Shown piece by piece: positions 1-64,000 of a stretch of 64,000 nt of DNA. How positions within the stretch are numbered: position 1 is the first letter of the stretch; the number at the start of each line of letters is the position of its first letter. The position numbers were made by a program, and so were the translations under genes. A model generated the notes under the pieces. It was not told the origin of the DNA and ran no database searches. It was given only the letters and a program-made list of their open reading frames with translations. Source of the stretch: Mobula hypostoma (lineage: Eukaryota); the NCBI RefSeq assembly GCF_963921235.1, contig NC_086097.1, forward strand, positions 137,766,001 to 137,830,000. The letters run 5' to 3'.

Positions 1-1010
1 TTCGCTCAGTTCCTCCATCTCACTGGACCCTCTGTCCCCTACTATTTCTGTCCTCCTTAGTGAAGACAGAACCAAAGTAATTATTCAATTGGTCTGCCAT
101 GTCCTTGCTCCCCATAATCAATTCATCTGTTTCTGTCTGCAGGGGACCTACATTTGTCTTTACCAGTCTTTTCCTTTTTACATATCTATAAAAGCTTTTA
201 CAGTCAGTTTTTATGTTCCCTGCCAGTTTTCTCTCATAATCTTTTTTCCCCTTCCTAATTAAGCCCTTTGCCCTCCTCTGCTGATCTCTGAATTTCTCCC
301 AGTCCTCAGGTGAGCCACTTTCTGTGGCTAATTTGTATGCTTCTTCTTTGGAATTGATACTATCCCTAATTTCTCTTGTCAGCCACAGGTGCACTACCTT
401 CCTTGATTTATTCTTTTGCCAAACTGGGATGAACAATTGTTGTAGTTCATCCATGCAACCTTTAAATGCTTGCCATTGCATATCCACCGTCAATCCTTTA
501 AGTGGCATTTGCCAGTCTATCTTAGCTAATTCACGTCTCATACCTTCAAAGTTACCCCTCTTTAAGTTCAGAACCTTTGTTTCTGAATTAACTATGTCAC
601 TCTCCATCTTAATGAAGAATTCCACCATATTATGGTCACTCTTACCCAAGGGGCTTCTCACGACAAGATTGCTAATTAACCCTTCCTCATTGCTCAAAAC
701 CCAGTCCAGAATAGCCTGCTCTCTAGTTGGTTCCTCGACATGTTGGTTCAAAAAACCATCCCGCATACATTCCAAGAAATCCTCTTCCTCAGCACCTTCA
801 CCAATTTGGTTCACCCAATCTACATGTAGATTGAAGTCACCCATTATAACTGCTGTTCCTTTATTGCACACATTTCTAATTTCCTGTTTAATACCATCTC
901 CGACCTCACTACTACTGTTAGGTGGCCTGTACACAACTCCCACCAGCGTCTTCTGCCCCTTAGTGTTACGCAGCTCTACCCATATCGATTCCACATCTTC
1001 CCGGCTTATG
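1..1010 (-). mobile_element. CR1 LINE ORF2 fragment (APE endonuclease region), runs off the window edge
   Basis: ORF 20..1024 has VGVVYRPPNS, MGDFN, PTR..AILD and SDHN endonuclease motifs plus the K.FY.Y linker typical of CR1. Confidence 0.93.
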
Positions 1011-1626
1011 TAATGTGGACACATCCTAATGTTAGTGAGCCAGACCCCCAGGTGTGGGTAAATAGGCCCGTCGCCTGGTGGACATCCTCAGGGGAGACCA
1101 AAGCTATGGAGTAAACTCAGACAGCAAATCCAGAGTACAGCCATTAAGGAGGCTGGAACATCTTTCTGGCAGCTCCTGCAGCCAAGCTGTGCCAAACAGA
1201 CTGCTTCATAAGCTTTCCTTTGGACTACACTGGTGAGGCCGAGAGGGGGATCTTGATACCTGGGCATCTCAGGATTTTCATACCTTCCGCCCAAGCTTAT
1301 GATGATGTTCATCACCCATTGTCCTTTGAGACAGATGAATGCCAACCACCACAGCTTGGAAACAGGCCCTTTGGACCAACTCATCCATGTTGATCAAGTT
1401 GCCTTGAGTTAGTTCCTTTTACCTGCATTGGTCCATATCCCTCCAAACCAGGGTTCCCAACCTGGGGTCCATGAACCCTTTGCTTATTGGTATTGAAAGG
1501 TTGGGAACCTTTCTTATACATGAACCGATCCAAATCGTCTTCATAATAAACCATTGCTCAATGATAGATTTGGACAAGATACTGTGTATATTTGCAAATT
1601 TGTTTCGCAAATCTTTTTAAAGGTCG

Positions 1627-2450
1627 TTAGATCATAAGACATGGAAACAGAATCACGCCATTTGGGCCATCAAGTCTGCACTGCCATTCAATTATGGCTG
1701 ACCCTTTTTCTCCCCTCATCAGCCCCATTCTCTGGCCTTCTTCCCCCCCCCTCCCCCCCACCGTAACCTTTCATGCTATGTCCAATCAAGAACCTATCAA
1801 TCTTTGCCTTAGATACACCCAATGGCCTGGCCTCCACAGCTGCATGTGGTAACAAATTCCACAAATTCATCATCCTCTGGCTAAAGAAATTTCTCCCCAT
1901 CTCTATTTTAAATGGATGCCCCTCTATCCTGAGGCTGTGCCCTCTTGCCCTAGACTTCCCCCACCATGGGAAACATTCATTAGACATCCATTTCACTTCT
2001 ACTCTGTCTAGGCCTTTAAATATTCGAAAGGGAGATCTTCCCCCACCCCATCCTTCTAAATTCTTGTGAGTACAGACCCAGAGCCATCAAATGTTCCTCA
2101 TATGATAACCCTTTCATTCCCAGAATCATCCATGTGAACCTCCTCTAAACCCTCTCCAATGCTAGCACATCTTTTCTAAGGTGAGGCCAGAACTGTTAAC
2201 AATACTCAAGGTGAGGCCTCACCAGTGCCTTATAAAGCCTCAGCATCACATCCCTCAGCTGCTTCTCAGCTTTCTGCCTGGCTTTCTAAATTCTCTCTTC
2301 AGGTCTTCATTGCTTTTTCTTCCTATGTCATTGGTACCAATATGCAGCAAGACATCTGGCTGCTGTCCCTCCCTCTCTAAAATGCTGTGTCCCTTACCTA
2401 GGAACCTGGGAGGCAACATGCCATCTGGGTGTCCCATTCACGTCCACAGA
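1627..2450 (-). mobile_element. Internally deleted CR1: ORF1 esterase fragment (2255-2450) joined to the ORF2 3' end and 3' UTR
   Basis: The ORF2 C-terminal motif RGHSLRI...FFSQRMMNLWN is in ORF 1688..1996. The SGNH-esterase motif LHIGTNDIGR is in ORF 2255..2437. Both are on the same strand. Confidence 0.85.
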
Positions 2451-2729
2451 AATTAAATTAAATGTAGACCAAATCTAAGGAACAGCAGAATCGGAGAAAT
2501 GTGTTCTGACATTTATTGCTGTGTTACAGGAAATAAATTAGACATTAGATAGTCAAAAAGCAGCCAAGATGAAAAGAAATATGAAATAAAAACAGGATGC
2601 TAAAAGTACTCAGCCCTGTCTCATACCGGGTCATCGGCCTGAAATGTTAACTCCTCTCTCCACAGACTTGCTAAGTATTTCAAACATTTTAAATAATTTT
2701 TTCAATTAAATCTTACCTGCAAAGTGTGC

Positions 2730-3280
2730 TCATTGTGGTATGCGTCAATACAAAGTTTGCTAGTCACTTCTCACTGTTCTATATATTTCATTTGGAGATT
2801 GTTACCTAAAACACAAACTTCTACAGATGTAATGTGGAGAGCATTCTGGCAGGCTACATCACTGTCTGGTATGGTAGGGTTGGGGGAGTTACCGCATGGG
2901 ATCGTAAGAAACTATAGAAAATTGTAAAACTAGTCAACCTCCTCATGGGTACTAGCCTCTGCAGTAGGCAAGATATCTTCAAGGAGCAGTGCCTCAGGGG
3001 TGGCATTCATTATTAAGGACCCCCAAGACCCTGGACATACCCTCTTCTCATTGTTACTGTCAGGAAGGAGGTACAGAAGCCTGAAGGCACAGACTCAGCA
3101 ATTCAGGGACAGCATCTTCACCTCTGCCATACTTTCCCCCCCTGTTTTTGCACCATTTTTGATTTAACTATTATAACGCACATGCACACACACTATTATT
3201 TTTCTGTATTGCATTGTACTGCTGCTGCTAAGTTAAGTTTCACCGTATATGTGGGTGATATTAAAGCTGATTCTGATTTG
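2730..3280 (+). mobile_element. Rex/Babar-type LINE 3' fragment, degenerate
   Basis: aacttctacagatgt...gagagcattctg...tggtatgg (NFYRC..ESIL..WYG), ttactgtcaggaaggaggtacagaagcctg, and a ctgattctgat tail. Confidence 0.75.
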
Positions 3281-3296
3281 TATGATTTGAACAAAG

Positions 3297-3371
3297 GCTT
3301 GCAAAGATGCCGCCAGTCAGAAGGTTGATGCCGGAGTTATGGTGGAAGCTGCCAAGTCTAAAATTCATCAG
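3297..3371 (+). CDS. CNOT10: CNOT10 coding exon (first in window): ACKDAASQKVDAGVMVEAAKSKIHQ
   Basis: AAG acceptor at 3294-3296 and GTATGT donor at 3372; 75 nt, phase 0/0. EAAKSKIHQ matches vertebrate CNOT10. An in-frame TGA at 3288 limits any upstream extension. Confidence 0.85.
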
Positions 3372-3719
3372 GTATGTGAATAATTTATCTTCAGCGGGTC
3401 TTCCTTTTGTTCAAATATAAGTGGTGTGTGGTGGGGGATTAGTCAGGATGTATAAAGTGAACAAAATTGAAGGGTTACGATATAGGGTTATGACACTGTT
3501 TTCAGTGGCAGGAGGGACTGTGTTGAAGGACACTGATTTAAAATGAAGAATATAAGAACCAAACCTGACTTAATTTTCTTGAAAGCTGTGTTTGAAATGC
3601 TGGTGAAAGTAGTTTCAATAATAAGCCTCAAAAGTTAAAGGAAATGAAGGCAGAGCCATGGGGATGTAGTTGTAAAGGGAATGATGGACTGAATGGCCTT
3701 TGCTGTAAAGTGGTAATTG

Positions 3720-4360
3720 ATTTGTTGTTGTCATGTACTAAGATATAGTGAAAAGCTTTTGTTTGCCATCCTAGACAGATCATTTGAAAATATAAGTACA
3801 ATGAAGTTGTACAAAGGAAAAAGCAATAACAAGGCAAAATTTAATAATACAGCTACAGAGAAAGTGCAGATCAGGCAGACAGATAAAGTGCAAGGGCTGC
3901 GATGAGGTAGATTGTGAGATCAGGAGTTCACCTTCAGCATATAAAAGGTCCAATCAAGGGTGTGATATTGGTGAGACAGAAGCTCTCTTTCAGCCTGGTA
4001 TAATGCTCTCAAGCTTCTGTATCTTCCCAATGGAGGCAGAAGAGGGAATGACTGGTGTGAGAGGTCAGGTGTTGACTCCTTTCCAAGGCAGCGGGAGCTG
4101 CAGACAGAATGATGACGTTATTAGAGGGAATGCTGGTTTGTGTGTTGGACTTCACTGCATTCACAACTCTCAATTTCTTGAGGTCATGGGCAGACTGGTT
4201 GCCATACCAACCAGATACGATGCTTTCATTTGTGCATATGTAAAAAAAAAATTGCTGTGTGTCATTATGGACATGGGACATGATGAACTATCTTAGCCTT
4301 AAGGAAGTAGGGGCATTGGTTTGCTTTCTTAGCCATAGCATCTGTGTGATTGTACCAGAA
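3720..4360 (-). mobile_element. Rex/Babar-type LINE 3' fragment, degenerate
   Basis: Minus-strand FYICTNESIVSGWYG and KKANQCPYFL remnants. Confidence 0.65.
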
Positions 4361-4724
4361 CAAGTTGGTGTATTCACACCATAAGATTAGTCTTTTATTC
4401 ATCATTGGGTAAGAATTGGACATTGGCCCATCTTGGTTCAAAGTAGGTGTGAGAAAATGGAGCTTCTCTTGCATTTATTGTGCTCACGATGGTGCAAATG
4501 TGATGTGTATGCTTAACCAGGTATGGTATATTTATCTTGTCATGCTTGTAATTTTCTATCTTTTCCCAATTGAAAGCATCATCTTTGTTTGATAGAGAGT
4601 GAGAGGTTGACCCAATGCCATCTTTGTGTAAGCACCCCAGGATGCTCTGCAACAGACCAAATGTATGCCATTTACAATGCTTATGGTTTACAAAGGCCAT
4701 CTCCATTTCATTTTCTTTTTGCAG

Positions 4725-4808
4725 TGTAAAGTAAGAGCTTACGTCCAGATGAAATCTTTGAAGGCTTGTAAACGAGAAATCAAATCTGTTATGAATACAG
4801 CTGGAAAT
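4725..4808 (+). CDS. CNOT10: CNOT10 coding exon: [28 protein letters not shown]
   Basis: Polypyrimidine tract plus TGCAG acceptor, GTAAGT donor; 84 nt; near-identical to vertebrate CNOT10. Confidence 0.97.
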
Positions 4809-6117
4809 GTAAGTAAATCAGGCATAACTGTTTCTGCTCTGCAAATCTGTTATAAATCTTGGGAATCTTTCAATCTGTGTGCATTTTCCTTCCTTCACTG
4901 CCTGATATAAATCTGGGTATGGGTGGATGGAGCTTTATGGCAATCTGAAAACCTTAAATGTCGCACCACAGGGAGGAATTTGACCCATGTGCCTGTGCCA
5001 GCTCTTTGAAAGGACTATCAAATCAATCCTCGTTTCCTACTCTCATCCTGCAGCTGTATAAAAGTATCAATTTTCCTTTTTAAATGGCTGTTCTGGAATT
5101 TGTTTTTCCCTTTCTGATAGTTTAACTGGGTCATAACAATCAGTGCCTTTAAAATTCCCCATTGCTCTTCTTGTTCTGTAAATCTGTCTTGTGGTTACTG
5201 ATCTACCTGCCAATACAAACAGTTTCATTGTGAAGTTCAACTTGCTGCTGTGCTCCTGTGAAATATGAATATACAGAGCATTGAGCATGCAGCTTTTAAT
5301 TCAACTATACCTGTGTTGTTGATAACACATCAAACTCTTTCTTGGGCTCTCCTCCAGAATATTCAGTTTCTTTGTATCTGGTGACTCGTTTTCTGGGTTG
5401 TTTACTAACCGTAACGCAAGTAAACACAGGCAGAGGCTGTTCGTCTCATCTTTGGAATTTGAGGCACAGAAAGATCCTATGGTCCGACTTGTCCTCACAT
5501 GTTGAAGAACAGCCATCCAGCATATTTCCATATCCCAGATTTTGTGTACAGTATTTACAGGTTCAAGTGACTTTTTATTGTTCTAATTGTGTTCTTTTCT
5601 GCATAATTTGTTTTTTCTTGTGAATATGGTGCCCCTAATACTATGTACTTGTGATGTTACTACAAGTAAACTTTTCATTGTATCTGTGCTTACGTGTACT
5701 TGTGCATTTGACAATAAACTCAACTTTGATCTTCTGAATATTTTTTAAGATAGCAAAGATCCCACTGCTCTTCTTTAACATGTTCCATGCTCATGTGAAA
5801 AGGTGCTATACTGGGTGTGACGACTGAGATTTTCTATTTCAATCTTTAGAGAACTTTTTGAATTTTACGGGACTGTGCTCAGTAGAATCATGATGTATTT
5901 ATATATAAGTGAACAGGTTTGTGAGAAATGTAATCTTTGTGTGCCTGGCAATTGGCATCATTCAATAGATTTTTTTCCAAACTTGAAGTTAGTGTATACA
6001 GTAGGATTATCATTGTAGATTTTGGTGGATTATCATAATGGGGCTTTGATTTATCATTTGTACATGTACAATGCCTGTGGATGTACGTACCTATCTATTT
6101 TATTTATTCTCTTGCAG

Positions 6118-6235
6118 TCGGCTCCATCGCTGTTTCTGAAGAGCAATTTTGAATATTTAAGGGGGAATTATCGAAAAGCAGTGAAACTATTGAACAGTGC
6201 CAACATCACAGATCATCCTGGGTTTCTCAGCACAG
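6118..6235 (+). CDS. CNOT10: CNOT10 coding exon: [39 protein letters not shown](G)
   Basis: TTGCAG acceptor, GTAAGA donor; 118 nt; frame continues from the previous exon. Confidence 0.97.
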
Positions 6236-7534
6236 GTAAGAATCCAAAGAACACAAGTTTTACATTGAATTAATTATTGGTAAATGGAAGTTGTAATCAA
6301 GAGCTTGGCAGTGCTCCTAAATTTTGATTGGTTGATTTTCTTCAGTCCTCCAGGGAATGAAAAAAAAAACCCTAAACTGCTTTCTGGGAAACAGATTTCC
6401 TTTCTATCTTGTTCCAGTGAGCTCTTAAAATATGCTTGTTCTATTCATCCTCGTTACTATTATTCTACAGTCAGTGGTTGAATAGAAGATGTCCTTTCCG
6501 ATGCTAGCAGGCGGTGATATAGTAATTTCAGCATAACAAACCATTTGAAGGCACTGCAGAGACAGGTCATTAAACAAAGTCACCGAGCTACATAAAGAAG
6601 TGTAATCGTGGTGTTTATGGGTGTAATTCTATTGCTTTGGGGTTTGGACAGTTGATTATTGTCTGTGGTCTACAGTTTAAATTGGAGATGTGTGAGGGGA
6701 CTGAACTGAAGGAAGAAAGACAGAGCTTACAGGCTGGAGGAGTTTAGGAAAGAGTGGGAGAGTCTGTAAATCAAGGGTATTGAGATATGTTGTATGAGCT
6801 CTATGACTCTCCAGCCTACCACATCCATGTCAAGCCTTTCCCCATCAACTCTAATCACTTTTGCCTTCATTAGCACTGTGTCCGTCTATGTCTTGCCAAT
6901 TTAAGTGTCTGTCTCAAAGCCTCATAAATGTAATAATTGATTCTGATTTCACCGCCTTCCCTGACATGTTCCAGCTATCAACTACTTTTGTGTTTTCTTA
7001 ATCTGTTTTCACAAAACTTGTTCACATCACCTTCCTGTGGTTTGTTGGGTTGGATGTTACCCAATAAATAAAGAAAGCAGTATTTCTGGGTGAGCGGGAC
7101 TTACTGCAAGTTAGCATACAGACTCTAGTTTGGAATGATCCCGGGTTTGTAGAGGGGAGGAATAATAATATTGGATTAGTCCAGCTCGGTTAGCAAAGGC
7201 ATGAATCTTGTTTCAGCAGCTGTTTAGCTGATGTGGATGGAGATGAGCAAAGTGGAAACAGGTGGTCTCTGCCTGGAGGTGAACATGTTGGGTCTTAAGC
7301 TCATTTCTGTATGGGCACCCATATTTGTGAATTAAGTTTATTTTCAGAATGATGCTGTGTAGAGGATCAGCTAGGTATCTAGAGATTGGAGCTAGGGAAT
7401 TAGATCTACAGACAAAGCTGTAGTCTTCATAGGATTTTGCTGCAGGGAATATTTACTCATTTAGTCTTTATGGAATATGGCACAATATTCAGGCTACCAC
7501 TTCAGTGGTATATCAAGGAAACTCGTGTCTTGGC

Positions 7535-7700
7535 AGTGGTTAGTGTAATGATTTACAGCGCTATTGATTACTGCTGCTGTCTGTAAGGAGTTTGTACGTT
7601 CTTCCCGTGATCATGTGGGTTTCCTGTGGGTGTTCGTTTCCTCCCACAGACGTACGGTCGTAAGTTGTGGGCATGCTGTGTTGCCACCGGAAACAACACA
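7535..7700 (+). mobile_element. V-SINE 5' half, interrupted by the LTR element; the 3' half resumes at ~10138-10250
   Basis: V-domain tgtctgtaaggagtttgtacgttcttcccgtg...gggtttcc. The continuation atggtgacac...tgtgacaaataaagct follows the right LTR, and an uninterrupted copy lies at 12245-12540. Confidence 0.8.
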
Positions 7701-10137
7701 CTGCTGCCCTCAAGTGCATTGTTTGCAAAGCTAGGTAGGAAGTTAAATGTCTTCTCAAAAAATCACCAAAGTAGGAAACTTTCTTCAGGGTTTTTAATGA
7801 GACAACTTTGTGAAATTGCAGCAAGTTAAGCAAAATGTATATTAGATTCAATACAGAATAGTCATGCCCTGAATATATAACATTATCGATTATTCTTATA
7901 ATCAGTATTAAATAAGGTAGTACACATGTGCAACATTCTATAGCTACGCCATGGACTAGAGTCAACTTGTGGTGCAATGATAGCTTAATAGTGAATGACG
8001 AAAAACATTATATTTCTTTGAAGTACATCTGCTAAATGTTTATTGATATTAAGAAAGCCGAAGTCTCTCAGATATTGCTGTTTCAAGGGGAAATAAGGAA
8101 TTGCTGGGGATGGATATCTTTCTACCATTTTTGCTCCAAGTCAAAATTCAAATTAACCCCTGCAGGAAATGATGCTTTAAAAAAAATTCAACTTACAAAC
8201 AGGAGGTGATGTTTGTACAAAATGAACTGCATACAAAACAAACAGTGCTTCTAGAGGCAGAACACTCAACTACTGAAACTAAATTTCAAATGATCATTTC
8301 GTTAAGTCTATCAAAAGAAGAACAGTCTCAGAGACTAGTCTTGAAGCAGTCTTGCTGTTCTCACTTTGAAAATGTCGTCCTTGCTGATCCACTGTACTTG
8401 CTCGTGGTATTATCTGATGAGCATACCGGTGACACAATGCTCACCCAGAATGACGAATATGTGTCGTATCTGTGAAGTGAGTTGTGCCTTCTTAATAAGT
8501 CTTCCAGTTCGCTGCAGCCCCTCAGAGTCAAGAAAGGGACAGGTTCACTGAGGTAACTTTGGATTGGAAGAAGTTCCTGCTTTGTGATGAACTGCACTTC
8601 CTCTGCATACACTTGTGTGCACCGATAGTGTCTCTGCCAAGCAACGGGAGAATCTCAGGGGAAGAGTTGAGTGGAGGGATCTTGTCATCTATAACCATTG
8701 GATGTGAACGACCGTGCGCTGCTTCAGGAGTTGAGTTTTTGTCCCTGCTGAGAATATGGTCCAGTCAATAAGAGCTGGCAGGATTAAGCAGATGTCTTCT
8801 CCTGTTCACTCTGCAACAGATCCACTGGCTCTGCTTCAGCTGACTTCTGAACATGTCTTTAGAATGTATCACCACAGCCTGGTGCAGTCGGTGAGGGCTG
8901 TGCAGTTGGTCTGTGGTAGCTTCTGTTGAAAGGTGAGCCACTGGTGCACTCGGTGCACTTTCAGCCCTTATTAAGTGGTGAACACTCGTGTTTCCAAGTT
9001 GGGTGACTTTGAGCACCTATACCTTAAATGAGGGTTCATCTTTCTTTGGGCTTGAATCTGAGGCGGCGGATGCAAGTTCAGGAGGAGGGCTGGGTAAAAA
9101 TTTGATGTGAACTATGACAGGAAACTGGTTCCTGTCTGTCTGCTGCTTTGATTCCATCCTCTGAGTAACCATGTCATAATAAAGGACTTGCCCCACTGGT
9201 TGGTTATTCAGTCCTCTTCCTATCGACGTGACCACCACTGTCCAAGTCAGCAGCTGCCTCTGCACAGGCAGCTGAAGCTGCAGCTTCACCCTCCTGTTGA
9301 GCACGTTCAGTGTAGCTTCTACGTGAGCTTTCTTCATGTCTGTGCTTGCTTTTTCAATTAGCATTTCAGCTTTGTGCTGTTCCCATTCCTGCTGCTTCAC
9401 TTCTGGCACTGCCTCATGCTGCAGCTATGCTAAATGTGGTTTTGCTAGAGTGTTACGAAGGTGCAATCGACGTGTCACATTCAGACCTCATTTCCAGGGC
9501 TAGTCAATTGACATTGTTAGAGACAGAAGCTGACATTGCAGCGTACGGCATTCAGACGCATCTCCTATCTGCGGCAATGCCTTTGAAGATGAGCTATTTC
9601 TTTTCACTCTACAGCCCTCTCAGTGCATTATGTGCAAAGCTAGGTAGGGAGTTAAACACCTTTTCAAAAATCACCCAAGCCGGAAGCTTTCTTCAGGGTT
9701 TTTAAATATGAAAACATAGTGAATCTGCAGGAAGTTAGGTAAGAGTTATTAGATTCAATGCAGAATAGTCATGCACTTGAATATACTAATATTATCGATT
9801 ATTCTCCTGATCGACATTAAGCAAGGTAATACACCAACATTCCGTAGCTATATTGTGGTCTGGATTGAGCTCGTGCTGCAATGGTAGCTTAATAGTGATG
9901 AACAATAAACAATACTTCCTTCAAAGTCCATCTACTAAGTGTTTACCAATATTAAGAAAGCTTTATCTCTGAGTCTTTTGCTGTTTCACGGGCAAATAAA
10001 GAGTGGATGGAGATGGATGTCTTTCAGCCATGTTTGTTGCAAGTTGAAATCCAAATTGTGCAGAAAGTGAGGTAAAGGAAAGTTTATGAGCAGGAAGTGA
10101 TACTTATACAAAAAGAGCCGTGTCTCGAGGCAGAATA
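7700..10137 (-). mobile_element. Internally deleted, decayed BEL/Pao LTR retrotransposon (LTRs ~9608-10137 and ~7700-8264)
   Basis: Two diverged ~530-560 bp direct repeats. The minus-strand LTR start reads TGTTCTGCC/TATTCTGCC and the internal region starts GTGAAAAGA. Remnant peptides: gag-like EMLIEKA..VEATLNVL.QEGEAAA, protease-region DKIPPLNSSPEILPLLGRD and C-terminal RLVSETVLLL. Confidence 0.85.
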
Positions 10138-10499
10138 ATGGTGACACATGTGACTGCCCTCAGAACATCCTCAGACTATATTGGTCATCAATGCAAATTA
10201 TGCATTTCACTGTGTTTTGATGTACATGTGACAAATAAAGCTCCATCTTTCATAAGGGACATTAAATCAAGGTTTTTCAGTCTTGAATCATATTTAAGAT
10301 TTCATAGCTTCATGTGTGAATTGTATGCCTCGTCTTTCTGGTGTCCAGTATTCACTTCTGAAGAAATTATCAGTTTATTATCACATGGTCATTTTTGGCA
10401 AATTGTGCAATATGCACAGTCTGTTGTATTTTCTGCTTTACATCAGTGATCACGCTACTTCGGGAACTTTCTTTAAGACATTCTGCTGTTTTTTTTAAG

Positions 10500-10720
10500 A
10501 TTAGAATTTTTTGTCACATGTACATCAAAACATGCAGTGAAATGTGACATTTGTGTCAAATCCAGTCATCAAGGGTTGTGGGGCAGCATAGCATGTCCAC
10601 AATTCACTAGTCCTAATTGTACATGTTTAGAAACTGGAGCATCGTGAGAAAACCCACATGGTCATGGGCATAGCGGACAAACTCCTTACCGGCAGCAGTG
10701 GGAATTGAGCTCCAGTCATC
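10500..10720 (-). mobile_element. V-SINE, degenerate
   Basis: Reverse-complement V-domain aaacccacatggtcatggg...caaactccttac. Confidence 0.7.
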
Positions 10721-11743
10721 ATTGGTTGAACTATTGTGAAAAGTGTAGCCTAAATAATCCATACTGGTCTAGTGTGTATGTAATGTCCAGAAGGCTGGAG
10801 AAATGGCGGTGATGCGGAGCTGTGAAATGGATATTGTCAGGATGGTATCCCTGCGGTTGGGATATTGATGAGAAACAGATGGACCAAAGATAAACTGCTA
10901 GTGGTGTTAGAGTGGAAGGAGAACCACTCGGGTTATAGGGTGAAAATTTCAACTTCATCCGCAAGTTTCGGGACTTATTACAACTTAAGTTTGAATGTGG
11001 GTGTAGCAGGTAATTTTGGATCTTCTTTCTAACTAACATAGTTATTTATCTTTCTCATTCATTATTCAGTGTCACTGAAGTATCGTACAACGTCTTTTAG
11101 GTTACATCATGTTGGGTTTCCATGACCACCTTCATGTGGCCCCTTGGCCAAAGTATGTTACTCATCCATGTGGGGAAAAATCTTGTCTGGTTATTTATAT
11201 GAATTTCAGTCTAGACATGTTTGAAATATTGAAATAAATCTCCAGTAAGTGCTACCTAAGATTTGCACAGACTTTTTCATTTCATTTGAAAGTGACTTTT
11301 ACTGAATACATTAATTTTCTTACATGCTTTTTATTGACCTCAGTAGTGCTCACTCTTAGTTAGTTTTCAGAAAGTTGCAGCACAAAAGTTCACACTTGGT
11401 GCTGCTGCTAGCTCTTGAAAAATCACTGCAATTGGCCTCACACCCTCATCTTTGTGTTTCTTGCAAATTTCAAATATGTACCTATTCCCCTTTTTTACAG
11501 TTTCCTTTTCATGCTGAATCCTTCTGATTGCCTTACTGTGCCAAAAAATTGTCTATTTTCCATGAATCCATCTTGTTGATTACTGAGCTTCCTGCCAGTA
11601 AAATGTTTAATGTGTTTTTTCCTTCTGTCAGTAATTTAATATTTACTTGAAATCTTATGCCAAAATACTGTCATGTTGAATTTGTTGCTTTTTTGTACAG
11701 TGCCACCTTTAACATTTTTCCTTTTAAAAATCTTTACCCATAG

Positions 11744-11893
11744 GTGAATGCATTCGGTGCATGTTCTGGAATAATCTTGGTTGCATCCATTTTGCCATGG
11801 GAAAACACAATCTAGGAATTTTCTACTTTAAAAAGGCATTGCAGGAGAATGACGTTGCCTGTGTGCGGTTGACAGGGTCGAGCACAGATCATG
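11744..11893 (+). CDS. CNOT10: CNOT10 coding exon: (G)[36 protein letters not shown]...STDH(G), TPR-like region
   Basis: CATAG acceptor, GTGGGT donor; 150 nt, phase 1/1. Confidence 0.97.
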
Positions 11894-12244
11894 GTGGGTT
11901 TCTTCTCATTAAAGGCCCTAAACAATTAACACAAATCATCAAACTGATTTCTTTATCAATGAATTGAATTTAAACATGCATGCAACTGGTGGATACTGAT
12001 TTGTTGCTTGTGCAGTCCAGCTGCAGATTGTTGAAGGTTTTTTTGTACCACCTAGTGCTCACTTTTGTGATATATTTCTTGTTGGTCAATAAGTGGTGCT
12101 ACTTTGCTTTTGTCAGTATTTTGGTGTAACTTCACTCCCAAACTCAAGCATAATATTCAGGTTGCCACCTTAGTGATGTATCAAAGAAATTCTTGTCTTT
12201 CATGAGGGTTGTTAAAGTAAGGTACTTCAGTCTTCTTGCCAGCA

Positions 12245-12545
12245 CAGAAGCATAGCGGGTAACATAACGCTTACAACGCCGGCAGTTGGAGTTCAATTCC
12301 TGTCGCTATCTGTAAGGAATTTGTATGTTCTTCCCATGACCACATGGGTTTCTTCCCACATACATTCCAAAGACATATGTCTGAGTGGTAACTTGTGGGC
12401 ATGCTATGTCAGTGCTGGAAGCGCGGCAACACTAGTGGGCTGCCTCAGCACATCCTTGGACTGTGTTGGTCACTGACGCAAACAATGCATCTCATTGTAT
12501 GTTTCGATGTGCATGCAACAAATAAAGTGAATCTTTCTTTCGAAA
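12245..12545 (+). mobile_element. V-SINE with candidate target-site duplication aggtacttcag(t/a)ctt (~12219-12233 and ~12560-12574)
   Basis: tRNA-like head with B-box gagttcaattcc, V-domain and aataaa tail. Confidence 0.8.
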
Positions 12546-13471
12546 GGGACATTAAACCGAGGTACTTCAGACTTCAAACAGATTTAAGATTTCACACATC
12601 ATGTAGGAATTGAAGGTTCATTCCCTCTGGTGTCCAATATTCACCTTTCCAGAAACTATCTGTCTGTTATCACGTGGTCATTTTCGGGAAATTGTGCAAC
12701 GTTCATAGTTAGTTGTGTTTCCTACATTACAGCAGTGATCCCACTTCAACAGTACTTTGCATGAACTTTCTTTAGGGCATCCTGCTATTGTGAAAAATGC
12801 AGCCATTGTTTTTTAAAAAATAAATTAATGATCTACTATTGTGCACTTCCGCTATCAGGTTTCTGAAAGGTCCATGAACAGTACCTTGTTATTCCTTTTT
12901 TTCCCACACTATTCATCTCTGTAATTTATTTATCTTTGCACGGTACTGCCTCCACAAAACCACAAATTTCACATTAGAGATTCAAGAGATTCAACAGATG
13001 TTGGAAATCTAGAGCAACAGGCACAAAATGCTGGAGGAACTCAGGCCAGGCAGGTAGGGGAATAAACAGACATTTTGGGCTGAGAACCTTCGTCGAGACT
13101 GGTGTTATCTCATGTCAGGTCATTTAATTTCACAAATCTAAGTCAGTGCTAATAAATCTGATTCTTTTGTGTATACTTCCCCTATAGATGTTTGATCTCA
13201 TTTGTGCTCAACAGTTTTGTGTAGAAAATCTTGTAGCAAAGCAGACTGCTTTTTGCAAGTTCAAGAGTAAAGTAAGAATTTTAGAACTTCAACTTCAGTC
13301 TGGTTTTGTTTTGGAAGGTGGCTTTGAAGTCACTTTCCATTTAACTGGTCGTGGTTTGATGAAGTAACAGTGAAATAGCTCACAATGAAGGTGGTCAATT
13401 TTGCTGCAACTTGCAAGTTTTTTAAATTTTGCTTTTTGTGGCTTTTTCTTCACTTTTGGTTGGTGATTTAG

Positions 13472-13674
13472 GGAAGAAGTTTTCAGGGAGACCAATGAGT
13501 TCCCTACTGACGAACAAGCGTTATGAATTGTTGCACAACTGTGGAATTCAACTGTTGCACATAGGCAGGCCCTTGGCAGCTTTTGAGTGCCTGATGGAGG
13601 CAGTTCAGGTGTACCATTCCAACCCACGTCTGTGGTTAAGGCTGGCAGAGTGTTGCATTGCTGCCAACAAGGGG
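13472..13674 (+). CDS. CNOT10: CNOT10 coding exon: (G)[67 protein letters not shown]
   Basis: TTTAG acceptor, GTGAGT donor; 203 nt. Confidence 0.97.
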
Positions 13675-13777
13675 GTGAGTGGATTACTTCAGATGCTAAC
13701 TATTTTATTTTCTCCTAACTCTTCCCTTATACCTGAATCATCTTGTTAAATTAAACTTCACCATTGTTTTTCTGCAG

Positions 13778-13899
13778 ACGTCAGAACAAGAGACCAGAGG
13801 GCTGCCAAGTAAAAAAGGGATTGTACAATCGATTCTAGGTCAAGGCTATCATCGAAAGATAGTATTGGCATCACAGTCCATGCAGAACACTGTGTACAA
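13778..13899 (+). CDS. CNOT10: CNOT10 coding exon: [40 protein letters not shown](N)
   Basis: CTGCAG acceptor after a 103-nt intron, GTGGGT donor; 122 nt. Confidence 0.97.
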
Positions 13900-15029
13900 G
13901 TGGGTGATCACAGCATGTACATGGGCAATGTTATTTCTATATTGCAATCGGATATAAGTGATTCAACAGTGAACGTGCATCTCAGTATATAAATGACTAA
14001 ACTTACACAATGTTTAGATATTACTTTTTAAAGTATGCAGTCTATCGCCATGGAAACTTTAAAGCTTAAGATTTTAGTGAAGTTAACTTTGTAACATGAT
14101 GGTCTGTGTTCTAGGCAGATGCAATGGTTCTGACTTGTATGTTGGGTCAATAGATTGTTGAGGTGGAATTAGTGTAGGAAAATGGCACTGGAGTAAGTGA
14201 TCAACTGTGTTCTTGATGCTGGACTCTGGGTTGTAATTCTTATGTTCTCCTGTTTTAAATTAGAAAAATTGGACAACGAAATGCTCAACAGACTTGCTTA
14301 TGGGAAATATGAAGTTTCCTGTAATCGGAGACCACACAGTTTAAGTGGTATTTTGCACCAGCTTCCATCAAAATTTTTTTTCTAAAAATCTAACTATTAC
14401 TTCCTTCTGTTTCCTGAACATCCTAGAAAGAGCTGCTGCTGAGCTATTGGGTTTGGGCACCTTGCTAGAATTTTATGGAAGTGTAGTGTTGCATGTTTCT
14501 GGTGGTTGAGGGAGATTAAGTGAGAGATGGGAGTAGAGCCACTCATCTGCAACAGTCATCACAGCTAAGTTTGTCTTCAGTTTCCTTTGGAGGTTGGCTG
14601 TGGTTTGCTGGTTCAAAATTGTGACTTTAACAAAATGACTGAAAACAGCTATCATGGGGGAACGAGTATTTAGTACTTCAAGTTGTCCTCTGCACTGTGC
14701 TGCCTGAAAATAAGGTGGAAGCAAATTAAACAGTACTGTCAAAATGGAATTCGGTAAATGCTTAAGAAGTCTACGGGGCTATTTGGGAGGGAATGGGACT
14801 GACTGAATAGCTCCCTCAAAGAGCTCGTTGTGCAGTATCACTTTGATTCTTCCTTCTCTCAGGTGAGGGTGACTTCGCGATAATGGGCGATGAACCTTGG
14901 GAGTCCGAATATAAAGGCTATGGCAGGTGTTAGGAATAGTGAAGGATACCTTTAAGATTAATATTTAAATATGGACAGGGAAAATAGGAATCCTGTAATT
15001 CACTTGGCTTCCTTTAATGTTTCCCACAG

Positions 15030-15206
15030 TGACGGGCAGTCTTCAGCCATTCCCGTAGCCAGCATGGAGTTTGCGGCCATCTGTCTAAGAAATGCATTGC
15101 TTCTGCTCCCCGAAGATCAACAAGAGATGAAGAAAGATAATGGATTAAGAAATTTCAATCAGTCAGGCAGTAGTGAAACTAACAATGAAAGTGGTGAGAC
15201 ATGCAG
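15030..15206 (+). CDS. CNOT10: CNOT10 coding exon: [38 protein letters not shown]...ETC(S)
   Basis: CCACAG acceptor, GTACAG donor; 177 nt. Confidence 0.96.
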
Positions 15207-16205
15207 GTACAGCACAATGGAAGATGTGTCAGTGGACGAGTAGAGTGGAATTTAATGCACATAGATTTGATGAGCACCCGTGCCCCCCCCCAAAAGGATC
15301 AGTACATGTGTTTAGATAAAAAATATCAGAAGCTAATACATAGACCCATTGTTTCTGTACCTCAACACCCCATATTGGGTGGACACACAATAGTGTCTAT
15401 CACAAACAAGGTTGGAAATATTAATGTGCAGTGCGTTGTGTCTAATAGGTGGGTAGAGGAAGGAGGTAGAAAGTGTGTGTGTGTGTGTATTCGTGTGTTC
15501 AACCTGTCATTTCAATTTCCCATTTTCCCCATTTGACTGTCTTCCGCTGCTGCTTTGCTGAACTCCGAGATGGATGAACAGTGTCTTAAGTTAAGAATCA
15601 GTAAGACCCAAGTTGTCATGATTTCACCAGAAACCCTGTTCTGTTGCCACTCCATTCACCTCCCTCCACAGGAACAAGTATATTAATCCTTTCCTTACTG
15701 TTTTAATGTAACAGCACTTCATCCCTTTCCTTTTACTTCTATTGCCCTTGAGAAGCTTCCTTGAACTACTAGACCTTCTAGTGAATGTGCTTCTACAATG
15801 TTGTTGGGAAGGGAATTGTAGAATTCATTTGTGGCACCCAGGAGTGATATATTTGCAAGAAAACATTTAGAGTAAATTGGAAGAGAGCCTGTCAGTGGTA
15901 GAGTCCGCAAACACAACTGGCCAAATGCTTATAAGTGCTGGAGGTTATAGGCAGGACAGTTATGGAAGCAGCCATACTGACAAGCATTTTGAAAGTGGCG
16001 TACGCTGCAGCCACTGAAGTTGGTGGGGTGGGAAGAGGAAGTTTAGGGTGGTGGATAGGATGACATTTAAGCACAACTGCTTTGTCCTGGACAGTATCGA
16101 ACTGTTGCACTGCCCATGTAAATGAAGAGAATTCCATCACACTCGAGCCTTGTGGCCAGAGAAAGCTCAGATAACATGCTAAAATTATTTTATTCCATCC
16201 TCAAG

Positions 16206-16289
16206 TGGCAAGCCTCATGAAGGGGAGAAATACTTGGTTCCAGGCCCACCGTCATCTCCATCAAGGAAGCAGGAGTTAGACAATTTGAG
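16206..16289 (+). CDS. CNOT10: CNOT10 coding exon: GKPHEGEKYLVPGPPSSPSRKQELDNL(R)
   Basis: TCAAG acceptor, GTGATG donor; 84 nt, phase 2/2; PPSSP.RKQEL.NL motif of CNOT10. Confidence 0.92.
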
Positions 16290-16540
16290 GTGATGATTTT
16301 TTTTTCAATATCTAATCCATTTCTTTAACGTTATTTCGTACAATGTTTTGTATAAATCTGAAGGGTTTGTGCCCTGCAGTGGAAACCAAATTGTTACGGG
16401 GGTGAGAAAACATAGAATATATCCCAAATAGTGGGAATCCAAGTGGAATTAACAACATAAGGTTTTGGACAGATTTTAACTCCAAAGATGGAATATTGTT
16501 GCAGGCTGATTATTTCACAAGTTGCATTCTGTTTTCTCAG

Positions 16541-16654
16541 GTGCTCCATTCTGGCTGGTAGTGCATATGTTGCCCTTGCACTCGGTGACAACCTCATGGC
16601 CTTAAATCATGCAGAGAATCTTCTACAGCAGCCCAAATTGTCTGGATCTCTAAA
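16541..16654 (+). CDS. CNOT10: CNOT10 coding exon: [37 protein letters not shown](K)
   Basis: TCTCAG acceptor, GTAAGT donor; 114 nt. Confidence 0.97.
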
Positions 16655-17348
16655 GTAAGTAACAGGAGATATGCAACCAGGTGGTTATTATTAAAACAGG
16701 ATTGATTGAGCCTTATGAGAAAAGTGCTTCCTTAAACTGTGCCTCTTGGGCGTTCACTTGAAAAGAAACAATAGCCCATTTTCAAATAGTCTTAGTCTTT
16801 CCCCATAGCTCTGAATATTTTTCAAAAGGGAATTACTTTATACAAAAAAGGAAAGCTGCTGTTGAAATTGGAAATGACAATGGGCATTTAAGATTCAGTA
16901 ACTTTAGAGGCGAAAATAGAGACACGGTGATGTTGAGGTGGAATGTAAAGTTAATAGCGTATTGGTTAAGTTAATAGATAGCATTGCAGAGAGGTAAACT
17001 AATGAGGTCCCACATCAGCAGCTGGAGAATTTTAAATGGTTATAATCCAGAGTGAAAATGTATCATGATCAAAATGCAACCAAGATCATAGAATGTGCAA
17101 ATGTCTTAAAGTAAAGTTTGCCATACTAATCCGCAACTGTGGGGTTGATTCCTAAACCGGTCTTTGAATAACCTGCCAAGCCACTGGAAAAAGGACAAAT
17201 GAAGGTTGGCAATAAATGCTGGTCTGCCAATGACATCCACAACCCATAAACAGACAGGGGAGAATCAGGAGGGTGTTGACTGATTGGCGAGGAAGGAAGA
17301 AATTCCCCTGTGTTGTGCAGCCATTCTCTAATGTGTAATTTTGTTTAG

Positions 17349-17479
17349 GTTTCTAGGTCACTTGTATGCAGCAGAATCCCTCATCTCGCTGGACAGAATC
17401 TCTGATGCCATCACTCATTTGAATCCTGAAAATGTTACTGATGTGTTCTTGGGAGTTTCTTCAAATGAACAGGACCAAG
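17349..17479 (+). CDS. CNOT10: CNOT10 coding exon: [43 protein letters not shown](G)
   Basis: TTTAG acceptor, GTAAAT donor; 131 nt. Confidence 0.97.
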
Positions 17480-19217
17480 GTAAATAATTTCAAGTTTTAA
17501 ATATTTACCCACTTGGGAACATATTATATCAGATGCTCTTGTGAAGTATTGCATTTTAAGACCTTTATTCCCCTCCTCATCCAGTAGAGTTTTGGAATGG
17601 TACCACACAGAATACTGGAATGAACTATTGATTAACAGCAATCCCTGCTCTTTCCCCATAGTCCTGCATTCTTCCTTCCTCTGTTACAAGTATTTTTCCA
17701 GCTCTCTTCTGAGAAATTCTAAAAAGAATATTCTACTTCCTTACTTGGCAGGAAGTTTCAGTTTGCAAGTCACTGTTTTAAATAAGAAGATAAATCTTAT
17801 ACCCTTTTTATTCCACTTTACTGAAATCTGTCTTTATGCCATTTGAAGTAATTTTCAATCCAATCTAATCTCCCCTTGATCTCACCTACTCCAGGAAGAA
17901 CAACTCCAGCTTCTCTAGTCTCTAGACGACTAAAGTCCATCATTCTGGGGGCAATTTCTGTAATCTAGTCTGCATCCCTTCCAAAGCATTGCCATTCTTC
18001 CTAAAGTGTAGGTTGAGACTTAAATTAATTGATTTCTTGGGAGTAGTTGAAGCAAGCTTTCACCATTATTCAAACACTTCCTGAAAATACTTTCCATCTG
18101 TTATTTCTCTTTGATATGTAGTTTTTTTTCAACAAAAGGTAACATGTAAAAGATTTTTTAAAAATTGAAAAAAATGAGTATAATTTTCCCTAAAATTGTC
18201 TGAATTTCCCTAAAATGCTGTCTGAAATGTATTTTATAAGCTTATGGAGTTGATTATTGTTGGAGGTTTTTGGAATGAAGCAATTTGCCCTGAATCAATG
18301 GTTCATGTTCAGTAACTGCAGATATCAGCAGCTAATCCCTAACCAGGGTACTCGTTTAGTGACTAGCTCCTCTCTGATTTTAGCAAATAAATCTACATGT
18401 CCTCTTATCATGCTTCTGGTACTCCGTCTTCACTTCACACTCTCTCACCTCCTGTCTACTCCCATTTCTCTTACAAGAGCTCTGATATATTTCGTGTTTC
18501 TAGGGCCTGCACCTCTGACTTCAGAAATTGCAAATCCGTTGTGATTACTCCTAGTTTTAGACATGGTTCCAAATGTGACATATCCAGATACAAAAGTTAC
18601 AACTATGTCTTCCCAGTGATCCTAGTAGTCCTCTCCGTCTTCTGACACTGGTAACCCTAGGACACTCATGCTTCATCCGAGTAATTGGTCTTTGGCCTCT
18701 AATGTTAAATTTTTATGTGGCTGTTGGTTGCTGCATGACATCTGTTTCCATTGACGTATCCCCAGGCAGTCATTCAACTAGATGTCATGAGTTTAGTCCC
18801 AGTGACTAAAAATGAACTTCTCTTCCTTTTCCACACTTCACACCTGCCTCCAGTTATAGCCAAATCTAAATTCTCTTCTCCATATTATTTTCTAAAATGA
18901 ATTTTCAGGAGTTGCTGAAGTTCATCTGGGGACGGTGCTCTCTCAATATTGGGGAGCATATTCCAGTAATGAAGTTGAGGGCAGATATTTGTCCAGGTTG
19001 TAATGGTTCTGATTCTGAGGATCTTCTGGGTGTACTGCCCTTGCCTTTCCACATTCTGGGTTTGGGAGGTGATATGTAAGTTTATAATTCACCACATTTT
19101 GTGTCAAGACTAGAATAATCTTCAGTTTGAAGAATGGCATTGCAGCAATTAAATTGACACAAATTCTGTTTGCTTGAAAGGAGACGTGAATTGAGACATT
19201 TTGGCATTTCTTTTCAG

Positions 19218-19253
19218 GTTCTGACCGAGGAGAAAATGAACAGATGGAAAGCT
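19218..19253 (+). CDS. CNOT10: CNOT10 36-nt coding mini-exon: (G)SDRGENEQMES(S)
   Basis: TTTTCAG acceptor, GTAAGT donor; symmetric phase 1/1; resembles GSDKGENEAMESS of mammalian CNOT10. Confidence 0.93.
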
Positions 19254-20246
19254 GTAAGTGTACATTAATAAAAAAAAAAAAAATCACATCTAGAAACATG
19301 AATGCCATTGTTAGAATCAGAAATAAAATTAGAAACTGCTGAAACCATTCACCCCGTCAGACATTATTTGTAGAGTAAAGCAGAGCTGATATTTTGTGTT
19401 GGTGACCTCCCATCAGAATGGGAAGATGGTCAGAGATTTTCCAGTTTTTGAGTGTAGAGCCAGGTTAAGAGTAGTGTCTCAGAGCTGATGTGAAGCAGTA
19501 AAGAAAGAATAATTGCAGAAGTCTCTGTTGGAAAATCGGAAAATAGAAAATGATTCTAAATAGTCTGATTCTTAAAAAAAAAATGCTAAAGCATTTTATG
19601 GCTCAAAGGCTTTGAGTGTTGCGGCTTTTAAATACTAACTAGGAATATCTTGAGCTACCTGCATTGGTGTAATATATAAAATGGGTGGTTGTGTGAAGCA
19701 TAAAATGCCTGTAATTGATTTTGTATGTTGGATTTCTTGCATTATCAGGTAGCAACCGTATAATTTAAGAGTTTATAAATATGTTAATGTTTGGTTTACA
19801 CAATCACTTGCTGACTGATCTATCTGGCTTCCAGTTTTTCTGTCCCTTGGTTTATAATTTCATTCTTTTGATCAAATCCTTAATGACTTCAACTTTTCCT
19901 ATCTTTGGACCTCCTCTGCTCTCCAATCTCTGATCTCTGCACTTCTCTCTTGTGCATTCTGACTTTAATCTCTCTGCCACTGACCCTCTTACCTCCAGTT
20001 ATTTTAGCCCCAAACTATGGAAGACTTCCCCACAGCACTTTTTCCTTCAAATACTGCGCAACCCCAAGTATTTGAATACCTACCTTGTAGAAGTGGCTCA
20101 GTCTCAGATTTGGTTTAAGAGATTAAAGAAGATATAGGAATGCAAATGTTGAGTGCTTAAGGACATGTCTCTAGTAGGCTCATCTAGTTGTTCATCAGGT
20201 TTTATTTAGTTTGATACAGTGCAATGGAGAATATTACAGCTGAAGG

Positions 20247-21007
20247 CTGTGGATTCCGGTTAATCGGGGCAGGCACTTATTTGGGACAACTCTTAAAGGA
20301 CAGAAATTTAAAGAGAACATTGCCGGGATTCCCTTTGTTAATTTGGGACACTATGCCGCTTAATTGGGCAGGAGACTGTTGCCGAACAAGTTCTAACAGT
20401 CACACCCATCTGTGTGGCTGCTGGGCATTACACTGCTTAGAGCAATCAGTTTTTAAATAGCATCAGTTACATCTGCGTTTGTGTTCATAAAGCAGTGATG
20501 TTTGTCACTGATAGTTGGTGAGGAATAAGCAGTTAGACAATTGAGAACGGTTTTGCTCACTGTGGTTTCAAACATTCAGGCTTGGAGATGTCAGAAACGG
20601 CCAAGAGTGAAAATGAAACAATTTCACTACTTCAACAAATTAGGAACTACAAAGACTTTGAAGGTATCGACAATATATTTAATATTACAATGGAAATGAA
20701 GATCTGGAGGTTGCAATCGGTGATAGCATTGTATGAAGGCAGTCCATTAGCTGCACTGGTTTTGTTCATTGCATACAATGGATGAATTTCTCCATCAGTT
20801 ACTATTAGGAACTAATAGAGGGTTTTATAGTGTACAGTTCTATTGGTAATGTTCTAACTTGTTCTGTATTTCAATTAAATACACAATTTGTTACTCAGTT
20901 TGTCTGTTTTATACCTTTTTAATTATTTCCATGAAAGTTTGGCTAAATTGGGGAAGGTGGCCAAAATGTAGTGGTTGTGATGTGTCTCAATTTACCAGAA
21001 TCCACTG
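20247..21007. mobile_element. Tc1/mariner (pogo/Tigger-like) non-autonomous DNA transposon
   Basis: Imperfect 25-bp terminal inverted repeats, ctgtggattccggttaatcggggca and tgtctcaatttaccagaatccactg. TA follows the right end; the left TA is degenerate. No transposase ORF. Confidence 0.8.
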
Positions 21008-22276
21008 TATTTAATAAATTCATGAATGAGGAGGCACATAGCTAAATTAATCCTACTTCTGCCATCAGACCTGCAGGCTGCAACTGTTCAAATACATGTT
21101 AGAGTACAGTTTTAATGTGATAAGGGCTTCTCTATCTCCCATTCCTTTGGACAGAGAGTTCTAGACCCCTACCAATTGATATATATCACAATAGACATGG
21201 TTGGTGAATAGAGCATTGCAGAATTCCAATGGTGTCAGGCTTCCAGTCATACACACCTATAAATCAGCCCTATTTCCTGTCCTCAACCAAGTTCAGATCC
21301 AATTTGCCCCCTCATTTGAATCCCATGGAATTTACTTATTGAACAGTTATGTATTAAAACAGTCATGGATTAGAATCCATGTTGATAACATCAAATTTTA
21401 CTATGCTATTTCTTTGTTGTTACCTTTTCAAAGAATCAAATTAGTCACACCTAACCTTCCGTTAACAAACTTTATTAGCAATGTCCACATCAGCAGTCGT
21501 CAGTTCCTCTGGCATTGCTTAAATTGGCCAAAGAGAATTGAAAAAAATTTTGAATTAGTCTTTTCAATTTCTTCTCTTGCTGTTTTTAACAGATACATGA
21601 ATTCCAACCTAGTAGTTTGTCCATTTAATGAATATGTAAACTGCTTAATCTTCATCTTTAAGTGTTTATCATATTCAGTAATGCATAACAACATCACTGA
21701 CAATTCCTCATTAAAGCGTTTGCAAAATATTCATTCAGCACCTTGTTCACGTTCCCCTACCTCCACACTTTATTGATTGATTGGTTCCTAATGGGCCTTA
21801 ATCTTTCATTCATTGTCCCGTTGCATATAATGTAATTAAAAAAAAGCCTTCAGCTGTTACTTTTCTAAAGACTCTTTGATTTCATTCTTTCCACTTAATT
21901 TTTGTTCTGACACTCTCTGTATTCTTCCAGACTTCCTGCTCCATTAAGCAATGTATATATTTCTCCAACTAAGCCAGGCTGCGTGTCCCGTAAAAGTCAG
22001 GATCTCGATTCATACATTAATATGTTTGTTACTGTACATACTATAGTTGGCACAAATTATATCTTTCTGAACACTTAAATTTGTATTTTCCCTCCACTGA
22101 GTGATTACCAGAATACTTCCAATGAGATTAAATTAGATTGAATTGCATTCTGTTGATTCTATACTTTCTAGCCAGATTCTGATTTTTCTGAAATGATTTA
22201 AGTAATGATTTACAGACAGTCGTCAACAAACAGATTAGAAGCTAACGTGCTCTTCTAAATTTTGTGTATTCACCAG

Positions 22277-22404
22277 CTGGGAAACAGATACTGCAGTGTT
22301 ACCCTAATTCCGTTACATCAGCTCGTGCAATGATGCTCTTTAACCTTGGCAGTGCATATTGTCTACGCAGTGAATATGACAAGGCACGCAAGTGTCTTCA
22401 TCAG
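22277..22404 (+). CDS. CNOT10: CNOT10 coding exon: [42 protein letters not shown]
   Basis: CACCAG acceptor, GTGAGG donor; 128 nt. Confidence 0.97.
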
Positions 22405-24139
22405 GTGAGGAAGCAAGAGCATGTCATTTTTTTTTAACTGCGCCATCCAAATCCTTAAGTGGAAGCTGTGGTCTGAGAGGTCGTTCTTTTACTTGCTGGA
22501 AAAGTTCCTGTATGGTTGTCACCAGACTGCTGGTGTGAAGTGGGGGGGAAGGTAGTGGGGTGTGGAGATACGTTTCAATCCTTATTTTGAACTTTGATTC
22601 TCTTTTAAGATTTTTTGCATTCCACAAGAAAGAAATTAGTGTTCTTTAGCTCATTGCCTTCATGAAGGTTGCAAAGGATTTTAAGATTAGTCACCACTTG
22701 TACTGGGCACTCCTGAATGAAATTTGATATATTTGTTAATCTTGTTCTTCAGTAAAATGTATTTGTTTCCTTACTGACTATAATCTCATTTTATATCTGC
22801 ATGTTTTATTTTTGTTAACTGCCCATCTACTCGGGGAGTTGAGGATCTGCCTTCCTGAAAACTTTGCTCCTGCACTTTAACCCAGTGTTTTGATTCTGCT
22901 ATCTGATGACTGATATCCCATTTGAGCGTACTAATATGTACAGTTTCTGTCAAGGATAATAGTAAGTGGTTGTGTGGTCCTTTATGCTTTTACTGATTAT
23001 CTGAGTGAATTGCTCGGTCTCCTACTCTGCTTTTGGATGGAAATTCTGTGATTTGAAAATTAGTTTTCCTTTCTTCAATCTTTATCCACTTGAATTTATT
23101 TTCAATTTCCAGCCAATCATTCTAAATCCTAATGATTGACATTGGAGGAAAATGTTGTTTAACCTTCGTTTGAGATAACTTCAAGATGTGTGGCATTTGA
23201 ATGTCCCTCCACAACAGTCACAGATCACTACAATGCGCTCGTGACCAAACTGCAGCATGTGTACCCAGGCTCTGCCAAATGTTAGGACTGTCTTGTTGGT
23301 CACTAAAGCCCAGGCTTGTTGCTGTAGCCCATTTCTCCGAATATAGCATTACCTACATTGAACTGGTATATCTCACACAACAATTTTCTATGTTTTCCCT
23401 GCTGTGGGGGAAAGAAAGCAAATTAAATCCCATTTAAATTAAAATAACAGATAAAATCATCTCACTTCTTTACATCATTCATCGGATAACAAACAGGCTT
23501 GTGGTATTGGATTCCTAGTCAGTATAGACACTAGCCAGTAAAAAAAAAATCCTGGAATGAATTGTATGTGTGTTAACCTCTGGTGATACAAATCCTTATC
23601 CCTGTGGTTTCCCAATAGCTGCTGTCTGCCAATCTGAGAAACTTAAGTTTAGCGTAATTCTTTGCTTTCTGGATTTCAGCTATTTCTCCACTTGTTTATA
23701 TCATGGGCTGGCAACTTCCCATCTAATTTGTATGATATTTTATCAGATGTCTGTATGAACCATATTACCTATTTAATTTGTAATTTCCACTATTTCCTCA
23801 GTATATTTCAGTAACTTTAGAATATTTAGATCTTATCTATTTTGTTTTTTTGATCAGTGTCTTTCTCAGTGTTTTGATTTTATCGAATAAGGTTTCTTAC
23901 AATTGACACACTATTAGCTTCTCGGTGTTTAATCACTCAAAGAGTTGAACTGCATGTGCATATAACGAGAGCTTTTAATATTTAACTACCCTCAAATCTT
24001 TTGCATACTTTTTGTCAATTGAATTTTTAAATATAATGTTCAGTCTCTGTTTCACTGGCCTTTTGGAATTCTGGGCTGCATACTATTTGTACATGGATGT
24101 TTGAAGCTTGATCCTTGTTTAGACTGACTTGTTTAGAAA

Positions 24140-24360
24140 TGCAGTGTAGTAGCAGGCCTTTCTGCCACAATAAGCCCGCACTATCCAGTTACACCCATGT
24201 GACCAGTTAACCCATTAACATGGAACGTGGGAGGAAACCAGAACACCTGGAGAAAACCCACGCATTCACAGGGAGAATGTACAAACTCTTTGCGGACAGT
24301 GGCAGAATTGGCGCTGTTACAGTGTACGTTAACATTAACCGCTGGACTACCATGTCGGCC
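24140..24360 (-). mobile_element. V-SINE
   Basis: gtgggaggaaaccagaacacctggagaaaacccacgca...gtacaaactc is the reverse-complement V-domain. Confidence 0.8.
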
Positions 24361-24413
24361 TTGTGCTGATCAGTGGAACCCAATGAAAATAGTCTTGTCT
24401 GAATGAACAAATA

Positions 24414-25338
24414 CAGTCGGCCCTCCTTATCCATGAGTTCCGCATGCGCGAATTCAACCAACCACGAATCGAGAAAACCCAGAAATGCTTTTCCAGCACT
24501 TGTTGTTCGAACATGTACGGACTTTTTTTTCTTGTCATTATTCCCTAAACAATGCAGTAAAACAACTATTTTACATGGCATTTACATTGTATTAGGTATT
24601 ATAAGTAATCTAGAGATGAGTTAAAGTATAATGGAGGATGTGTGTAGGTTATCGTGCATCGGGATCGAGAAAAAAAACCCCACAAGTTCCCTTACTAAGT
24701 AAGTTGGACCAGGTACATCCAATATTAATTAGCGTCAGTTAGTCAAATGTTTGTCTTAGTATATAGTATATATTTTACCTTTCTATGCATATAAAACACT
24801 TAAGAAACGTATGTTTCAGTGCCGGGCTCGGGAACGGAAATTCCCAAGTTCGATCCAGTGACAGACCACTCCTGAGCACGCTTTCCATCTGTGCTGGGTT
24901 GGTTGATGTGCAGGATCAAAAACCCAAAACCCAATAATTAAACCACTGCGTTGCTTAGTAATAATTGTAGCTTTCATCGGGGCAGGGCCTTTCTCACTTT
25001 ATCCTTTAAAGTTGTTCCAATCGTTGACCGACTGTAGCCTAAGGCTTTTCCAATGACCGATGGCATTTCATCTCTTTCCGATCGCTTTTGTTATTTCCAC
25101 TTTATTTTAAATGGTGATTGTGATTATTTTCGTGAACAGAAACACTGTGGATTCAGAGCTCCACCGCCGGGTCCTAATGTCCACTTCACTGAGACATGTT
25201 AAATAAGGTCCGGGGTTCCACTGGGTCCTAAGGTCCACCACATTTAGACAGGTTGAATAAGGGACTTGAGCATCTGTGTTTTTTGGTATCCGTGAGGGGT
25301 CCCGGAACCAATCCTTCGCGGGTAAGGAGGGCCAACTG
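24414..25338. mobile_element. Tigger/MER2-like MITE with TA target-site duplication
   Basis: TIRs cagtcggccctccttatcc and gggtaaggagggccaactg, with TA at 24412-24413 and 25339-25340. Internal motif tttacattgtattaggtattataagtaatctagagatga. Confidence 0.9.
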
Positions 25339-25678
25339 TAACGTATTCTCCTACTGCACTATTGTAATTTGTTCACTTTTGAATATACTGCTTTATTTAA
25401 TGAAGTTGATAATTTTTTAATTCATTTGGCAGTTTTTTGTCTTTTCCATCTCATATTCATCTTCCCACTGATCTCAAATTTTCTACTTGTAAATGTTTCT
25501 AGTGCCTTTTTTTTTAAGTGGATTGCAAATGTACTAACATGACTCAAAGTATTTACTGTTTGAGCTTTCAGGAAGTCCTTAATGAAGTGCTTCAGTTTTA
25601 ATATATCCTTTTCTAAGCAAGTCTGTCAACATTGTAATTGGGCACTAGCTCATTTGTGTTTTCCTTTATCAATTGAAG

Positions 25679-25754
25679 GCTGCATCAATGATTAGTCCCA
25701 AAGAGATTCCACCAGAAGGCATCTTACTGGCTGTTTATCTTGAGCTACAGAATG
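25679..25754 (+). CDS. CNOT10: CNOT10 coding exon: [25 protein letters not shown](G)
   Basis: GAAG acceptor after a pyrimidine tract, GTAAGT donor; 76 nt. Confidence 0.96.
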
Positions 25755-25820
25755 GTAAGTTTGTGTTTGATAATGATCTCTAAGGTTGCAGTGTGTAGAA
25801 ATTGGAGTAACTTTTTTATT

Positions 25821-26490
25821 GTGCAACACTTCACTTGTGAGTCTGTTTGGGTCATCTATGGCATCTGGTGCTCCCGGTGCGGCCTCCCCTACACTGGTGA
25901 AACCCGACGCAGATTGGGGGACCGCTTCGTTGAGCACCTCCGCTTTGTCCGCCACAACAGACAGGATCTCCCAGTAGCCACCCACTTCAACTCTGCTTCC
26001 CACTCCCATTCAGATATGTCCATACATGGCCTCCTCTACTGCCATGATGAGGCTAAACTCAGGTTGGAGGAGCAACACCTCATATACCGTCTAGGTAGTC
26101 TCCAGCCCCTTGGTATGAACATAGAATTCTCCAACTTCCGGTAATTCCCTCCCCGCTCCCTTCCTCTATCCCTATGTCACTCTGCCCCCTCCCCCAGCTC
26201 CCTCATGGTTCCTCCTCCTGCCACTACCCATTGTGTTTTCCCCTATTCCTCCTTCACCTTTCCAGCCTATCACCTCCCTGCTTCCCCTCCTCCACCCCTT
26301 TATCTTTCCCCTTACTGGTTTTTCACCTGGAACCTACCAGCCTTCTCCTTCCCACCCTCCCCCCACCTTTATAGGGCCTCTGCCCCTTCCCTCTACAGTC
26401 CTGACGAAGGGTTCTAGCCCGAAACGTCGACCGATCTTTTCCACGGATGCTGCCTGACCTTCTGAGTTCCTCCAGTGTGTTGTGAGTGTT
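25821..26490 (+). mobile_element. Penelope-like element 3' part: GIY-YIG endonuclease, polypyrimidine 3' UTR and pLTR hammerhead
   Basis: VIYGIWCSRCGLPYTGETRRRLGDRFVEH...VATHFN...EEQHLI..LGSLQPLGMN in ORF 25740..26144, then a C/T-rich tract and the hammerhead motif. Confidence 0.92.
26398..26431 (+). ncRNA. Minimal type I hammerhead ribozyme (Penelope-type)
   Basis: gtc-CTGACGA-a-ggg(ttctag)ccc-GAAA-cGTC^gac. The core is intact, stem I is 3 bp, and the very short stem III region is typical of dimer-dependent PLE hammerheads. Confidence 0.8.
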
Positions 26491-26689
26491 TTTTTCCTCT
26501 GGATGATCTTTCAATAGCAAATGTTGGTTCTTTGCTTATGTGCAGTAATAAATTCTCTGGGGAGAGAAGTGCCAGAGAAATAGTTTGATGCAACTATTTC
26601 TTGACTTGTCTAAGCACATGAATTTTCATTTTAAGTTCACCAATGTATAATTCCCAATGCAAGTTAAACGTAACGCATTCATTCCCTGG

Positions 26690-29600
26690 CCTCTTGGCAC
26701 AAAACTAATATGGCAGGGGGATGGGAACCAGGATGATAGAGCTGAGGATGAGCCACTATGTTTACAAGTAGATGACGGGTGTGACATGAATGTAAGGAAG
26801 GACAAGCCAATGATTGGGTACAGATGTAGACAGAGCAAAGAGTTAAATTGTACCACAAAGGCAAGATTCAAAAGGGCGAAGAATACAGGACTAAAAGTGC
26901 CGTATCTGAATGTACGTAGCATTCATAATAAGGTGGATGAGCTCATGGCACATAGAGATTGGTCGATATGACATTATAGGCATCTGAGTCATGGCTGAAA
27001 GAAAACCATAGTCGGGAGCTTAACATCAAAGGATATACTCTGTATGGATAGGACAGATGGGTAGGCATGGGCAGTGGTTTGGCTCCGTAGGTAAGAAGTG
27101 GAATTACATATTTAGAAAGAGGACACATAGTGTCAGAGAATGTTAAATCTTTGTGGGTGGGGTTAAGAAATGGCAAGGGTTTAAAAAAAAGCATTATGGG
27201 AATTATATATATGCCTCCAAATAGTAGCCAAGATGTGGGGTTGAGATTGCACAGGGAGCTGGAAAAAGCGTGTAATAAGGGTAATGTCACAATTGTAATA
27301 GGGGACTTGGAGATACAAGGGGATTGGGAAAATCAGGTTGGTTTCAAATCGCAACAGAGGGAATTTGTTGAACGCCTATGAAATGGCTTTTTAGAGCAGC
27401 TTGTACTTGAGCCTACTTGGGGAAAGGCTTTCCTTGATTGGGTTTTATATAATAACCCAGATCTTATTAGGAACTTAATGTAACAGAACCCTTAGGAGGC
27501 AGTGATCATAATATGATTGAATTCATACTGAAATTTGAGGGACAAGCATAAGTCACATGTATCAGTATCACAATAGAATAAAGGGAATTAGAGAGGCATG
27601 AGAGAGGATCCTGCCCGGAAGAGGATACTGGCAGGGATGATAGCAGAGCAGAGATGGCTGAAGTTTCTGGGAATAGTTCACAAGGCGCAGGATAGATATG
27701 TCCCACAGAAGAAGTAGTTTTCAAATGGCATGGGTAGGCAACCATGGCTGACAAGGGAAGTTAAGGACTGCATAAAAGCCAAGGAAAGGACATATAAGCT
27801 AACAAAACTGAGTGGAAGTTGGATGATTGGGAAGCTTTTAAAATCCAAAAAAGGCAACTAAAAAAGCTAAGAGAAAGGAAAAGATTAAATACAAGGGCGA
27901 ACTAGCCAATAATATAAAGCCGGATATTAGAAGTTTTTTCAGTTATATAAAGAGTAAAAGGGAGGTGAGAGTTGATATTGGACCGCAGGAAAATGATGCT
28001 GGTGAGGTAGTAATGGGGGACGAAGAAATGCAGATGAGCTTATTGGGTACTTTGTATCAGTCTTCACTGTGGAAGACACCAACCGTGTGCCAGAGGTCCA
28101 GGAGTGTCAGGTAACAGGAGAGAGTGCTTTTGCCATTACAAAGGAAGAAGTGCTAGGCAGACTCAAAGGTCTTCAGGTGGATAAGTCACCTGGACCAGGT
28201 GGATTACATCCCAGAGTCCTGAGAGAGGTTGCTGAACGGATAATGGATGCATTAGTCATGATCTTTCAAGAGTCACTTGATTCTGGCATGGTCCCAGAGG
28301 ACTGGAAGATTGCAAATGTCATTCCACTCTTTAAGAAGGGAGGAAGGCAAAAGAGAAGAAATTATAGGCCAGTTAACCCAACCTCAGTGGTTGGGAAAGT
28401 GTTGGAGTCCATTTATTAAGGATGTGGTTTCAGGGTACTTTGAGACTAATGATAAAATAAGTCAAAGTCAGCTTGGTTTCTGCAAAAGGAAATCTTCCCT
28501 GATAAATCTGTTGAGTTCTTCGAGGAAGTAACAAGCAAGGTGGACAAAGGAGAGGCGGTGGATGTCATTTACTTGGATTTTCAGAAGGCATTTGATAAGG
28601 TTCCACACATGGGGCTGCTTAACAAGATAAAATCCTATGGTGTTACAAAAAAGATATTGGCATGGATAGAGGAATGGCTCACAGGCAGGAGGCAGCGAGC
28701 TGGAATAAAGGGGCCCTTTTCTGGTTGGCTGCCAGTGACTATCGGTGTTCCTCAGGAGTCAATATTGGGATCACTACTTTTGACATTGTTTGTCAATGAT
28801 TTGGATAATGGAGTTGATGGCTTTGTGGTAAAGTTTGCAGATGATACAATACGGATGGGGAGGTAGGTAGTGCTGGGGAAGCAATGTGATTGCAGCAGGA
28901 CTTAGACAAATTGGAATATTGGGCCAAAAGAATGACAGATGGAATACAATGTTGGGAAATGTATGATATATTTTGGTAAAAAGAACAGTAGTGTGGACTA
29001 TTATCTAAATGAGGAGAAGGTTCAAACATCAGAGGTGCAGAGGGACTTGGGAATCCTCGTGTAAGACTTTCAGAAGGTTAATTTACAGGTTCACTCTGTG
29101 GTAAAGAAGGCAAATACAATGTTGGCATTTATTTCAAGGGGAGTAGAATATAAAGGCAAGGAGATGATGCTGAGGCTTTATAAGACACTACTCAGGCCGT
29201 ACTTGGAGTATTGTCAACAGCTTTGGACCCTGTATCTCAAAGGATGTGTTGTCATTGGAGAGGTTCCAGAGGAGGTTTACAAGGATGATTCTGGAAATGA
29301 ATTGGTTAATGTATGAGGAGCATATGTTTGGGCCTGTACTCACTGGAATTTAGAAGAATGTGCTGGGATCTCATTGAAACCTACTGAATGTTAAAAGGAC
29401 TAGATAGGGTGGATATGGAGAGGATGTTTCCTATGGTAGGGGTATCCAGAACTGGAGGGCACAGCCTCAAAATTGAGTGACGACCTTTTAGAACAAAGGT
29501 AAGGAGGATTTTTTTTTTTAGCCAGAGGGAAGTGAATCTGTGGAATGTTCTGCCACAGACTGCAGTGGAGGCCAAGTCCACGGGTGTATTTAAGGTGGAA

Positions 29601-29755
29601 GTTGATCGTTTTCTGATTGGTCAGGGCATCAAAGAATATGGCAAGAAGGCAGGCGTATGGGGTTGAGTGGGATCTGAGATCAGCCATGATAGATTGGCGG
29701 AGCAGACTCGATGGGCTGAATGGCCTAATCCTGCTCCTTTGATCTTATGGTCTAA
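26690..29755 (+). mobile_element. CR1 LINE, nearly complete ORF2 plus ORF1 tail, with many frameshifts
   Basis: YLNVRSIHNK (EN start), KSPGPGGLHPRVL, NYRPV, YLDFQKAFDKVPH, GVPQESILG and KFADDT, followed by a 3' UTR ending cttatggtct. Confidence 0.93.
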
Positions 29756-30736
29756 TTGTCAATTGCTGTATCATATTTCTGAATTACGAAGGTTCACTGA
29801 GCCCATATTTGTCAGTGTTCCTCTTTTCCATGGATGAATTTCCCATTATATGGGTTCTTTTCTCGGGGTCTCTGGTCAGATTAATGTCATATCCAGTATA
29901 TAATAGGTTTTGAATGAAAAACAGATCAAATATACTTCATGAGTAAAAGCTGAAAATGATTAATATTGAGATGTCAAGGCTATGGGCAGGAACTAGCCAA
30001 AAGGGATAGTTTCAAGGAATGTCATAAATGAGGAGAGAAGGGTTTTGGAAAGTGATTCCAGACATCGCCTTGGCAGTTGTAAACGCTCCTACCAGTAGTG
30101 CAACAATTAAAACTGGAGATGTTCAAGAGAACAGAATTGTTGGGGCATAGGTCTCAGAAGGGGGCTGGATGTGATTGCAAAGATAAAGAAGAGTGAGACT
30201 ACAAAAGGATTTGAAAGGCAAGATAAGTTTTACATTCCCTCGAGGATGTAAGATTAAGGAAAATCTGATTAAAATGCTTAAGGTTGAAGCAGTAGAGAGA
30301 GAAATTATCACCTCAGATGATTCTGCAACAAAGGAGCATTGCCTTGACATTATCACGCTCTTCATGAACGCTGTTTGGAAGCATTTCCCTATTTAGCAGG
30401 CAGTGAAAATCTGCAACTCCATTTCAAACAGATTTATAGCTTCATGTCAGAGAAGGGTGCCAGGAAAATGGTGTGTTAAGCTATCAGCTATGATCTCATT
30501 GAATGACAGAAGCAGCTCAAGGGGCTGAATGGCCTTCTAAGTTTTAATGCCTTGCTCTCATGTACAGATGTAGTAGTCCTTGCTTTGACCATTGTATTAA
30601 TTTGCTGTAAGTTTACATTTTCTGTTAATACTGCTTACATCTTGTCTCTGCCTACAATGAATATGCAGTTATGTTTGGGAACAATTCCACCAGTCAGTAC
30701 ATTTTGCTTTCTTTTTTCTTCGGTTGGTGGGTACAG

Positions 30737-30885
30737 GCAACACGCAGTTGGCACTACAGATCATCAAAAGGAATCAGTTACTACCCTCGGTGAAATCCCT
30801 GAGTTCAGATGTGAAGAAGAAGCCGGTGTTTCAGTCCATCCAGACCGTGCAGCCACCAGCATTCAGCACTGTCCAGCGGAAGTGA
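30737..30885 (+). CDS. CNOT10: CNOT10 terminal coding exon: (G)[48 protein letters not shown]
   Basis: TACAG acceptor; TGA stop at 30883-30885; C-terminal TVQRK as in vertebrate CNOT10. The 14 exons sum to 1647 nt in one frame. Confidence 0.97.
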
Positions 30886-31749
30886 GTCTGCGGTACTAAA
30901 ATCCATTTGCTGCCTTCAGGACTGTTCCCGTGCTGGGGAAGAGGCTCGGGTTGGAGGGGAAAACCCACCAAGCACTGCAGTTCTCAGCCATCGAACGATG
31001 GAGAATAGGAATTTTTTGAACATCCAGTGCTAGGTATACAAGAACCAGTCAGTATAGGGTTGATCGACCTTGGACTCAAATGCTCACTGAAGGTAAAACA
31101 TGCACAGTTTCCGTGTGTTTCTGGAATTTGGAGGTTTATCAAGTTTTTAATATTTTGTTTTATGATAATGGTTTGTAACTGCAATATTTATAGCTGAACA
31201 GATGTGTTTCCTGTTATATTAGCAGCAATTAAAGTAATCCAATGAAAACCTTATATGCTAAAGAACACTTTCATATGACAATTTAGTTGTCCATCTCATA
31301 TGGTGCATATGTTATAAAATTCTTCTCAACATCTTGCCCGTTAATTGAACTGTCATGGAATTGCTGATTGAGTTTGATTCTGGAAGTACAATTAGCAAAA
31401 TTAAAATGATGGAACTATTCTTCCCACTAAGCAGAGTTTTACAAATCCTCTTGGTTCACCTTCTAAAGTTAGTGATGTTATCTGCCTGAGCTTAGTAGAC
31501 AACGAGAAGAGGGGAGGCTGAACATTTGAGGTACTATAGAATATCTTTAGGAATGCAATTTCCTTGAGTATCACAGATGTTCTAATGTGAGTTTTACTAA
31601 CTAGTTGAAGTCCTGTCTTAATCAAGCCAGTGACATTTTGTAAATAGTGTTTTACCTGGCCTTCATTTCTTGCTGCTTTTCAGCAGTAACTACTTTTTCT
31701 TTCTGGAAATATACCATGTAAAGAAGCCTAGAGAAAGAAACTTGTAAAA

Positions 31750-31781
31750 AATAAAATATTGAAATTTATCAGATTAATAAA
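31750..31781 (+). terminator. Candidate polyadenylation signals of CNOT10 (two AATAAA)
   Basis: AATAAA at 31750-31755 and 31776-31781, about 0.9 kb after the stop and following an AT-rich putative 3' UTR. An alternative ATTAAA lies at 31228. No transcript evidence is available. Confidence 0.5.
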
Positions 31782-32788
31782 TGAAGAAGGCATTGTCATG
31801 AATTTTTGATCCAGGAATTCGTAAAAGGAACCAAAATGAAATGTGCTCTCTCTTCACTTACTTTACCAATTTCCAGCATGGCTGTCAAAGGATTCTGAGA
31901 GAGCAGGGAGAAAGGGAATCGAGGTGTAGAAAATGCAGAGCCACCGGAAAGAGCTGGGATTAGGAACTGACTAGATTACACCTGCAGGCAGCTGGCACAG
32001 ACTCGATGGCTTAGTGTTTGGAAGCAATATAGGGGGAGGACATCATTTGATTTTCTCAGAGAGCTCCTTGGCCGTGATAATTTTCCCAATGTGTAATTTT
32101 CAGTGCTGAAGCTAAGTTCAGCTGTTTGCGTTCAGTTAGACAGCATTGCTTCAGAACCTACCAAGAGCAGCATCCCAACCCACTTATCAGGTCTAATTGA
32201 TAGCAGAACAAGCTGCAATCTGGAGCTGTTGTGGCTCATGAATCCTGCCTACAGTCAGAAGCCCACTGGTGATATTAGATCAAGAGGGTAAGGTTCCAAT
32301 ATATCACAAACTGCCTGGTCAAACACGGGTACTCTTAAACATTGCAAATGAAATGATATTTTGGAAGCATAGTTGACTCTGATTGTGAATAAAGAACAAA
32401 TGTAAATTCTGCATTCTGCTCATTCACTGATAGTTTTGGTTGTGAACTTACTGCTTTTTGGATGTTTATAGCTGTGTTTCTTTGATTGCCTCACTTTCAA
32501 TGTATTAAGATGAAATGTTTGTAGGAACATTAGGATTGGAAGACACCATTCGGCACTTGATCTAGTTCAGTTTGATTATAGTGATTGGTATTCCAGCTTC
32601 CACTTAATAACCTTGCTCATTAAACCTCTACTAGCTGTTCATCTTTTGCCCTTCTGAATACATGATACCTTTGCTTGCATGATTTAAAACTGAACCTCTT
32701 GTTTTGGGAGAGATGTCCAAGGCCCATATTTTCTGCCAGTGCTGCATTGCCCAGATCATCCATTCCAGACAACCATATTGTCTCCTTA

Positions 32789-33421
32789 TTTAGATTATGA
32801 GGACACGCAGTCCTCTTTATTGTCATTTGGTAATGCATGCATTAAGAAATGATACAATGTTTTTCCGGAATGATATCACAGAAACACATGACAAACCGAC
32901 TTAAAAAACTGACAAAAACCACATAATTATAACATATGTTACAACAGTGTAAAGCAATACCGTAATTTGATAAGAACAGACCATGGGCACAGTCAAAGTC
33001 TCAGAGTCTCTCGAAAGTCCCATCATCTCACGCAGACGGTAAACGTCCAGTGCCGCCAAACTTGCCGATGCAGCATCCTGGAAGCATCCGAACACAGTCC
33101 GACTCCGAGTCCGTCCAAAAAACTCCGAGCCTCCGACCAGCTCTCCGACACCGAGCACCATCTCTGCTGAGCGCTTTGACCCCGGCCCTGGCAATAGGCA
33201 AAGCCGAGGATTTGGGGTCTTCCCCTCTGGAGATTCTCAATTGCACAGTAGCAGTGGCAGCGAAGCGGGCATTACAGAAGTTACTCCAAGTGTTCCTCCA
33301 TACTTCTTGCGTCTGTCTCCATCAAATCAGGATTGTGCATGGCCCCCTAGTTAACACATAATCGATATCATTCGGAACGGCCGCGCACGCTGCGTCACGC
33401 CGCCATCTTCTCCCTCCCTCC
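32789..33421 (-). mobile_element. ~630 bp CpG-rich non-coding LINE-derived element, copy 1
   Basis: Reverse complement of the 47218-47895 copy; starts GGAGAAGATGGCG and ends aataaagaggactgcgtgtcctcataatctaa. Confidence 0.85.
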
Positions 33422-33524
33422 TGGGGTTTGTATATCTGAGCGGCATGTTGTACAACTCAGGATTGAGCAGAGACTGACGGTCGGAGCAACAATCCTTATT
33501 CCAGAGTCTATCTTGTTTCTCTTC

Positions 33525-33820
33525 TATCTTATTTAGAGATACAACACGGAATAGGCCCTTCAGACACTTCAAACCGAGCCACCCAACAACCCACCGATTT
33601 AACCCTAGCCAATAATGGGACAATTTACAATGACCGATTAACCTACTAACCAGTACATCTTTGGACTGTGGGAGGAAACTGGAGCACCCGGAGGAAACCC
33701 TTGCGCATGGGAAGGATCGTACAAACTTGCTTACAGAGGACTTGTGGATTTGAACCCTGAACTCTGACACCCTGAGCTGTCACAGCGTCGTGCTGGCTGT
33801 TGCACTACCATGGTGCCACA
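33525..33820 (-). mobile_element. V-SINE
   Basis: ttggactgtgggaggaaactggagcacccggaggaaaccc V-domain (reverse) with a tRNA-like head near 33750-33815. Confidence 0.85.
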
Positions 33821-33860
33821 GTACTCCAACCACACACCCCTAACAACCTCGTACATGTAA

Positions 33861-35863
33861 TTTCCTACAACAGTAGCGTCTTAAATACTCGATCACAATC
33901 ATCCTCCCAACTGCCTCTATCTTCACACTACCCTGGATCCACCTGCTTCTCATTTCTTTTGACTGCCTTCATCAATCACCCACCTGTCCCCACGTCTCCA
34001 CTCCATCCCCTTTCCCACTCCTGGCTCAATATGCTTCATCCATCACCCCTCCTTGGTTCACCGATCACCTCCGGATCTGCTCCTCTCTTTGAACTGGTCA
34101 TCACCCTCTGTCCCGATGTATTGCTTTGACCCAAAATGACAACCTCTCCCACCTCCCCACCGCAGATGGTGTTCAACCCACAGTTCCTCTGACAAATTGT
34201 GGCTCCTAAATACTGACTTCTCCTGTCCTTAAACTATCAGTTCTAACTTTGTATGAACCATTCTTGCACAGTGCTCTAATTCTCTCTAATCTTTAAATAT
34301 CCATTCTAATATATGACCCACATGTGGGCACGTGGCCAAGTGGTTAAGGCATTGGACTAGCTACCTGAAGGTCGTGAGTTCGAGCCTTGGCTGAGGCAGG
34401 ATGTTGTGTCCTTGAGCAAGGCACTTAACCACACATTGCTCTGCGACGACACTGGTGCCAAGCTGTATGGGTCCTAATGCCCTTCCCTTGGACAACATTG
34501 GTGTCGTGGAGAGGGGAGACTTGCAGCATGGGCCTGCGCCCTGGAGAGTGAAGACTTTCCCCTCGCAGATCCATGGTCTTGCAAGACTATTGGATGCCTT
34601 TACTTACCTTATATAACCCTAAAGAAGGGAAATGTTTTTACAAAGGCTCTGAACACCGTAAGTTGAATGGGATGGATTTCAGACCCCTTCCAGCAAGAAT
34701 GGAGCAGTTAATCAGGTGCTTTTCGTTGAGTGCAAATAAAGCAAAGATGTGCATGTAAGCCCAAGTAGCAGACAAATGTATTATTCAAAATGATAAAAAA
34801 GATATGACAGCTTGGCTTTCTGCCCTCAGCATCAGTAGGAAGTTGAAATGGTGCCCAACCAACGTGTATACAAGTGATAATGACATACTAACCAGTTGCG
34901 TGGAGAAGAAAACTCCATTCTCCACACTCGGCTGCTCTCATTTGCTACTCCTGAGCAAAAAGACAGAAAAGAATGAAATATCTTTTATAATAGAAAACGT
35001 TGAAGGAAAATGAGTAAGCCTGTCTTCCTAATTCTTTGGCTATTCTAAGCTATTGGCCTCTTTAAAGTGAAAGTAGTTTGGCATAAGTGAGAGAACACTT
35101 GAAACAGTATCCTTGCAAGCTTCGGCCTGCTCAGTAATTAGAGCCATGATGTTTTCCATGTGATGAAAACTGTTTTAACATGGAACACTTCCGACACGCC
35201 CAAAGGCAGATACCACAGCCACCCTGACCTTAGAGTTCACTCTGGGTGCCAACCTAATGGCCCACCCATTCCGCAATGCCGAAGTATGCTGCCTCTGGGA
35301 GGAAAGAAAGATGACCCTATAACTCGGGCTGAGTGTGCATTATGGAATGCATGCTTTCCACACTGATACTGTGGATGAGATGCAAGGGAGGAGTCGTTTG
35401 TATTGAGCACAGATATGGGACTCAAAACAGAGGGAGCAGCCGCAAGTATTAAATGAATAAAAAGACTTTTTCCACAGTATCTTCCATATCTTGCAAAGGG
35501 TATTGCAACCAATAGAATATTTGAGACCCACAAATAATTTGTTAGAGGACCTGTGGGTTGAACACTAACTGTGGTGGGAAGGTGGGAGAAGTTGCTGATA
35601 TTTTGGGTTGAGGACAGAGGGGCAATGGCCAGGATAAAGAGGAGGGGGGGCAGGTCCGGAGGTGATTGGTGAACCAAGGAGGGGTGACGGACGATGAGTG
35701 TATTGAGCCAGGAGTTGGAAAGGGGATGGAGTGGAGACGTGAGAACAAGTGGATGATAGATGAAGACAGTCAAACGAAATGAGAAGCAGATGGATCCAGG
35801 GCGGTGTGAAGATAGAGGCAGTTGGGAGGATGATTGTGATTAAGACACTGCTGTTGTAGGAAA
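33861..35863. repeat. Inverted repeat: ~350-bp arms (33861-34214 and 35517-35863) with a ~1.3 kb spacer
   Basis: tttcctacaacag...atcacaatcatcctcccaactgcctctatcttcacac...gtgttcaacccacag is present on both strands. The arms resemble a decayed PLE-like 3' UTR. Confidence 0.85.
34320..34609 (+). mobile_element. tRNA-derived CORE-type SINE with candidate 10-bp target-site duplication
   Basis: A-box TGGCCAAGTGG, B-box GTTCGAGCC and core tgtgtccttgagcaaggcacttaacc. Flanks are tatatgaccc (34310-34319) and tatataaccc (34610-34619). Confidence 0.8.
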
Positions 35864-36379
35864 AGCAACAATGTAATAAAGAGTGGATAATCTGCTTCAG
35901 AAATATTGATTGTAGGATTAATGGGCCCTATAGCACTATGAAAAATTTCTCTGCTTTTTGAAGTATTATTGTAAGCAGCGGGGTACAGATGATGCATAAT
36001 TGAGTACTCTGAGTACTGTACTGCACTAGATTTTTGTGTACAGTTCATTGGGAGTGCACAAATCTAGGCTGACAGTTCATTCTACTCTGAGTCACGGCTG
36101 CTATATACAGCTTAAAGACTGCTAACATCCATAAAGCCTGTGATTTTTTTTTTGAAGGCAAGGCAACTTCGCATCAATTTCTGCTCGCATGTATCTGATT
36201 CTTCTGTAAGGTTTTGCTGCAAGTTCCAGGATCTTTGTTTTTGCACTTGATGGCTTTGCATACAGATTCATTGGAGGTCCTTGTGGGGGGTGTATTTGCT
36301 GAAAGTGGCTTTCACGATTGATTCATGACAGCCACTGGTATTGACCCATGTATTTGCTTTCAGATTGCCTTGTATGTGG

Positions 36380-38600
36380 AGCATAGAACAGGAGCAGGCC
36401 CTTCAGCCCACAATGTTGTGCTGAAGCAGGTAAATCAAATGGCCGATTAATCCCTTCTGCCTACACAATGTCCATATCCTTCCACATTCATGTGCCTATC
36501 TAAACACCTCTTAAATGTCCCTAATGTATCTGCCTCTACCACCACCCCAGGCAGTGCATTCTACCATCCACTACTATGTATATTTTAAAAAAAACTTGCC
36601 CCTTGCATCTCCTTTAAAATTACCCCCCCTCCACCTTAAAGGTATACCCTCTGGTATTAGACATTTCAACCCTGGGGAAGAGATGCTGTCTGTCTTCTCT
36701 ATCTCATTATCTCCTCTCATTGTCTTGGCAGATCTCCCCTCGGCCTCTGCAGCGCCTCTCATTTTAGCACTTGCCTCTGTTACAGGCGGCATCCTGGTAA
36801 GTCTTCTGCACCGTCTTCAAAGCCACAACATCCTTCCTGTAACGGGGCGACCAGAACTGGATGCAATACTCCAGATACAGCCGAATTTATGACTTTTGAT
36901 CTCAGTGCCTCGACTAATAAAGGCAAGCATGCTGTATGTCTTTTTAACCATCCAATCAACTTGTGTTGCTACTTACAGGGAGCTGTCAACTTGGACTCCA
37001 AGATTCCTCTGCTCGTCAACACTGTTGAGGGTCTTGCCCATAACAGTGTCCTCTCTCTTTACATTTGACTGACCAAGGTACAACACTTCACATCTGGCCA
37101 GGTTAAACTCCATCTGCCATCTCTCTGCTCAAATCTGCATCTGATCTATATCCCACTGTACTCTTTGCCAGTCGTCTACACTCTCCACAGCACCACCAAT
37201 CTTCATGTCAACTGCAAACTTGCTAACCCATCCTTCTATATTTTCATTCAGGTCATTTACATCACTAACAGCAGAGGCTACAGTACAGATCCCTGCCGAA
37301 TGCCACTAATCACAGTCCTCCATCTAGAATAAGTCCCTTCAGTCACTACCAGTCTTCTATGGGCAAACCAGTTCTGAATCCAAACCCAATTCACAATTCA
37401 CCATGATCTTAATCTGCTGGATGATCTTTCCCTAAGAGAACTTGTCAAATCCATGTGGACAATATCCACATCTACCTTCAACAGTCACTCCCATCACCTT
37501 GTCAAAAAACTCAATCAAATTAGTAAAACACGACTTGCCCCACACAAAGCCATGGTGCTTCTCCCTAATTAGGTCATGGTTTTCTAAATGCTCATAAATC
37601 CTATCCCTAAGATTCACTCGGGTAACTGCTCTGCCACTGACCTGAGACTCACCGGTCTATAGTTTCCAAGATTATCCCTGGTTCCCTCCTTGAACAACGG
37701 AACAATATTAGCTACTTGCCAATCTTCCAGGAATGGCTAGAAAGGACACGAAGATATTGGTCAAGGCTCCAGCAACCTCTGCACTTGCCTCTCACGATAA
37801 CCTGGGGTATATTCCATCAGGCCCTGGGGACTTGCCTACCTTAATGCTTTTTAAGAGACCCAACACTACCTCCTCATTTACTTCGTAATGCTCTAACAGA
37901 TTCATGCTCTTGGCATTGATCTACCTATCCTCCATGCCTTTCTCCTAGGTAAATATCTTTCCTCTTTCTTGACTAAATTCATCACTTCCTTGACATTCAA
38001 TGTTATCTTACTTTGCCATCCATAACCTTCCTTTGGATTGGAAAGTACCTGTCCTGTAAAACTGTGCAATTGGTAATTAAACACCCTATACATGCTGGAT
38101 GCGGACTTGCCCATAAACAGCTTTTCCCAATTAACTCTCCCTAGTTCTTGGCTAACGCTCTTGCAATTTACCCTACCCCTGTTTAATACTCTCCCACAAG
38201 GTCCATACTTATTTTTATCTATAACTATCTTAAAACTTAAGGAGTTGTGGTCACTGTTCTTAACTGCTCCCCCTCTGAAAGGTTGGTCACCTCCCAGGCT
38301 CATTATCCAATACCGTATCCAGTACAGCGCCTCCTCCTGTTGGACTATCTACACATTTATTTAAGAAATTCTCCTGGATGAACCTAACAAATGCTGTCCC
38401 ATCTAAACCTCTTGCGAGAAGGAGGTCACAGTTTACATCAGGGAAGTTTAAAAAGTCCCCATGACAACAGCCCTATTGTTTTTACACTTTTCCTTAATCT
38501 GCCTGCACCTCTGTTCCTCGATGTCCTGGTGCCTACTTGGGGAGGGGGGGGGTGTGGAATCTGTGATATAATTCCATCACACTGATTGCACCCTTTGTAT
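36380..38600 (-). mobile_element. CR1 LINE ORF2, heavily decayed
   Basis: HGFVWGKSCFTNLIEFFD, SDHNSLSF and FKGDARGKFF remnants on the minus strand. Confidence 0.85.
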
Positions 38601-38629
38601 TTTTGAGTTCTACCCAAGAACAAGCTCCA

Positions 38630-39050
38630 TCATGCTGAGCACTGGTGCACCCCTCCCAGGGCTGAGTGCTCAGGCCGCTGCTAAACTACAATTGCACTGC
38701 TAGATGATACAACAGTGGTTGGTCTGGTCATGAAATGATGAGTTAGCATGCAGAGAGGAGGTAGAGAGGCTTGTGAAATGGTGTGAGAGCAACAACCTGA
38801 GTCTCAATGTGGACAAGACAAAAGAGATGATTGTGGACTTCAGGAAGGCACAGGCCAGCCATCTCATTTCATATCATTGGCTCTGCATGGAGAAAGTGAA
38901 GGACACAAAGTTCTTTGTTGTGTACACAACAGAAGATCTAACCTGGACCCCAGTGTCTCCTCATTACTCAAGAATGCACAGCAGTGCCTACTTATTCTGG
39001 GAAGCTTTGTACGTCTCATTCTAACAACTTTCTACAGTAGCACCATGTCT
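38630..39050 (+). mobile_element. Rex/Babar-type RT fragment
   Basis: actggtgcaccc..ccagggc (TGAPQG) and WCESNNLSLNVDKTKEMIVDFRK. Confidence 0.8.
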
Positions 39051-39503
39051 GGCTGCAAGATACCTTTGTTTCATTAGCTCATGTGGTACAGAAGCTACAA
39101 GACATTGGATCACATGACCTCACAGAGGATAGTGAAAACTAATGAAATGATCACCGGGGTCTCCCTCTCCCCCGCATGCGTGACATTTACCAGGAGTGCT
39201 CCATCCTGTAGCAGATGCCTGGAAACAAATGAAAACTACTGAGAGAATAAGCCAGAGTAATTGACACTTCCAAATAATGAAGTTCCAAATTGACAAAAGT
39301 GAGTTCAATCCTTTATTATGAAACTAGCAAAAAAGAACAATCTTGCAGTGATTAAAAAAAAAACTAACAAAGCTAAATTATCAATATAATGGTCTAATAA
39401 CATTCCAATTAGCGATATTAGCAGCTGAACTAAAACAGCTATCAATTAAAAATACATTCCCCATGGCTTGCTCACTCCCTCTCCACCTGACTAAACTAAA
39501 AGG

Positions 39504-39620
39504 AGTCCTGCCGAAGGGTTCCAGCCCGAAACGTCGACTGTACTTTTTTTCCATAGACGCTGCCTTGTCTGCTGAGTTTTTCCAGCATTTTTGTGTCTAT
39601 CGCTCAGATTTCCAGCATCT
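39504..39620 (+). mobile_element. Solo Penelope pLTR-like fragment with a core-mutant hammerhead
   Basis: agtc-CTGCCGA-agggttccagccc-GAAACGTC-gact followed by gacgctgcc..tctgctgagtttttccagca. Confidence 0.75.
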
Positions 39621-40204
39621 GCAGATTTTCTCTTGTTTGCAAACTAACCTAACTAAGCCAAGATGTGAATACATAACTATACTCATTTGCTTCTACCACG
39701 CCCCAACCGTCGTGACAGTTTACCATCATAAATGCACCAGAAAATACAATACAGATAGAAAATAGATACATGGCTCCTACACACAGAGTACGAAAGGCTT
39801 GAAGCATTTTGAGGATCCCTACCACCCATCCTACAATCCCTTTGATCCACTACCAAGAGGAAGGTGAGATAGAAACATCAGATCTAGGATTGCCAGACTG
39901 GGTAACAGCTTCTTTCCTCTGTGAGACTAATGAATACCCAGCCACCACTGAGGTCTCATCACCAGGACAGCAACCTGTTGACTATTTACCTATGCTGCAC
40001 ACTACATGCACATTAAATTATATTTTATAAACTCATTTCTGGTAATATTTTATTCTCTGTGTGTGATATGTTTTGCAGGTGCATAGTGGTCCAGAGGAAC
40101 ATTGTTTCGTTTGGTTGTATACATGTCAGTCAGATAACAACAAAATTGAACTTGATCTTGAATTTAAAATATGAAGGAGGTTACAGAACAGCAAATGGCA
40201 AATA

Positions 40205-41170
40205 AATTCCAGCTGAAGAAGGGTCTCGGCCCAAAACTTGGACTGTTTATTCATTTCCATAGACGCTGCCTGACCTGATGAGTTACTCCAGCATTTTGTG
40301 TGTGTTGCTCTGGATCATCAGAATCTGCTGACCAACAAATGGATTGAGTGAATTTAAGGGCGGGTGGAAGCTCCAGGGAAAGTTGATGAAATTGATGAGC
40401 TCAGCATTGGTGCATAAAGCAGCACCAATGTGGTCATCAATGTAGCAGAGGAAGAGCTGGGGAGTATTACCAGGGAAGGCTTGAAACATGACCTATTCTA
40501 CATAGCCAATGAAGAAGCAGCCACAGCTGGGGCCCATGCAGGTCCCTGAGGCTACCCCTCGGAGAAGGTTGGAGGAGCCAAAGGAAGAATTGTTGAGGAT
40601 AAGAACCATTTCTGCCAGATGGAAGAGGGTGGTGATGGAGGGGAACTGGTTGATTCTTTTATTGAGAAAGAACCAGAGAATTTTAAGACCTCCTTGATAG
40701 GGGATAGAAGTGTATCTTGCCTGGACATCGATGGAGAAAATGAGGCAGTCAAGGCCAGGGAATTGAAAGTTAGTCAGGAGAATTGTCGTGGATGTAGATG
40801 GGAAGGGGTTGGAGCCAAGGGGGTAGAATGGAGTCGAGGTATGATGACAAGTTCAGTGGGGCAGGAGCAGGCAGAGACAATGGGCCTACCTGGACAGTCC
40901 AGGTTTGTGGATTTGGGTAGGAGGTAGAAACAAGCAGTGCGGGGTAAGGGTACTCTCGAGTTTGGTGGCAGTGGATGTGAGTTCTCCAGAGTTGGTGTGG
41001 TTAGTGATGGTGTCGGAGATGGTTTTCTGATGGTGTGGAGTGGGGTCCTCTTCAAGGGGTAGGTATGAGGAGGTGTCTGAGAGTTGCCGTCTCACCTAAA
41101 CAAGGTAGAGGTCAGTACTCTGCAGTTCAGTGGCACCCCTGTTGTCTGCAGCTTTGATGGTAAGTTTGGG
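40205..41170 (-). mobile_element. Penelope-like RT fragment (minus, ~40335-41170) abutting a plus-strand pLTR/hammerhead remnant (~40205-40330)
   Basis: RTACFYLLPK..CPGRPIVSACSCPTEL and LFLCYIDDHIG are PLE RT motifs. ctgaagaagggtctcggcccaaaacttggac is a decayed hammerhead. Confidence 0.85.
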
Positions 41171-43289
41171 ATTAGTATGGAGAATTCAAAGAAGATGACC
41201 GGGGAATTCTCCCTGACATTTCAGGGTCAATATTTATCCCTCAGCCAACAGCACCTAAACAAATAACTTGCACATTATCACATTGCTGTCTCGGGAACTG
41301 GCAATGTGCCTACCTTTCAAAAGTAATTAATTTACTGTGAAACTGCTGGTGTTTTGAGGAAATGAAGGATCCTGTTCACTCGTCACCCACAACTCCCGCC
41401 CCCCCCCAACCCTGCATTTGGCAGTGATTTAATTTTAGTATTTTCATTCTTGTCAAATCATTAAGTGTTCTACATCTATGATTACCTCCAGCCTTGCAAG
41501 CCTCTCAGAATGCTGTAATTCTTGAGTTAGTTAGTTAGTTACTGCCCTTTATGCCGCTGGCGCTTAGGACATTAATGAAGGACCAACATCTCTGTCTGGC
41601 CTTGGCCATCTTCTCTATTGTGTCCCAGGTGCGGTTCAGTGTCTGGAGCCCGGAAATCAATTGTGCCTCCGGTTGAATTCAACTTTGGAACCTCTTTGCC
41701 TTTTCTTCTTCAGGATACTTCTGATTTTGATGTGTCTGAACATCTGCCCAAGGTTTCTCCCTCTGTTTGATGGATCTGCTGGGGAGTTGATGTGGGGAAG
41801 GTTGCAGTGGAATCGTGCCCCTTCCAATCAGGGGTTAGCAACAATGACACCTGCTGTTCCCAGTTGTTCCACTCAGTGGTGCTGTTCGTCTTCAGAACTG
41901 GGGCTGGAACCCTCGTGCTTCTGACTGGCAGTGTCTCAGAATGATGTTTATGGAACATTTTGGGGAATAACCTGAGTGGTATATGCCAACATGCATGTGA
42001 AGACCTCGTCTCCAATCCTCAATACTGAGCGTATTGAGTCAGATTGGAATAAGCACCAAAAGCACATCTGTACAGATAACACACAATATAAATTATACAA
42101 GTCCGTGAAGGGAATAGATTTTTTTTTGCACTAATGTCTTGTTTTACACAATCAGAGACAAGTCCATGGAAATCCAAGAGATAGTCCACTGTGTTCCATT
42201 GCTGAGGTAGGTTTGGGGTTGTGCAGGTTGGTCCAAGCGATTGATGGTGGAGAGTGACTTGCTGCCACTCTGATTTGAGTGTTCCAAGCGGGCCAATGAG
42301 GCCATTGTAGCAACTGTGGACTCCACCATAATTGTGAGCTGATGCGCTGCTTCTGTTGCCTACGGCTTCAGTATTCTCCAAAAGCACATCAATACCGTCA
42401 CAGGTATCTCCAGTATTGTTTTGCTTTATGCCTCTAAGAAGGAGGGGTTCTTAATGATAAAGGGGAAGAAAGATTAAATCATGAGGACAGGTTGCAAAAA
42501 GTGTGTTTTAATTTAGGTGATTAAAGGTGGTTCGGTATTTAAGATGTAGGAGATGATTGAGTGGAAAGAGAAACCATTTTGTCTAATAGGGGAAGTGTTA
42601 AAATGAGAACTAGGTGATTTGAGGTCCGGATATTTTTCATGTACAGGGCATTAGAAAGCTGAAAGTGTTTCCATCAAAAAACTGTTGAACTTTGAGGAGG
42701 GTGATCCCCAAGCCCTGGTGGGTAAGGAACAGGGGACAAAAGTTGGAGCTGAGGGAATGATCATATCTGGTGTGGTCCCCAAATTGGAGGCACAGATTCC
42801 CCTGGCCATAATCAAGAGATATATGGATTTTGGTAACTCCAAAGAAAAGATAGTGAATAAATAGTGATTTGAGTTTGTTTGAATTGGACTCAATAAAACA
42901 TCTTGCCCTAAAAACGTATAACGTGTATGTTTGCACCTATTCCATGACCACAAGACATGCTGCCGACACATTGTAATTCTAGTCACTGATGTAAGAATCA
43001 CAACAGATGATGTATACACAGCCAAATACCACAAACAGCCAAGTGGTGTGATTTTAGTGATGAAGGTCGAATGGCCAGGAGACCTTTGGGAACCTACGCA
43101 GTTGTGGCACTGGATCTTTTATGTGCAGCCAAAAGACCAGGCTGGATTGTGGTTAAACTTCCCAACCAGAAGCAGCAGGTGGGATAGTGTAGCATTCCCC
43201 CAATACCAGACTGTGGACAGCCACGTCTCTAATATAGAACCTGAGGCCACAACCTCCTGACTGGAGTGAGAATGTTGCAGACTTCAGCA

Positions 43290-44750
43290 GAGATTAGTCA
43301 TAGCCTCACACAGCTCAACTGGTCTATGCTGACCTAGGTTCTCATCTATGCTACTTCCAATTGCCTGCTTTTGGCCCGTACCTCTCTAAACCTTTTCTGT
43401 GCCTGTGCAAGTGCCTTTTAAAAATGTACCTGCCTCGAGCACTACTTCTGGCAGCTCATTCCATGTACTAACTATCCTCTGGATGAAAAAGTTCCCCCTC
43501 AGGTTCCTATTTAATCTTTCCCCTCAAGTCTTTAACCTACGCCCTTTAGTCCTTGATTCTCACACCCTGGCGAAAGTCCATACACATTGACCCCATCTGT
43601 GGTTGTTGACTTCAGAAGGAGTAGCGGACCACACGACCCAATTTACATCGGTGGTGTGCAAGTGGAACAGGTCAAAAGCATTAAGTTCCTCGGGGTTAAT
43701 ATTACAAATGACCTGACTTGGACCAACCAAGCAGAGTCCACTGCCAAGAAGGCCCACCAGCGCCTTTACTTCCTGAGAAAACTAAAGAAATTTGGCCTGT
43801 CCCCTAAAACCCTCACTAATTTTTATAGATGCACCGTAGAAAGCATTCTTCTAGGGTGTATCACAACCTGGTATGGAAGTTGTCCTGTCCAAGATCGGAA
43901 GAAGCTGCAGAAGATTGTGAACATGGCACGGCATATCACACAAGCCAATCTTCCGTCCTTGGGCTCACTTTACAGCGCATGCTGTCGGAGCAGTGCTGCC
44001 AGGATAATCAAGGACACGACCCACCCAGCCAACACACTTTTCGTCCCTCTTCCCTCTGGGAGAAGGCTCAGGAGCTTGAAAACTTGTACGGCCAAATTTG
44101 GGAACAGTTTCTTTCCAACTGTGATAAGACTGCTGAACGGATCCTGACCCAGATCTGGGCCGTACCCTCCAAATATCCAGACCTGCCTCTTGTTTTTTTT
44201 TGCACTACCTTACTTTCCATTTTCTATTTTCTATTTATGATTTGTAATTTAAATTTTTAATATTTACTATCAATCTGTAATCCAGGGAGCGGTAAGCGCA
44301 GAATCAAATGTCGCTGTGATGATTGTACATTCTAGTATCAATTGTTTGGCGACAATAAAGTATAAAGTAAAGTAAATATTACCACTCATTCTCTTACATT
44401 CCTAAAGTCCCAGCCTGCTAAACCTCACTCCATAATTCAGTCTCTCAGTCCAGTCAACATCTTCATACATCTCTTCTGCACTCTTTCCAGCTCAGTGGCA
44501 ACTTCCTCATAGGTGAGTGACCAACACTGAACACAATATTCCAAATGCAGCCTCACCAAGTGCAAGCTAACATCTCATCTTCTATATTCAGTGCCTTGAC
44601 TGATGAAGGCCAGCTTGCCAAAGGCCTTCCTCAACCTATTTACTTGTGTTGCCACTTTCAGGGAACTATGTATTTGTACTCCTTGGACCCTCTGTTCTGC
44701 AACACTCCCAGCACCCTGCTGTTCACTATGAATGACCTACCCTGATTCAT
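43290..44750 (-). mobile_element. Old CR1 3' fragment split by a younger Rex/Babar insertion
   Basis: CR1 3' end (ggcagctcattccat...gaaaaagttccccctcagg) at 43290-43586 and its continuation (cccagcctgctaaacctc...ggtgaccaacactgaacacaatattccaaatg) at 44376-44750. Confidence 0.8.
43587..44375 (+). mobile_element. Young 5'-truncated Rex/Babar-type LINE
   Basis: Open 186-aa ORF with VVDFRR, KFLGVNIT, LTNFYRCTVESILLGCITTWYG and NSFFPTVIRLLN; (AAGTA)n tail. Confidence 0.9.
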
Positions 44751-45329
44751 CTGCTTTCCGCACAGCAAATTTATATACTGTCTGTCAGAGTGACCAGCCA
44801 GACTACACACACTTGTACTCCTTCACAATGATGACTCATGATTTATGCTTCCACCTGAAATGTTAGTCCTGTTTCTCTCCCACGGATGCTGCCTGACCCG
44901 CTAAGTCTTTCCAGCACTTTCAGCTTTAATTTAGGTTTCTAGCATCTGCAGAGTTTTGCAGTTTATGCTGTGCTGTTTTGTTGTTAGCACTCCTGCCAAG
45001 TGAAGAGTAGATTCAGTGGTAGGTTTAATGGACATTTATCCAACAGGAAATTAAAATCCCATGGACAGAGAATGGGAGAAACTTTGAAAGACTAACGAAA
45101 CTGGTATGTGCAATGGTCTGGTCACGAACAATGATACTTCACTGATTGTGGCTCTGTCTCACACCTGGTTACTTCTGAGTCTCCTTTTAGTAAGCAAGCA
45201 AGCAATTCTCAGAGCTCTTGGTGTTGAACGCACACTCGAGATCTTACTTTCTTTTCTTGACTGCCAGGCATGAGAAGGAAGTTCAGCGTTAAAATCTGAG
45301 AGAGAAGTTGAAGGTTTTGCTACAGCTAC

Positions 45330-45600
45330 TGCAGCTGCTACCTTGCAGCTCCAGATACCAGGTTCAATCCTGACCTCTAGCGTTGTCTGTGAGGAGTGTG
45401 TGTGTGTTCTCCCAGTGAATGAATGGGTTTTGCTATGGATTCTCAGGGTTATCCCATGGGTTCTCAGCAACCCTCCCCCCCCACAATATCCCAAAGACTT
45501 GTGGGCTGCTAGGTTAATTGGTGACTGTAAATGACCCCCTCTCCCCAGTTAGTAGGTGAGTGGTAAAATATGGGAAGAGTTGATGGAAATGTGGGGAGAA
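45330..45600 (+). mobile_element. V-SINE, degenerate
   Basis: ggttcaatcctgacct...gtctgtgaggagtgtgtgtgtgttctccc...aggttaattggtgactgtaaat. Confidence 0.7.
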
Positions 45601-45629
45601 TGTGGAAATGGGAAAATTAAATGCTGTAA

Positions 45630-47120
45630 TCAAACCAGCATTTACCACTTCTGCTGGCAGCTCATTCCACACTCCCACACTCTCCCTATCCTCTGAGTGA
45701 AGGAGTTCCCCTCAGGTTCCTCTTAAATATTTCACCCTTCACCTTTAAGCTATCCCCTCTAGTTCTAGTCTCACACAACCTCAGTGGAAAAGCCTGCTTG
45801 CATTTATCCTATCTATATCCCTCATAATTTTGTATACCTCTGTTAAATCTCCCCACATTCTCCTACACTCCAGGAAATGAAATCCTATCTGATTCAACCT
45901 TTCTTTATAATTCATGTCCTCAAGTTCTAGCATTATCCTTTAAATTTTCTCATGTTCTTTCAATCTTATTGATATATTTTCTGTAGGTGGGTGACCAGAT
46001 CTGCATACAATACTCTAAACTTGGCCTCACCAGCACCTTAAACATAACACCCCAATTCCTGTGGTCAGTACTCTGATTTATGAAGACCAGTATGCCAAAA
46101 GCCCTCTTTATGACCAAATCTTCAGGTCTTTATGCCACTTTTAAGGAATTATGGATCTGTATTCTCAGATCCCTTTGTTCTACCGCACTCCTCAGTGTTG
46201 TACCATTCACTGTATGTCCAACCCTGGTTTGTCCTCCCAAAGTGCAACACCTCACACTTGTCTGTGTTAAATTCCGTCCGCTATTTTCAGCCCTTTTCCC
46301 CTCATGTTCCAGATCCCAGCGTAAGCTTTGAGAGCTGCCTTCATAGCCACTACACACCCAGTCTCGGTGTCATCCACAAATTTGCTGATCCACTTTACCA
46401 CATCAACATCCAGATCATTGATGTAGATTTCAAATAGCAATGGACCCAGCACCAATCACTAGTCACAGGCTTCCAGTCAGTGGAGCAACCACCTACTGCC
46501 ACTCTCTGGCTTCTGCTCAGCCAATGTTAAATCCAATTTACTACATCTTTCTGAATGCCCAGTGACAGAATTTCCTACCGGCCTCCCACACGGGACTTTC
46601 AAAGGTCTTGTTAAAGTCCATGCAGACCATGTCCACTTTCTTGATAACCTTCTCAAAAAACTCTATAAGCTCAGTTAGACATGACCAAAGCCTTGTTGAT
46701 TATACCTAAACAGGCCCCATCTATCCAAATATTTATATATCCCATTCCCTCAAATACTTGCGAATTATTTATCATGCCTATAATTTTCCGGCTTATTCTT
46801 AGAGTCTTCCTTGAACAATGAAACACATTAGCTACGCTCTAGTCTTCTATGCTCTAGCGGTTAAGGACATTTTGAATACCTCTGCCAGGCCCCTGCAATT
46901 TCTGCACTAACCTCCCACAAGATTCTAGAGGACACTTGGGGTTTTATCCACCCTAATTTGCCTCAAGACAGCACGTACCTCCTCCTCTAAATCATATACG
47001 GCCTATGACTTCACCACTGTTTCATCTCAGTTCGACAGACTCTGTGTCAGCCTTCCAAGTAAATACAGATTCGAAAATTCCACTCAAGATCTTCTCTCAT
47101 CTCTTTCGGCCCCATGCATA
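45630..47120 (-). mobile_element. CR1 LINE RT and 3' region, decayed
   Basis: VLGPLLFEIYINDLD..WISKFVDDT and LRSAVEQRDL remnants. Confidence 0.85.
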
Positions 47121-47217
47121 TATGGGTCTTCTTGGTGAGCGAATGTAGACTTGATGGACTGAACAGCCCTCTAATTTGTAAGAATATATGGAACTATATT
47201 CTTACAAAGAATATATG

Positions 47218-47895
47218 GAGAGGAGAAGATGGCGATGTGACGTAGCGCACGCGGCCTCTCTGGTGAATGATATTAGTATTTGTAAGTAGGAGGCCGTGCA
47301 CAGTTCTGATTTGATGGAGACAGATGTGAGAAGCATGGAGGAGCATCTGGAGAAACTTCTGAAGTGCCCGGTTCGCTGCTGCCGCTACTGTGCGATCGAG
47401 AATCTCCGGAGGGGAAGGCCCCAAATCCTCGGCTTTGCCTGTTGTTAGCAGCCGGGGCTGAGTTTGAAGCGCTCGGCAGAGATGGTGCTCGGTGCTCGCT
47501 GTCGGAGGGCTGGTCGGAGGCTCGAAGTTTTCGGACGGACTCAGTCAGACTGTGGTCGGGTGCTTCCAGGATACTGCATTGGCAAGTTTGCGGCGCTGGA
47601 AGCTCATGGCAGGGGGAGTTTCTCCCTTCAACTGTCTGCGTGAGATGATGGGACTTTCGAGCGACTTTGAGACTTTTTACCGTGCCCATGGTCTGTTCTC
47701 TATCAAATTACGGTATTGCTTGCACTGTTGTAACTATATGTTATAATTATGTGGTTTTTGTCAGTTTTTGTCAGTTTTTCAGTCCTGGTCTGTCTTGTAT
47801 TTCTGTGATATCACACTGGAGGAACATTGTATCATTTCTTAATGCATGCATTACTAAATGACAATGAAAGAGGACTGCATGTCCTCATAATCTAA
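47218..47895 (+). mobile_element. ~670 bp CpG-rich non-coding LINE-derived element, copy 2
   Basis: Starts gaggagaagatggcg and ends gtcctcataatctaaaaaaaa; highly similar in reverse complement to 32789-33421. Confidence 0.85.
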
Positions 47896-49149
47896 AAAAA
47901 ACTGTTTGAATTGAGGTATTCAAACCCATTTAGGACTAGTCCAAGTAAATTATTTTCTTCTGTAGCTGGGCTGGGAACTGGAGGAAATGGATTTAACTAA
48001 TTGGGAGTATGAACCAAGAGAAGATAATTTTTGATTGAGTTGTTACAATTGGTTTCTGAAAGGATAGTGAAAGCGGATTCAACAGTAGATCGTATTTATA
48101 AAGAGTCTGTGCTCTAAATCACTTCAAGGCAGGGAGATTATCAAACAGGTAACCAGATACTCGTCAAAGAAATGGACTTTAAGGGACATCTTTGAACAGG
48201 AAAAAGAAAGGGGTTTAGTGAGAAAGCTCAGAGTTTTGGAAAAAGATGTTTGAAAGTACAGTTATTGATGGTGGATTGATGGGAATGCCAGGTAGCACAG
48301 GAGTGCAGAATCAGAAATTAGGGATCTTGGAAGGTGATGTTTTTGGAGGAACTTTCAGAGATGGAAGTTTGAAAGAAAATGAGAGAATTTTCAAATCAAG
48401 GAGTTTCTGGCCCAGGAATTTTCAAAGCTAAGTACCTACTGAGCTCTGGAAAAAGTGATTCGTCGTGGTGCTCAAACAAGGAGTTGGTACTGGTTAATGC
48501 CTGAGCCAGGAGGGCAGTCGGACACTAGAGACAGGCCAGTGAATTCTCTATTTTCACAATGTGCTGCGAGGAGGGAGGTAAAAGTGCTGACACAACTCCC
48601 TGTCATTTGAAATGCCAGAGCAGTTAAACTCTGTTTTTGTGTTTTGATTTCCCATCTAGATAAAGGATAAAGTAAATTGACTTTGGAACAGACCAGCCTG
48701 TCAGAGATTGTGTTACTACAAAGATCTGATTCAAATTAGGGATCAAGTGCTGTCAAGTTCATTCACAAGAGGATCATCCCAACAGGGAAGCATTTTCTAA
48801 TCCACACAAGGCTTTACTGAGCCCCAGATCAATCCAAAATCTAGTCCTCCTATGTGTATTCAGTGTAGAAGCATTTTTGATTAGAGTGTAAACTTAATAA
48901 ATCCCACAACCTTTTGCAGTCTTTGCTCTCATCCTATTGTGGCCCCTAGGGCATCCTCGACTTTAATGGGGTGATGCATTAAAATTGTACCAGGACATGC
49001 CCAGTTCTCATTACTAGCATCAGAGAGTAGCTACAGGAGACTGAAGATTCACATGCTATTATTCAGGAGCAACTTCCTCTCTGCCATCAGATTTCTGAAC
49101 TTTCCATGAATACTAACTTGTCATTCCTATTTTACACATTTTTTTCTCA

Positions 49150-50611
49150 ATTTACTTTACTTTATTGTCGCCAAACAATTGATACTGGAGCGTACAATCA
49201 TCACAGCGATATTTGATTCTATGCTTCGCGCTCCCTGGAGTACAAATCGATAGTAAATATTAAAAATTTAAATTATAAATCATAAATAGAAAATAGAAAA
49301 GGAAAAGTAAGGTAGTGCAAAAAAACTGAGAGGCAGGTCCGGATATTTGGAGGGTACGGCCCAGATCCAGGTCAGGATCCGTTCAGCAGTCTTATCACAG
49401 TTGGAAAGAAGCTGTTCAAGTCTTCAAGCTCCTGAGCCTTCTCCCGGAGGGAAGAGGGATGAAAAGTGTGTTGGCTGTGTGGGTCGTGTCCTTGATTATC
49501 CTGGCAGCACTGCTCCGACAGCGTGCGCTGTAAAGTGAGCCCAAGGACGGAAGATTGGTTTGTGTGACGTACTGCACCGTGTTCACGATCTTCTGCAGCT
49601 TCTTCCGGTCTTGGACAGGTCAACTTCCATACCAGGTTGAGATGCATCCTAGAAGAAAGCTTTCTATGGTGCATCTATAAAACTTAGTGAGAGTTTTAGG
49701 GAACAGGCCAAATTTCTTTAGCTTTCTCAGGAAGCAAAGGTGCTGGTGGGCCTTCTTGGCAATGGACCCTGCTTGGTTGGACCAAGTCAGGTCATTTGTG
49801 ATATTGACCCCGAGGAACTTAAAGCTTTTGATCTGTTCCACTTGCGCACCACCAATGTAAATGGGGTTGTGCGGTCCGCTACTCCTTCTGAAGTCAACAA
49901 CCAATTCCTTCATCTTGCTGACGTTGAGGGATAGGTTATTATCTTCGCACCATGCCACCAGGTTCTTAATTTCCTCTCCATTCTAAACTCATCATTACCC
50001 GAGATACGGCCTATAATTGTGGTGTCATCAGCAAACTTATATATTGAGTTCGATGGAAACTTGGCTACACAATCATGGGTGTACAGTGAGTACAGCAGGG
50101 GGCTGAGTACACAGCCTTGTGGGGCACCGGTGCTCAGAGTGATTGTAGAGGAAAGCTTGTCCCCTATTCTTACAGCCTGGGTTCTGTCTGTGAGGAAGTT
50201 GAAGATCCAGCTGCAGATCTGAGTGCTAAGGCCCAGGTTCTGGAGCTTAGGAATCAGTTTATTTGGAATGATGGTATTAAAGGCGGAGCTGTAGTCAATG
50301 AAAAGGAGCCTTACGTATGTGTCTTTATTCTCCAGTTGTCCTAAGGTGGAATGTAGGGCCAGAGAGATGGCATCTGCTGTCGACCTGTTGTTCCTGTAGG
50401 CGAATTGCAAAGCATCGGGGTTGACCGGTAGGCTGTGGTTGATGTGTGCCATAACCAATCGCTCGAAGCACTTCATAGCAATTGATGTCAGAGCCACAGG
50501 TCGATAGTCATTCAGGCATGCCACCTCGCTCTTCTTCGGCACCGGGATTATCGTTGCCTTCTTAAAACACGAGGGGATCTTAGACTGAAGCAAGGAGCAG
50601 TTGAAGATGTG
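49150..50611 (-). mobile_element. Young Rex/Babar-type LINE (RT domain to 3' tail) nested in an older plus-strand Rex remnant (~49010-49145 and ~50612-50705)
   Basis: [47 protein letters not shown] and KFADDT. The 3' part closely matches 43587-44375 in inverted orientation. Confidence 0.92.
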
Positions 50612-51746
50612 TAGTAATTTTATGCTTTTGCACAATATTGCTGCTGTACATCAACAGATTTCATGACATATAAGTCAGTGATAATAAGTTTGATCCTGAT
50701 TCTGAATAAGGGCCAGAGACCCGATTTCAATCCTGACCTCATATGCTGTCAGTGTAGTGATTGCACATTCACCAATGTCCAAGAATGGGAAAGCTGACAA
50801 AAAGTGGAGGGCACAGCCCACTCCATCACAGAAAAATCCCTGCCCGCCTTTGAACACATCTGCAAGGACTTCTGCCAGGAGGAAGACCAAGTTGTAGGAA
50901 TACAGAGGGAAAGGGAAAAGGTTTGAGGAGATTGCTGTTCTCAGAATCAGCATGGAACTCATGAGTTGATTGGCTTCTTTCCATGCATTAATCAGTAAAT
51001 GCAATGGGGTACTTTCTCCAATATGTTAGCTAAAATTTACTATAACTGATTTCTTTATCTCTTTGCTGTTAGTGGGACTTCACTGGGTGCACATTGGCAG
51101 CAGCATTTCCAAGTCACTGCAGTGAATGGGCATGGAAGGTCCTACTCCACTGCTTGTTAGGTATTTTGAGATATCTCTCAGGACATGATGGCATTGCAAA
51201 AATAAAACCCTTTCTATCTTTCTTTTGTCATCTAAACTACAATTGCAATGAATAGATCCTATTGACGCATTGCCAGTGTTACATACAGAGCAGGTGTCTG
51301 TCCTTTCCCTCTGGGTGCAAAAGGGCTTAGGAAACAGCTCAATATTGCCAGGAATATCTATTGTTTTTTAGATGGTAAATAGGATACTAGTTTTAATTGT
51401 GGTCACAAGACTTGCATCTGTTTTAACAATAACATTTCACAAGCCTTGGAGAAAAACCCCAGTTCCATTTTGACTGCTCAAGGAACATCAAAGTTAATTG
51501 AAGAATTATTTTGTAGTGGGATAATACTAATGTTTACCCTTTATAGAAGCAGTGGGACAAGAGGAGGTCATCCACCTCTTCAAGTAGTTCTCTGTTTTCA
51601 ATTAAACCATGCCCCGTCTAATCACCCCTTTCCTAAGAAACACTAACAATTTTGCTTTTGAAAGCACCAACCACACCCTGACTCCCTAAGCCCACAGCTT
51701 TCTGGGGGAATGGTCAGGATTTCCCTTGCCGACAGTCCTAAACAGA

Positions 51747-52993
51747 GTACTTCGAATTTTTCTCTTGGTTTGACACAGTGGAACGGATCTTGTCTTGTGC
51801 AGCTCCTCCCACCCCTCCCCTCCCCACACACCAACCTTGGAGAGGAAGATTAGCAATCTCTTCAGGAGATGGCTGGGGCTGCCAAAGAGCCTGAGCAGCA
51901 TCGCACTCTATGGACACCACAACAAACTGCAACTGCCCTTCAAATCCTTGGAGGAAGAATTCAAGGTGACAAGAGCCAGAGAAGTGGTACAGTACAGGGA
52001 CTCAAGTGATCCAAAGGTAGCTGAACCATACCACGTCCAGTTTCTCATCCAGGCAGTATATGATGTGCTTCCAAGCCCATCAAACCTGCACACATGGGGC
52101 AAGGCAGAGTCACCTGCGTGCCCACTGTGCTCCAAGCGAGGAACCCTGGAGCACATCCTCAGCGGCTGCGCAAGGGCACTTGGTGAGGGACGGTACAGGT
52201 GGAGGTATGATCAGGTCCTGAAGACCATCGCTGAAGCCGTCAGTGCAGGAGTTGAGTGGGTGAAGCGGTCCCGACCCTCCAAGCAGACCATTGCCTTTGT
52301 CAGAGCTGGGGAGCAGCCAATACCTGCCAAAAGAACATCTGCAGGCATTCTGACCTCTGCAAGGGACTGGCAGCTGTTGGTGGACCTCAAATGGCAGCTG
52401 AAGTTCCCCAACCATATCGCAGCCACCACCCTGCAACCAGACATTGTCCTGGTGTCTGAGTCCACTAAGCAAGTGGTGCTGCTGGAGCTGACAGTCCCAT
52501 GGGAAGATAGCTTGGAAGAGGCCTTTGAAAGGAAGCTCTCCAAGTACGCAGGACTGGTCAGCAACTGTCAGCAGGCTGGATGGAGAGCGAGGTGTCTCCC
52601 AGAGGAGGTTGGTTGTAGGGGATTCGTAGCCTGTTCTTTAGCTAGAGCCTTCAGCAATTTGGGCATCGAGGGAGAGAGGAAGAGGAGAACCATCCGCAGT
52701 ATCACCGATGCGGCAGAGAGGGCCTGAAGATGGCTGTGGCTCAAAAGAGGGGAGCCATGGAGTCATAAGTAGCTAACCATCTGGACACAAGCTGGGGTCT
52801 GATCAGCCCTGGCTGGGTCACCTGGAGAAGGTTGTATGATGTTGAAAGACCCGAAACACCCGATGATTCCAGGGACATCACTGAAGATGTGTCCAGAGGC
52901 ATCAGTAGATGTCTGTACACAGAACTTTTCTCTTGCTTTGACACAGTGGAAGGAATCTCGTGCAGCTCCTCCCACCCCTCCCCACCCACCAAC
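51747..52993 (+). repeat. ~80-90 bp imperfect direct repeat (51747-51835 and 52915-52993) bracketing the HERO-like element
   Basis: gtac...ttttctcttg(g/c)tttgacacagtggaa..atct..gtgcagctcctcccacccctcccc..caccaac occurs on both sides. Confidence 0.9.
51836..52914 (+). mobile_element. 5'-truncated HERO-like (R2 superfamily) non-LTR retrotransposon with CCHC knuckle and restriction-like endonuclease
   Basis: ORF 51795..52727 has LFRRWLGLP (post-RT), CPLC..GTLEHILSGC (CCHC), WRYDQV (RHD-like) and PDIVL...LELTVPWE..RKLSKY (PD-(D/E)xK REL domain). A ~190-nt 3' UTR follows. Confidence 0.9.
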
Positions 52994-53569
52994 TGCAGCT
53001 TCATATCACCCTGCTTTCTCTGTTTCCCAGTTCTGCTGAAAAGTCTTCAGCTCGGAAGATAAACTCTTTTTTTCTCTCTTCACGGATGATGTCTGACTTG
53101 CTGAGTATTTCCTACAATTTCTGTTTATATTTCAGGTTTTCGGCATTTGCAGTCTTTCAACTTTCAGGCAGTTTCTATGGACATTGTTTTGTATAAGAGT
53201 AGTTTGATATTTATTAATAAAATTATACTTTTAAAATGCTACAGCCTTTGTATATGAATATGAAAGTGCAAGGACCATGCCTCGATCTATCATTTTTACC
53301 TAAGCACATAAATTAGACCACCTCTTCGTCTTTAATATCCAAGAGAATGCACACAGACTTTCTGTAGCCTGATGATTTGAGCCTCGTGGTACAGAGATTC
53401 CACTGAAGGATTGGTACTGTTCCCACCAGGGCCTTCTCATCCCGTTCACAAAGTGCATTGGACAGACAGATTGACATCTCACGTACTCTGTTTAATCCTG
53501 ATGCCTGTAACCGTTCTGGGAATGCAATTGCCCAGCCTGCATTCTTTGGGAGTTCCTGAAAGCAACATC

Positions 53570-54285
53570 AGCCTAATAATGGCAGAATATAGTATTATTG
53601 GTAAGGCTCTTGACAGTGTGGAGGACCAGAGGGATCTTGGGGTCTGAATCCAGGTTGACTCTGTGGTTAAGAAGGCATACGGTGCATTGGCCTTCATCAA
53701 CTGTGGGATTGAGTTTAAGAGCTGAGAGGTAATGTTACAGCTATATACGACCCTGGTCAGACCCCACTTGGAGTACTGTGCTCAGTTCTGGTCACCTCAC
53801 TACAGGAAGGATGTGGAATCCATAGAAAGGGTGCAGAGGAGATTTACAAGCATGTTGCCTGGATTGGGGAGCATGCCTTATGAGAATAGGTTGAGTGAAC
53901 TTGGCCTTTTCTCCTTGGAGCGGCGGAGGATGAGAGGTGACCTGATAGAGGTGTATAAGATGATGAGAGGCATTGATCGTGTGGATAGTCATTTTCCCAG
54001 GGCTGAAACAGTTGTTACAAGAGGGCACAGGTTTAAAGTGTTGGGGACTAGGTACAGAGGAGATGTCAGGGGTAAATTTTTTTACACAGAGAGTAGTGAG
54101 TGCGTGGAATGGGCTGCCGGCAATGGTGGTGGAGGTGGGTATAATAGGGTCTTTTAAGAGACTCTTGCTTAGAGAAATAGAGGGCGATGGGTAACCCTAG
54201 GTAATTTCTAAGTAAGTACATGTTCAGCACAGCCTTATGGGACAAAGGGCCTGTATTGTGCTGTAGGTCTTCTATGTTTCTAATG
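53570..54285 (+). mobile_element. CR1 LINE 3' fragment
   Basis: ORF 53732..54157 has LYTTLVRPHLEYCAQFWSPHYRKD..ERVQRRFT..RGDLIEVYK; ttctatgtttcta tail. Confidence 0.9.
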
Positions 54286-55704
54286 TTTCAATAATTCTTT
54301 AGCAACAGTTTATTCAAGTCTAACTGTGCATTGTGGAGTCTGGAGGTTGAGCAAGGTGCTTATAGCTGGACTGGAACCCCTACATTATCAATGCTCCGGT
54401 GTGACCAACTTGTTCTGTTGACTAGATTTCAAACCAGAAAACGTTTCTCAGCGGCAAATTGCCTTGATTTGAGATGTGCTGCTTGATAGGGGAGATGTAA
54501 AGGTTCAACAGGAACTACCAAAGGTGGATTGGAAAAAAAGCATAAGAAACTGGGAATTGTTGAAGATCTGAAGTGGAGCAAGGAGGGATTTAATCGGGGA
54601 CCATGACCAATGATTCAGTACCAGTATAATAGGCTGAATGGCCTCCTGCTCTGCTTTGTTAAAGGCTGGACCTGAAGCCAGGACAGAACATAGAGAAAGA
54701 ATGCGAACTGACCAAACAATGCTGGACACTTCACCACTTGGAAGAGATGATAACATTTGTGTTGAGATGCAGGTACAGAGTAGGGCTGAGGTGACTGTAA
54801 GCAGTCAGCATTCCTGTGAATGTGACATTCAGAGAATAGGGAGTCACCCTGTGCTCTCAATGGTAGGGGCTGGGATTGGGTTAGAGATGGTCAGGAATCA
54901 AGCCCTCAAGTTGTGAACAAGGAAAATGTAAGTAAAGACCCTGTTGCTTGAAGTGAATTGGCCAGGTCAACAGCAAGAAAATGCTTAAAGCCCTGGCAAC
55001 TTATGTTATGAGTCAATCAAAGCCAATGAATGCAGTCATCTGATTAAATGCTTATAGTAACTGAAACTAAACATGCTCAGAGCCTGAGCCAGGGCTGGGA
55101 GGCATATTTATTTTCTTTATTCAGTTACAGAGAACATAGTTAAAAGCGAATTGTCGTGAGCGTTACAGTGTACATTCAGTGGCTGCCAGGAAACTAAACC
55201 ATCAAACGACCACACAAAGGTGCTGATCAGACTAGTTAATAATAGGTCAGTGGCACATTGTAGCAGCCGATGCAAAGCGACCCGACCAGCTGAGGTCACC
55301 AAGGGGTTCCCATTAGCTCACTCCCACATTGTTTCTTACCCTAACCTCCCCTCCATTCTCTCTGTCGATACTTCCCAGTGCCCGGTGAAAGCAACCAACA
55401 TAATCAATGAGTCCTTTTGACTTGGTCATTCTCTCTTCTTCTTTTGTACAGTAATGATGAACTCTTAATCGCTCAGTCTTCTTAAGGACCTCCAGCACCC
55501 AGGGCATGCCCATATCCCTGAATCCCTTAATATTTAAAAATCCCCACCCTGACTGCACTCAGCAATTGAGCCATCGTCCTCTTAGCAAACATCCTCTGGA
55601 TGAAGAAATTCTCCTCATCTGTTGGGCCCTGTAAGAATTTTCTACATTTCAATGAGGTCACCTGTCATTCTTCTGAACTCAAGAGAAGTTGAGTGAGTTG
55701 ACAG

Positions 55705-58700
55705 ATGGTAAGAGAGGGCTCCCTCACCTCTGCCCTTCTGACCCTCAACACAGCTGCCCCTCAGGGCTGTGTCCTAAGCCCCCTCCTTTACTCTCTGTAC
55801 ACCCATGACTGTGTTGCCACCCACAGCTCCAATCTGCTAATTAAATTTGCTGATGATACTACATTGATTGGCCTAATCTCAGATAATAACGAGATTGCTT
55901 ACAGAGAAGAAGTCATCACCCTGACAGAGTGGTGTCAAGAAAACAACCTCTCCCTCAATGTTGCAAAAACAAAGGAGCTGGTTGTAGACTAGAGGAGGAA
56001 TGGAGACAGGCTAATCCCTATTGACATCAATGGATCTGGGGTTGAGAAGGTGAACAGCTTTAAGTTCCTTGGCATACACATCACTGAGGGCAGGACTGGC
56101 AGCTTAATATTCCAGGGTTCCGATGTTTCAGATGTGATCGAGGCAGAGGAATGAAAGGTGGCGGAGTGGCATTGCTTGTTAGGGAAAATATTACAGCAGT
56201 GCTCAGGCAGGACAGATTAGAGGGCTTGTCTACTGAGTCCTTGTGGGTGGAGCTGAGAAACAGGAAAGGTATGGCCACATTAGTGGGATTGTATTACAGA
56301 CCACCCAATAGTCAAAGAGAATTGGAAGTGCAAATCTGCAGAGAGATAGCAGGCAACTGCAGGAAACATAAAGTTGTGGTGGTAGGGGATTTTAATTTTC
56401 CATATATTGATTGGGTCTCCCATACTGTCAGGGGTCTAGATGGTTTAGAGTTTGTAAAATGTGTTCAAGAAAGTTTTCTAAATCAATATTTAGAGGGACC
56501 AACTAGAGGGGATGCAATATTGGATCTCCTGTTAGGAAATGAGTTAGGACAAGTGACAGAAGTCTGTGTAGGGGAGCACTTTGGTTCCAGTGATCATAAC
56601 ACCATTAGTTTCAACTTGATCATGGACAAGGATAGATCTGGTCCTAGGGTTGAGGTTCTTAACTGGAAGAAGGCCAAATTTGAAGAAATGAGAAAGGATC
56701 TAAAAAACGTGGATTGGGACAGGTTGTTCTCTGGCATGGATGTGATCGGTAGGTGGGAAGCCTTCAAAGCAGAAATTTTGAGAGTGCAGAATTTGTATGT
56801 TCCTGTCAGGATTAAAGGCAAGGTGAATAGGAATAAGGAACCTTGGTTCTCAAGGGATATTGCAACTCTGATAAAGAAGAAGAGGGAGTTGTATGACGTG
56901 TATAGGAAGCAGGGAGTAAATAAGGTGCTTGAGGAGTATAAGAAGTGCAAGAAAATACTTAAGAAAGAAATCAGGAGGGCTAAAAGAAGACATGAGGTTG
57001 CCTTGGCAGTCAAAGTGAAGGATAATCCAAAGAGCTTTTACAGGTATATTAAGAGCAAAAGAATTGTAAGGGATAAAATTGGTCCTCTTGAAGATCAGAG
57101 TGGTCGGCTATGTGCGGAACCAAAGGAAATGGGGGAGATCTTAAATAGGTTTTTTGCATCTGTGTTTACTAAGGAAACTGGCATGAAGTCTATGGAATTA
57201 AGGGAAACAAGTAGTGAGATCATGGAAATTGTACAGATCGAAAAGGAGGAGGTCCTTGCTGTCTTGAGGAAAATTAAAGTGGATAAATTCCCGGGACCTG
57301 ACAGGTTGTTCCCTCGGACCTTGAAGGAGACTAGTGTTGCAATTGCAGGGGCCCTGGCAGAAATATTTAAAATGTCGCTGTCTACAGGTGAGGTGCCGGA
57401 GGATTGGAGAGTGGTTCATGTTGTTCCGTTGTTTAAAAAAGGATCGAAAAGTAATCCGGGAAATTATAGGCCAGTAAGTTTAACGTCGGTAGTAGGTAAG
57501 TTATTGGAGGGAGTACTAAGAGACAGAATCTACAAGCATTTGGATAGACAGGGACTTATTAGGGAGAGTCAACATGGCTTTGTGCGTGGTAGGTCATGGA
57601 GTTTTTCGAGGAGGTTACCAGGAAAATGGATGAAGGGAAGGCAGTGGATATTGTCTACATGGACTTCAGTAAGGCCTTTGACAAGGTCCCGCATGGGAGG
57701 TTAGTTAGGAAAATTCAGTCGCTAGGTATACATGGAGAGGTGGTAAATTGGATTAGACATTGGCTCGATGGAAGAAGCCAGAGAGTGGTGGTAGAGAATT
57801 GCTTCTCTGAGTGGAGGCCTGTGACTAGTGGTGTGCCACAGGGAGTGGTGTGTCATCTATATCAATGATCTGGATGATAATGTGGTAAATTGGATCAGCA
57901 AGTTTGCTGATGATACAAAGATTGGAGGTGTAGTAGACAGTGAGGAAGGTTTTCAGAGCCTGCAGAGGGACTTGGACCAGCTGGAAAAATGGGCTAAAAA
58001 ATGGCAGATGGAGTTCAATACTGACAAGTGTGAGGTATTGCACGTTGGAAGGACAAACCAACGTAGAACATACAGGGTTAATGGTAAGGCACTGAGGAGT
58101 GCAGTGGAACAGAGGGATCTGGGAATACAGATACAAAATTCCCTAAAAGTGGCGTCACAGGTAGATAGGGTCGTAAAGAGAGCTTTTGGTACATTGGCCT
58201 TTATTAATCAAAGTATTGAGTATAAGAGCTGGAATGTTATGATGAGGTTGTATAAGGCATTGGTGAGGCCGAATCTGGAGTATTGTGTTCAGTTTTGGTC
58301 ACCAAATTACAGGAAGGATATAAATAAGGTTGAAAGAGTGCAGAGAAGGTTTACAAGGATGTTGCCGGGACTTGAGAAACTCAGTTACAGAGAAAGATTG
58401 AATAGGTTGGGACTTTATTCCCTGGAGCTTAGAAGAATGAGGGGAGATCTGATAGAGGTATATAAAATTATGATGGGTATAGATAGAATGAATGCAAGCA
58501 GGCTTCTTCCACTGAGGCAAGGGGAGAAAAAAACCAGAGGACATGGGTTTAGGGTGAGGGGGGAAAAGTTTAAAGGGAACATTAGTGGGGGGCTTCTTCA
58601 CACAGAGAATGGTGGGAGTATGGAATGAGCTGCCAGACGAGGTGGTAAATGCGGGTTCTTTTTTAACATTTAAGAATAAATTGGACAGATACATGGATGG

Positions 58701-59420
58701 GAGGTGTATGGAGGGATATGGTCCATGTGCAGGTCAGTGGGACTAGGCAGAAAATGGTTCGGCACAGCCAAGAAGGGCCAAAAGGCCTGTTTCTGTGCTG
58801 TAGTTTCTATGGTTTCTATGGTTTCTATGGATCTCACGTGGTCTGTACGTACCGGCTGTGTGGTGAAAAAAGCACAACATGGCCTCTTTCACCTCAGGCG
58901 GTTGAAGAAGTTTGGTATGGGTCCCCAAATCCTTTCTACCAGGGCACGGTTGAGAACATCCTGGCTGGCTGCATCACTGCCTGGTATGGGAACTGTACCT
59001 CCCTTAATCGCAGGACTCTGCAGAGAGTGGTGCGGACAGCCCAGCACAGCTGTAGATGTGAGCTTCCCACTATTCAGGACATTTACAGAGACAGGTGTGT
59101 AAAAAGGGTCTGAAGGATCACTGGGGACCCAAGTCACCCGAACCACAAACTGTTCCAGCTGCTACCATCCGGGAAATATAACCGCAACATAAAAGCCAGG
59201 ACCAACAGGCTCCGGGACTGCTTCTTCCACCAGGCCATCAGACTGCTTAATTCACACTGATACAATTGTATTTCTATGTTATATTGACTGTCCTGTTGTA
59301 TATATTATTTATTATAAATTACTATAAATTGCACATTGCACATTTAGATGGAGACGTAACCTAAAGATTTTTACTCCTCATTTAGGTGAAGGATGTAAGT
59401 AATAAAATCAATTCAATTCA
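55705..59420 (+). mobile_element. Rex/Babar-type LINE (55705-56088 plus 58830-59420) split by a CR1 insertion
   Basis: [24 protein letters not shown]...KFLGIHITE on the left joins DLTWS...VVKKAQ..LFHLRRLKKFG on the right; aataaaatcaattcaattcaa tail. Confidence 0.9.
56089..58829 (+). mobile_element. Young 5'-truncated CR1 LINE (EN plus RT) with (TTTCTATGG)3 tail
   Basis: A 517-aa open frame (GGGVALL, YYRPP, GDFNFP, SDHN, NYRPVSLTS, QHGF) is followed by YMDFSKAFDKVPH and YINDLD..KFADDT in shifted frames, caused by two apparent short deletions (~57595 and ~57845). Confidence 0.95.
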
Positions 59421-59859
59421 AAACAAGTCCATTCTGGAAAATGTCCTCATATGAGAAATGTACTATTTAAGAAATTATTCTACTGAAATTTTACAGCACT
59501 CCCTCTATCACAATTATCATCTTCCTTGGGTAGGGAGTCCAGGGCTGCCCCCAGTGTTCCAGTGCCACTTGTGTTGCCCCAGATACCTACACTGGCGGTC
59601 TCATCTATCGCCGTGTTTTCTATCTCCTTTTCTTAAATAATATAGTTACAGTTACTGCCTTCCAATCTATTCTAGAACATACTAAATTTTGGAAGGTAGC
59701 AATCAGTGCATCCATTAGTAATTTTCTTCAAAATCCTTGGATGCTGTTAATTAGGTCACAGGGATTTATCACTTTTGAGTCCCACTAACTTCTCCAATGC
59801 TAATTTTTTGCCTCTGCTTATTTGTTCCCACACCTCATTCGCATTCACATAAAGCTATT

Positions 59860-60110
59860 TTGTATGGAGTGATGTTGAGAATAAACATGAGATCAAAGTG
59901 GCCAGCTCTTCTTCAAACTGTACCTGTCACAAGATCTTTTGCAGCCAGCCACCGAAGAGGTTTAGTATTCATCCGAAGAGGACACCTCTGACAATGTTGC
60001 TGCCCCTCAGTTCCAGATTGACGTGCAGGCTTAGATCCTGGCTTCAGGTCCCCGATAAGAGGACTTAAACCCAGGCTTCTTTGGCTTTTAAGAAACAGTG
60101 AAAGAATAAT
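59860..60110 (-). mobile_element. Ancient DeuSINE (SacSINE1/AmnSINE1-like) remnant; similar remnants at ~12620-12800, 41190-41370, 43080-43270, 51000-51210 and 62660-62910
   Basis: ctcttcttcaaac...aagatctttt...ttcatccgaagaggacacctctgacaatg..cccctcagt...ggacttaaaccca resembles the recalled Deu-domain SINE consensus. Confidence 0.6.
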
Positions 60111-60944
60111 CTGCACAGAAGGCAAAGAAAAAGCAAATAAAACTAAAATTACCATGGAAAAAATAAACAGTGCACGTGGATTTTAACATCAAACAGGTCC
60201 CTTTAGAGTAATTGAGGTAAAGTAGAAATGGAAATATCTAAATTATTATTTTTTTGCTGATTTTTAAAATTGAAAATGTAAATACTGATTCTCATCTTGA
60301 ATCCAAGCTGGCAGAAATAGCATAAGGAATTATAGGAAAAGGGGAGTCCAAAAGCAACATGCTAAATGAGACGTCGGATTTACTGTTGGGTTTGCAAAGC
60401 ATTGGGTTTTGATGGAATTCTGCTGCATTTACTACAAGAAATGAAACCAGAAGGGGGGATTTAGTGGTGGAACATTTTAGGACACTTATCCAGCTCTTTT
60501 TCCCTCTAATGATGTTTTTGTAAATGGCTGGTCAGTCAATGTATGAGAAGGAGATAATTACTTCTGAAAAAAAAACAATGTAGAGTATCTGTTTGAAGGC
60601 TACCTCTGTACTTCTGGAGGGCTCCTCATATCCAGCGGTGTGGAATTAGTCTTGAGAGGGAAAGGGCAAAGGTCAAGGGATGAAATGAATATAGCTGAAG
60701 TGTAGTTTAACATTAAGCACGCATCTGATCCCTCCAAAAAGCCTGGCTAAACTGAACACCCGAGATCAAGAAGGAAGTTGTTAGGTGGATAATAAATTGA
60801 TGAAGTAAGTGGAACCAGAACTAATTTTTGAAAGTACTAGTTACCCTTGACTACCAGAAAGCAGAGGTTGAACCTTGGTTTTGCAGACTGCATTTATTCA
60901 TGATCTGGGTGGAGTTAGTGTGACCTGGTCAAACAGGTTTTGTA

Positions 60945-61270
60945 GTAACAAGCGAACTGCTGGAATAGCTCGGTGAGTTGAGCTGCATCTGCAAGAGGAA
61001 AGGAATTGCCGACGTTTCAGGTTGAAACCCTGCATCAGGATGGAGGGTGGAGAGGCGAGATGACCAATAAGGAGCAGAATGGTGAGAAAGGTGATTGGTG
61101 GACTGAGGAGGGACGCAAGATATCTAGCAGGTAGTGCCAGAAAGGTGAGCGGGACAGGAGTTGGAAGAAAGTTGGTGGTGATAGATAGATGAAAGCAGAC
61201 AAAGGGAGAGGAAAAAGAGTAAGGAAGCATATAGTCAACAACCATGATTCTCCCTTCCCTCCATTCGTGT
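60945..61270 (-). mobile_element. Penelope-like 3' UTR/pLTR remnant with variant hammerhead
   Basis: The minus strand reads atcCTGATGCagggtttcaacctGAAACGTCggc (~61007-61041), preceded by a polypyrimidine tract. Confidence 0.7.
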
Positions 61271-64000
61271 CCCCCTCCATGGGCTTGAGATTAAAACCCA
61301 GGCTGAATTTGCACAGTCAGTAGTCTCATCCATTGTTAAGGTGTTAAACCGAACTCTAGACAAACTGCAGTCTCAGGTGGATTTACAAGATCCCACAGCA
61401 TTACTTTGCAGAAAGAAGGTGGTCTGCTCAATACTCTGTAGAAGTTTGTCGAAGTTTTAGATGGCATGCTGAATCTACATGAACTGAGAAAGTAGAGCAC
61501 AGCCGTGTGTTCTTTGTAAAGGGGGGCCTGGGTGTCATGGTGGCTTTGAATGACAAATGATTCAGAAGAAGGCTGATCCTCAGAGGGAGATGATATATAT
61601 TTTGTGGTTAAAGGAACTGAAACTAATGGGATTGAATTGTTCATTACAGGCGGTTTTTTTGTTGTACTCTATCCAGGAATTCGAGTGAGAGATATAGTTA
61701 GATAGCAGAACTCAAAGCTTGGGAGCTTTACACTCACTGGCTGCGGAAGTTTAATGAAAAATTCTGTTCTGTCATCAGAACTAATTGAATCCTGAGTAAT
61801 CATCCAAAGTATTCTTCCCACTCATTAGGTCAGTACTTTTAGGACATGACATCTGTTAATTCTATAATCTTTTCCTTGAAAATACTGATCACTAGAGTTC
61901 AAATGTTCCCAAATGATTTGAGATTGACTAATTAGAGCAAACATGAACTTTTCCCTGGTTTGATTGCCAATAAACAGTCCAGTTTAACAATGGATTTATC
62001 TCTTCTTATTGAAAGAGATTGCTCATTATATCCTGGCAATTAAAATCAGCCTGAATTGGTTTGCTGCCTATCTTAATAATTCCACCTTAATTTCCTCCTT
62101 TTTCCCCAGTGAATTATTCGATTTCTCACCAAAAATTTATTTTCTTTGGGATCTCTGTCCAAATTACTCTCATCTGAAGTTGATTTGAAGTTTTGCAATG
62201 GTTACATTGTTATGAAACCCCATAAAATCCTACTCCGTATTTAACAGTCTTACAGAACCCTCTCTGGCTTACTGACTGCACTCTTTAGGTGACTCACAAC
62301 TTAATTTTTTTACAAAATAGGCAAAGGAATAGGAGCTGGAGAAGGCCATTCATCCCTAAATCCCACTGCTATTCTGGAAGATGATTCTAATATTTTACCA
62401 TAATGCATGTTCTCACCTGATTCATGCTTCCCTTAATGTAAAGTGTAGACTACTTTCTAAACGGGGAGAAAATTTAAAAAATATGAGGAGCAAAGGGACT
62501 TGGGAACCCTCGTGCAGAATTCCCTGAAGGTTAACTTGTAGGTTGAGTCGGTGGTGAGGAAGGCAAATCCAGTTCTAGCAATCATGGATATACTTGTGTG
62601 GTATGGGCATGTTGGGCCAGATGGGCCTGTTATCTCTAAATAAAGGAAATATATATTTTTAAATATGCATGGCAAGATCCCACAATCTGCAGTGCGACGA
62701 TAACCAGATAAGCTGCATTTTGAGATCTTGGTTGAGGGATAAACATTGGTTGAGAAAACGAGAATAACTCCCCTGCTCTTCTCTAATAGCATGGATTGTT
62801 TGAGCCCACCGGAGAGAGCAGGTTGACTTGGCATCTTGTCCAAAAGACGGGAATTCATGACACTGCAACATTCCCTTGGCACCACATGGCTGGAGTGAAC
62901 GATTATCGATACCAGAGAGCTGGGAGGAGCTTTCCACGTGATGGTAATAGCCCGTCACATGGAATCTGCAGAGCGTAATATATAGTTTGAAGTGAAGCTC
63001 AGTTCTGGAGATCTGAGATTGGTGCTTGGACTGAAACCAAAGCTCTTGTGTTTTTCTCTCTCCACAGACACCGCTTGATCTGCTGAGTATTTCCAGCCCT
63101 TTCTGCTTTTTGTATCAGTAGAACAGTAGGAGCACCAGGATTTGTAACAATTACAGAAATGAGTTCATTCAAAATTCTGGGCAGTCAATGCGGCTTTGAG
63201 TAAAATGTCAATCACGTGGGTAATTGAGAATTCAGATGTGACTGACAAATAAGCACACATTTAGTGCTTATATTTAGGTAGGTTGTGCATGCAAGCTTCC
63301 ATTGTTTAAACTTCTTGGCAAAGTGGTTAGATTAAACATTCAGAAGCTTGTTTAGATGGCTGTGAATGTTATAGTTCCTTGGTTACTAAGTGGCAGGAGT
63401 GCCCGGGGAACAAACAGAGTCTTGGGCGAACTGTACAAATACTGTGCAGACAGCTTCAGAGGTCGGGATCGAACCAGCTCCCTGAAACTGTCAGGCAATT
63501 GACTTGATTGCCTTTGTATAGACCCAACAATACATAATTATTGCTACTTTGGAGTCCAGATTTGCAAATGTCACTAAATTCCACATGCTACAACTGGCAC
63601 GAACAAGTAGGTGCCACAACAAGAAACTGCTTTCATATAGTGTCCGATAGTGAACGTCCTCAGCGAATACAGAGCTATGTCAAGCATAACCTAGCACTGA
63701 CTCTCACCCCGTTAGGGTAGTGGCCATAGCCTCCTCATAGAGGTTGTTTTTGAGGATCTCCTTGAGGTGGAGGAAGAAAGAGACAAAGAAGTTTGCGGGG
63801 GGAATCCAGGGCTTGAGAAAGCATGTTTGTCAGTGGTCACCGTTTCTCAGAAAACCTGGAGATAACCTGAAGTGGCAGCCCATTCATCTCGACAAGTGGA
63901 AAGCTGTCAGATTAACATTTGCGGACATTAATCTCTGTGTTCTATTTATACTGCATTAATTGTACCAAAAACCTTAGGATCACCTCTCGCGTCCAGCAGC

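Follow-up and report, generated by a model that had tools for sequence, protein, structure and literature searches.

Comparison among relatives shows that the 3' untranslated region (UTR) of an RLE-type non-LTR retrotransposon of Mobula hypostoma encodes a predicted hammerhead fold with a backbone that opens between A9 and G10.1; inserted there, helix A and hairpin B form a near-perfect four-way junction. That the fold is real and clade-wide can be regarded as practically certain from its conservation and covariation; it very probably has the geometry of the hammerhead core, and the predicted ribozyme probably cleaves in some setting. The best explanation would be hammerhead cleavage followed by re-joining, giving a circular template that is copied from an internal start. 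To this reading we assign a probability of roughly one half, and somewhat more if the dimer variant described below is counted with it.

The host element and the comparative sample

The window, as the whole analysed stretch of 64,000 nucleotides (contig NC_086097.1, positions 137,766,001 to 137,830,000) is called here, contains a 5'-truncated copy of the element (Table 1). By blastn this copy corresponds to unit positions 2236-2425 and 2734-3637, with an internal deletion near 52020, and its translation runs into a premature stop at 52725-52727, the family stop being at 52770-52772. A single open reading frame (ORF) with reverse transcriptase (RT), CCHC knuckle and C-terminal restriction-like endonuclease, recognised as motifs in the translation, identifies the element as RLE-type; a profile match to zf-RVT at the ORF end (E 4e-4) lies under the curated cut-off. 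Homologous proteins, from fishes and lancelets, bear the RT domain (PF00078). A full-length copy from the same 3.5-Gb genome (L031) has an open frame of 1166 aa and shares 65% protein identity over 986 aa with AAN12398.1, which we take to be Tetraodon Zebulon, an element presumably of tandem structure. HERO and Zebulon are used here as presumed labels, the former being also that of the first-pass annotation; besides the protein identity, our element has in common with them the RLE type, the lack of site specificity (as far as its flanks show) and the head-to-tail arrangement. Genome-wide, a 27-mer spanning the predicted cut has 1763 exact matches, and a search of viral contigs found no relatives.

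The window copy is flanked by an imperfect direct repeat of ~75 bp (51754-51832 and 52923-52995) that resembles a very long target-site duplication. Such a duplication was rejected as a family trait, as it was found at high identity in 0 of 40 other copies. Fragments of other LINE families lie in the window at 20-1087, 49910-50650, 56088-58628 and 43557-44147 (endonuclease, RT and ALKBH8_N-type matches). At 26393-26435 the window also holds a minimal hammerhead of Penelope type, in which CUGANGA is followed by an additional base and stem III is reduced to a vestigial palindrome. The first-pass annotation had mentioned such an extra base in the window's Penelope hammerheads, in the plural: one (26401) does have it, and a scan of the window found only that one.

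To avoid selecting on the RNA, 79 metagenome loci were picked by protein similarity (39-83% identity), 20 of which were ineligible because the match fell short of the C-terminus or less than 200 nt lay downstream. The full architecture was parsed in 49 of the 59 eligible loci, and a covariance model placed the motif in most of the remaining ten: further downstream in two (L083, L116), as degenerate copies in three (L099, L109, L111), as weak partial matches in two (L076, L048) and, in L112, as a downstream copy cut by the contig end together with a whole copy upstream, while L110 and L115 gave no match to the model. The contig of L112 shows a terminal redundancy of 111 nt (unit 3713) and assembles as a circle or tandem. 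The non-redundant set comprised 45 rows, 42 of which (leaving out L095, L106 and L107) were used for alignment A2, a structure-blind MAFFT alignment with boundaries from the parse; A2 is not fully independent, because its rows are those that the parser accepted.

Table 1. Features of the element copy and of its predicted fold, in window positions
Feature	Positions	Strand	Basis or remark
5'-truncated RLE-type (HERO/Zebulon-like) non-LTR retrotransposon copy	51833..52922	+	blastn against the 3637-nt unit from L120
C-terminal part of ORF, with CCHC zinc knuckle and PD..D/ExK-like endonuclease	52019..52772	+	translation, homologues
Helix A, 5' strand; entry arm of four-way junction	52780..52789	+	10/10 pairs with 52888-52897
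Hairpin B; junction arm	52790..52814	+	89% paired, 6/6 pairs covary
Stem II, 5' strand (upstream; 52815 = G10.1)	52815..52819	+	5/5 pairs with 52848-52852
Helix E, 5' strand; links stems I and II at their distal ends	52821..52827	+	91% paired
Stem III, 5' strand, with U16.1 (52835) and H17 (52836)	52830..52836	+	predicted cut after 52836
Stem I, 5' strand	52837..52842	+	92.5% paired, 5/5 pairs covary
Stem II, 3' strand (C11.1 = 52852); G12 A13 A14 A15.1 (52853-52856); stem III, 3' strand	52848..52861	+	
Helix E, 3' strand	52867..52873	+	pairs with 52821-52827
Stem I, 3' strand, and core C3-A9 (CTGAAGA, 52881-52887)	52875..52887	+	T, G, A, G, A invariant in A2
Helix A, 3' strand; immediately 3' of A9, not stem II	52888..52897	+	comparison, RNAalifold
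Short terminal hairpin and fixed 3' end of insertions	52898..52922	+	predicted fold, 3' ends of copies

A predicted hammerhead core completed from upstream

In the window copy, the first-pass annotation had pointed to the segments GGTTG-TA (52830-52836), TGATGT (52837-52842), GACCC (52848-52852), GAAACACCC (52853-52861), ACATCA (52875-52880), CTGAAGA (52881-52887) and GTGTC (52889-52893), all of which are present at these positions, and had read them as a hammerhead whose conserved blocks stand in an order that is not a circular permutation of the known types. The comparative data bear out this reading, namely that the core is conserved and that it lies in the 3' UTR of a non-LTR element of RLE type. 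Stems I and III covary among relatives. The expectation that standard descriptors would miss the motif was equally confirmed by Rfam scans: nothing in the window reached gathering score, and 12 loci gave no hammerhead or credible match at E<=10.

Judged against the consensus core defined in PMC3088659, the nucleotides C3 U4 G5 A6 N7 G8 A9, G12 A13 A14 A15.1 and U16.1 H17 are intact in the window and conserved in A2, with N7 free among relatives. Two flanking pairs on which the parser did not depend are also kept, C15.2-G16.2 in 42 of the 45 rows and G10.1-C11.1 in 38, a standard pair occupying 10.1-11.1 in 42. The parser demanded CUGANGA, GAAA and U16.1, and not H17, a position held by T in 17 rows, C in 15, A in 13 and G in none, with 19 inferred changes on the protein tree; U17, present in those 17 of 45 rows, makes a slower cleavage triplet. 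The core stands out from the rest of the UTR, 15 of the 16 most conserved columns of A2 being core or core-flanking, among them the upstream G whose partner is C11.1. As in hammerheads, three helices abut the core through paired 1.1-2.1, 10.1-11.1 and 15.1-16.1, and all of them covary, stem II doing so through its upstream partner.

It is in stem II that the wiring proves stranger than had been proposed, because this stem is completed from upstream via the four-way junction. The local stem II of the first-pass annotation (GTGTC with GACCC), with its 4/5 pairs in the window copy, turned out to be a coincidence: it is 53% paired in the 42 rows of A2, no better than slid controls, cognate strands pair at 0.53 vs 0.47 for non-cognate ones, and at least 4/5 pairs occur in 6/45 rows at the proposed offset and in 13/45 at the best of four offsets. 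The upstream strand behaves quite differently, as it is 93% paired in A2 with a covariation of 0.75 and 53 double changes, vs 27-54% paired in slid controls. Covariation is thus found in stems I and III and, instead of the local stem II, in the upstream one. An ordinary type-SGC hammerhead built with the local stem (52848-52852 with 52889-52893) could still draw on the 4/5 pairs of the window copy and on an S-G-C order that is a validated ribozyme form (as reported in PMC10085705). However, a pairing at slid-control level, together with the better, covarying partners that both of its strands have elsewhere, largely refutes this alternative, which we hold to be extremely improbable.

Helix A, hairpin B, the upstream stem II strand and helix E had all escaped the first-pass annotation. 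Hairpin B sits exactly between the 5' strand of helix A and the upstream strand of stem II, and the RNA enters and leaves the fold through helix A, at the A9/G10.1 step. Helix A is 81% paired in A2, with 8/8 pairs changed on both sides. RNAalifold, run by itself on A2, recovered this helix together with hairpin B and the upstream stem II. The best pseudoknot-free fold of the window copy assigns 52815-19 otherwise. For helix E the cognate score has a median of 16 vs 10 for non-cognate strands; with its 91% pairing and the linker of 0-8 nt that separates stem I from stem II across relatives, it provides the tertiary link between these stems. In A2 the internal loop between helix E and stem III is semi-conserved, with GA on one side and TGA on the other, and may be a kink or a tertiary contact.

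As a whole, the seven-helix model is 88.8% paired on A2, with 33/36 pairs changed on both sides, vs 29-45% paired for slid controls. When sequences were shuffled with the core kept in place, 0/1800 scored >=60 (best 53), vs 43/45 real rows, which have a median of 78. The top 24 column pairs by MI-APC were all predicted pairs, in an anchored alignment that makes this result partly circular. With the junction linkers freed (0-3 nt each), zero length was best or tied in 28/45 rows and within 5 points of the best in 40/45. In this four-way junction, stem II would be expected to stack on the A9-G12 pair and helix A on hairpin B.

In the known type, A9 is joined directly or via 1-2 bases to 10.1. 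Here A9 enters helix A and G10.1 lies on another strand, and we know of no tested hammerhead that lacks this covalent link. Its absence lowers the membership of the fold in the known type, not the claim of hammerhead-like working. A single inserted base is tolerated at the A9/G10.1 step in viroid and Penelope hammerheads, according to the accounts in PMC3705267 and PMC4209133.

The loop of hairpin B, in the window TGATCA at 52800-52805, offers a self-complementary hexamer in 30 of the 45 rows (two of them GACG-loop hairpins), vs a control mean of 4.3 and maximum of 10. Its centre undergoes double changes (TGATCA, TGGCCA, TGTACA), which no pairing possible within one hairpin would explain, and this hints at pairing of two copies. 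A GACG tetraloop, which we take to resemble retroviral kissing loops, caps the hairpin in five rows (L051, L058, L063, L081, L088). The proposal of the first-pass annotation that the motif might be a pseudoknotted or dimer-assembled hammerhead gains from this covarying loop some support for its dimer part. In its strict form, the dimer alternative holds that loop B kissing nucleates a domain-swapped dimer in which two copies, in one precursor or in two RNAs, complete each other's cores while a lone copy stays silent. The palindromic loops and the GACG tetraloops fit this picture, as does the dimeric action of Penelope hammerheads described in PMC4209133. The single case of L234, a genomic copy, also agrees with a dimer: at its 5' end, unit position 1 is directly preceded by the final 80 nt of the unit in inverted orientation, as though two cDNAs had been initiated at one internal site. 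However, the hexamer is absent in 15/45 rows, all helices can be drawn inside one molecule and the palindrome might serve instead as a signal at the level of DNA or protein, so a dimer-only ribozyme appears distinctly unlikely.

Junctions, ends and template of the genomic copies

The junctions were studied in 98 copies, corresponding to 98 of the 99 exact matches to the unit-start motif (from 151 with <=1 mismatch). In 89 of these 98 copies holding the unit start, the sequence runs upstream into a preceding 3' end, and the junction shows neither inserted nor missing bases. Of the 98, 58 extend across the upstream cut site and 51 contain the upstream ribozyme in full, in a tally where L171, L211 and L227 were corrected by hand and the downstream ribozyme was checked for completeness in a minority of copies. 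Among 40 long copies, 13 continue into the preceding 3' end, with 10 of the 13 crossing the upstream cut site, and 9 extend upstream beyond helix A, giving the retrozyme-like arrangement in which two ribozymes flank one unit. Ten pairs of copies with matching 5' ends have no host flank in common. Head-to-tail junctions extend across the clade: at least 12 divergent loci have the unit-start motif behind the tail (9 by pattern, the rest by eye), in contigs where assemblers can favour such junctions.

The first ~80 bases of the unit (L031 981-1060) are conserved among elements only 42-58% identical in protein, and were found after the tail in L045, L053, L057, L066, L067, L068, L073, L078, L105, L108 and L112. 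This conserved start is possibly a translation-initiation or protein-binding element, which would be of interest if the mRNA were an uncapped circle.

The 3' ends of the copies are fixed, 86 nt past the predicted cut (61 of 70 copies were readable, one of which, L027, is itself a junction). The base that follows is C in 35/61, against a background of 0.21, C being the first base of the next unit, and five non-junction copies match at least 4 bases of the next unit past their 3' end. The 3' ends therefore spill into the start of the next unit, indicating that the template probably continues beyond its apparent end. The terminal segment at 52898-52922 would then be the internal start of reverse transcription.

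According to the circular-template model, the transcript would arise by read-through from a genomic copy that slightly exceeds one unit and thus has two ribozymes, and both ribozymes would cut after GUH to free a 3.6-kb unit. The two ends of this unit would be the two halves of one ribozyme held together by ~28 bp (helices A, II, E and III), so that the halves would stay paired, which would favour re-joining into a circle by the ribozyme or by a host ligase. The RT-endonuclease of the element would prime internally, 86 nt past the joint, and copy round the circle, sometimes for more than one turn, thereby regenerating head-to-tail insertions that exceed one unit. More speculatively, hairpin B may use its self-complementary loop to pair two ribozyme copies or two RNPs. 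Internal priming has been shown for a Penelope RT, for which the account in PMC11167929 indicates that hammerhead cleavage is not needed for insertion in vitro.

Cutting at two sites and re-joining fits a template that is intact at junction and cut site, often exceeds one unit and is renewed each generation, the joint of the circle being the genomic head-to-tail sequence. The first-pass annotation had seen in the retention of both sides of the cut a sign that cleavage must be partial, reversible or bypassed; re-joining into a circle would best explain it. Back-splicing as another route to a circle was rejected by reasoning, as it would lose its own signals. What speaks against the circular template is that the junction removes the covalent A9-G10.1 link and that the ring formed by helices E and III would be geometrically tight. 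The slower U17 triplet, the other use of 52815-19 in the pseudoknot-free fold and the dispensability of hammerhead cleavage in the Penelope assay weigh on the same side.

A scan for RT stops at the cut site gave 1 match, and its controls gave 2 and 0, whereas 1763 exact matches run across the site. The absence of a stop is expected for a sealed circle and equally for no cutting. A non-cutting recognition fold, perhaps derived from a hammerhead, might bind the protein of the element and set the RT start, with head-to-tail copies arising from tandem master loci or exact template jumps. It would account for the retention of both sides of the site in all copies without a stop, for the holding of the strand after A9 in helix A and for the 3' UTRs of RLE elements being known as protein-binding folds (cf. 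PMC12222951). It leaves unexplained, however, why the catalytic G5, G8 and G12 do not vary, why N7 is free, why G is avoided at N17 and why a G10.1-C11.1 pair is kept from another strand. Template jumps usually leave extra bases, whereas 0/89 junctions carry any, and no long arrays were seen among copies holding the unit start. We consider such a fold unlikely.

Another alternative maintains ribozyme activity and dispenses with circles: the upstream copy would free a 5' end from a read-through transcript, as the HDV-like ribozyme of R2 does, and the downstream copy would be kept uncut by protein or folding. The evidence from the core serves this alternative just as well, and two copies, L216 and L160, have their start at the cut site. 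However, among the 61 copies that extend as far as the upstream site, 58 run through, which linear RNA from the cut cannot template, and 3 end within 3 nt of it, vs ~1.7 expected. Longer-than-unit copies would, moreover, erode over generations, making activity without circles rather improbable.

A mild excess of copies begins within ~3 nt of the unit start (6/98, with ~2 expected by a hand estimate), which could represent a linear 5' end there. No fetched locus held two whole units, the longest upstream extension being ~1.6 kb. The rate of 5' truncation was estimated by hand at 0.4-1.1 per kb in the first round (counts 2778, 510, 318, 151) vs ~2-5.5 beyond the unit, a rise that is suggestive only and not counted as evidence, because 15/40 long copies also end in unit positions 119-300.

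Relation to known systems and significance

The non-circularly permuted S-G-C order was correctly recognised by the first-pass annotation and is not unprecedented, as it is that of type SGC in Eckert et al. 2023 (PMC10085705), whose representatives (HRIMA-1 and variants) are reported to cleave in vitro. As presented there, type SGC shares with the fold of the element the order S, G, C, the same core letters, a short linker between stems I and II and an extra helix joining these stems, here helix E. In that work, stem II follows directly after CUGANGA and block C is assumed uninterruptible, whereas the element has an interrupted block C, takes G10.1 from an upstream strand and adds two helices that create a four-way junction. 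The type-SGC examples described in it come only from metatranscriptomes and metagenomes, unlike a fold that sits in an animal retrotransposon. The split-block wiring is none of the six permutations set out in that work (PMC10085705). The published scheme treats CUGANGA and the stem II strand as indivisible, and descriptor searches could therefore not find the split form. No report of a hammerhead with a junction at A9/G10.1 was found in the open full-text literature, including a keyword-only search of the supplement of Eckert et al., whose alignments may hold something similar.

The minimal hammerheads of Penelope-like elements, as described in Cervera and de la Pena 2014 (PMC4209133), lie likewise in the tail of an autonomous retroelement with head-to-tail copies, and have likewise an insertion at the 9/10.1 step with a kept G10.1-C11.1. 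They differ in their type I order, one-base insertion and vestigial stem III, and their hosts belong to the GIY-YIG class, which has no relationship with RLE LINEs. To account for copies of these elements that exceed one unit, the same paper proposed a circular template (PMC4209133). In retrozymes, on the accounts of PMC4918200 and PMC7229834, a pair of hammerheads excises a unit, which becomes circular and is then reverse-transcribed to copies of variable length, as the model would have it here; however, retrozymes are small, non-coding and non-autonomous, use classical type I/III hammerheads and form circles seen by experiment, in contrast to those deduced here. The HDV-like ribozyme of R2 (as characterised in PMC3774820) is also a self-cleaving RNA in an RLE-type non-LTR element without an obvious promoter, cleavage being a prediction in our case. 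It is of another class, lies at the 5' end and sets the 5' end of copies, whereas the element studied here has its predicted cut site within the 3' UTR, and its copies continue past that site. Neither a ribozyme nor a circle was found described for HERO or Zebulon in the open full-text literature and Rfam.

Read jointly, the data may describe one more natural hammerhead wiring, the seventh, which has a four-way junction in its core and serves an autonomous LINE-type clade. This clade would replicate via a ribozyme-made, protein-coding circular RNA of 3.6 kb; reverse transcription would be target-primed at an internal position, and a kissing-loop arm would pair the two ribozyme copies, a combined picture to which we give slightly less than even odds. 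The motif is carried by thousands of copies in a single vertebrate genome and occurs in almost all of the relatives studied. If cutting is true, the hammerhead core would accept a whole junction at A9/G10.1, and engineering could use this step as a natural docking site. A true circle model would mean that an R2-related RT copies circular RNA from an internal start. This would give a concrete and testable account of head-to-tail retroelements, hitherto only proposed, for Penelope elements, and would represent a new template format for RT-based gene insertion.
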